NCBI GenBank assembly: GCA_001929475.1
Contig: LXFE01000126.1
Location: 1 to 64,000 of the forward strand
Length of the DNA stretch: 64,000 bases
Origin: Neolecta irregularis DAH-3
Lineage: Eukaryota
Reading direction: 5' to 3'
Each line of letters begins with the position of its first letter. The stretch's first letter is position 1. The notes under the pieces were generated by a model. The model worked only from the letters and a program-made list of their open reading frames with translations, searched no databases and was not told where the DNA came from. Positions 1 through 64,000 of this stretch are shown in pieces. Position numbers and translations under genes: made by a program.

Positions 1-153
1 GCGCCCTCTATGTCTCATCCTGGGTTTGCCGTTGTGTGGGGGCGGTGGGACTTGATAGTGCCCACATTGAGCTTCAACACTTACACCATTAGGGGTTCAT
101 CTATTTATAAAATGCTTTAATGAAATTTGTAAACCTGAAATACTATCCGACAC

Positions 154-370
154 TGTAAGTATTGAAGCCCAGATACGAATAAGACTAGGTTATATTGTTC
201 TAGCCTAAATATTGGCGACTTCGGCGCAGGACATACCTAGCCTCAGTATTGGCGACTTGGCTAGGTATGAACCGCCTATCTATATTATATAATACAAATT
301 TAATTGCCGCAATATTATTGCAAGCCTTTTTCCCGTATTAGTAAGCGTGTGCCATAGGTATACGCTTACA
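154..370. mobile_element. Solo LTR, family A (217 bp)
   Basis: Starts TGTAAG and ends CTTACA (terminal inverted repeat). Perfect 5-bp direct repeat GACAC at 149-153 and 371-375. Internal CTAGCCT.AGTATT / GGACATACCTAGCCT motifs are shared with 49540-49779. Confidence 0.8.
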
Positions 371-970
371 GACACAGCGTGTGAAAGGAAATCGTGGGAC
401 AATGGTTTTACAGCATTTCTTCCTCTTTCTCATCAACTTCCCCTTACAAGTATTGTCAATGTCATCCAACCGTCGTAACTTCTGCACCAACCTCCGGCAA
501 GATGCGTTCTAGAATCTAACGTACCACGCAACCTCAGTCATAGCCCCACGGGTCTGAGACCTCCTTCGGAAGAGCCTCGGCCGGCGAATTCAACCATGGA
601 ATACGGTTGCTTAATTCAGGAGAGTTAGTCCAAGAATATCTCCTCGTTTTCTCGTTATCTCCTTTTCTTTTGCGGCTTGTTTTTAGATAATGAAATCACG
701 TGTTCAGCTCTAGAGAATACTCCATATCTATATCAAGAAAATGCTTCAGGTTACTCAGGCGAAGCAGGCTGACTAGGATCTACATCACTAGGCAGCTTTG
801 GGACTTTGAAAAATATCGTGGAATCTTGCCAGAATAACCATTATGAACAATTTAATGCGATAAACAATTGCGGAATGCCAAACAGAATCACCAAAAAATG
901 CACTTAACCAAAACAGATCACAGTTGCATCCATAGAAAAAGACGTCGGAGAACATTGCACTTAAGGCAAA

Positions 971-1321
971 TTAAGATGTCGGACGCTTGGTTTGATCGTC
1001 CATGACTTGCGTGAACGCACTGGTCAGACTCATGGGTTTAGCCCTTGATCGATCAACATAACCTCCTCTCCAAAAGGCATTTACTTTCCGAGATGTTTCT
1101 TTTTTTGATTCTTCAGCTTCGTGGTACAAGGACTCATTAAATCGTCCGTAGGACTTGAAAAGTTGCCACTAATCATCAATTCAATTCGTATACAGAGCAT
1201 ACCCTTCAAGAATCCGTTTCTGTAGAAGCTGACGTTGAAGGTCCAGATTCCCTTGATGAAGAGGCTGAAGTCGTTCATCCTGGCTAGTTTCTCCTTGAAT
1301 GCATGCACCGATCGAGTTCAT
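971..1321 (-). CDS. spo12: Spo12-family protein (mitotic exit/meiosis), 3 exons
   Basis: Removing GT-AG introns 1169-1202 and 1044-1084 gives MNSIGACIQG...ILEGGNFSSPTDDLMSPCTTKLKNQKKKHLGKAKPMSLTSAF...RPTS*. SPTD-x-LMSPC-xx-KL is the Spo12 signature. Confidence 0.85.
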
Positions 1322-1443
1322 GGTGGTGGAGGTTTGGTTGAAGTTGGAGAAATGTAAACATCAAGATTTATAGCTATGTCGTTTTTATAACAAATTGACA
1401 TGATTTCGACTATTTGAAAATAGATATATAAAAGTACTTGGAT

Positions 1444-2942
1444 TCATAAACGAGATTTGAGACCTCTGTTTTTGAGCAGATTATCCGATTTCTGTTTGAT
1501 CAGAGAGTATTTCTCGTGTCTTCAAGTTAATGCAGAATACGATATGTAGCATACAACTCCGGAGCTCGCCGAAGCTCAATCTTTCCCAATTGTGCTGTGT
1601 GAACTTCATCAGGGCCTAGGGTAAGAACCAGAATTGAAAATTAGTAGAATTATACCATCAGCATATCGCAAAGTCCGAATGCCTGTCCAGAATTCAGCGA
1701 GAATTTGGTCCTGGCAGATTCCCTCAGCACCAAAGCTTTGCATAGCACAATCAATTACATTCAAAGTCGTATTTGGAACAATGACCTCAAATTAGATTTC
1801 TGCGCAAGAAGGTGAATACCTTTGCCATGGCGATCTCCCTCAATGCTGCCTTGGCATTCTGTTGGTCAATCTTATCGGCTGCGTTTAGGACAACAAGTCT
1901 CGCTGCGTCAATTTCCATACGACTCTTAGCAATGTCAGCTACGATTTTTCCGTGTTGATAGAGGAATTTTCCGAATGTTTTCCGCTGTGGGTGAGTAACT
2001 CGAGCAATCATGAGATCTAGAGCTCGTTCTGCTACTCCAATAGATCTCATGCTATCGAGTCAATGAGAAAGAAGGGAATGAATACCAGTGATGAATCCTT
2101 CCGGGCCCAAGACGGCCTTGAATTATCTCAAATCCTCTGCCCTCGCCGAGAATAAGATTCTCAGCGGGAACACGACAATTCTCAAAAGCCATCTCCATAT
2201 GTCCGTGAGGTGCATCATCAAACCCGAAGATATGCATTGGCCGGAGAATTGTAACTCCAGGAGTTTCCGCAGGGACAATGATGATACTCTGCTGCTTGTA
2301 TGGATTGTCATGCTTCGGATTCGTTTTGCCCATAACGAGATAAACTGCACATCTCGGATCACCTGCTCCGGAAATCCACCATTTTTGTCCATTGATTACA
2401 TACTCGTTGCCTTCCTTGACCATCGAAGTTTGAATATTAGTAGCGTCTGAGCTTGCCACGAATCTTTCGGTCATTGCGAATGCGGATCGGATGTCTCCGG
2501 TGAGTAGCGGTGTGAGCCACTTTTGTTTCTGTGCTTCTGATCCATATTTTGCAAAAACTTCCATGTTTCCTGTATCTGGAGCGGACTAGAGTCAACATTT
2601 GATAGAAAATAGACATACGCAATTCATTGCTTCCGAACTTATAGGACATCTACCCATAATTTCGGCCATCAAGGCATATTCGACATTGGTAAGACCAGCG
2701 CCTTCTTTATAGTGGGAATGCAAAAACAAATTCCAGAGTCCAAGTTTTTTGGCCTTGGATTTCAACTCTTCCATTACTGGAGGAAATTCCTTCCATCTTC
2801 GCTCGTCTGTTCTAATTTGCGCATGGAAGAGTTCTTCTGCAGGGAGACAGTCATTATCGACGAAATCTCCAACTTTCTGAAGAATCTCCCTTGCCTGTGG
2901 TCGAACTTTTTGAGATATAATATTTGGGATTGACTGGGACAT
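1444..2942 (-). CDS. Acyl-CoA dehydrogenase (ACAD10/11-like), predicted peroxisomal
   Basis: Motifs [48 protein letters not shown] and DGPDEVH. The last exon, after a 35-nt intron, ends ...NRGLKSRL* (PTS1). Confidence 0.93.
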
Positions 2943-3345
2943 GAGGGCGATTCACAATAGTATTATGGAAACGAGGGGGGCCGAGGCTTGTAGGTCAGGG
3001 CGTGCCGCAAACCCCAAATCAGTAGCTATGAAACGCAAAACACCATCTGGGGAATAAAAAGAGGGGTTTTCCCTCAAAGATCAAAAGTTATAGCGTAAGC
3101 TAAGAACATGGAATACTCCACCAGTGACATGTGTTCTGGAGGATAATGACCCGAAAATTAGCATGGATGAACTCGCAAACTAGTATTGGACCGAAGCTGG
3201 TACCGACATCGAAAGAAACTTCTGAAAGGATCCAGGAAGTGGACCTTTAGAGATAACAGATGGCCAAGAATCAAAGAATCCAGTCTTCTGCCACCACGTT
3301 TCCTCACAGTTCTATATAAAGTTTCGTCAGCTTCCACCTATTGCA

Positions 3346-3825
3346 ATGGCAGTTATGCATCTAAAACCAACAATCGGACCCGCCCACAAAACTGCAGTAC
3401 ACTCAGTCAGAGACCTGCCAGGATACCTTACAAAGTCGACCACGATAGTAATCTGCGAACACAGAGAATCATGCTACATGTATTTCTCCTCAAAAGACAA
3501 ATTCCACCAGCATTTTATCGAAAAACATGGGGACCAATCGTTATCGGACTTGGACATGCTTATCATTGGGCCAGCAGAGAAAGGTGCAGTAACAGGAAGC
3601 TGTTTAAAACGATCCAGCATCGATAGTTCGTCCTCGCATCAAGAGAAACGGGTGTGCAGCCAGACAGGCCCCCAGCAGATGTATATTCCTCATCCGCCCG
3701 GGTTCAATGGATACATGGCCCACCAAGGCTACTATCCTGGTGGTTGGTATCCAACTCACTATACCTATGCTACTCCACCACTGTTTTACCCAATGTATGG
3801 AGGATACACAGGATACAAGCAATGA
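3346..3825 (+). CDS. Hypothetical 159-aa protein with one C2H2-like zinc finger and a Tyr/Pro/Gly-rich tail
   Basis: Intronless ATG ORF with TATATAAA about 30 bp upstream. CEHRESCYMYFSSKDKFHQHFIEKH fits C-x5-C-x3-F-x5-F-x2-H-x4-H. Confidence 0.6.
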   Translation: MAVMHLKPTIGPAHKTAVHSVRDLPGYLTKSTTIVICEHRESCYMYFSSKDKFHQHFIEKHGDQSLSDLDMLIIGPAEKGAVTGSCLKRSSIDSSSSHQEKRVCSQTGPQQMYIPHPPGFNGYMAHQGYYPGGWYPTHYTYATPPLFYPMYGGYTGYKQ

Positions 3826-3848
3826 ACTGAGCATGTATATAATTACAG

Positions 3849-5918
3849 TTATACATAATCTGGAATTCCCCATCCACTGCGGTGTTTGCCCTTCTTCATC
3901 TTGAAATGTCTTTTTTCTTCGTTGAGCTCCCGAAGCGTTGTTCCTTTTGATACTGCATCCATTGTTCGGGCTTTGCGACCTGTTAGATGGCGGCCACCTG
4001 CTGATAATATTGGTGCATTACCTGCCCTTCCGGCGTAATCCCCACCTTGCCTACTCATAATCATAACTCCCATATCTTTTCTTTTGAAGAATACGTTATC
4101 AAGACCTGTGGTTTTCGTTTTCTGAGCCTGGGGCGGACGACTGGAGATTTGTGAAAAGGCTGTAGAATCTTCGTCTGCAAAAGCATCCCTCTTTCGTTCT
4201 GGAAGGCGAGAAATATCATAAAGTTCAGCATTGAACTCTTCTGGAGAACTTTCATAATCTGGCGGAGGATGAACATAGAGCAGTTTTCCATTTACGAAAT
4301 CTTTCAGAATGCATCTTGCTGCGCGACTCTCATCAGGATTGCCCTGCCCAGCTTTCGTATATCCCCTGGCTCCTATTACAATCAATATTGTCTGTGATAG
4401 AGGACATACTGGCATACGAAACCAACAATTCCTCAGCAGTAGGAGTTCCACTTCCACCTTCACTAATAGGTCTAATATAAACAGTAATTCCATAAAACGC
4501 CTCGATATATCTCCTTGGAACACGTTTTGCAACCAATGCACTAGGTCCTGAACTTTCTCTCAACTGATCAATCGGAAGAATTCCGTTAACAACTAGTTCT
4601 GCCTTCGTACTCGCAAAATTAGGGAAGACTAACCCTGGACAATCGCAAAGAATAACAGAGGGACTAAGATGTATCGTCTGAAAATGTTTCGTTTTACCCG
4701 GTGTTGCAGATACTGAGACTTTTTTGGCCCCGAGAAGGGCATTTATGGTACTGGACTTTCCCACGTTGGGATAGCCAACCAATCCGATCCGAACCTTTCC
4801 CTTCTCAGCTTTCAGAGGTGGAGGGGTTGTTGGTTCCGGCGCTTCTCGAAGAAAGAGTTCTTCTAATTCATCGACAGTAAGTATTCGTGTTGATTCATCT
4901 TCAATGGAACTCTTGTCTTTTGTCAGATTCCATTTACCGGAGTTTAGATGCTCGATTTCTTCCCCCAATTTTTCACTGTTTTTCTCCAATTGTTCCTTGG
5001 CTAACTGTGCTGAGAAAAAGGAGTATCGAACGTCCATCCTTTTAAAATACGTTGCCCATGAAGACCTCTGTTTTAAGGTCATCATGTCAGCTTTGTTGAC
5101 CAATAATAAATTACATTTCCGAGAATCTACCTCAGAGACATATTTTACCAAATCAGTAGATTGAAACAACATGGGGTTTCTTCCGTCGACTATTTGCACA
5201 ATTAAATCGGACCTTTCGATTACTCTCCACAACTGTCTCCAGACTTCGAGGTTTCGTTCGAAGGGTGTAAGTAAGAGATCATGCTCTTCTTGAAGTCTAT
5301 GAGTTGTCGGCATGACGCAATTGGAGATCGTACAATGCAAGATGTCTCCTCCATTCTAAAAATGACTCACGCTCATTGCGCGCTAGCTGAGCGGGAGTAG
5401 TATTTTTATCCCACGTCGGCCTTGCAATTAATCTCAGTTTTTGGAAGATAATACCGTCGAGGAATGGTAAGCTCTTGAACCATCTTATTATGCTTTTCTG
5501 CTTGCATACTCTCTTGTTCCGGTGTAAGAAGGTATGGATTCATCTGGTCATTTGTTACAACTTTGATATTTTTCCTTTCTTCCCTATATTAACCATAGTG
5601 AATAAGATACCAAAGATACCAGCAATGAACTCGGTTCCGGCGAGTTCTGCAGTACTCAAAAATTCTTCCAATGCTTGTTCTTGAGTGACAGACCTTAACT
5701 TGACCCAGTTTGGTTCGTTTTTGGTTTCAGTTGCATGCTATAAAATCAACATAAGTGTCGAAATTCCATATACAAGTTTCACGTCATCATCGCGCTTTGG
5801 CGGACCTCCCTGGTCTTTGAACCGATCTTTCATAATACTCCGCCCGAGACCAACATTTGACTTTGATTTTGTTTGAACCTAGATATTAGGTCAGAATTCG
5901 AGAAGGTGGGTATGCCAT
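3849..5918 (-). CDS. LSG1: Large-subunit GTPase Lsg1 (60S export)
   Basis: Motifs TPFERNLEVWRQLWRVIERSD, NKAD, GLVGYPNVGKSS, TPGKTKHFQT and DCPGLVFP. The N-terminus MVQTKSKSNVGLGRSIMKDRF is formed by an ATG-only first coding exon plus GC-AG intron 5879-5915. Confidence 0.95.
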
Positions 5919-6006
5919 CTAAACTGAGAAGGTTGATGATCAAGAGTAAATATTTTTGCTGCTGAATCAAAATCGTCTCCACCAAAAATACTTCAAAAAC
6001 TGCAAA

Positions 6007-7173
6007 ATGGTCAAGAAGAAATATATAGACAAGAAGGATGCATATACATTTCAACTTGTTCATCGATCACGACAAGATCCAGAAATAAACAATCCTGAAG
6101 CTTCAGATCGAGTTTTCAGACTTGTGGGGATTCATGATCATAGAGTACATTTATCCAGCGAAGGTATTTGACAGTACAGGGTAAAACAATAAAAAACTTG
6201 AAGGAAGAACTGGGCGAAAAAGTCGAGAATATTCGCAATAACGAAGGAGAAGCTGCAAATTATGGAATTTATTACGATGACACAAATTATGATTATATGC
6301 AACATACCAAACCTGTTGGAGACAGAGAAGGTGTTGTTCTTTCTGCTCCTAAAAGGACAGAAAGGAGAAATAATCAAAATGGGATCATTAGAGAATCAGT
6401 ATTTCACGTCCTTTAACAGTAATTAAATCAGTAGATCATACCAAAAGAGGTCCTCCCCTCGGCGATCGAGCTCCCAAAAAATTACCAATCACAACAAGCC
6501 GTTCAAGATGCAATCGCAGGATTTCAACCAGATATGGACCCACGATTACGAGAAGTTTTGGGAGCGTTGGAAGATGAGGCCTATGTTGATGATACGATTG
6601 AATCAGATGACTTTAGGGAAACCTTTTTTGAGGAAATCGCAAAGAGCGGAGAGGTGGACGAAGAACAATTTTATGGAGAAGACTTGGATGGTTGGGAATC
6701 AGATGATCCAACAAAAGGCATAGACACCTGTGATTTATATAAAAAGATATCGCTGCAAAAAGTTAGGAAGGAGATGGCAGAGAGTATATCGAGGTTCCCA
6801 GCATCTACATATCGCAGAAAGAACAAATCTGGAGCCAGGACGGCAACGAGTGGATATTCAATGTCTAGTTCTTCCATGTTTCGGAATGATCATCTAACTT
6901 TACTGGATGATCGATTTGACAAGGTTCGTTATCTTTTCCGTCTCAAGACTAACAAGCCAGATTGAAGAAGAATACGACCGGGAGTCAGATGAGGAAGATA
7001 ATGATCCGAATCAAAGGTGTGCAAATGACGACCAATTCAATGTGATCATGGACGATTTCCTTGACCACTATGAACTCCGAGGGAGAAAACTCAACCCAAA
7101 GGAGAAAGATTCAACAGCATTGAGCGAATTAGATTCCATTCGAAAATCACTAGGAAAGGCCAAGATATACTAG
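6007..7173 (+). CDS. LTV1: Ltv1, 40S ribosome biogenesis factor
   Basis: Motifs FQLVHRSRQDP, GEAANYGIYYDDTNYDYMQH, GFQPDMDPRLREVLGALEDEAYV and SMSSSSMFRNDHLTLLDDRFDK. Several short introns. Confidence 0.92.
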
Positions 7174-7210
7174 TTCTATGCACAGAAATTTAGATGTACA
7201 AAACAGAAAA

Positions 7211-12104
<4,894 letters not shown>

Positions 12105-12968
12105 TGCGAGCGCGGGTTGTAGATTTTATGATTCTCCCTTTCTGCTTCTGATCAGCAACGCCGGCAAATACGACTCCGAAGACCTTTTTCTCGAGTCCCG
12201 CTCAGGGCCTCGATGGCGGATACAGAGTAAGGTCTATGGTGTCGAGTTTATTTTTGGGTAGTATGAGTCGAAAGGCGATGGCGGAAAAGGAAGGAGTTGA
12301 GTTCGCCAGTCACCTGTGCTAGCCCAGTCGTGGCATCTCTTTTTGGCGGTTGATTATTTTGAAGAATGAGTGGTGTCTGAAGAACGAACCCCGCCTAAAA
12401 CGGATAACACAAATCACCAGGTTTCAGTTAAGGCCTTCGCGTTTTTGGCTGTGCGCAGCCAATATAAGCAGAAAAATTCAGCGGCTACAGGCGCAAGTTT
12501 GGGCGCAAAAAGCTACAAGAAGAGGCGAATGGCCTAAATATGTGTATCGGGTTATTTGGCGGTGACTATATGATTTTGCCCGGGTCTAAGTACAACGGAT
12601 TCCTTTAGCTGAAGCAAAGCAGAAACTCGTTTCGCTGGTACAGGGCTACTTTTAAAGAGCGTCTGCTTCAGCTGGACGGAGAATTTCCATCTGGTTGTGG
12701 CAATGCTCGTTTTCTAAATGACCATCCTGGGGTGTTAGGCTAATTTCCGCCCACTCGAATATCTACATAGACCTTGTCTCGTTGCAGAAAACAGATATTT
12801 CTACTGCAAAGCCAGCGATATACTCGGCATCCAGAGTTAATAGATTGCCGGGTAAGATTGTTATTGCGGAGACTTTTATTAACGGCATTTGACTGAATTT
12901 AACACGCAAGTCACCCGCTTTATAAACCCGGCCCCCTCGGACACACGGCTTTTCTCCCAACCTCCATC

Positions 12969-13134
12969 ATGCGAGCTAAATGGTATCAAGTCTCTCATTA
13001 CCACTTCAATTATTCTAATGTTCGTTAGGAAGAAGAAGCGCGTCCGCAGACTCCAACGAAGAAGGAGGAAAATGCGGCAAAGATGGTATGATTCTTATCT
13101 TCTTTTCCAATATCTAACCTATCGCAGTAAGTAA
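12969..13134 (+). CDS. RPL41: Ribosomal protein eL41 (eS32), 25 aa, 3 exons
   Basis: Exons 12969-12982, 13029-13085 and 13128-13134 give MRAKWKKKRVRRLQRRRRKMRQRCK*. Both introns are GT-AG with CTAAT/CTAAC branch points. Confidence 0.95.
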
Positions 13135-13548
13135 GCTAGTCCATCAATCTACCTGTCTTTCAGTTCACTTCTTATCATTGCGACGAATCGGCAACGGATT
13201 CAAATTTTATTTTCGGCAGGCTCCTTACGATTAATCTCCGTTCTCTTCCAAATTTTTGAAAGATGCTCACTAGCACATCCAAGGCAAGAGGATCTTAAAA
13301 TGCCCTCAGTCATGTATCCTGCTTTCTGAACTGTAATTTGGGGAAAATTGGGATTGCTGTATATATTATGTACAGTCTTCTAAGGCTTGATCTATACTTT
13401 ACTCAACCTATATTCGCTCCCCTCTGGAATTGTGTCACGTACAAAGTATATATACGCTTCTAGAGACCAAGTTCATGACCTAGCGTGATTAAAATATCTA
13501 AAAGACCCTTGCAAAACTTTGTGATCTGAAAGCGCAGCCAACACCAAC

Positions 13549-15072
13549 ATGCCGCCAGATAAGAAAAGAAGATATTCGGCCTCAGATATATCCATAGATT
13601 CCATCTCGGTATCTCATCCAGAAACTGCCACTCCACCAGCGTTTCTGGGTATCATCATTTTATTTACTCAAACTGATCAAGAGCATCATTTCCCGGCATC
13701 GAACCTCCTACTTCTGCAAAATTCACCGCCTCAATACGACAAGGTAAGGACGCCAATGATTATCATCTCCGTGGGCGGACTAGTCGGATGGAGTATAACG
13801 GTTTGAATAATATTGACGAGGAGGTGGGTGCGTACGAGTAATTCCCCCCGTGGATTTGCCTCAACAAATAGTTTTTATATCGGAATCTTCGATGGAAACA
13901 CGAAAGATCTCAAACTTGTTCCTACGCCAATGTTCGTAATGAATCGAACTATTAAAGATCTGCAATCAGCGCACAAGAAACCCTCAAAAACATCAGTAAT
14001 AGCAGGCTGCTTCTTCAAGTTGACCTCACTGTCTCTAGTATGTGGACCAACGAAATGCGCTTGGAGAGACATTCGGGACGAAGAAGTCGAGACTTGCAAT
14101 TAAATCAGAATTATCGAACCAAGTTGATAGTACTTCGTTATCGAAGCTTGCCGATACAATTATTGACAATGTCAAAACCGCTACTGAAAATCTGCCCTCC
14201 GCGGGTAACTGTTCTCCATAATCTAAGATTTTCTAATTGTAGAAATTTTAAAACAAGTCACTGATGCAGATCGACCTATACCACCTCCGAATATGTCTGC
14301 CACGAATGTCCAAGAAGCCTATAATTTATCTGACATCATCACCGAGGATGAACTTTCAGCCATTAATGTCAAATCACTCATTAAAGCCAAAGAACCCGGT
14401 CAACGAGCTGAACTCCTCCCATTTTCGTACAAACTCAAAATCTGGACAGTATTAACTTGTGCAGGACGTCACAGTACATTAATGAAAAGCTGAATCGTAC
14501 ACTCTCTGGAGATGCAAAAGATGTCAAGAGAATCAAAATACTTTACTATATCTCTCTTCTAATGGCCTTTCACACCCACGAACGAATGGTCTGGAAAAAA
14601 GATAAACTTGCCATGAATTTAAAACAACCTCCACAAATACTGATCGACGGTCTAATGAGGCGATTTACTGATATTTCCGGGATCGGACAACCAGGCTTCT
14701 CAGCTCGGTGCGGTCTTTGGTGCACGGAACCTCACTAATGATCCAGAATTAAAATCAATGCGAAAGCTTCTGATAAAGTTTTGTGCTATTTATTCTGTCT
14801 ATGCCTGATGTTGGACAACTACTCAGCTGACATCTATACATTATCTACAGATTTATCCCTTCGACCTCAAGAGTATCCCCTCGATACTATATAGTATTGA
14901 CATTTACAGATGTACCGAGCTGTTCAAAACTCTTGGATGTAAAATCACCCTGCTTACGGAAACTCAACGATCAGCAATTGGAATAAGCAAAGCAGAAGCT
15001 GCTCAGCGGAAACGAGCTGTTTTGAAAGTTCCATTGGAGTTTCCGGTTGTTAAAAAAGGCCCCAAGAAGTGA
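13549..15072 (+). CDS. RPA49: RNA polymerase I subunit A49
   Basis: Motifs YIGIFDGNTKDLKLVP, QRNALGETFGTKK, RPIPPPNMSATNVQEAYNLSDII and ELFKTLGCKI...RAVLKVPLEFP. Many short introns. Confidence 0.88.
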
Positions 15073-15963
15073 TGAGTCTTGAATATCCTTTTGTGAATAT
15101 AAAACCTTTTTTTAGTTGATAGCGAAAATCGGTATTAATGACGTCAGTCATCTCATTAGCGCAATATAGAAGAGGCTGTAATCTTCAATTATAAAGATGT
15201 TTGAATGAGCCTTTGTGAGTAGGTTCTGTCCATATATCCACCTCTTTTGTTCCGAGTTTTCGTACGTCACTCACGAGCCGGGGTACTCGACATGGCAGGT
15301 GATGCCTCCCTGCATGTTCCTATTTCTCGAATTTGAATTATGCAAACTCAGAAATGGTTGCTAATCACCCGAGCTTCCTTTGCCGTATAGAGCATTACTC
15401 GGTGCCCTTTTGGGCTTATAGGAATCTCGAAGGGAGCTCCAAAGATCTTTTAGAATCCAGATCGTAGAAAACTGGTGGCACGGGTTTTTTTTCTCATTCA
15501 GTCAATATGTCATCCTCAACAAATATTTTATCTTTGCGAATCCGGGGTTTGTTACCGTTCGTGTAAGGGATTCGGCGGGAGTATAATACGACTCGGTTTA
15601 TTCTAACCTAAGCACGTGCCTCCGTCACTAGAGAGTTATCTTTTATAGATATATTCGAAAGGTTGCAGCCTAATGACAGTAACAAGGCTACAAAAGGTGA
15701 CAAGACCGATATCTGTTTACTATGAAGTCGTACTCCGATCGAGGATGAATATAAATGCTGTCATATACATGGTTTAATCAGGAATTAAATCGAATAACTA
15801 CACTTATTCAAAAACACTGAATATCTCTTTCCCCAAAAAGCTTTTCCTCTGGGATGACGACTAGCTAAAACAGAACTTGAGGTTGTCTCCAATCAGATAT
15901 CTTGGGGACCTGTTTGCAGAAACAAACATATCAAAATTTCCAACCTTTTCTTTCTAGACTCCA

Positions 15964-17889
15964 ATGTCTGTCTACTTTGCTCATCATGCTCGTTCAAAAG
16001 CTACAGAACGTCTTGGAGAGCTCGAGATCCTTGAACCTTACACGACCATCGAAGAGCAACGCATAGAAGAAGGACGATGCGCTACTTTGACTCAAGTGGC
16101 AAAGGATTTCGAGAAAGGTCAGCCCATTGATACTTTACTGGTATTTGACCATCAAAAGCCTGGTCGATAAAGACCAATGGAGCTTTGACAGTCGGGAGAG
16201 TCCATACTTGGTAGGCATACACCCCATTGATCATACCTGACAGAAAGTGATATTACTATCAACCACCAGTTCGTTAGTAACTATCACTTCCGCATTTACA
16301 CTGTCTTCATATCTCACGAACTGGATCTTCTAGGTAGAACCCGTCATCTTAGCTGTTTAGGCTCATCGTCAAAGTCTACTGTGAAGACCAAAGTTCCAAT
16401 GGCACTTTTGTGAATAAGGTGTTGATTGGAAAAGGTCGAAGCTTGCTCCTGAATGACGGTGACAAAATTGAGATTCGGCATGCTTCAACCTTCATCTTCA
16501 ATCAGACACTTCGTAAGCAGAAAAACGTCAAAGACATACTCGGTGAAGATAAGCAGGTAGTACCCAACCCCTTTATCTGTCATCAATTTTCAGTTTATCG
16601 ACCAACATTATAACATGACATCTCGTCTACTAGGCTCCGGTGGATTTGGAAAAGTACCTAGATTTCTTATTGAAGACCTGCTCAGTTTTCAAGTTGTACA
16701 TGGCTACGTCTTGTTCGACAGGTGCGCAGGTTGCTTGCAAGATCATGAAGCGAGAGAAGATGATCGAAAAGGGAGCTCAGTATGCTCAAGAAGTGGACAT
16801 CCTGAAGAAACTCAGTCATGTATACGCCCATCTTTTCTCGTCTACTTATACTTAGGCAAATGTCATTGCTGTACGCACTTGCTTCCTCACTACATCAAAA
16901 GTGTATAAATCTTCTTGAAAAAGGCTAATATAAAGTTATCTCTTCGAAGACCTGTCAGTTCCATATTCACCTCATCTCTGCCTTTCAACTGATATCATTG
17001 CAGGATACCAGGGGGTGATCTTCTCAGCTTCTTCAATCGTCATAACTGCTATATTCCCGAAGTGGATACTATCTTCATCGTCTTCCAAGTCCTTCAAGCT
17101 CTTGCGTATCTGCACAGCCATCATGTAGCCCATCGAGATTTGAAGGTACTCAAATTCAGTCCTTTTATTCTTTCCTAATTACTAGCTCGAGAATATTATG
17201 CTCCTATCGGATAGCCCACCTGCCATTGTTCTGACTGACTTTGGAGGGGCCCGAAAGTTTGATTCGCTTGGGCGAATGAATACTGTTATCGGAACAATGG
17301 GCTATACTGCACCTGAAGTTTTTAGCAATCGGGTTGGAGGGAACGGATATGGAGAGGAAGTTGATATGTGGAGCCTAGGGGTTGTCATTCACATTTTGTT
17401 GTCTGGTATTGATATTTCTCCATCAGAAAGATATTTTTAATCAAATAGGTATTCATCCGTTTGGCGACAGTTGCGACGTTGAATCCCCTGCTGTAGTGAT
17501 GGAGCGAGTCTCGAAAGGTCTACTTGATCTCTCTGCGTCTTGCTGGAAAGATATTACGAACGAAGGTGTGATTGGGTGTTTCGCCGGTTCTAGACTGTTT
17601 AGGCAAAGACTACGTCTCTTGTCTAATTCGAATTGATCCAAGAGACAGACTGTCAGCTCAGGAGTCTTTTCAACACCCCTGGCTAGGTAGATACCTGACC
17701 AATCTCCTTGACTTGTATGAAAAATGGGTCTTAAAAGGTCAAAATGGCCCTATTTTCGGCGTTACTGAAGAAGCCTTGTATTCTGACTGCTTTCAGCCTG
17801 TGAAGAGCTTGTCAAGCAGAATTTCTCGCGCTCGGCAAGGACCTAATCAAAACCGAAAGAGGGTGTTGATAACCGCAGAAAGGAATTGA
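15964..17889 (+). CDS. MEK1: FHA-domain Ser/Thr kinase, Mek1-like (meiotic checkpoint)
   Basis: FHA segment (CEDQSSNGTFVNKVLIGKGRSLLLNDGDKIEI) followed by kinase motifs LGSGGFG, VACKI, HRDLK, DFG, GTMGYTAPE and DMWSLG. Assignment to Mek1 rather than another Chk2-family kinase is by recalled similarity. Confidence 0.75.
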
Positions 17890-17982
17890 TATTTCAAGAA
17901 TAGAAGCTACTAACTGAGGAAAACCCCTGTGACGTATTTATCTTTTGTTAAATCAATTCACCAACTCCCCATAACAGACAAA

Positions 17983-19771
17983 TCACAATTTAGCTTTTGG
18001 CTTCGACTTGGGAACGAGGAGGCCGTCGTATTCCTGAGACGATAAAACATCTGTAGGAGTCGGGACTTGGGAGGTCAGTTATTCTCAGGACATGAAGCTA
18101 CCACTGTGGGTCCCAATGGACTTCAGGTCCAAAATAGTGGGATTCAAGTCAGAGATCTTCGTCGCTCCGATCAATCGCATGTTCATTTCCAATTCTTGTT
18201 TTAAAACTAGCGTTAAGAATCGCTTGAAACCAAGAACATACGTAACATTGCCCTTTCAACACCTTCTACACCATACGCGGACATAGCGTACAAAAATGGA
18301 CGTCCAATCCCAACTCCTTTGGCACCGAGCGCGATTGCTTTAATAATGTCAGTCGCCCTTCGGATGCCTCCATCGCAAAACACTTCCAGACGATCTTGCC
18401 AATTTCGTTCTCTTAACGCAGCCATGACTTCAACTAAAATTTCGATACCACTTCTTGCGTAATCAAGCTGCCTTCCACCATGATTTGATACTACAATACC
18501 TTGAACACCGTATTCAACAGCCTTGATTGCATCTTCCGCGCATTGCACTCCTTTAAGAACAATTGGCATCTTAGTGATAGTCTGAAACCAAGGAATATCT
18601 TGCCATGATAAACTAGGATCGATGAATGACGAGATAGCTCTGGCTACGCCTTGAGTGCGATCGACGTCATTGTCTGATCGTTGTTCATGGGCGCCTATAT
18701 CTCCGAATTTTGATCGCATATCCTTCTCGCGACGACCTAGTTGAGGGGCATCAACAGTAATGAAGAGACCTTTAATGCCCTGGCCCTCTGCAGTTTGTAC
18801 GATCCTTTTCGTGAGGCTTCTGTCTTTGTTCACGTAGAGCTGCAGCCATCTAATCTTCAGATATTGCAAGCGAGGCATGGAACATTACTGTGTCTGCCCT
18901 TCAACTGCTGCATCTCGAATCTGCTCAAATGAACAGCTGGCCAAAGTAGGAATCTGTGAATGAGTTTCGATCTTCGACATACCAAACAAACCATCTGTAT
19001 GATATCATGGGTGTGTGCAGCTTTAGTTAACACAGTTTCTCCTTCAGGATGCCCCAATTTTCCCAATGCAGTTGCTGTAACATAAAATGGAGCCGAACAT
19101 CTCGTTCCGAGCATTATTGTGCTATAGTCAACTTTATCCACGTCTACGAGAATCCTCGGCTTGAACCATATTTTTGCAAAAGCAGAATGGTTCTCTCGCA
19201 TTGTAATCTCGTCATCTGCCCCGGATGAATAATAGGCCCAGGCCGTCTTCTTCATTACATGCCGAGCGACGAATTCAAAATCGAATAGATTGAAACATTC
19301 CACAAGAAGAGGTTTGTTTTTTATACGCTCGAGACGTTCTTTTTCATCTGGATCGGCTTCCTCCTTTGAAATCTCAATGGTACTCATGTCGGCTTCGCCA
19401 AGATGCTTATCAGGCGGCAAGTTTTCACTGATGATTCCCTGCCTTTTGAGCGTTCAGTAGGTAACAATAAACACTAACAGGGGGATGAATTGGTTCATAT
19501 GCCTCAGTTGCATCCTATTAAATCAGTGAACATATAAAAAGAGCAGCCTGCCTTTCCGGCATATTTCAGGATGATTGCAGCTCCGCCTATTAGTAAGATT
19601 GTGCTTCTATGAAGATCTCGCACCTGGGTGTTCAGGAAGAAATTCTGTGACATCGTATACCTTTCCTGCAATAATCACCCAGCTGTACTGTCAGTTGCTC
19701 ATCCTCTCTGGTTCAAACCAATCATCCCGCTTATTATGATTTGCAATTTCTTGTTCGGCAAGTTTTGGCAT
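17983..19771 (-). CDS. Flavocytochrome b2-like L-2-hydroxyacid dehydrogenase (cytochrome b5 + FMN domains), C-terminal PTS1
   Basis: The b5 domain (WVIIAGKVYDVTEFLPEHP) begins right after MPKLAEQEIANHN. FMN-domain motifs WAYYSSGADDE, WLQLYV, TVDAPQLGRRE, SNHGGRQLD and DGGIRR. Ends ...PKSKPKAKL*. Confidence 0.92.
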
Positions 19772-19931
19772 TACTTCGAGCCAGAATTTTATTCAGAAGG
19801 TGGCGAGTCTCCTGATATTTTTGATATTGTAAATACAAGAATTTTCGGTCGACGAAATCGGAGGTAGTCAGCCTCTGACATATTATTTGTGAAAGCCACG
19901 GTTCAAATGAACTCTCCACCTTGAGAACTCA

Positions 19932-20744
19932 ATGGCAAACTCAACTTTCGAAGAGTTCAAACGCCCGGCGGAAATTCTAGCAAATGATGCAAAACAAACT
20001 ATTGAACTTGTGCAGCATAACGCTAAACTAATGTCTGACAATTTGTCCGAGAAGAGTCACCAGTAGGACATTTTCATCCCAATTCGAATTATTAACTCTT
20101 AACCAGGGTAACCTCGGCGATATCAGATCTCATCAACCAAGTTTATGGTACCTATAAAAGTCTTTGGAAAGACTATCCGCTTCTCGTTGTATGTCTTGTC
20201 GAACCCAACAAGTCTAATGGCCGAGGCATTCGCAACATTTCAACTCGCTTTTGCCGCGATTCCTATTGCCATATTTGGAGCATTCTGCTCTGTCTTGTTC
20301 ATGGAAACTGCCTTCATCGCCTCTGCAGTCGTCGCGTTTTGGGTGATAATTGCTGGTACATAAATCCTCGTATATCTGAAAATGACCTTCAGGATGGATA
20401 ATGTTTGGGACACTTGTCGTAACTTTCTTCCTTGCGTCGATTGCATACATATGGTGTCTTGGAGCGTATCTCGCATACAACTTGTTTCAAAAAACCGCAA
20501 AGAATGATGACGTTATGACAGATGCCCGGCCGCTGTTATACGGAAAACAGTTGACTAACACCATCCATAATTACACCCCTATCAGCCCCAAAGACAGCAT
20601 CCAAGACAGTGGATTTGGTATGATAGTTCTGTGTAGAACTGTTAACATTGGCTAGATGACCGATCCATAAGAACCGAACAAACTCCCAAATGTGAAGACG
20701 TAGAGGATCATGAAGCAAAGCCGTTGTTTGACAATGGACTTTAA
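19932..20744 (+). CDS. Promethin/LDAF1-like lipid-droplet membrane protein
   Basis: Multi-exon ORF with a long hydrophobic hairpin (FQLAFAAIPIAIFGAFCSVLF...FGTLVVTFFLASIAYIW) flanked by polar ends. Family call is from architecture only. Confidence 0.6.
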
Positions 20745-21389
20745 CCAAAAGCTGTTCAATAGCTACTGCCGATCAGTATCACTAGATTGTAAGTCGGGAT
20801 TCTTTCTTAGTAAATTTCATCGTGAACATATCGATGCATTTTATCATTCGGCTATTCTATGAAACCTGCTTGATATTCTCATCTGTATCCAAATTCCATT
20901 TCCAAACATATCTGTGTTTAGGGAAAATTTGAATGCAGCACTTTAATGTGTGGATTGTCTATTTCGCAATTAGTTCAAATTAGCGACATCCCTTATTGGG
21001 CAAGTTTCATATCTACTGTTATCAAACGGCAGACAATCGTAACATCTAGATAAGAGACTTCACTATCTCTAACAGGAATAATGTGTCTCGGGTGGTTCAA
21101 AATAGCTAGACTGCTAATTTCATGACATCGAATCTAGTTATCCCAAATATTCCCAAGTCCACGTTAACCTGTTTAAGACGTGTTTTCATGATCTGTAGGC
21201 TTCTGTTCATTGACTCTTACCTTAGATCTAGACCCAATGAGGTGCTCAATGTATTATCTCGTAGTTTCACAAGATTCCCCCAAACTACATCCTTAACTAA
21301 CCGTCACTTTGCTAGCAAAATAGCTACAACAATCTTTCAACTCCTATTGATGCCTAGAATATTTGGACAGGTAGACACAGATGACTGGA

Positions 21390-24300
21390 CTACTCATTTT
21401 CACCAAAAAGATCATCGTCTCCCCCGACTTCTGTATCTGACTGTTCTGCAGAAGGCTGGACCTCTGAAGGCTCAACATCTGCCATGTCGTCATCGCTATC
21501 GTCGATTCTAGCTTTCGATAATTGCTTCTTGGAGACCATTTTCCGTTTCTTGGAGGGAATTTCTTCGTCTCCATCACTAACATCTCCTGTCACGTCTGTT
21601 CGATCGATAGAGGATGCGTCTTTCTTGGACCTCTTCTTCCGTTTTGGTTTTTTCTCGGTATCAGATCCAGAATGCTGTTCGTCTTCCTCCTGTTTCCGTC
21701 TCTCAGCGATGGCCTTGAGTTGTTCTTGCATCTCTCTTCGTTCTTCCGCAATCACACGATTTCGCTCCTCTTGTTCTTGACGCAAAGCGACTTCTTTTTC
21801 TTCTCGTTTTCGTTGTTCGGCTTCTCGTTTTCTAGTAGCTTCGTCTCGCCGGGCTAAGGATGCGGTTTCATATTCCTGCTGTTCGATGATGGCACGTTCT
21901 AATCTACCTTTGAGGGTGTTCTTACACATGTTCATGCGCTGTTGAATGACTTGTGTGGGATGAGGTGGATGTGAAGACTTTAGTAACTCGCCAAATATTT
22001 CGATAGCGGTGTCAAGGTCTACCAATGCAGCTTCGAGACTTTCAACAGGTCGATCAGGCCCAGCCGGTTTCCGGAGCAATGTTTGAGCATATTCATTGTG
22101 GAGATATGCAAGATTATAACGATGATATGCATTGTCTGGCGATAATCCAAGTAACTAGAATAAGTGAGATGACTCAAAATGAGCTGGTCAATATACCATC
22201 TTATTGTATTTCAGGGCCATTTTGAAAGCCTCAGAAGAATTCTGCGTTTTACCCATATGAGCCCAGACATGACCCTGGCAAGCCCATACTTCCTTCTGCT
22301 TATCACCTGAAGACAACTTTGCAGCATTGGTGAACTAGAATTATTAGGACCAACATTTTCTGATATGACGTACACTTTCGATAGCTCGACTATATTCTTT
22401 AGTCTCTGCAAGACAATGTCCTAGATTCAGATGCACCGATGGATCATTGACAGTCTCGCGCACCTTCATCAAAATTTGAATAGCCTTGTCGAACTTCTTC
22501 TCCTCTGCCAAGGCGATAGCAACCCCTTGAGCAGCATACGCATTTTTATTATCCAATTGTAGAGCTTTTTCGAAAAATTCCACCGCACGTTCGTATAGTT
22601 TTTTACGTTTCTCTTTCTCAGGTTCACTAGTAATTCGCATTTCTTTCGCCTGTCGAAGATGAACGTTGCCCATCGCTGTAAGGGAGTAGATGTCATGTCG
22701 ATCAAAGTGTCTCAGAGTATGTGTATAATGTTTTGTTTCGAATTCTTCGGCTCTCTTGCCTTTGCTCAAGCACCAGCCATGTAATGCGCGAACGTCAAGA
22801 TTATCAGGATCTCCTTCGTATATCTGTTTCACTGTCCGAGCAATAACTTCAAGTGGCTCTTTGTGCATGTCCAGCATGCATAACCGGACACGAGCTGAGA
22901 GTCAGTAGAAATTCGACCAAGGAAAGAGAATACCCTCGACATAATCAGGATGACGACTCAGAATGTTTGTAAATGCAGAACGAGCAGCGTCCAGATTTCC
23001 AGACTGTTCTTCGAGACGACCAAGATTGTACGTTAATGTTGTGATGAGGGCATCAAGATCCTTCGACGCGTCTTGATTTTTCAAAGTAACACACAATGTA
23101 AGTCCGTCCTGATAGAAAACGCGAGCGTGATCATACCGTCCTTTTTCATAATTGAGGACGCCCATGTTGTTCAGAATTTCAGGTGTGACAGGTGTATCAT
23201 TATCTTGGTACAGCTTGGAGACCTGCTCTAGTGCTATAAATGTCAGTGAAGACTAACGGCCAAAGGAATTACCATTTAAGCTAGAGTCTAGATTTTCATC
23301 TTCCAACAACCGAGATCTGGCAAGAAAGATATTAAGATGGTCCTCAAATGGTTGATTCGGAAGATCATCGAAAAATTTAGCGGCTCGATCATATGAATTC
23401 CTCGCCCTGATTCTATCGTGTTTCTTATCAGATTTGAATGTCGGGTCACGCGAATTACGATCATAAATCGCGCCCAAGATCGTATGTACCTCCATACACC
23501 TGGGACTATTCTGAGCCAATTTTTCAAATGTTAAAGTAGCACTTGGCCAGTCGCCTCCACATGGTTAGATATACGTCGATATCTAGAGGACATACGTGTG
23601 ATGAGCTGCATTTGACCAATACCAATACTAGCAAGAAGTGAATCTGGATTAAGCTCCTTAGCTCTTCGATAGTAATTTATTGCTTGTTGCATATTTCCCT
23701 ATTGCTAAGTATAGACAAATAGTTATGCATACGGTGTGGTGATGGCATCTGGCCATCCAGTAGAACGCTTCACTGGTTATTGATGCTAGGGAAGAGTACG
23801 ACATGACTTGTTCCGCCAGCTTGAAGACCTAGTCGGATCAGCCAGTCCATGGCGATGATCATTTGAACCTTTGCTGTTTCCTTTTTCATGAATAGGTAAC
23901 CAGCAAGAACAACGCCTGCCATTGGAATAGTTGTGTTCCTTTTTCGAGCTTGACTGACAAATTGCATGGCTTTTTGGTATGTTTGAATGAACAGAGTGGT
24001 ATCATTAACACTTCGATAAGATTTCTCCAGGTAGTATATCCCAAGCAACATGAGCGAAGTAGGACATTCTGGATTCTAAACTTTCAGGTGACGGAATTCC
24101 GAGTATTTCTACCAATTCAAGACTTCTTTCCCAAGCGGCTCTTGCATCTTCCCTCCATTTCAACTGCCAGAAACACATACCGATTCCAATGCGCGGATCT
24201 GGTTGAAAGTCAGGCTGGGATTGCATGACTCGTTGGTAGATTCTTAATGCAGCCTTGTAATTCGATTTTGCGTAGAGTATTCGAGCTTTCCCCATAAGTG

Positions 24301-25040
24301 CTATGAGATTCCCGTCCTTATGTTTAAGAACATCTTCAAACAGCTTCGCCGCTTGGTCCAAGGAAAGCTTGTCATTATCGGCTTTTCCGCTTCCAATTTT
24401 TCCAAGTGCAAGAATAGCTTGCTCCATCTGGTTCAGACCCCAATCACGATCTATTCTTATTGCCGAAGAGTGATGGTCTTGAGCGAGTCGGATAAAAACG
24501 TCCTTTGTCTTAGCTTCCGCAACAAGTTCATCCTCTAGTAAAATCGGCAAAAATACGTCATGGAGATATACTATGCGCCGTCCGTGGTGCGCTGCGGGAC
24601 TTTTGAATATACAACGAAGCAAGCATAGCATGAAGGGTTAGTTTATTGGACTGATCAGAGGCGACTGCTCGAGCTAGACCATCAGAAATTATATATATAT
24701 ATATTAATTCTTACCTTCCAATCCTTTAAGCAGCAACTCAATGGCCTGATCGACCATTCCTTGCCGATTATATTCAAACTTTGTCTATTAGCAACGTACT
24801 GGATCCCAAAAGCACCGCTAATCTCGTCCAGAATGCCTTTTCGGCCTCTTCTGCTTCCAGTGCTTCTGAGAGTTCTGTACAATCTTCAGGAAGAGCTGCG
24901 CAATCGATTTCGAGAAATTGATCCGTGGTTCCCTTTAACGGAACTTCGATGATGCGCGGTTGTTTTGGATTTGCGTTGATAAATACATCCATCTCCCTCG
25001 CCGGTTCTATTTTATCGTCATTCGTATTTAAATCGTTCAT
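21390..25040 (-). CDS. CTR9: PAF1 complex TPR subunit Ctr9
   Basis: Many TPRs. Motifs PDPRIGIGMCFWQL, HDIYSLTAMGN and ALQLDNKNAYAAQGVAIALAE. Charged C-terminus ending DDDLFGENE. Confidence 0.93.
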
Positions 25041-25211
25041 CGCTCAGGAAAGGAAAGGAGCTGAAAGTAGATGGTCTATCGGAGATAAAATTTGAATGTT
25101 CTTGCCCCAAGATCACTCTATTTGTCTTGATATCAGTCAGCGACGTCCATATTTGCATTGATATTTGAACAAAGTGCTCGTTTGTGCTATATGAGGAGTT
25201 CAGGGATAGTT

Positions 25212-25606
25212 TACAAGGATATATGTGTATATACAACAATACTATAATTCATAACCCTTGCCGCTCGGGAGACTGCAGTTGAATTATAATATATCGCGAT
25301 ACCTTGGACAAAGGCAACTACGTATATGTAGTATATACGCCTTGTTCTGTTTTTACGTCAGTGGGTCCTGTCAAGTGGGGTGATTATTGGTGGCTCCGGA
25401 TGTTAGATCTGGACATATATGTTGGGACTTAATTAACTTGGGTTAGAAAATATTATTTGTACCCCCAAGATTCAGTAATTTACAATACGGCAAGGTGGCT
25501 TGACGGGAAGTATATAAACGCGGAAGTTGTCCCTTTGTAAGAAGTACGAATACTTAGGCTAGTTATAACACTTGGTCGTATCGTACTTCTAAGCGCATAG
25601 CTTACA
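25212..25606 (-). mobile_element. Family A solo LTR (reverse orientation), interrupted by a probable second LTR-like insert at 25243-25484
   Basis: 25485-25606 is the reverse complement of much of 49540-49750 (TGTAA...AGAAGTACGAT...GACCAAGTGTTATAACTAGCCTAAGTATT...TATATACTTCCCGTCAAG.CACCTTGCCGTAT). A remnant of the other end (AAGGATATA...CAATAC) lies at about 25212-25242. The insert is flanked by ATAC/ATAC. Confidence 0.65.
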
Positions 25607-25611
25607 TCCTG

Positions 25612-25934
25612 TGTCAGCACACAACCTCGGGTGGGTGCTGGTATGGACTTAGGTTGAGTATTTTGCCGCAGGTACCCCAAGTAAAGTAACTATGTGATAT
25701 CGGGTTCAAGTTTAGTAAGCTAGTCCGACTAGACACTTCTTATATACAGACTCGTCACATGTGCTTTCTACTGTCTTCTGCCTGTTCGCCTCCCTATTGA
25801 CTTGCCGGGTGGCGAGCAGAATGGAATGGACTGCAGTCCTTGCTGCTCCCTGTGCCCCTCCCGACGATTGGGCAGTGGCGGTGGCGAGCTGTTGGGACTT
25901 GCTACAGTGGGGTAGATCGAATCCCCTCCCCACA
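25612..25934. mobile_element. Solo LTR, family B
   Basis: TGTCAGCAC...CCCACA ends. Highly similar to 54446-54716, e.g. GCCGCAGGTACCCCAAGTAAAGTAACTA, CTAGACACTTCTTATATACAGACTCG and GTTCGCCTCCCTATTGACTTGCCGGGTGGCGA. No matching TSD. Confidence 0.8.
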
Positions 25935-25960
25935 CAATCGCAATACTTTCCATATCTACA

Positions 25961-28209
25961 ATGCCAGGATTGCGTATTCTCCTTTGTATCTAGCAGACTA
26001 ACCATCGTATTAGCATCTTCATTCTTACTAGCTGCTGCTGCGGTACCAGTAGTATCTTCAATGTATTTCGATGCAAAATACGATGTGGTTCACGATCTGA
26101 AACTGATCAAATGTTTTGTTTACGGGCATTTAAAGTGCATTTTCTCCTAAACCCGGGATATCTGATGATCAGTTCAAGAAGATGTGCGGAGAAGGATGAG
26201 GCCAACATAATGTTCCAATTTGACGAACAAGTCCAGAAGCAACCAGATACAGTCTTTCTTGTATACCGCGGGCGAGAATGGACAAGGAAACAAACAGCAG
26301 AGACAGTAAATCAATGGAGCAACTGGCTCCTCTTGATAGGAATAGGTCCTAAAGGTGGGTAACCATCTTTTCTGTCGAACTAATGGATCGGACATCGTCG
26401 CCATTGACTTTACAAATAAACCGACCATGGTATTTGCTTTAATGGGAGTCATCGCAATTGGAGCATGGCCTGCCTTTCTAAATTACAACCTTACGGGGAA
26501 ATCCCTTGTTCACTGTGTCAAGATCAGCAATGCTAAAATTATTTTGGTCGACGAAGAAGTCGCTTCAGCGATTAATTCAGTTAGATCTGAAATAACAACC
26601 GATATATATATCTACAATACTTCTCGTCTCAATGATCAGATAATCGGCGGATGTTCCACCCTTCAACCTGATACAATACTGCGTCGTGGTGTTGAGCCTT
26701 CAGATACGATGTTGTTGATATATACGAGTGGAACTACGGGACTGCCAAAGGTACGGACTTTGATAGTGCACGGTATTGACATAGGCTGCAATTATGCCCT
26801 ACTCGACAATTCTGACGGCTTCAAAGGTCATCTCTTTGTGGACTGATTTGAAACCACCTGACAGAGTCTATACAGTACCAAACATTCCTGGAGTCATTGG
26901 CCGATAAATCTAGTGTATGCCTTTATACCATGCTTCTGGTCTTGTATGTTTCAAACTCGATGTGGTATTTATGGGTTAGATTATGGGACTCTTTTCCTCT
27001 TTGGTAGCGGGAACAGCGTTCGTTTTAGGGTTAAGATCAAGATATATTTGAAACTCGCCGACACCTAGACATAGATTTTCAACCTCATCATTCTGGGAAG
27101 AAATACGCTCTTCTAATGCAACAATAGTTCAATATGGTACGAAATCTTCTCAATTTCACTCATGGTATCTAGTTGGAGAAACGTGCCGTTATCTACTTGC
27201 TGCACCACAATCTCATTTGGATAAATGTCACAACATCCGCGCTGGTGGTTCCCTCATGGAATAAATTTGATATTTTCTCTAGCATTGGGTAATGGTTTGA
27301 GACCAGATGTCTGGGAAAAGTTTCGTCAACGTTTCGGGATACAATCGATCTTGGAATTTTATGCCACCACAGAAGGAATCGGTGGATATTTCAACTATAA
27401 TACAGGCCCCCGTGGCGTTGGTGCGGTAGCTCACTTTGGAAAGCTCGCAAGTATATTAGGAAAGAGTAGACGGGCAATCGTTCGTCTAGATTTCCAGACG
27501 GGACAGCTTGTCCGAGGGTTGGATGGATTCTGTGTCAAGGTATTAGGCTTTCCGGTTCCTCGGTCTGAGAAAAGGTCGGAACAAATGAAACTGGGGAACT
27601 TTTAGTCAGAGTTGTCGTTAGAGCCTACTACTTTAAGAATAAGGAAGCTTCAGAAAAGAAAATTGCCAGGGATGTATTTGTCAAAGGAGACATATATATT
27701 CGCAGCGGGGATGCCCTCAGAGTTGATGAAGATGGATTCTACTACTTTGATGACCGCATCGGCGACACGTTTCGATGGAAAGGCGAAAACGTTTCAACAG
27801 CCGTATAAAATCTCTTATTTATAATGTTTGACGACTACAGCAAGTTTCTGCATTATTAGGAACATTCCCTGGTATTCTCGAAGCCAACGTTTATGGAATT
27901 AGTCTTCCAAATCATGATGGTAGAGCCGGTTGCGCGGCAATAATCACATCAGAAGACATTGATCTTTCCCTTCTCTCAGACTACGTCAAAAATCATCTTC
28001 CTTTGTTTGCGATTCCCGTGTTCCTGCGTTTCGTGAAAGAAATGAGGATTACGGGAAATAACAAACAACTTAAAGAGAGTTTACGCCAAGAAGGGGCAGA
28101 TCCGGCCCATACCGGCGGTGATCGAATGTCTTGGTTTTACAATAGCCAATACGTGGAGTTTAACAGCAGCGATTGGCAAAGATTGAAAAATGATAAGGCA
28201 AGATTGTAA
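25961..28209 (+). CDS. FAT1: Very-long-chain acyl-CoA synthetase / fatty-acid transport protein (FATP), predicted peroxisomal
   Basis: Motifs [35 protein letters not shown] and [18 protein letters not shown]. Ends ...KNDKARL* (PTS1). Confidence 0.9.
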
Positions 28210-29008
28210 TGTTGCGCTCTCTGTTCTGTATATTTCTCACTATATAAAATGATGTGAGATTTGATCTGCATAAAATATAACAACGCTGTAGATCGACGCC
28301 TACTTGTAGGTGATTCTCAAAGATCTCCATCGATAGCGGGTCAATCTGTCCGTGATTCTATCACGACGAGATAGAAACATAAGAGCGAGAGAGTCGAGAA
28401 TTAACTCCAACGATACTCACGGCGTTGTCAGGCTCCCAATTATTACGTTTTTTAGATTCACTGAATTGTTTTATAGAGTAGATTCCGACTGTAAAAGCGA
28501 TAAGACTTGATCCATTGGTGACATTGGGGTTAGGGTTAAGACAAAGGCTGCATTTGCTCTTCCCGTAGTAATTTGTTAGAGAAATTTCTCAATTTTCAAT
28601 GCGATAGATATTTCCTACATCCAAGGGCGTACGAAAATTGGAGAATACCTCGATGATCAATCAAGAGTTTCAACAAGATCTCTATTACCCCATATATTTC
28701 CATTCAGTCCGGTATTGCCATAGTTTAATCGTGGTTATATGATGCCCAACCAATTGGTTTGCGCAAAGATCATAAGAAACAGGACGAGTTACATCCCTGA
28801 TAAAGCACATAACTCGATTTAGAATTATCTGTTCTTGATGGTAACTATTCCAAAATAACTCCAATTCTCTGCATTTTCTGCACGAGCACCAGCAATAGCA
28901 CAATTCTCCTCTCCAGCCTTCCAAGCAATAATTAAGATATAGCGGCAAGCACAAACCAGAAATAATAGCAAAAGAAAACAAACCGAGAAAGAATGATTAA
29001 AGAACGAA

Positions 29009-31514
29009 TTAGGATTGGTGAAATTTGTGGCCGTTTGCAGAGGCACAACTGGAAAGGATATACCCAGTATAATCATAGGCACGCTCGCCGTATTCCGTCT
29101 CGACGTAGGGCATGGTTTGGGTGAGATAATCGACCAGCTGTATGGGAACAAAAGCTTGATGAAGGTCAAGTTCCGTGATGTATGGCTAAATATTCAGATT
29201 CAGTTAGCTTGGAAACGTACTTTGTGATCGGCTGCTTCTCTAAACGATTGGCAGACTTGTTCGGGCGTATTTTGGTCCTCGGTAAGTTCAACCTTTGACA
29301 TGAGTATGAAGCCGCTGCCCCAGGGTAGAATCATACCATAAATCGAATGAACTGCTCAAATCGTACAACGCCAGTTCCAGTACTTACACGATTAAATAAT
29401 CTTTCCTGTTCATCGATTTCGTGGATGACACCAAAGCTAGCCAAAGCTGCGTTGAACTCATGACTCTGAAGAACGTTGGAATGGTCTTTGTCAAAATGTC
29501 GAAAGACTGACTCGAATTCTTCAAGCTGAGCCGGAGTAAGATTTGTCATATCCCGAGCTACAATCTGCCATATTAATATGTGAAAAGATTGGTGCTGCTA
29601 CCTGGTTTTCAATGAATGCAAGCTTTTTTGCTACAGAATCCATCGCCAAGTCGAACTCATATGCCAGATCATCGAAAGAATATATGGTATAGTCATTCTC
29701 CTCGATATTTGCAGAGATGCATTCTTTCTCCAGCTTCTCAAGTAATAACAAGTCATTGTTTAGAGGATCTAATCCAGCTTTAACCCGTTGCATATGGAGT
29801 AGTTGGTCCTGGTTGTAAGCACATGAAATAAATGCAGTCTCCCTACCTCAAGTTCTCCTTCCAAGGTTGTTATCTCCAGTGTAACAGTTCCCAATCTTAG
29901 CGAGAATTCATTTGCCTTATCTGCAAAGGATCTACGTAATTTTTCCTTAACCCTATTAATCAGCCCGGCTGTGATACAAGTTAATTTGCTCTCGAATTTT
30001 GCCATTTATGTCCTTTGATCTATTAGCTTCTGCCGCTAGCAATTCCTTCCACGCGGTCTCTAAATCACCCAGTTCAAGCCCAGGCGGTGGCCAATAAGGT
30101 TTCAAGCCATAAGTCTTAATTTTGACTTGAATATTCCCAAAAAGCGATTCTACGTCAGTCTTTTCGGCTGACCAGGATCGTTTTTCTGTCTTTTTATATT
30201 CGGCAAATTCATATGACTGCCGTTTGGCGTCTGCGTAGGTGCCATCAAAGAGAGATGCGTGCCAAGTATTTTGAACATCCATGAGACAATCAAGCAACTA
30301 AAAGTTATCAATTGGTATACACATGAGGTGAATGCCTCTGCAACACGTTGCTCATAATCTGTTTTCATTTCCCATGCAGACAGAAGCATCTGAGCAAATC
30401 TTTCCACGCGTCTTCCTGCTGTCTGGTGCTGGTCTTCCATTAATCTGATTCTTGAATGAGAATAATTACCCATAGCTGAAAAGGCATGAAAATATTCAGC
30501 AATGTAGGTCATGACAGACCGCTCATCAGGTTTTTGTACGTCACAAAGATCTTCAACGTCTAGGAGTTGCTAAAAGTCTCAGATGGGTGCGGATAAAGCA
30601 TGAATACAGGAATATCAAGATGTTCAGCTGCTAATTGCATAGCCATGGCTGTATTTTCTTTCCTTTTCGAATGATCGAGGCTGTTGTAATCAATTAAATC
30701 TGGACGATATCGATTGATAATAGCACATCTAATGTCAGTTTGTATATTCTATTCTTTCGCATGCAAGGCAAGGCCATCAGTCCAACTGTAAAAGTTAGCT
30801 TATCCGCAATCTCATAACATACCTTGTCGTAAAGTCTATGACATCGACACCAGGATAACCCGCTGTTTTCCTTTGACACCATAGCAGCAATCCAGCCTTT
30901 GCTGAAACACCTTCCTCGCTGAATAAATTAATAAAGCTGAATGCCCTAAAGTCTTTACTTGATATCGGCAATTGTGAATCGTAAAATCAGAGTCCAAATA
31001 AGCCCAAGTATAATTTTAAGGTTCCCATCAATAATATCTTTGCGTTTGAGATGTTTTACATGGGAGAATCGATGATACCTTCGGCACCGATATTGGTCAG
31101 TGGGAATCCTTGGTTTTTGATATAATCCAGTGCTGAATTAACATTCTCTGCCTTCTGCACACGCAATCGAGGCGCCCGATTATACCGCCCAAGAGATTCC
31201 CCGCCGATTACTTCCTACGTGAACGATAAGCTCAGTTGTCTTTGAAAAGAAGAGATGATTGATACACACAAGTAACTGAATTAATCGAATTCCATCGGAC
31301 AAGTCGTATTTTAGGTTTTCAGCTGGTGTTATTTTGCGAGAAGACAATTTTGTATTGACCCTATACTTTTCAGTTAAACTGGAGTCATATTTGAAATATG
31401 GGGTATTTGTTCATACCACTTTGAGAAGGTTTTATGTTGCGTATCCTGCCATTCTAGGTCTCCTCCAACCAAACGAGCGCTCTCCAGAGTACTTCTTGGG
31501 CGTATCTGTTCCAT
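29009..31514 (-). CDS. ain1: Alpha-actinin-like protein (2 CH domains, spectrin repeats, EF hands)
   Basis: Motifs WQDTQHKTFSKW, ENVNSALDYI, LGLIWTLILRFTIADI, DGLALCAIINRYRPDLIDY, KPDERSVMTYIAEYFHAF and EFESVFRHFDKDHSN. Confidence 0.93.
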
Positions 31515-32327
31515 AATGATGGGAAAGTATAAAAGTGGTGCTGACGAACCTCGATCGTTCCGTTTTGATAGCGATCAAATGGTGAGGAACACCTCAATTG
31601 ATAGAAACCCACAAAAAGAAATTATGAAATATCAGCATTATAATAGAAGGAATTCTTAGATATGAGCAATGTAACAAACCGACCCCAGTCAGTGTTGGGA
31701 TTATCATTATCGTTCGTTCTCAACGGAAAGAACAAAACCTCGCCTGGTGAATTTCCAAAAAGTTGCATCGACCTATTTTTATTTACTAGCAGAAACAAAC
31801 GATAATATCTCGAGTTCATACAGCAGACCCTTGAATCAATGCAAACATTTCATAGAACTAGAGCCTATTTTTAAACCATTGTTATTTTAACCCACCTTAT
31901 GCTACCTGAACGGCATGTAACACATTGTAGAGCTTTGCAGACTTGGATGACTTGGATAAAACGAGAAAAAAATGATGGTTAGATTCCTTTGCTGGATGAA
32001 TAGAGCATTATTCACCGGTCCTACAAGCATGCACCAACAGGTCTACGTAATTATAGGAGACAGAAATAGCCGCATCGGTTATAGAAACCTAGACTTTGAC
32101 CAAAGGAAAAGCCAAAAAAGAGACCCCTTTAAAATATCCTCCAAAAGATTACAATATCATTTTCGTACCACAAGCAACGAGATTTCTCGTACAATGTAAA
32201 TAAATTCCAAACACAAACAATAAAGGCAGCATGATTTAAAACTCTGATTATGATGCACAGAGTCCAATATGATAGACCCTTGCAACGCCTCTTATCATTT
32301 TCCTGCGAATGAGGCTGATAAAATTCT

Positions 32328-35300
32328 TCATTCTGAATTGTGCGATGGTTCAGCGAGTGGTGGATGTTCGTTTTCTTCAAGATATCCCAATGTAGCAAGA
32401 ACTTCTGTTTGTTTTTCGGCTTCAGCTTCCGCTTCAGCGCGATCCTGTTCAGTCATCAGATTTTCGTCAGGACTCTCAAAGGTATCAGTAGTAATGATTC
32501 CTCGAACATGATCAGAGATTCTAGAAATATCATTGAGTTGATGCAAAAAGGGAACGAACTCGGACAAGGCTTCGATAAGAACTGTATCTCTATGTGCTTC
32601 CGGCGGTAAATCAAATTGAACCGCCGGTGATTCCTCGGGCGGGGCACGGAAGCAATCACGTAATGTTTCGCGATCGACATTTCTTTTTGGATTCTTCTTG
32701 TCAACGACACGACTAGATAAACCGAGTTTGTGAATATTTTTGCCAAAGAGACGCTCCTCAAATGTACCAATTGTATGTAGCCGATACACGCAGACGGGTT
32801 TCATTTGTCCCAGGCGGTAAGCACGGCCAACAGCTTGTTCGTCGAATTGCGGGTTGAATGTGAGATCAAAGAGGACAACCCGAGCCGCTCCTTGTATATT
32901 AAGACCAGCGGATCCTGCCTTGGCAGAGATGAGATAAGCAGTGGTATCATCAGAATTGAAATGACGAGTCTGCTGTTGTCGCAGTGTCATTCGCGTTTTC
33001 CCATCCAGTCGAACAGATGTGATTCCCTCTACTCTGAGAGCATTTTGGATGTAATCTACAGAATGTGTGCATTAATGACAGCAGTACAAGAAGCATACCG
33101 ATAGTCTCTAAGCTATGCGAAAATACCAGTGCTTTCTCCTTCACTTTTTGGCAGGCTTTGAGTATGGAGACAAGCGCTATGCATTTAACTCCATGTTCCC
33201 GAGCCGTGATATCTAAGATTAGATTTCATACATAACGAGTACATGCCAGATACATGATCCTGAAGTGCGCGGGCCCATTCATAGTCTGAAGACGGTGGAG
33301 CGCTCACAATGCCCAAATCTCGTAATTTTTCTCCAAGATCCTCAAATTCGCCAGGCTCGGTACAATGAGGACTCTCTGTCACTGGTCCACATCCACCATC
33401 TTGGTTATTCTGAAGTTGCTCTCGATCCCTTTGATGTTTTTCCAATGCTCGGCTATCTCTCCGATTGAGGGCTTGCTACCCATTACTGCTATCGGAACAT
33501 GAATCATACCATGAAACATACTGGATGGCTGCAAATCAACTGCAAATCATTCATACGAGCCAAGAGACCCAATGAGGAACCTTTTGTGTGTACGTCGATA
33601 TATTCCGAATAAGCCTTGATGTTTAGCAAGAACGAATAGAATCATTAGAACCAAAAGATAGTCGTACTGAACAGGTCTCAGAGCAAGTTTAATAATAAAC
33701 TCGTATTTTGATGGCATATCATAACTGATGGCCTTGATATCCCGCCTAATAAGTTAAAAGTATTCAGTGAGCTAACGTGAAATATTCGTACCTATGCACT
33801 TTGCTTTCGATAATCTTTCCTAGTTGGTGCAAACGCTTTTGACTCAACTGAATTAGTAAATTACCATTTGGCCAAAGTCCAACTCACCAAAATCTCTGCG
33901 GGAGTGCTGTCAGTGAACAGACCCTCAACAACTGGAATGATTGTGTTTGCATTGAATTCTTTGTAATTTCCAAGGAAATTCTTGTCTATCCAGTCTATCA
34001 TATAGTAGTATTCTTTCTGAAGATTAAATAATGAATATGACATGCTTGAGAGTACCAGGCTGTTTGATAGAGGAGATCCAGTTAAGGCAATCCTACGACG
34101 AGTATCAAACATGTCAGCAAAACCACGCAATTTAGTCTCATCAATGAATCATTTGCACCAATATGAAACATACCTTTTCGTTCTTCAAAACATGAGCTTC
34201 ATCAGCAACAACGAGGGAAGGACCGGGGTTGATTAGTGTTCTGTGTATCTCAGCATATTGCTCTTCGCTGTACGGTGCTGCTCTTCCATTAGACCCCTTA
34301 TTGATCATAAGATTGCGAAAGGCTTGATAGCCCATGAGTAGAACGCCACCATTGGTATCCCATTCAGTGAGCATTTGCACTGGTACATGTTGTGAATCTA
34401 GAGTTAGTGCATATAATATACGTCACTTGCTGAATATATTTACGGGGCCCAAAACCTCGTCTCTGAGATGCTCAGGCGTCCACTGGTAGAATTCTTCTAG
34501 CCAATTCTGGCAAAGTGCTGGTGGACACAGAATAAGAAATTTTCGACGCAGCTTTGTTGGGAGAGCCCGATTTGAGACATAAATCGCCTCTGCAAGGGTG
34601 TAGAGAAATGCGATAACCTGCAATGTTTTACCTGAAATCAATGCTTGATCACCGAGTAGCGCCTTACCGAGACCCATTGTATGAGCTAAGAGACATCCAC
34701 GTTGCCGTTTGGAGAGAAAAACCTGTTTCCAGATGAATTGGATACCTTGGACCTGTAGGATATGTCAACCTTGCCTGTGTGCTTTGAAGGAGCGAAGCGA
34801 ACCTGGTGCTCTTTTAAATTCCGGGAGATGTATGGATTAACTTCGATATTGCCCTCACCTTCCTTATGACCAAGCTATCACTTAATATGGAGCTTGTTTG
34901 TAGACCAAACGTTGATAATACAAGAACCACCGTTTGCTTTGCCAAGTTGAGCCTTCTCCCGGGCATTCATGACTTCAAGCTCTCTTTGAAGTTCTGTCCT
35001 GGCACTCTGGCCAGCCTGATCAATGGCGACTTTTCGATGTTTTTTCCTGCGTGGTCTATCGTTCTTAGATATATCCATTTGACGGGCTGAGCATTCTGCC
35101 GAAGATGCCTCTCGTAAATATTTGTTGCTACTACCAATCAGCTGCCACACCGAGTAATAGCAATACATTTTATCGTTCCTTTTCCTCTTACATTTCTTCT
35201 GACTGAGGTGTTCCATTAAACCCAGGTCAGTTGCAGCTTTCGGAATAGTTTCGTAAAGTAATTGAAACTTTAAAAGATCCTGAATCAGTGCGATGTCGTT

Positions 35301-38126
35301 GGCAGAGAAAGCTTCCTTGTTCGTACACCGTGGGGGAAGGACAAAAGTAGTATGCAAACTGAGGAGAAAATTGTAATTCTTTCGTGTTTCACTGAAATGG
35401 TTAGAGATCCTACAGGAGATTGACGCACTCGTCTAAATCTACCAAAGGTGCTTTGCCACCACGAGGACGTTTCTCCATCCTGGATCGCGCGATATTGACA
35501 AGAACACTGAAAGCATCTGTATGCCGAATTAAATGAATGTGACATAGTGTAGTCTTACATACTTTGAACACCTGTTTGTTTCAACAATCCCAGGAGACCT
35601 TGGACCCGCTTAGGGTGTGTTGACAAGAAGGTGTCTTTGCATATTCCGCACAAACGATCCTCCGCTGATGAAGTCTGATTGTCCTGATCTTCGTCTGAAT
35701 CCAAGATCACGATGACTTCCTTATCCAGAGGAGATCTCGGCAAGTATTGTATGGGTAGTTCTACTACATCATCATCATCATCTGAAATGCTGATGACTCC
35801 ACTGGAAGCTTGACGTGTCTCAGTTTGCCTATCATTCTTCACTTCTTTGAGCACCCTTCTTGTTGTTCGAATTTTCGGCGAGTGGTGAATAGATCCGATA
35901 GATCTTTTAACGTCTCCTTCTGGAGTCTTCGTGGACCGGGTTGATTTAACGTCGTTGTCATTTGAAAAATCTGATTCCTGAACTGGAATGGAATTCGGCT
36001 CCCCATGGATTATATCTTCCTCTGTTTTGTGAATGTCTTTTGAGCCAGAAACCACTTTACCATCTTGTTTACCAAGAAGGTACGTGTTCTGTACAGAATG
36101 AACAGCAACATTCTTCGCCATCACTGTAGGAGGGGATTGTACTTCCAGAGAGTCATCAGTAGTTTCAGACTCTGTGCTCCGCATATGGGTAATATGCTCC
36201 ACTGATACAATGTCTTGAATTTGCTCCTCATCAGCTACTAGAGGAAGCTGGTAATCTTCAATAAGATCGTTATCAGAATCTTCCTCATCTTCGATAATAA
36301 AACCTTCCAAATCGAAGTCGTCGCTATCCTCGTCTTCATCTCTATCATCGAGATTATTTTCATCGCCTTCTTCAGTTGAAGTGGTTTTGTTATTTGCTTT
36401 CAGTTTCGATTTAACCCTGGCTGGCTCTCCGTTATGAATTACTTCAAGGGCCCATTTGGCAAATAAAATCTGGTCGACTAAAGTGTGAAAGGAAGAGCAT
36501 ATCCTTTTAACTTCGAAGGATGTGGACCATTCCTGACTCAAAATTTCTTCGACTACCCGAACAAACGATTTCTGTAGTTTAACGAGCTCAACTTCCCGAG
36601 CATTTTGATAAAACAGACGGATATTCTTTGAGCGAGTTTTCATCCAGAGACTATGCGCTTTACACAAGAACTTCGGCAACTGCTTTTCCTTCCATTTCTC
36701 TTCATATGACGAGCGCTCTAGGGTTATGATTTCGTCGACTTGTTCTTCGGAAAGCTTTTTCACTGATCTTGAAATTCCTGACTTTTTTTCATTCTCTGCT
36801 GCTTCTATTTTCATTTCTCGTTCAGTAATTGAATCCACTGCACTGTCGAGAGCATCAAAATCAACTTCAGTATCATCGTCCATATCTTCCCACTTGAGCA
36901 AGTCGTCATACTCCATTTGTTTGTTTATAATAAGCGGCAAGGCATCGGGAACACGTATTCTCGAGCCGATCAACTGTAGAGAAGTTAATTGTTCTGGAGG
37001 AATATTAAGCCGATCAATGCTGGTTTGAAACACTAATATTATTAGACACTCTGGAACGACATTGAATATTGTACCATTGACTTGATCTTCCACCTGATCA
37101 AAGACTTTAACAAACATAGGCGCAGGTGGTTTCACGTACCTACGGCTATACGGTGATATAACCACTCGACGATTACCTCGACAAGTATATTCTATTCTCG
37201 TGCCAAGTGGACTTTGAAGAAAGCTTTTCATGAATTTCTGTACACCCAGCTTGCAGCCGAGATTTGTTGGAAGACCTCGAATCATGTCATTATGCGTAAG
37301 AGCTTGATCATCCGTTTTGAGGTCCTGGAAGAAGACCTGATCGAGTGGAAACGCCCGAGATTCATAGAAAAAGTTGGGCTTTGGTTTGGAGATATGCCGT
37401 TTATTATTTTTATCATGGATCTGTGAAGAAGTCATGAAATTTGTGCTCAAAGACATACTCAGATGTTTATCATTGACATTATCGAAACTGACCGGTTGAT
37501 GATGGACAACTGGGCGCAATAATCCATCATTGTCCAATTCCTGAAAATGACCTGCAAGTCTGTCTGTTGGGATTGGAGAGCAATTTCCTTCGACGCGATC
37601 AGTTCCATCCTGATTTATCGAAGCAGGCGATAGATATCCGCCAGTCCAAATCTTTAAAGAAGGTTGGTTATTATCGTCTTGAAGAGCCTCGCCGCTTGTG
37701 TCATACAATGTTACCAGAGAAATTTCAGGAATTGTCAAATGTCTGGTGGGATATGTCTTGACATTGAATTGCTCAACAGAAGGAAGCGGCGAACATGAAA
37801 AGACCGCATGTTCAAGGTACTGCGCTGGTTAAATTAGTCTTGAAAAACAATTCTTTCGTTGTGTACTGCTCTTGGAACGCAATTGAGAAATTTCATTCTC
37901 CAATTTTACTCTTTCGCCGAATTTCAAAATGTTTTCACAGAGGGTAGAAAAATCGCCAATCAGCAGGACCTGTCCGTCGATATACTCATCTGTATTTTCA
38001 GTATATCGATATAAGGTAACTATACGAACCGATAAATATTTTTGCTCTCTTCTGACCCCAAGGAAATGTAATCTGCAGCCATTTCGCAACGATTTCGCAG
38101 TTCCAGTTCCAGGGATCATCGTCCAT
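32328..38126 (-). CDS. Large SNF2-family ATPase (ATRX/ARIP4-like) with N-terminal SAM-like segment
   Basis: N-terminus MDDDPWNWNCEIVAKWL. Helicase motifs GCLLAHTMGLGKTLQVI, VVADEAH, LTGSPLSN, KALVFSHS and AGSAGLNIQGAARVVLFD..FNPQFDEQAVGRAYRLGQ. Confidence 0.88.
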
Positions 38127-38296
38127 TTCACTGATCCGCAATGTTTTCTGGTCTATCCTAAAAGAGATGGTATGTAAAATATAAACGGAGCTGGTATTTT
38201 GGTGTGTAGATGGTTTAATGAAGCGTGTACAAATAATTGATTATTCAGCAACCGGCATAAACAAGCTTCCCAAGCGGGCAATTTTTTTTACTCCAG

Positions 38297-39960
38297 ATGA
38301 CAACCTCCACAGAATCTATGAAAGATCTCGATACGCTGGTTGACTCCTTTCTGGACTATGCCTTGTCTCATGGATTGACTGTTCGTCCTGGATCTTTCGA
38401 AAATCCGCGGAAGACTTTCGGAGAGCATGCTCCAATTACGTTGTTTCCTTCGAAATTCCCTGCAACCGCTTTCGAGGAAGCATGCCAGATCCAGGAGCTA
38501 TACAACGAGTTGTACGCGGCTATTTCGCGGGACGAAGATTGGCTTGGGAGTGTCATGAACGAGTAAATGACACTGAAATCCAGGCTGATGGAATTTCTAG
38601 GTTGGCAAAAGTGGATACCTTTGTTGGTCGTCTGTGGAAGCTTCATAAAGAAGTCAAAGACGAGGGAATAACACAGGTTTTACTATCTCTGACGAAAATT
38701 AACTCCGCATAGCCGTTATCGCTCGGTTTATTTCGATCAGACTACATTCTACACGTTTCTTCGCCTTCGGAACTTCAATCTCCGGTTATCAAACAGGTTG
38801 AATTCAATACGGTTGCGGCATCTTTTGCTGGGCTGGCAACTAAAGTTGCCGAAGCACATGCGTACTCGGCTATGCCGTCTGTCACTTGCTAATGCTGACA
38901 TTCATGCTCCAACAGCTATTTCCAACGATCCGGTTCGTATGAGCCTATTGTCAGTATCCCTGCATCTTCTATAGCAGAAAATCACGCTTTGGACGGGCTG
39001 GCCACTGGATTAGCCAAAGCCCATCAGGCTTACGGGGTCTCCGACGCCAAGATCTTGTTTGTCGTTCAACACGACGAGCGAAATATCTTTGATCAGAGGT
39101 GGCTTGAATACAGGCTCTTTGAAAAGTTTTCCGATTTTTGTCTTGGCAAGTCAACTGATCATCGAGGTTCCAAATAAGATGCTTTCGGAGAACGTTTGCT
39201 GAATTAGAAACGTCTGTTTCAATGGAAGAAAAGACTCGAAAACTGCTTCTTGAGGCTTCTCCAACTTTGCAAGAAATTTCAGTCGTATATTTGCGTGCTG
39301 GTTATGGGCCAGACGATTATAGCACCGAACAAGACTGGCAAACACGAGCTTTATTGGAACGCAGTCACGCGATCAAGTGCCCTTCGATAGCCACGCAGTT
39401 GGCTGGGACTAAGAAAGTCCAGCAGGTTCTGGCGAAGGAAGGGATCGTGGAAAGGTACAAACTCAATCACGTTTGATATAGGGCCGATCTAAACCAGGTT
39501 CATCAAATCAAGAACAGCTGTCAAACGCCTATGTGACACTTTTGCAGGGTTGTATCCGCTAGACGACTCTTTTTCTGGAATACGTGGCCGGGAGCTGGCC
39601 TTTGCCTGTCCCGAATTCCATGTTCTCAAACCACAGCGCGAGGGCGGCGGCAACAATGTTTATCGACGATCCATTCCCGAGTTTCTCCAGCGTCTTCCAC
39701 AGGCGCAGTGGTCGGCGTATATTCTCATGGAGCTGATCAGCGCCCCAGTTTCAGAAAACACCCTGCTGCGCAACGGCGTGCCGGTGCACATGGCGGTTAT
39801 CGACGAGATTGGCATCTACGGCGCGGTGCTGTGGAACACGCAAGAAACAGTCTGGAACAGCGGCTGCTGCGGGTATTTGGTCAGAACCAAAAGCACGGAC
39901 AGCCAAGAAGGCGGTGTTGCAGCGGGCTATGGCTGCTTGTCCTCGCTCCAGAGGGTTTGA
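38297..39960 (+). CDS. GSH2: Glutathione synthetase
   Basis: Motifs HAPITLFPS, LGLFRSDY, KQVEFNT, ERNIFDQR, YLRAGYGP, QLAGTKKVQQ, LKPQREGGGNN and EGGVAAGYG. Confidence 0.95.
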
Positions 39961-40239
39961 TGGGCGGAAGTTCTGTTTAAGCCCGGTAACCTATCAGCTT
40001 GCAGGTGGTAAGGATGGATCTCAGCAGCTGTAGTTTCATGTCAAAACGCTCTTTCGCGAAAGAATATTTTTCCCATGCCACTTGTTCACTTGCTATAACT
40101 GGGGCTCCCGGGCTCATGACGCAAACATCTACCTAGGGGCGTTCTATCTTCGATCCCCAGAATGACGCTACCAACAGGTTCAACTGAGCCGGACGGTCAG
40201 GCGATATCGTCGTCTATTTAAAATTATGGAGATTCCCAC

Positions 40240-40752
40240 TTGACAGCTAGTTACATAATGGTCTACAAGGAAAATAAAAGGTCTTCAGCCCGTCCGGACC
40301 CGCCTCCCTCTTCTTGTAGATCGAATCCATTCACCTTTGCGGATCAAAATGATATTAGCAATGTCTTTTCAAACGAACATTTCAGCTCTTCTACAGGCTC
40401 GCTGCCGTTGCCCCCGTGGATGAGAACCGAGCAGCAGCCGCAGCCCGAGTCCCAAACACAAAGTTCTCAAAGTACGCAGCAGCTTTTGTTCTCAAAGCTG
40501 ATCGTCATACAGCACACGAAACCAGGCATAGCAGAGTCGCTTCATCCTCACGTTCTCCTAATGACAGAACCTACCAGTAAGATAGCCTGCTCACTGGATG
40601 TGTCAATACTAATGTCGGAATGGGCAACGATTCGAACGAATCCCAACTCACTGTTGAGCGAAACGTCAATGACCCGCCCGATCAAAGCGCTAGATAATGA
40701 CAAAGGACCAGAAGCCTTTCGAAATTCACACCATCTCGGCTTGCGGAATTAG
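40240..40752 (+). other. Unassigned 170-codon open frame, possible exon of an orphan gene
   Basis: Long S/P/Q-rich open frame in an otherwise unexplained 1.1-kb gap between GSH2 and MID1. No recognisable motif. Confidence 0.25.
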
Positions 40753-41092
40753 TCATCGTATCGGTGTTCCAACGGGAACAGTATATCTTGCTGTTTTCTC
40801 CTCGTTCTAGTTAGGTCGTATCGCAGTGATCTCTGAACTCGTCTTCTCTGCTCCGTTTATCCCTAGACCATATGTTGTATACAGTCTCTGGGTGTTGATA
40901 GCATCGCCTTGTTTCTAGTGTAATAATGAATAGCCCTCCCTGTATCTCTGTCTCCTGATGCCTAGCCTTTAAACTCACCACCATATGAGAAACTCCACTA
41001 TCGAATCCTATTTTTTGTAGCAACGAAATCTCAGGCATTCATCCGCCAAACGCCGGTATAGATTTCCACCTTTGTCAATTGATGCCTGGTCG

Positions 41093-42717
41093 ATGTCGCT
41101 AGTGCACTCATTCAAGTTTCGCCGGCGAAAGCCTTTATTGCTTTATGGGTTCCCTTTATTCTTCACTTTGCTATCTTTGGTGTCTGCGACATCAGCAGCC
41201 TTCTCAGAAAACATATTCCACTCGAATGCATTGGTCCAGAGAGCAGCAGACAACTCAACATTGAAGTTGACAGATAATTCGCCCAGTCGACTACAGGTCT
41301 CTCCGAATACAACACAAAATTGGTCATTTTCCCCAGACTTTTCAGTCGATCGACTGTATATAACCTTTAATACATGCTCACAACCTTTTCAAAACTCGAT
41401 CAACGGTTCAGCCGCCAACCCTCCGTCCCTAAAGCTATATGTCTCGACGTTATCCGATAATTCCCTCCCGGGTCCTGACTCCTCTTTGGCTCAATCGGCC
41501 GCAGACGCTGTACTCGGATTTGCAAATTTCACTCTCCTTAATGTCGGTAGCACGGTTTTCCTTGGAGTATATGCACCGGAACTGGGTTCTAATTGGCAGG
41601 GAGGTTGGTATTATGAAATCGCCGCGTCGAGTCAAGGTAGGATTATCGAAACGGTGTTTTTTGACATTATAGCACCAATTCATGCCTTTTCTCCTGGTCA
41701 AATGTTATTCCTAACTGATACCGACTCAGTCTCTGCGTTGCTGACATCACAAAACTACACAAACGCCGAGCCAATCCCTTATGATATCTATGCCAATCCC
41801 TTGTCTGACAACGCCATCCTCCCAACTCTCTCAAATTCTTACTGCGCACTTCTCACGAATCCAAGCCTAATCAAAGATGCCAACGTGGAAAGGAGTATGA
41901 CGACTCGTGGACTCGGTCATCTTCCAAAAGAACAGTTTTTATTATCAGGCCTCAATGCGTCGACAGAATACTCACTATATCTCAGTCTGCCGAATAATAA
42001 AAATGATGTGAATAGCGGTGGAACAGTCTTCTCCCCATTACTCTTTAAAACAAAAAAATGTATTGTCAACTCTCGACATTGCTAAGTATTTTAGTTGACA
42101 ATTGTCAGATTATCTACAATCTCGACTTTTGCAGCGAAGTAGCCTACGCAGTTCCTGCAAATCCGTTTCGTTATTCTAGAGATGCATTGAAACAAGAATA
42201 CGATTCATACGCTTCGAGTCTCTTCCAGAATTTCACCTATTCCTTGCAAATAATCCCTTGCCAAGCAAATGGGGAGAGTTTGTACTCTCTAGTGCGAAAT
42301 TGCACGGACTGTTCCACAGCTTATAAAAAATGGCTTTGTGCGACTACAATTCCAATGTGCGCCGACGTAACGGACGACGATCATGGACTGACAGCTCGTC
42401 CCGTGAACACAAGTCGAGTGCCTCAAATCGACTCACTTATCCAACCTGGTGCATACAAAGAAGTCAAGCCTTGTATTGGACATTGTTGGGAGCTAGTTCA
42501 AAGCTGTCCCGTCCAACTGAATTTTCAATGTCCTACAAAATACGGCCTCGACATCGCGTATGGAGATATGGAAACTGGATGTAATGAACTTGGCGTGCAG
42601 CCTTTCGTTTTGAATTCGGCGAATAGTATTTTTGTTCGATGGTGGACCGTTTTGGCATTAATCGTAATTTTGCATTCTATTGTTGCTTTATCAAGCAGCG
42701 TTGTCTTTCCTTCGTGA
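41093..42717 (+). CDS. MID1: Mid1/Yam8 stretch-activated Ca2+ channel subunit
   Basis: Signal-anchor, LYITFNTCSQP, TDTDSVSALL and SNSYCAL. Cys-rich C-terminus NCQIIYNLDFCSEVAYAVP, YSLVRNCTDCSTAYKKWLCATTIPMC and YKEVKPCIGHCWELVQSCP. Confidence 0.92.
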
Positions 42718-43181
42718 TTTTCCTTTTTTGTTTTCGTTTTGTACATGCTTGTCACTCGTTTAGCTACATTTCAAGCACGGCGTATGCGGAACTAATAAAA
42801 TAGACCAAACAGTAGAATGAGCCGAATGCCTATGATCTTTTGTCACTATCACAGAACTTCCCAGACGAATGGCCTTAGCAAAGTACTGTGAAATACATTC
42901 ACTCTCACATGTCCAGGGGAGGACCGATGGTAATTGTTTACTATCTCACAATTACAAACAGTCGTATACTAGAGGAATGCGGGTGCAATACCATTCACTC
43001 GCAACCTTGGACTTCGGTCTGTATACTTGAAGTATACAGCACTTCATGGTCTAATACGATTTACTTGAATCCTCCGGCGAGGGTGGTCTCGATATTCAAT
43101 GAATAGTCATTACCAATGCATTAGACTAGCCCGTAATTACCCTTGTTCTCTAACCCCCCTCATACAAATATTATTCCCCTG

Positions 43182-44114
43182 TCATTTGTACCGCCCGGTC
43201 AATCCGCTCCAGTACTCATGTCCAGCCATCAACCAGGATAGAGAGTCGACATATTTTCTTCCTTGTTCCGTACTTCGACCGCTGTCAATATACTGTTGCT
43301 TCAAACCCAAGTATCGCTCAAAATAGGTCGGAGCAATTTGCGCGAGCTTAATCCATGCTTCATGTCTGCTTAATCCTTCAATTCGGTGCAGGAATTCCAC
43401 AGAATTGGCGGACGCATAACCCTCGCGAAATTCTTTGCGATAACTGAAAATGTCATTGATCAAAATACACTCCGTTCCGACTGTGCTATCGATCTCTCGA
43501 ATATCATCATATTCGGCATCCTCGAGTTTGATATCCATGCCCATTCGAAGAATGGTCATGCTCCAATAATACCCACCATTCAATTGACGGTATTGTAAAT
43601 ACTTTTGAAATGATTCGACGTTGCCGGGGTTAGAACGAGTATTCTTGTACATGCCGATGAGATTGCGTTGCATAACTTCTACATGGTCTGGAGCAATAGT
43701 TTCGACTTTGCACCATATTTGTGCGCATTTTCGTTCAATGTCATTGATGGGTTCATGCTTTCTAAGAAATATGCCGAGAAATCGTGCCGCAATTTGAGAA
43801 CCGAGCTCGTCGTTTCCGCATTCATCAATATAGTCGTCAAGAAGGAAGAACAACGTGATCATGTCAGCTACAAGGCGAATGCGTTCGGAAAGAATATCTG
43901 GAAATGAACAGACAGTGCAATAACCGTATTTACTGTCGATAAATTTCTGCCGAGACTCTTTTGAAGGCCATGGCCATTCGTCGAGAAAGGCTTGGTCACT
44001 TTCCTCTTCAATTTCTTGACTTCTTTGATGAAAACGAACTTGATGACCGAAAATATTGACTTTAGGGAGATATCTGCTGGCACCTTGATCACCCATGGCG
44101 CAAACGGCTGACAT
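43182..44114 (-). CDS. Class I terpene synthase (aristolochene-synthase-like, probably a sesquiterpene cyclase), intronless
   Basis: DDxxD motif (LLDDYIDE), pyrophosphate-sensor region (YLQYRQLNGG), NSE motif (NDIFSYRKE) and C-terminal WxxxxxRY (WSGLTGRY). 310 aa in one ORF. Confidence 0.92.
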   Translation of the reverse strand: MSAVCAMGDQGASRYLPKVNIFGHQVRFHQRSQEIEEESDQAFLDEWPWPSKESRQKFIDSKYGYCTVCSFPDILSERIRLVADMITLFFLLDDYIDECGNDELGSQIAARFLGIFLRKHEPINDIERKCAQIWCKVETIAPDHVEVMQRNLIGMYKNTRSNPGNVESFQKYLQYRQLNGGYYWSMTILRMGMDIKLEDAEYDDIREIDSTVGTECILINDIFSYRKEFREGYASANSVEFLHRIEGLSRHEAWIKLAQIAPTYFERYLGLKQQYIDSGRSTEQGRKYVDSLSWLMAGHEYWSGLTGRYK

Positions 44115-44632
44115 GCGAAACTGCTTAGGAAAGATTCAACCAAGGGAAATTGTCTCCTTATGTTTACTTCTTATAGCATTCGCTTCTTCAAGTCCACAGC
44201 ATCTTACTGCAGCAAAAACTCATTTGTTTCCATCTATCGACCCCTAGAGGCACCGATATCACATTCCCTGATGTATCTCCTTGATCCAAGTCAGGTCTAG
44301 AACCCTGAGCCGCTAAACATGTGATAACCTTGGTTATATACGTCATTGAGTTTCGCAATGCAGTTCGGCGAACTTGCGTAGAGTTGAAAGCACATAGGCC
44401 GTAGTAAAGAACCTCTTGGAAGTTTGTGCCGGTATCCTTGGGATATCTTTCTCTGGCTATGTCTAGTGGGAATGCAAGACCGGCTTTGGGTGAAAGGGAA
44501 AACAACGGACATGAAATATCTTCAAGGCAATTCCAGTCCTATAATTATAGATTATGAGAGGGAAACACTGATTATAACGAGTTGAAAAAATGACCGTACC
44601 GCGGATACAAAACAGGAATGTGAGCAAAAGCA

Positions 44633-45353
44633 TTACTGCGGCTTTTGCTCCTGGATAGACTTGGGAGACTTTGGAGCGGGAATCTCGATATCAACCTGCT
44701 TCTCAGTGACTGATGAAAGCAATATCATACAGTCAAATAGGCCGTCCTTCTTAGACTGATTATCCTTAATCCCTTGGGATTGAACACTTCCTTGTTCTGG
44801 GTCTGGATGAAGCCTTCAAGTGCTTTCAGTTTCTAAGGACAAGGATTAGTATGTCCACTGCTGCAAAAGGACCTACGCTACGCAACCTTGAGGGCCAGAA
44901 CCATTCACTTGTAAATATAGTTAGAATAGCAGCTATATTCTCGGCGATGTTCCATGGACTGAACGGATTATGTGCCTCTTGCAAGATCCGGTTGATCGTT
45001 TCTACCAAATGCAGAAACTGTTCTTCTGTAATGTAGTGTGCCAGGTAGTTGGGAAACGTGGTCGAAAAGTGTGGGCATATATCACCGTGCAGGGTATATA
45101 CGCGTTCTATACGGACGACTTTTGTAGATCTCGCCGCTCCAGGGGCCACATGGGGATTGGGATGGAGGAGGACATCCGTGGGAAACACAGTGGAGGAATG
45201 GACTCGGAGGGTCTGTAATGGTGGAGGAGTCAGTTCAGTTACGGATGACAGTGTGGATGCTGTCTGAAAGGAACGAGTGGAGGTTTGTCTTTCAACAGTT
45301 GGGGAAGTGGGAGGGGAGACAGTAAGGGCAATGGAGGATTCGGCCAAAGCCAT
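44633..45353 (-). CDS. ERF4: Erf4/Golgin-A7 Ras palmitoyltransferase accessory subunit
   Basis: VVRIERVY...PHFSTTFP..L..YITEEQF..LVETINRIL. Spliced C-terminus ...NKEVFNPKGLRIISLRRTAYLTVDIEIP. Confidence 0.85.
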
Positions 45354-46483
45354 TGTCTGGTGGTCGAGTCCGGCTCGAAGGTGAGTCGGAAGGTGGAGAA
45401 GGATGCGTGTTGCTATTCCGAGTGTGCATTGCATTCATGACCAGGCCATCACCACCACTCTCACTCACCTCTATTCTGCTTCACCTTCCGTCCTTGTGAT
45501 GTGCCCCGATCTAACGCGGATCCAAATGATACGAGCAACATTTTTTGAAAGGGGTTTTCTTGTTTTACTTTCCGTGTCTAGACGATACTAGCGGGGTGGC
45601 TTCTTCTGTTTCTTACACTAGTCCTATAGCCACCTGCAGGACTGGTGGATATCTATCCAATCATTCCCCGTTTATTGAAAACTCGACAACTGCAGCCTGT
45701 GTACGACACACGATGTGAACAGTGGCTAGCAGGAAACCCGCTCTTATACAACAGGCCCATGCGGGACTTTTCCCACTGAACTAACCTCGAAACTGCTAGA
45801 ACACGAAAACGTAATGTCTCGACTTTGATGCAGGGGATCTTTATAGTTTGCAAAGAGATGAACATTTGTCGTACACAGGGTACTCCGCTGCCAAACAGTG
45901 CTACGCTCGAATATTCGTAATCATAATAAAGGACGGATGAGAAAGCTACCGAAAGTATCAGAGATACATCCTCTACAGTGACAGGTATAAAGAAATCGCT
46001 ATTCATGTAGTCCATTTAGTGATTCAGTGCTCGGAATGCGAAAGAGACGGCCATTGACCGAGGTGCAGATTACTCTGAGATAGAATATAAAGGGAATGAG
46101 GCAATAAATAGATAGCTATCGGAGATGTAATATTTGATGTTTTGAGTGGGTATGAGTGACCTTGTTGGAAGGTAATATGACATAGTTGCATCATTGCTCC
46201 TTTCACATCTGTTTTCAAATATAATCTCCAACTAGAGCAATGTATGTGTGGAATAAAAAGGAAATTAGGATACAAGTGAGAATGACCAATACTATACTAA
46301 ATTACGAGCGCAACAAAGCAAGGTAGTTCGCATTTACGGTAATTAGTTATAAATCCGCTGTAATTGACGAACCACCTGGGAAAAACTAGAGCACCACCAA
46401 CCCCGCTCAGATCACCTCGACCATCACCTCAGATTCTCTCCACACCTCAAACCGCCCGCCTTCAAATTCTGTGTAGTTTCAGT

Positions 46484-48444
46484 ATGGAAGCACTCGTAGC
46501 TCAAGGCGCCAACGTCTGTCCGTTTCTCAGGAACGCGACTCCTACGACTCTCCGAATCCTAGCTTCTCGTCCATCGGGAGTTCGAGGGTTCTCTGTTTTA
46601 CAACGCGAGGGATTACGATGTCCGGTTCTCGGCCGATCGATTAAATTGCAAATGATTCATCGCGGATATATTGCGCCGTGTATGACTGTCAAGATGAGAT
46701 CATCACCGCAATTCAACGCTGCGATGATCCAACGAGGATATGTCGCGCCGTGTATGAATGCCAAGATGAGATATTCACCACATATCAATGCCGCTGCTAC
46801 GAGTCTTGAAAGTGTTCATTTGAAGGCTAAAATCGATTCTTCTAGAGGAGGGGTATGTCCTCATATGGTTGCTGTGCAAAATGCGGGAAGGGCAGCTAGA
46901 CGTGGATCCCCGACTTTGTTTCCTGGTAGTATTTCTTGTCCGATCAATCAATCGGCGCAGTGTCCGGTCAATCGCTTGACGCCCATTAATCACTCGACGC
47001 AGTCGTCTCCATTTGATTATGATGGATTCTATCAATCTGAGCTGGATAAAAAACATCTAGATAAAAGCTACCGGTATTTCAACAACATCAACCGGGTACG
47101 TATTTCAAGTAGTCTTGTTAATTCTAGCTCGCCAAAGAATTTCCGAGGGCTCATACTAGAGATCCTTTGGAGCGGGTGGATGTATGGTCTGCCAATGACT
47201 ACCTCGGCATGTCTCGGCACCCCAAAGTCATTGAGGCGATTCACGCGACTGTGGATAAATACGGGGCGGGATCCGGGGGCACACGGAACATTTCTGGGAA
47301 TTTCCAGCTGGTGGAGCTTCTTGAGGCGTCTATTGCCCGCCTGCATCAGAAAGAAGCTGCGCTTGTGTTCTCGTCCTGTTATGTTGCGAACGACGCGACG
47401 CTCTCGACCCTTGGGGCCAAGATGCCTGGATGTGTGATCCTCAGCGACCAGCTGAACCACGCATCGATGATCCAGGGCATCCGGCACTCTGGGGCTGTGA
47501 AGATGGTGTTTCGCCACAACGATCTCTGCGACCTTGAGGCGAAGCTGCAGACTATTCCCGCGGGGACGCCCAAGATCATTGCGTTTGAGAGCGTGTACAG
47601 CATGTGCGGGAGTGTTTCAGACATCAACGCGGTGTGCGATCTTGCGGAAAAGTACGGGGCGCTCACGTTTCTGGACGAAGTGCACAGCGTTGGGCTGTAC
47701 AACTACGACGGCGCTGGAGTCGCCGCGCACCTGGACACGCTGAGCAAGCACAGCCGCCGCCGCCTGGAGGCGCCGCGCGGGTCTGCCGCTGCCCGGATCG
47801 ACATCGTCTCGGGCACGCTGGGCAAGGCGTATGGCAACGTGGGCGGCTATATCTGCGGCAGCGCGCGCCTCGTGGACTGCGTGCGGTCGCTGGCGCCTGG
47901 GTTCATCTTCACGACGTCGCTGCCGCCGCATGTGATGGCCGGAGCCCGCGCGGCGATCGAGCACCAGCGCACCACCGCGCACGACCGCATCCGCCAGCAG
48001 CTGAATGTCCGCCGCCTCAAGTCGCAGCTCGCGCGCCTCGATATCCCCGTCGTGCCAAACCCCAGCCACATTTTGCCGCTGCTGGTCGGCGACGCTGCTA
48101 CCGCAAAGGCCGCAAGCGACGACCTTTTGCACAGTCACGCCATATACGTCCAGGGCATCAACTACCCCACAGTCCCCGTCGGCCACGAGCGGCTGCGCAT
48201 CACACCCTCCCCGCATCACACTCCCGAAATCACAGACAAACTCGTCCATGCGCTGGATCTCGTCTGGAAAAAGTTCAACATCAGGCGATCCGCAGACTGG
48301 GCGGCAATCGGTGGTCGTGCAGGCGTCGGCCACGGCAGCAAGGAAATCGTCCCTCTCTGGACGGATGACATGTTGGGGATTAAAACTTGCAAGAGCGACA
48401 TCATTGACACACAGTTGCCCCTACACAGTTGGGTTAGTCTCTAG
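46484..48444 (+). CDS. HEM1: 5-aminolevulinate synthase, mitochondrial
   Basis: Motifs SYRYFNNINRLA (32-nt intron 47096-47127), NDYLGM, GAGSGGTRNISG, SSCYVAND, SDQLNHASMIQGI, DEVH, GTLGKAYG, PGFIFTTSLPP and INYPTVP..ERLRITP. Confidence 0.97.
46652..46795 (+). repeat. In-frame tandem duplication, 2 x 72 nt, in the HEM1 N-terminal extension
   Basis: MIHRGYIAPCMTVKMRSSPQFNAA / MIQRGYVAPCMNAKMRYSPHINAA; the nucleotide similarity is visible directly. Confidence 0.9.
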
Positions 48445-48605
48445 TTTGGACAACACTTGCTCCATAATTATTCCTCTCTATGCCTGCTACACTCAATTTG
48501 CCTTGAATAAGGAAAATTCCTCCAATTGGGATCAGCTTCCGTTAACTGACCTATCTCTCTGAAACAATGTAGGAATCTGCTTCTAACCCAACCTGTTTTT
48601 GTCTA
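48441..48605 (-). pseudogene. Heavily deleted relic of the COQ8 3' region
   Basis: Colinear blocks match 51805 (CTAG.TTGGACAAC), 51891-51945 (CCTCTCTA..CCTGCT.ACACTCAATT) and 52425-52497 (TCCAATT.GGATCAG, ATCTCTCTGAAAC..AATGTA.GAATCTGCTT). Confidence 0.75.
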
Positions 48606-48635
48606 GAATAAATGAAATATATTCGTTGAGAATAA

Positions 48636-49010
48636 ATTGAAGCTGCTATCGCCTGCAATCAGTAGTGTAAAAAGCATTACGCATGTTTCTCAGTTATCTT
48701 ATACAATGTCTGCGGTCAAGAATCATGTTTTTTCCAGACCAGAGATTTTGGAGGGGATTTTCCGTCCCGAAGGGATATCTTAATGTACTCGACCAGAAAC
48801 ATTCAAGAAGCAGATTTTGCTATTCCGGAATTCAAAAGGTTTATGGGCCGGGCTAAGCCCCCGGCTCATCCACAACACTGCTTACACTTTTACCATTGTG
48901 CACTCTGGTGCCATGGTATAATCTTGCAGACCGACCAGTGCAACCACAAATCAGAAGCGTATATATTTGATAACATATGATAGGTTAGTACTTAATTTCA
49001 ATCATCAGAC
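48636..49010 (+). pseudogene. Decayed paralog of the secreted-protein gene at 50118-51440
   Basis: Colinear blocks GAAGCTGCTATC, CAAGAATCAT...GACCAGAGATTTT, AAGGGATATCT..TAATGTACTC.ACCAGA.ACATT..GAAGCAGAT.TTGCTATTCC and TAATTTCAA.TCAT. Translates MYSTRNIQEADFAIPEFKRF versus MYSTRDIYEADLAIPEFRRF. Large deletions between blocks. Confidence 0.85.
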
Positions 49011-49539
49011 GTCAGATTAGTCAAACGAAATTTCCAAGGGGATCATACCTAGCTTTAGTAACGAGAGCTTAGCTAGGTATGGCCTGCAGTAACCTTTATT
49101 TACAGAAATGTTTTGAGACCCATCTGAGATAAAACACGCCACTGTTCCATGCCTCCAGTCACATTTGTAAGGACGTCTGGTTAATGTGTTAGGGTTAAGG
49201 GTCTAACCCTCAGTGAATTATGAACGCCTATACAAACTTTTTATTGCCCGCCTCCTCCAGCCCCTCCGCCATTTCATCTCCTCCAGCAGCTATCTATACC
49301 ATCCGCCAACCCACCCGGGACACCTGCGCCGGCATGATCCTCCTCTCAAAAGAGGCATTCCTTTCCTCAACCCCCGCCCATCTACCTACATCGCATTCCG
49401 TGCCCTCTCGATCCAAACTATGTTATGTCAAGTCGACAAACTCTACAGCCACAGTCTGCGTATTACACATACCTAAGAGCTGTTTCAGAGTGCGAAATCT
49501 AATAAAGCAGTAGACAAAGTAAGAGAAAAGGGAAAAGTG

Positions 49540-49779
49540 TGTAAACCATACGCCTAGAAGTACGATAAGACCAAGTGTTATAACTAGCCTAAGTATTCAT
49601 ACTTCCTACAAAGGGACATACCTAGCCTAAGTATTCATACTTCCTACAAAGGGATACACCTAGCCTAACGTCTTACAAAGGGACACACAGTAGGCTAGGA
49701 TTATCTAATCTGCCTTTATATACTTCCCGTCAAGTCACCTTGCCGTATTGGTAGGATACCCTTTGGGTATATCCTTACA
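49540..49779. mobile_element. Solo LTR, family A, with internal 38-bp tandem repeat
   Basis: TGTAA...CTTACA ends. Unit CTAGCCTAAGTATTCATACTTCCTACAAAGGGACATAC at 49584-49621 and 49622-49659 plus a partial third copy. Homologous to 154-370 and 25485-25606. TSD not intact. Confidence 0.8.
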
Positions 49780-50117
49780 GAATGTCGCGGCACATGTTAC
49801 AAATTATTTCTTCTTATGGTAAGCTGGCAGCCTTCAGTGTGACGTTTAACCTGATATATGTTCCATTCATTTCCACTGATATCCATTGTTTTCCCTGCCT
49901 CTTACAACCCTTATAAGAAGGACCGTGTTTTTTTCTATGTAGGCCAACTGTATAACGAATTTTCCTTTTGCCAGCTTCGACGTCTTCACCCCTGAAAGAT
50001 CATAGGAGCTCATGCCTCACCAATCGAAAATATTTTAAACCAAAATACGTAAATAAAATCCCTGCTGCAATCACTTTCAAGTAACTGCCCTTTGTTCTTC
50101 TGACTTTTGACCAAAAG

Positions 50118-51440
50118 ATGTTTACAAATCTATACATCGTTTTCTCATTCATGCTTACAGTCGTCGGAGCTTTGCATGAATGGTCCCAAATCGGAATAAA
50201 ACAAAATTACTACCAGTCGCCAGACTCGCGCGATGGACATAACGGACGTCTTTTCAATATAGCAACTGATACCCTTGAAGAAGCTGCTATCATCTGCCTG
50301 CACTTGTGCCAAAAGTATGGCTTCTTCGCAGTTGTCATAATTGGTATCGGCGACCAAGAATCATCATGCTTTTTCCCGGACCAGAGATTTTTGGGGTTTG
50401 AACAAGACGACTCCACCTTGGTCCCATTAGATATTCCACAGCGAGAACTACCGCAAGTATCAAGAATATCATTAGTCATTGGTGACTCAATTGCTTTATT
50501 CCCTCGTTGGAAGTCTACCATAACTAGATGCATCCAACGTAAAAATTACTACGCTTTCAAGTATATATCGCTATCTCTTAATATCGCTAACTGTTAAAGT
50601 AGGGTCATTCCTTCCTTCCCTACAAAGCACAACTTGCAAAACTTATCAAGTGTTCCATCGTCTGGCCTCAACTTTATTCGTGATATCGATAGTTTTCAAT
50701 CGCTAAACCAATGGAGGATCCAGTTTGATAGCTTGGCTGGCCTGGGACCAACAAATGTACAGAATGAGATAGTGTTGCGATGGCGAAGAGGAATAGAAAT
50801 GTCGATTTTTACTCCACCAACTCAAATATCATCTCATTGGGTTGGAAATGACGAATGGAAGAAACCTCAAATTATCAATATGATTAGTCACATACTCGAT
50901 AAGACACCGCTCGACGCCTCTATGGTTTACGCATATGCGAGCACCATGTTTAGGGATCTATACAGAGAGGTGGAAACACCGGAAGACACTTTCCTTCCTA
51001 TTGCTACTCGGCGCATTCAAAATGAAGGGTTCCAAGTGGTTCAGCTATCAGGCAACCATTGGCTCACTGTGAAGTGGATTAGCCATCCCCAAGGGATATC
51101 TACGTTAATGTACTCAACCAGAGACATTTATGAAGCAGATCTTGCTATTCCTGAGTTCAGACGGTTTATAAACCGAATTGAAAATGACTTGCAACCAAGA
51201 CAGCCTGTTGTGGTGTATCGTAACTGTCCCGAGAATGACGAGGCTTTTTGTGCGATATTTCTTACTGTCATTACGGCGCTTTCAATTCCACCTCTGGGAG
51301 TTTTCTATGAAGGTATTCCAGATGATTTTCGACTTTACATGGCATACAATTTGATGCAACAATTTGGATTCACTGGAGAGGAGGTTGATCAAAGGCACCA
51401 AGGAGAGTTTCGTTTGACTAATCTAATTTCAAATCATTGA
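50118..51440 (+). CDS. Predicted secreted protein (about 426 aa) with a C-terminal Ulp1/C48 (CE clan) protease-like domain
   Basis: Signal-peptide-like start MFTNLYIVFSFMLTVVGA. One intron 50561-50602 (GT...GCTAAC...AG) joins the two ORFs in frame. C-terminal FQVVQLSGNHWLTV...CPENDEAFCAIF...FRLYM. The gene is well supported; the domain call is inference. Confidence 0.75.
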
Positions 51441-51893
51441 AAGTAACAGTTGGAAAGTTAAGGCAGATAAAACTCGTGATTTTACAGGCGGGTCGATTTT
51501 ACGGGTGGGTCAGAACACAGGAGACTGAGGATGATTTAGGGGCACTCAACAACGCAGATGCCCAGTATATTGAAGTTGCTTGTTCTCTTATCTGAAGCAA
51601 AGTATCACCTGAGTCATTGTATACCACAGGAAACATTCCATATTCTTACCTTGCTCAAATGTCAGTTTGGTTCATTTCTTTTCTAGACATTCATATAGCA
51701 GATACTCCTGTGAGAAGTAATGCCAACAGGTTGAGATAAGTGTCCCTACCGTCTGAGTACGGTCTTCTATAATAGAAAGTACCCCTCTCAGGTATACCCA
51801 CTGACTAGGTTGGACAACTATTTGTTTCGCCCTGAAATTCTGAATCTGACCATACTTCTTTCATTGGAATCTGTACAATGGCGTTTTTCTAAA

Positions 51894-53973
51894 TTATTCG
51901 ACTTCATTATTCATCGCCTCTCTAAATACCTGCTTACACTCAATTCTGGCCCTTAATTTTGCGCACAACAGAAATGCCCCGCTTAGTTTTCTATGTAGTG
52001 AATATGTCTCTTCAGGAGGAGGCATAAGCCTTTCTTTGATCATCACCGGAATATAGCCCTTTATTCGATCTGTTATAGTTTGATTCGCAAAGTCATAAAC
52101 GTCGGGTGCAGATGAGCTATACGGTTCCCCAAGCGTTATTATAGAGTCGATATGCGAATTCAACATCGCCTTGGGCGTCAATCTCTACTTTTACCAAAAA
52201 CTTACCTCGGACTCGAAACCAGTTAAATATCCCAACTTTATTGAAAGATCTCTGCAACTCTCTCGATCGCCTTTTGCCGCAGCTTTCAAAATTTCGATAT
52301 AATTTGTGATAAAATCTTCGGGAAAAGACCTGCATGCCCCAAAATCTAGCAGTTCAATCTGATTCTCATTAACAGTTTACCAGATGATCATACTTGATGC
52401 GTGCTCGGGTTATAAAGAAAGTTCGTCCAATTAGGATCAGTTTGCATATATCTGAACTGAGCAATCTCTCTGAAACACAATGTAAGAATCTGCTTGCCAA
52501 TCTGATTGTTAGCCTTGGATAAACTCAGGGTAAACCCAATCTCTTGTTTCTTGACAATGATCCAATGTATATTTCAACCCTTGTCCGTACATTCGTTCCA
52601 TAGTAAGAACCTGTGGACCGCACCCCTCATCAATTATCTTCGGCACTCCAAATGTAGAATCGTGTTCAAAGAATTTGGCATATTTCTTTGCACAGTCCGC
52701 TTCTCTTAAATAATCGCATTCCCAACTTAGTTCCTTCCTCGCTGTTTCAATGGACCGATCGAGATACAGTCCCGGAGGCAATAATCGAGAAACACTCAAC
52801 AACAACGATAAATTATTCAAATCTGAATCAATGGATGATGATACACCAGGATACTGAATCTTTACAGCAACTGGCATTTTGTTTGACGCGAGTACGCCAA
52901 AGTGGACTTGACCTATCGATGCAGCTGCTACGGGAACTTCGTTGAATTCGGAATATATTGATCGCCAATTTGACCCAAGGTTTTGCGTCATCACAGACTC
53001 CATTTGATATTGTGGCATGTAATCTGCACTATCCTGAACACGAAGCAAAACTTCCTGAAGAGCAGCAGGAATAATCTTTGAATCTAACATTAAAATAACT
53101 CTTTTGGTCTAACGGAATACCTTGAAAACTAATCATTTGGCCCAATTTCAAAGCTGCTCCACGCATTTTTGAAAGCTTTTTCACAAGTCGATTCATATTT
53201 GTCGAGGAAAGTATTAACGAACCTGCTGAATCTGTGGAACCAGTTACTCTACGTAGACTTTCGTTGATTGCCCCGAATCCGATTCCGGCGGCTAGACTTC
53301 CGTAGTGAAGAAGGCGAGTTATTCGTGATGACGGGACTCGAGATGATGACATTTGAAAAGAATTCTGTATATTAACTTGAACCTAGTGATTTCTTACGTC
53401 GTCTAGACTTTGATCACTCTGATCGGGTTGAAAAACTTTGGAATCAGATTCTAAAGAGTATCCATCTGCCGTATAATACAGCCCAGAATCAATGTTGTCG
53501 GTCAAGGATGATTTATCAGTGGTAGGTGTAGCACCGTTGATTTTTATTGCTGCCGGATCCGTTTCGATAATGGATGCGTTACGGGTATTATGAAATACGG
53601 TATCGATATCTGGTCCTTGCTTGCTAGGTGCATCGGCGATATACTGTTGAATTACATTCACAGCTTGATCTTTTCGTAAATCATTATCGATCTCGTTTTT
53701 CCTCGGTCGAGAATTGTGCGCGGCATCGAAATTCCGAGTCGAGAGCAATGGCTCTCGAGATAACGATACTTGCCCCGAAACCCCAGGCTCTGTTTTCAAG
53801 CTTGTTTCTTGGTTAGGTTCCATATATTGCGGAGACTGCCATAATTTGATGATGCTAGAGGTCTTCGCCAATTTTTGGAGATGATGTATTTGAAAATGGA
53901 TACTAGTCCTACTGACTAGGCAAATTGCTCTTGATAGTACATATAAATCATGCAGTCCTCGACGTGAGACCAT
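51894..53973 (-). CDS. COQ8: Atypical kinase Coq8/Abc1 (ubiquinone biosynthesis)
   Basis: Motifs [48 protein letters not shown] and [15 protein letters not shown]. Confidence 0.95.
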
Positions 53974-54445
53974 GGAACGGGTCGTTGTTCAATATTCGTG
54001 GAATCACTTTTTTAATAGAGGCACGTTGGTGTCAAAAAAAAGTTGTCTCTACCTTGGGACTAGAAAACTGAATACTCTCGGTCAATAACCACGACAAGAC
54101 CCAGACAGACTGAAGCCAAATTTCAGTACTATTCAACAAACTTAGATCTTTATTCATCTCCCCTTATATTTAAAAACACAGGCATCTGTTTACGGCGAAA
54201 AGTTGTTACAATATCGACTTAATCAGGGGCAGGTGCTTAATTGTCGCAGATTTATTAAACAAAGTCGACCTATTGACCGAAGATGAGATACAATTTCTGG
54301 TTGCAATAAGATATATCACACAGGATTCAAAATTATAATTTTTCGTGGAAGCAAAGTGTCAGTCATATAAGCACTTTGGTAATATATGAAGTCTAAGGTT
54401 GTGCGGCAATGATTGATAATTGATTTGCACATTAGTAGACTCTAC

Positions 54446-54716
54446 TGTCAGCACACAGCCTTGAGGTGGGTGCTGGCACGGGTTGAGTATTCTGCCGCAG
54501 GTACCCCAAGTAAAGTAACTACGTATAATTATTGGATATCGGGTTCAAGTCTAGTCAGCTAGTCCGGCTAGACACTTCTTATATACAGACTCGGCACACT
54601 ACTGTCTTCTGCCAGTTCGCCTCCCTATTGACTTGCCGGGTGGCGACCAGGGCTGTGCTCCTCCAGACGATTGGGCGGTGGCGGTGGCGGGGGGGTTGTA
54701 GCATCGAGTCCCCACA
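54446..54716. mobile_element. Solo LTR, family B (271 bp)
   Basis: TG...CA ends with a perfect 5-bp TSD TCTAC (54441-54445 and 54717-54721). Homologous to 25612-25934. Confidence 0.85.
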
Positions 54717-54922
54717 TCTACATTGAACCAACTCTGAAATGAGACTCAACCTCGAAAAATTCAGCCTTTTAAAAGCATTTTGTATTTTAAAGATAATATA
54801 CATTATGTTTTGCTAGCATATCCATATCTATCCACACTCTGCTTTCTTTACATGGTCAAATAATACACTGGAACAAGTATTCATAAGATCATCCAAGGAA
54901 AAAAAGTCTGCCACAGGCCACT

Positions 54923-56485
54923 ATGTGTTTGACAAAAGAGAAGCTCCAATACCTCGATCCCGCTGTGCGTACGTTATTCTACTAGACTCTTATATACTAA
55001 AATATTCAGAAAAATACAACAACGGCGATAAAACTTGTTTCGCGTACGACTCAGCCAGTAGACGATGGCCAGCAATCCTAACCAAAGCAATCGATGATAT
55101 ATTTCGTACCATCAACGATTCAAGAATATCCCCCCAGAAATCTAAGGAAGGCAAGGCCTTGATCTCTCAGATTGCGAAGCTGAAATATGAATTGCAACAT
55201 AATCGTCAATTAACGCATAGACAATTTGATAAGATATAATGATATACTAGACCACTGATAGATGATGGAGGAAGCGATATCCGCCCCTATAATGAAGAGT
55301 TGAGCATTCTGGGTGATATAGTATGGTTCGAAGCACCATGGTTATTCTCGGAATGTTATCTCTATCGCCGTCTACATTGTATCTTTACAACATCAACACA
55401 CTGGAAGTCATATGATGTCTTTTTTAGACAGAAAGACGAAGCGTTTAGGTCTTCTTATACTGCAATCGAAGAGCTCGTTGTCCGGTTTCAAGAGTTTGCC
55501 TCGGATCTAGAGACCTGCAAACTGGATCAAGAAGCCCAAAGACTATTATTTGTGTGTCACTTGTCAAGAAAAGTACTCATCTCCAGATCGAGATGGTTCA
55601 AATCTCGTTATTCGGAAATCGAACAGATCTAAGTTTGTTAACAAACCTATCTGCGCCCGATTTTGCTCTACTACAGGGTAAACAAGCAATTAAATCATCA
55701 CTCGAAAACATCATTTCAAATCACATCGATTTTGTCTGGGTCCTCATCTCGAATCTCCACGACGGGAGAATCGACTTTGTTCTTGATAACAGCGGTTTAT
55801 ATTCCTTGGTCGAATGCAAGTTTGACAAAAACCAGGTTTCGAACTATTTTGTGATATCATTTTCGCGCTCTATTTACTTGAATTTGGAATTGCGAAAGAA
55901 ATCGTTCTTCATCCAAAAGATATTCCGTGGTTCGTATCAGATGTAACTCCAAATGATCTCGGCCCTCATCTGTTTGAGATTCTGCAATCTTACCAGACCC
56001 CAGAGTTTGAATTCCTTGTTCGTAAACTAACGAATTGTTATTCCAAAGGAACGCTGATTATCCGGTCCAATGTTTTCTGGACAACGGGTCATTCTTATTG
56101 GAGACTGAAAGATCTAGAGCCAGAATTACATAAAGATTTACAAGAAAGTGATCTTGTAATCTTCAAAGGAGGCGAGACGTCATCAAGTGCAAACATCTAA
56201 CTCATAGACTTAAATTACCGAAAGCTGACAGCTGATGTCAAATGGCGACGAACTACACCTTTTACTGAGGCGCTCGGTCATTTTGCGGATTCAGGAATTC
56301 GTATCCTTGCTCTTCGAACATGTAAATCCGATGTCGTTGTTGCCTTGGAGGAGGGATTAGAGGACAAGATGAACGAGAAGGAGGAAGATTGGCCTACTAA
56401 CGGAAAGCATGGACAAATACTATTCCATGATGGCAAACTCGGCAGCTACAGGGACAGAGAAAGAATTCACCCCATACCCCTTTAA
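54923..56485 (+). CDS. DUF89/ARMT1-like damage-control sugar phosphatase
   Basis: Motifs FAYDSASRRWPAILT, WFEAPWLFSECYLYRR, DFVLDNSGFEL, PKDIPWFVSDVT, IFKGDLNYRKL and LRTCKSDVVV. Confidence 0.92.
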
Positions 56486-56763
56486 TCACAACTGCGTTGA
56501 CCCAGTTAGTAACTGTGACATGTCTCTTTGCACTAGTGGTCTGGGGTTTCTCTTCACTTCATATGACATGTGACTAGGTATTTGCTGAGCCTGCTGTTGT
56601 TCTTCAACTTTCGGAAGCTGGCGTAACCAAAATCACTCCTTTTGCCCAAAGTATGTGGAGGCATTCATTTACTTGGTGGGCAATTGTAGCCCTGTTCATA
56701 CAAGATATAGATTCTCTTATTTCAAGATCAGATATTGAACCCTTTTAACGTGACAATAAATTC

Positions 56764-57995
56764 TTACCACAGACCTAAAAATTCACGAGCAATTTTACTT
56801 GCGAGATAGCTGACCAAAATAAACGCCAACAACCCGTTAAATATATCAAATATTTCCAACAGACTTTCGAGTTTGGCCTGAGTTTTGACTACATCAACAT
56901 CAGAGTGGAAGTGCCCATTCGTATAGAAGTAATCCAACATTTCTTCTTTCTCTTTCCATCGTTTCAACAACCAATCTTCGAATGCAACTTCATTATCATA
57001 AGGAATATCGCTAACAAGATAACGACGAAAGTGCATGTGAACACCAATGGGTCCCTTACCTTCACCATAAATCGTCCGAAGATCAAAAATATCTTGAGCA
57101 TATGAACCTGGTGGATTCCCTTCATAACCGATTGTGCAGTCATAAACATAGTCTATCGAGGGAAAGAGATTCTGGATACAGAAACGGAGACCAGTTGACC
57201 GCGGAAGTAGTAGATATCTCAGGTCTTTCTGGACTTGTTACGGATATTTTTCAATAACGAGGGATATACAATTCCTTTCTTCTTTGCATATTCAGCGCTC
57301 ATCTGGACCGTATTAGAAGCATGTACCGTCCCTTCAGGATAGAGTAACAGCCACTTATTATCAGACAATTACATGAAAGCGATACCATTGGATAATTCCT
57401 AGAAGCAGAGAGCTCAGAAAGTCGTTTACTTAAATTTGGTTTATCTTGTTCCCATTTTCTTCTCATGAAAATAAATCCGTACATTTGCATTCCCCACCCC
57501 AAAACCGGAATCCACTTAAGGCTGTCCTTCAGGACAATGTATATTGCTTGATGCATTTTCGAGGTATACGAGATCCACCAAATGTATAACCAATCTGTGT
57601 ATATCTTGAGGACTCAGCTCAATTCTGGGAATAAGGAATACCTGATGGTTCGAGATCATGATTATCCGTTCTGGGAAAGAGGTTTCTAGTCTTCCGTCTT
57701 TCGAACGATGCAACTGACCTCGTACGCTTTTATCTCCACTAATGTAGACGGGTGCAGGTGCGAACCACTGCGTAGCAACAATGAGGACTATTCCAAAAGC
57801 AGCCTTTGTACGGGCTATATGGGCATAATACCAATCCTTTTTACAGAAATGAAGAGGTGCTCCAATAACTTGAGTCGAGACGATGATTAGGGATGAACTA
57901 AGAATCCACAGATTCACGGATAGGAAACGCAGTATTTCCCAGGCCGTATGCGATTTACTATTGCGGACTACAGTCACTGGAGAAGAATGCTCCAT
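56764..57995 (-). CDS. Lysophospholipid acyltransferase (Cst26/LCLAT1-like, PlsC family)
   Basis: Motifs SNHQIYTDWLYIW, IVLKDSLKWIPVLGWGMQ..FIFMRRKWEQD, YPEG, LPRSTGLRFC, YDCTIGY and FEDWLLKRWKEKE. Confidence 0.9.
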
Positions 57996-58114
57996 TCCCC
58001 CGTTCAATGGTCTGTACTGTGAATAAGGACAGACGGATGAGTAGCAAAGAAGGAAATTGAAAATTGGTGATTTTGGTGGTAACTTAAAATCTGAAAATCA
58101 TCTTAACCGTAGGG

Positions 58115-58186
58115 GTGGAGCGGCCAATGAGAAAAATCACGTGATTCAAACCACCCTCGAAGAGTGGAGCGGCCAAATAAGAAAAA
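58115..58186. promoter_or_regulatory. Direct repeat GTGGAGCGGCCAA x2 flanking the E-box palindrome AATCACGTGATT
   Basis: Repeats at 58115-58127 and 58164-58176, palindrome at 58135-58146, about 120-190 bp upstream of the acyltransferase ATG. Confidence 0.45.
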
Positions 58187-58624
58187 CTGCATTGGAGAGA
58201 GGTTCTGTTCTTATTAACTGGGCCTGGCCAGACTAGCGGCTGCATTGGTCTTCTATAGGCATTGTAGAGGAGAAGGGTCTGCTCTATCTATCCAAGCTAA
58301 CAATCAAAGAATGGTTTTATTTTTATCCAACCACAAAATTCTACAACCACAGCCTACAAGCTGGACAGCAATTTGAATAGCGCTAGTCGTGTATACTTGC
58401 TTCTCCTTTAGTTTTGTCTTGGCCCAATTTGTGAGAAACAGTGTGGTTTCATTGCCGACCTTGAACATGAAATGGGTTGAAATCTACAAGTTAATAAATT
58501 ACATTAGATCAAAAGAGTGGCTGAATGCAGAAAATATGGAGGGATGAACTGCAAAACCTGGGAATCATTGTATACGGAAACCTTTTTGTGATTTCAATGT
58601 GGTCTACATTTAGAGTAAGGTCAA

Positions 58625-61600
58625 TTATTTCAAAAACTTTTGCAAACTTTCTCCAAGGTATGACTCAATCTTGATAATAAGCTTTTGAACCGCTCGAACA
58701 ACTTTATCCTCTTCATCTTCCATAGCCTCTGCGATGAACGGCATAGTTTGTGGGAGCATTGAAAGCCATTCTTCGCCCAGCTCATTATACAGAGCCTCTT
58801 CAGAGTCAATCGCTGCCATACGCACGAGGGGATCGTCAGATCCAAATAGTTTGAGAACGGCCGTGTTGATAGTTTTATAGTGATCATCGCTTCCTGCCGC
58901 CACGGCCATCTGTACGACGGTAGGGATGACTTCCGAGGACGGAAATGTAGCAGAGAGAGATAGTTGTGCTATAACCGCGGAACATATCTTAGTGAACTTC
59001 TCAGGAGCTTTCCAAAAGTCTAGTTTTTCAGGTTGGAAATTGTAAAAGCTTCATACTTTCATTATCATGTTCGAAACTCCTCTTCAGGCTCGACAAGATG
59101 GGACTCCAGAGTTCCTCTGGCCCTGACCTTCTTGTAGCGAAATTTTCCAAAAGAATAACGGTATCATCGAGAATCAATGAATAATAATTGGTCACAATTC
59201 CCTTAAAGATCAACTTGAATCACCCGTAATATGAAGATACCTTAAATTCCCCACAGAGCAAATCCATAAATCTGTAAAACACAAACTGTCTTCCTTCGAG
59301 GATTTCATGATCAATGCTCTCAGCTTCACGAAATGTCCAGTCGGTGAATTTGGTGAATAAAGGCCGGAACGCCTTATCGTTTAGCTTCATAATCATCTTC
59401 AATAAGATTCCAATCGAACGAATTTCAGCAATTTGGAAATCTCCTTCGTGAAAGTCAATCCTTTGACGTAAATCAAATAGCTCAATAAAGAATTTGAAGA
59501 GGTTTGAAGAAAGGGAAGTTATGCTGGCCCGAGGTGCAGAGTTAACAATTTCTTGCAAAATTTCAAGAAGTCGAATAATTTGATCACACAACCCACTTTT
59601 GGTGGTTATCCATGACTTTATGGCGGCAGGGATCGATATCTCAGGGGTGATATACTCAGCGATAGATTGTACAAGTTCAGTATAAGCCACATGGCAAAGG
59701 CTGCCTTCATCGTACGAGGCACTTGACCCTTGAATATATAGAATTACCTGTTGAATATATGATCCCATAAAAGACGGTATTGAGATGATGAGTGAACTCA
59801 GAAGCGAAAATACTGCAAGTTCAATGACTTCCTCGGAATCTTCTAACCAGTCAGAATCTAAACAATGAATGAGCCTGCCTTCAATTTGCCATTGGCTTTG
59901 ATCTAACACAAATGGAACCAAATTAGGAAGGAAAGGCACCATTCTAGGACCCAACGTCTCGCTACAACGGTAAGTTATATCTTGGCAGGACGATAGTGCC
60001 TAAGGACGGTGATACAAACTAATGCCGAGATTCTAACATCTAAACTGTCATGGCGCAACGCCGAATCACCACAAAGCATTGGGATGAGGCCACTGAAACA
60101 AGTTGGCTCAAAACTAGAATATTTTCTCGCCATTATAGTGACGCAGTTGATCGCAGCTTGAATGGTCCGATTCTCGAAACGCACGGATATGTTCTCGATA
60201 AGAGAATCCAAAATAGACAACGCCTGCTTACGTTGTGTCTCGGTTTTCGCGTTCTCTATCTCTAGGCGAGATTTGACAATTGCTATAGATGACCTTCGAA
60301 ACTAGGCACGTAAGATAACTTTTCAATGGTATTAGGTGACTACCTTTTCTTGATCTGACTTCATTATATCTTGGAACGTTGTCGCAAAGGACGACCAAGG
60401 AAGAAGTTTTAAAGTACAGTCAAGAGATATAAATAGCCCGTCGGATACTATACATTGTTACCCCCTTGGCTTGATGATCTTGGTTAAACCTTTCTTGTTT
60501 CGACATTCAGTGACGACCATCAGTAATTCTCTGATCAAAGATGAGTAATTGCAGTTCGATTCACCACCACCACGAGTTCTCACAGCGCCATGGAAAGATT
60601 TTGATCGTAAGACAAGGTTCATAAAATTTACAATCTCGCAAAAGATTGGCTCGAGTTCTTCTGATGCATGATGCTCCAGAGAAAACATCCTTAGCAGGCC
60701 CTCGATTTCTCCTCGGTGATTTATTTCGAGAAACTGTTTGACTAGCATTGTCATTTTTCGAATCGTCTAGAAATCAGAGGAGAAAGATATGGAAGCACCC
60801 ACAGTAATTTGCACATCTAAAGGAAATGATTTTACAAGCACTGGAATAAAGTCTTTTAATGATGCCTTGTCCGCAGAACGAGAATGAAACGACAGGGACT
60901 GCTCGGCCAGCAGAGAAAGTATAGCGTAGAGAAAATCCGATGCACCAAGGGTCTCAATAAGGGCAGAAAACAATCTCACAATCAGTCTTAAAAGCAATGG
61001 ACGGGATGAGATACTTCACTCTTCGATGTTTCGGTATATGAGTATAGGCGTTAACAAAGGTGTTCAAAACTCCGACAGAATCCAGAACAGCTTGGTCTGC
61101 ATCCTTTGACGTCTTAACCAAAGCTGGAATGATATTCTGCACAGTCTATTATGAGTCAACAATCCTTTGACGAAAGCCAACCTGCTGGATGACATGTACG
61201 CTGTAACTATCATCTTGCTGCAGTACGTTTGCTCCCACGAAGGTAAAAATTGGCATAACGCTATGTAATACCAGCTCTGGACAGAGCTCGGCCAGATTTG
61301 CGGCAAGCAATAGTGCTCGATTATGGACCTGGGGACTTGTTGATGATCGGATGCAATTTACTAGGACATCGATTCGAATATCTTTGGTCTCAAATTTAGA
61401 TTTCGAGTTCTATAAAGGTCAGATGATGTAAAATAAGAATACTACTTTACATCCTTCAACCATCGAATTCATACATGAAAGAAGAATTTGTTTAGCGTAA
61501 CTTGCCGATATTCGTGTATCTTCCTCAATCAGTAAAACATCGGCCAACTTTCCAAAAAGAAGACCAATCAGAGAGGACTTTTCTTCGGGATTCTGTTTCT

Positions 61601-64000
61601 CCAGGAGCTCTAGAGTAACATTCAGTTCATGCAAAATGGATTCCGCTGTCTCCTTGAATTTAGCGGCTGAAGATATCTGCGTGCGAGCTCTTTTGGGTGT
61701 GCTTTTCGAGGTCACTTTACTAAATATAACGATCTCCTTTAATATGTTCTCGAAGATCTGCGTTGAAAGAGATATCTTTTGAAGAGCTTCTATGGCATTC
61801 TGAACAATTGGCTGATATTAGTATTTTTCGAAATAAAGGACATACCGCAGAGCCGGCAACCACAATTTTCAGCAGAGCTGAAGCAAATGTGACCTGTGAA
61901 TCTCTTTTCATTGAAGACCACAAGGCGCATGTTCTCTCACAAGCAAGGCTTGCAAGTTCAGCATCTTCACTGGATAAGAGTTCTTTTAGATAAGCCAACC
62001 CGTCCCCGTTTTCTCCAGGTGCAATGATTGCAACGAAGCTTCTCTTTGCGCTGAAAACGTTGATGCCTTCCTTTACGCATTTATTGAAGAATTCCGAAAT
62101 GCTATTTGAAGTAGCAGACTTGAGAAGAGGAAATAGAAGTTCCGTTTTCAAAGCGGCGTCCACGGTGTTAATTTGATTTGTTAGGCCAACTTGAACACAG
62201 AGGATCGGTGTAACGATTGCAGTTGAAGCCAGAAACGATAAAATTTCAGTCTTCGTCTTTCCCGCTCCTTTTCTTCCGATACCTGATAGCAGATGTCCGA
62301 TAATCTTCATGATCTTTTCCTCGTCTAAGAGATATTCTTCAAGATGCGGAGCAATGACTTCATTTGCAAAGTATTTAGCAACTGACCATGGGAGCCATTT
62401 GATATTTTTCGAATTATCTCCATAACCCACGATATGTCCAATCGGAGATGTTTGCACCTTGTCATACATTTTAATTACCTCTTGGAACGCTGAAACTGCA
62501 GCAGTTCGAATCTTAAGTGAACGATCACCCAGCACAATTAGAAGATACGGTATTAGAATCTGGAAATCTGTGTACTCACTGGAAGATACCACATCTTCCA
62601 CAAGGTTGAGAGCCATAACTCGACTTCGATTGACGTGCGTAGTTATGGACCAAACATATCCAAAGAAAGTAATCAATGAAAGTTCATCCTTCGGGAAAAA
62701 AGAAGACTTCATCAAGGTTTCAATATCGTCTCGAGAAGTGGAAGCTCGATCAAAGATTGCCGTTAAATTCTCGAGATCTGAAGAAAGAATATTTCCGAAG
62801 AAGGATTCTGGAATAACTTCCAGCTGCTGGAAATTCTGCAGCATTTTTTCAAACGTTTCGGGGTCATTCGTGTGCGAGTTACTTTCCATGCTTATTTCAC
62901 TTTGTATTTCGTTCGTCTAGTAAAGTGAGACTAACCGTGTAAAGATGATACCTGTAACGTGATTTGCAGTGTCATTTCAAGCTTCTCTGTGCGTTCAATG
63001 TCCTCGGCAAGAACGATATTCAAAATTCGAGAAAGTACTTTATCATTTTTTAAACTATTCAACATTTCTGAAATCTGAACTCGAGTTCCTGGAGTGTTCT
63101 TTTTAAGAGTGGATTCTATTAGTTCGCGAAAAATGACCTTGGTTTGTGTTTCACTTATTCTACCGGACCTGACGTATCCTTCAATTCGTTTGATTGAATC
63201 TGAAGTCAAGACAGAGCTTTTGATTAAACGGATCAGGAATCCTGTGACCAGTTTATCTGCTCTGAATTTCGAGACAATTTCCTGGAGAAGGATTTCTGTT
63301 TCTCTATTCATTGAGAACTTCTATTTATCAAAGGTCAACTTACTTGGCATCGTTCATAGCTTTATAAACTCCATCAGGAAGAGGAGGGTTTCCTTCACGA
63401 ACCTGCATCAATTGTGCGATACACAGCAAGGCGGATTTGAAAGTCCGTTTAGACCATGTAGTAGATATCCCGTTCATGATGGTCACCAAAATCTGATCAG
63501 TGATAGTACCGCTCGAAGCCAAGACAGTCAAGACCATGTAATTCGAGATCTACTGGGTGAAATGTGTATATAGAAGCATACAATACCTGGTGTTCAGGCG
63601 CAGCATGAAACTGTGTGCCTTCAGCAGCGAATGGCAGAGTTCTTTGCATGATCAGATCTTCGTCGACTTTGGCCTGTCTCATTCTCAGAATCGCTTCAAC
63701 AGCAACCGAGGCCCAGAATGCAGATAACGCATGGTAACCCTTTTGTTCACTGGCCATATCTTCGACAAACTGTGCCACAATATTGTAGAATGTGGGGTCC
63801 TGAGCCAACGACATGACAATCTCGTGTCGAGATGGAGCACTGCGATCTTTCTTCCGTGCCTCTAGAAAGCTCCAGATTGGCTGAGGGAGGGTGACAATCA
63901 CAAGAAGCCGGGCAAAGGTTGGGTGAGAGTAATAGGGTAGAAAGGTTAGTAATAAAGTTTCGGCGTTATAATTGTGAATTCTTTTACTTTAGATTTTTTT
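58625..64000 (-). CDS. UTP10: U3 snoRNP HEAT-repeat protein Utp10 (5' part lies beyond the window)
   Basis: Motifs TLLLTFLPYYS, NSVMPIFTFVGANVLQQDDSYS and FVNAYTHIPKHRR. BP28CT region KLNDKAFRPLF. C-terminus LGEEWLSMLPQTMPFIAEAMEDEE...IESYLGESLQKFL. Confidence 0.93.

Follow-up and report, generated by a model that had tools for sequence, protein, structure and literature searches.

A predicted CE-clan fold behind a signal-peptide-like start and a PAN/apple-like module in a protein family almost confined to Neolecta

NEOLI_000019 of Neolecta irregularis is an intact two-exon gene, located at 50118-51440 on the plus strand and encoding a protein of 426 aa, as read from the sequence and from a join of the two exons made by script. 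The best-supported statement about its product is a structural one: it appears to be an exported or luminal protein that combines a PAN module with a divergent CE-fold domain, and that belongs to a lineage-restricted family. Its most likely function, to which we give about an even chance, is that of a Cys-His peptidase or isopeptidase targeted by its PAN module. The main rival is a non-catalytic binding protein. All positions given here are those of the window, by which we mean the whole 64 kb stretch of DNA that was analysed.

The family to which the gene belongs is small. An exhaustive phmmer search of 1.84 billion representative proteins found seven proteins at E ≤ 0.001, the query protein included. 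Five of these are paralogues from N. irregularis (NEOLI_001969, 003549, 003712, 004313 and 004062, with E values from 2.7e-41 to 9.6e-8), and the sole member from outside Neolecta is P0009, a JGI metagenome protein of 467 aa. A word-indexed search with P0002 returned only the query protein itself, and the same type of search with the family profile returned only itself and P0009. A scan of metagenome DNA with a five-row alignment gave one locus among 55 candidate stretches, namely the contig of P0010, which is a near-identical cluster mate of P0009. By these searches, the family is almost confined to Neolecta.

For the paralogues, identity over the matched stretches is only 31-41% (24-37% in the family alignment), which argues that these copies are old and have stayed open. 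Two of the five paralogues look broken or partial: P0007 is without the His region and has an Ala at the Cys column, and P0008 is a piece of 123 aa. The strongest conservation in the family is found in helices away from the putative catalytic centre, in the motifs PLDxSMVYAYA and IPDDxRLWxAYDLMQRFGL. The Neolecta genome paper describes an uncultured fungus with 5,546 genes in 14.5 Mb, and reports that 99.4% of the gene models are backed by RNA-seq, which is a genome-wide figure and not specific to NEOLI_000019 (PMC5309816). The supplements of the same paper make no mention of NEOLI_000019, Ulp1, C48 or apple.

The locus presents two open frames running from stop to stop, at 50085-50597 and 50598-51440. 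The gene model derived from them is as follows.

50118-50560, plus strand: exon 1, 147 codons and 2 nt, ending in phase 2, and encoding the signal-peptide-like start, the PAN/apple-like module and the linker
50561-50602, plus strand: intron, 42 nt, GT..AG, with a CTAAC branch motif at 50587-50591
50603-51440, plus strand: exon 2, which includes the stop codon at 51438-51440

The donor at 50561 reads GTATAT, and the acceptor string is AAAG followed directly by TAG, with the acceptor AG at 50601-50602. The 42-nt intron contains an in-frame stop, and joining 50560 to 50603 restores the frame to give 426 aa with no internal stops. The preliminary description of this DNA had joined the two open frames through this intron into a protein of about 426 aa, and the join holds on three counts: the script reproduces it, the product matches a database protein, and the metagenome homologue is a single open reading frame. 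For the database match, the exon-2 product is 100% identical to NEOLI_000019 over 97% of the exon-2 query. The metagenome homologue is one intron-free open reading frame of 467 aa (L001, 647-2050) that spans both halves of the gene. Its uninterrupted course across both shows, whatever splice sites are predicted, that a single protein is encoded by the two exons.

The details of the gene model presented here differ from those of the database model, which is a hypothetical protein of 418 aa. An alternative acceptor AG lies 3 nt upstream, at 50598-50599, and would give a 39-nt intron, a product of 427 aa and the junction peptide YYAFNRVIPSFP. This form aligns without gaps to the paralogue pattern YYAYNxxLPSFP and restores the common Asn, whereas the 42-nt form, which is the one used by the database protein, gives YYAFKVIPSFP and is one residue shorter than the paralogues. 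The paralogue alignment therefore favours the 39-nt intron over the 42-nt intron. The database model also begins only at the second ATG (50151) and so loses most of the N-terminal apolar segment. P0004-P0007, four of the paralogues, line up with 50118 from their very first residue and share a common start M-F/L-x-x-L-Y-L-V/I-x-S, and for this reason 50118 is the better start. At the other end, the plain stop at 51438-51440 gives a C-terminus ...LISNH, which ends at the same position as the paralogues (...FSND and ...FRHD), whereas the annotated model has a second intron, at about 51412-51702, that yields a tail unrelated to theirs. Alignment to the paralogues thus favours the start at 50118 and the stop at 51438-51440 over the database model. 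A downstream in-frame stretch, FYRRVDF, resembles a paralogue tail and was judged to do so by chance. By a regular-expression count, intron-like GT..CTAAC..AG patterns show no enrichment over shuffled sequences, and the count is uninformative as to the typical intron size.

The C-terminal domain has been analysed mainly by way of its predicted structure. An AlphaFold2 model of the exon-2 product, built from a family depth of seven sequences, has a pLDDT of 68.4 and a pTM of 0.74; the model of the full-length protein from the same number of sequences is poor, with a pLDDT of 55. The features identified in the domain are listed here, with residues numbered in the exon-2 product.

50823-51374, plus strand: core of the CE-clan (Ulp1-like) fold, residues 74-257, from structure comparison of the model
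51057-51059, plus strand: His152 of the HW motif, candidate general base, directly before strand 153-161 in the model
51114-51116, plus strand: Ser171, at the presumed position of the CE Asp/Glu, the last residue of strand 164-171 in the model
51225-51227, plus strand: Cys208, a second invariant Cys, eight residues before Cys216
51249-51251, plus strand: Cys216, candidate nucleophile, in the first turn of helix 213-225 in the model

The core is bounded by the residues that at least a fifth of the listed structural-match rows cover, and N-terminal helices extend the CE fold back to about 50673. The CE fold is defined by an alpha/beta core with a His strand, an acid strand and a Cys helix.

The model of the exon-2 product was compared with 48,161 representative PDB chains using VIA-align, without a Foldseek prefilter. 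The first 31 ranks are all CE-type, with Z from 9.7 to 4.3 and 140-181 residues aligned, and the first 28 of them have Z from 9.7 to 6.2. The first plainly unrelated chain has a Z of 4.2, with only 74 residues aligned. Among the best matches are OtDUB (Z 9.7, 160 residues aligned), RickCE (9.1), SnCE1 (8.7) and HopZ1a (8.1), although by the aligner's own note a Z of 8-10 is only slightly above what unmatched models can reach. Ulp1 itself (1euv_A) scores a Z of 9.0 over 170 aligned residues, with residues 24-255 of the model matched to 405-621 of the chain, and SENP1, SENP3, SENP5, SENP7 and NEDP1 have Z of 7.7-8.9. The same ranks also include CidB, ASFV pS273R, a Chaetomium Ulp1-like protease, poxvirus I7L and adenain, as well as XopD, SseL, RavZ, ChlaDUB, NopD, AvrA, PopP2, the SdeA DUB domain and a few proteins from Legionella; of the entries from this genus, RavZ, Lpg1148, Lem17, AnkD and AnkH are ones that we take to be CE-like. 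Sequence identity in these fold alignments is 4-13%. When the full-length model was re-ranked, all 50 of the 50 entries among the matches listed were CE-type. In the ESM-Atlas feature search, Peptidase_C48 clusters make up 22 of the 30 matches, the best scoring 0.92.

Searches by sequence gave no family assignment for this domain. Pfam PF02902 (Peptidase_C48) has no match at E ≤ 10 to NEOLI_000019, P0004-P0007 or P0009, and none at E ≤ 1 to the seven-member family alignment. PDB sequence searches with the family found no match, and the NCBIfam search returned nothing relevant. An hhalign comparison of the family with ElaD of E. coli K-12 aligned only 10 columns around the HW motif, with a probability of 0.8%, and a search with ElaD found, among the matches listed (the best 120 of 2,393), only near-identical E. 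coli copies. The only pointer to C48 at the level of sequence is the UniRef name of P0005, 'Ubiquitin-like protease family profile domain-containing', which is PROSITE-based. This name and the ESM-Atlas matches are two independent pointers in the same direction as the structure comparison. The preliminary description had proposed AlphaFold and Foldseek as a check on its assignment of a CE-clan fold. The Foldseek part of this gave nothing significant: the model has no match at E ≤ 0.001, and the best rows are CE-clan proteases, at E values of 0.042-0.065 in the PDB and 0.057 in a viral library. The assignment itself is upheld by VIA-align, in so far as it concerns the model. It is therefore well supported, on the basis of the predicted structure, that the C-terminal domain adopts a CE-clan (Ulp1-like) fold, in a very divergent form.

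The motifs that had been picked out in this domain from the sequence (PLDASMVYAY, FQVVQLSGNHWLTV, MYST, CPENDEAFCAIF and FRLYM) are all present, with the His codon at exactly 51057 and the Cys codon at exactly 51249. The blocks of the model that contain His152, Ser171 and Cys216 have pLDDT values of 75-88. His152 is a His in five of the six covering members with an intact motif, and is replaced in P0009 by Gln, with the rest of the motif kept. At the Cys216 column all five intact members have Cys, and P0007, which is degenerate, has Ala. The His and Cys of Ulp1 are His514 and Cys580 (PMC2172760), and the spacing between His152 and Cys216 is 64, as against 66 in Ulp1, which lies within the 60-70 residues usual for clan CE and agrees with the range of the Ulp1 alignment.

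The remainder of the centre is less regular. The preliminary description had found neither the canonical Asp nor the oxyanion Gln to be evident, and the family alignment agrees. In clan CE the third residue is an Asp, Glu or Asn that closes the strand after the His strand. At the presumed position of the Asp there is a Ser in all six covering members, the equivalence of Ser171 to the Asp being drawn from topology and spacing. An invariant Ser-Thr/Ala closes strand 164-171, and acidic residues follow 2-5 positions later in no fixed column. The position six before Cys216 reads E (in NEOLI_000019), E, Q, K and G in the five covering members, so that there is no conserved oxyanion Gln. At best, then, the model would offer a Cys-His pair with a Ser as helper and no conserved oxyanion Gln. 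The Gln in place of the His in P0009, the only homologue from outside Neolecta, speaks for the view that what the family has conserved may not be catalysis.

The N-terminal region contains two features.

50118-50171, plus strand: signal-peptide-like segment, residues 1-18, by direct reading of the sequence
50250-50417, plus strand: PAN/apple-like Cys module, about residues 45-100, from the alignment and the Cys positions, with approximate bounds

The apolar run LYIVFSFMLTVVGAL covers residues 5-19 (15 residues), with V-G-A at positions -3 to -1, and the maximum 12-residue Kyte-Doolittle mean is 2.45. Lys and Arg are both absent from the n-region. All five full-length Neolecta members have an apolar run of 12-15 residues with a small-x-small motif directly after it, so that the signal-peptide-like start noted in the preliminary description has its equivalents in the four others. 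The N-terminus of NEOLI_000019 hence has the pattern of a cleavable signal peptide, a pattern conserved in the family, and the protein is probably exported. Cleavage would be expected near Ala18, so that the mature protein would start near Leu19.

The second feature, a PAN/apple-like Cys module, had also been suggested beforehand, and finds support in the relatives but not in NEOLI_000019 itself, which has no Pfam match, whether to PAN_1, PAN_2, PAN_4 or any other family. In NEOLI_000019 the module has Cys60, Cys64 and Cys84 (C-x3-C and then a later Cys), which are three of the four Cys of the family. P0009 matches PAN_2 with an E value of 4.8e-4 and 20.6 bits, below the cut-off of 21.1; P0007 carries the UniRef name 'Apple domain-containing'; and for the N-terminus of P0005, PAN_1 clusters account for 19 of the 30 ESM-Atlas matches, one of the matches being 'coagulation factor XI-like' (0.89). 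The linker between the PAN-like module and the C-terminal domain has low confidence in the full-length model.

The surroundings of the gene were also analysed. The nearest features are listed here.

47128-48441: neighbouring class I/II aminotransferase
48639-48844, plus strand: relic of a paralogue copy with stops inside, matching 50280-50396 of the gene fused to 51070-51169
48992-49030, minus strand: inverted copy of the 3' end of the gene, 39 nt at 82%, matching 51408-51446
52512-53108, minus strand: neighbouring ABC1 kinase

Other neighbours include Erf4, a terpene synthase and Mid1 (upstream) and an ARMT1-like phosphatase. All of these neighbours are ordinary genes, the aminotransferase and the ABC1 kinase being housekeeping genes. 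The preliminary description had placed the gene in an LTR-containing island, which is not borne out: there are no direct or inverted repeats of at least 80 nt in the 64 kb, and of the 85 open reading frames of at least 110 aa, the 82 that remain once the gene's own three frames are set aside gave no Pfam match to a reverse transcriptase, an integrase or a transposase. Between 40 and 60 kb there is only one tandem pair, of 71 nt. The relic at 48639-48844 is 81-90% identical to the gene at the DNA level in two blastn pieces, 70-86% in the pieces from the repeat finder, and 45-55% by tblastn. The inverted copy at 48992-49030 covers the last 31 coding bases of the gene, the stop codon and 6 bases beyond. 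These scrambled fragments, 1.1-1.5 kb upstream of NEOLI_000019, point to local gene birth and death, as judged from the sequence.

Comparison with known systems shows both likenesses and differences. With the Ulp1, SENP and NEDP1 proteases (MEROPS C48, PF02902, clan CE), the Neolecta model shares the fold (Z of 9.0 to Ulp1), the order of His and then Cys with closely similar spacing, the HW motif and the Cys at the start of a helix. Unlike them, the Neolecta protein has no match in Pfam or at the sequence level, has Ser in place of Asp, and has no conserved oxyanion Gln. It also has a signal-peptide-like start and a PAN-like module, whereas the Ulp and SENP enzymes are nuclear or cytosolic. 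The bacterial CE effectors (OtDUB, RickCE, SnCE1, XopD, SseL, ChlaDUB and CidB) and the YopJ-type acetyltransferases are the top or near-top fold matches. These effectors are exported from the cell that produces them, as the Neolecta protein would be, but they leave by injection systems and act in the host cytosol, whereas the Neolecta protein has a putative signal peptide of eukaryotic type and a module of extracellular type. The proposed order of signal peptide, PAN/apple and protease domain resembles that of the animal apple/PAN proteases (plasma prekallikrein, factor XI, plasminogen and HGF), among them those of blood clotting. In those proteins the protease domain is of the trypsin-type serine class, as opposed to the CE-clan cysteine-protease fold in Neolecta, and the likeness is best described as an analogy and not descent.

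On the basis of these observations, we propose a role as a PAN-targeted peptidase or isopeptidase. The product of the gene, one of six Neolecta paralogues, would start with a signal peptide and a PAN/apple module, which a poorly ordered linker joins to a very divergent CE-fold domain. The cleavable signal peptide would take the NEOLI_000019 protein into the secretory pathway and so lead to export, the PAN module would hold it on a protein or glycan ligand, and the CE domain would cut a peptide or isopeptide bond, using a Cys-His centre in which the invariant Ser replaces the Asp. The main rival would retain the architecture and lose the chemistry: the CE fold would persist as a module for binding (a ubiquitin-like domain, for instance, or some other small one), and the secreted PAN protein would cleave nothing. 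We regard this pseudoenzyme as a serious possibility, if clearly the less probable of the two. It is favoured by what is seen at the centre, namely Ser for Asp in six of six members, no conserved Gln six before Cys216, and Gln for His in P0009 although the remaining motif is kept. The strongest conservation lies in the helices away from the centre, and the invariant Cys208 and Cys216, eight apart, could be disulfide-linked if the protein is exported. It is harder to reconcile with the retention of the His in five of six members and of the Cys in all five intact ones, both of them in the best-modelled blocks. A hydroxyl can, moreover, serve as the third residue of the triad in some cysteine proteases.

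Other explanations concern where the protein acts. The apolar segment might be a membrane anchor, or be left unused by a start at 50151, leaving the protein to act within the fungal cell or in the ER/Golgi. The database model, which starts at the second ATG without most of the apolar run, and the n-region free of Lys and Arg would both suit this, but P0004-P0007 align from residue 1 at 50118, the run, at 15 residues, is rather short to serve as a membrane helix and closes with V-G-A, and PAN/apple modules are typical of extracellular proteins; we consider it unlikely. We think it quite unlikely that the protein is an effector delivered into host or partner cells, where it would remove SUMO, ubiquitin or NEDD8 in the manner of XopD, SseL and ChlaDUB. 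This analogy draws on the bacterial CE effectors and Ulp/SENP enzymes among the best fold matches, on the signal-peptide-like start, and on a lineage-restricted family with gene birth and death. The PAN module and conserved Cys point instead to an extracellular life, the catalytic centre is non-canonical, and on the lifestyle of Neolecta the available parts of the genome paper say only that it is uncultured (PMC5309816). Finally, the gene could be a Ulp1-like domain carried by a transposon, or a pseudogene decaying in a repeat island, and have no role in the cell. Fungal accessory DNA commonly carries Ulp1-type domains (PMC8146201), and relic fragments do lie 1.1-1.5 kb upstream; however, the reading frame is intact, the paralogues at 31-41% identity are old copies kept open, the window contains no transposase, reverse transcriptase or long repeats by the searches described above, and the neighbours are housekeeping genes (aminotransferase, ABC1 kinase). 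This last explanation is very improbable.

Proteases of the Ulp1 fold normally work inside cells, and an exported protein with this fold would for that reason be unusual. To our knowledge, the eukaryotic proteases of clan CE are intracellular processing enzymes for SUMO, NEDD8 and ubiquitin-like proteins, and the exported ones are bacterial or viral. It is a rather slim chance, worth stating as such, that the Neolecta proteins are the first known eukaryotic CE-clan cysteine peptidases to act outside the cell that produces them, as apple-targeted Cys-His-Ser enzymes that are used on proteins of a plant partner, a prey or a competitor, or as effectors that cleave ubiquitin-like modifiers. In the literature covered, which comprises abstract openings and the Ulp1 parts of PMC8146201 and PMC11110190, we came across no secreted C48/CE protein of a fungus that also carries a PAN domain.

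If the proposal is true, the placing of a signal peptide and an apple-type module before a CE fold would extend the locations and targets of the fold. The family would also provide a natural test of whether a Cys-His-Ser centre can be active on a CE scaffold. With 6 of the 5,546 genes predicted in an uncultured fungus of small genome (PMC5309816), and hardly any members elsewhere, it may offer a way into the ecology of Neolecta.

The gene under study, NEOLI_000019, differs in its database model at both ends from the model used here. The database model begins at the second ATG (window 50151), with the result that the signal-peptide-like run is lost, and it removes roughly 290 nt near the 3' end (approximately 51412–51702) as a second intron, whose donor is weak. 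The tail that follows from this intron is unrelated to the tails of the paralogues, the five other N. irregularis proteins of the family. Alignment with paralogues favours a start at 50118 and a plain stop at 51438–51440 over the database model.

Only one homologue was found beyond Neolecta. It is an ORF of 467 aa without introns, at positions 647–2050 of a 2-kb metagenome contig. The candidate nucleophile, Cys216, is retained and the position of His152, the candidate base, is occupied by Gln. In sequence order, the helix carrying the Cys is followed by a 19-residue insert.

The other features in the window are as follows.

32331–34764, minus strand: SNF2 and Helicase_C frames, directly downstream of the DUF7607 frame
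35558–37828, minus strand: 757-aa open frame, DUF7607 (E 1.1e-21)
43185–44135, minus strand: putative terpene synthase open frame, Terpene_syn_C_2 (E 2.1e-22)
46652–46794: tandem duplication of 71 nt, copies 80% identical, 72-nt spacing
48639–48844, plus strand: forward relic piece with stop codons and about 675 bp deleted internally
48992–49030, minus strand: inverted relic piece, a copy of the last 39 bases of NEOLI_000019
49570–49690, intergenic: 38-nt unit (ACCTAGCCTAAGTATTCATACTTCCTACAAAGGGA...), present twice in full and then a third time in part

The two relic pieces, upstream of NEOLI_000019, are scrambled remnants of another copy from the same gene family. The 38-nt units lie about 450 bp 5' of the NEOLI_000019 start codon, and the partial third repeat covers a 21-nt core of the unit. 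The 71-nt duplication, where the GC content of the window peaks (0.52), sits within a 357-aa open frame (46364–47434) that has no Pfam match and lies just 5' of the class I/II aminotransferase frame, overlapping it.

Because the DUF7607 frame and the SNF2 and Helicase_C frames are directly consecutive on the minus strand, they are possibly parts of a single large multi-exon remodeller gene. The Terpene_syn_C_2 match indicates a terpene synthase gene, in a fungus whose gene set is very small.
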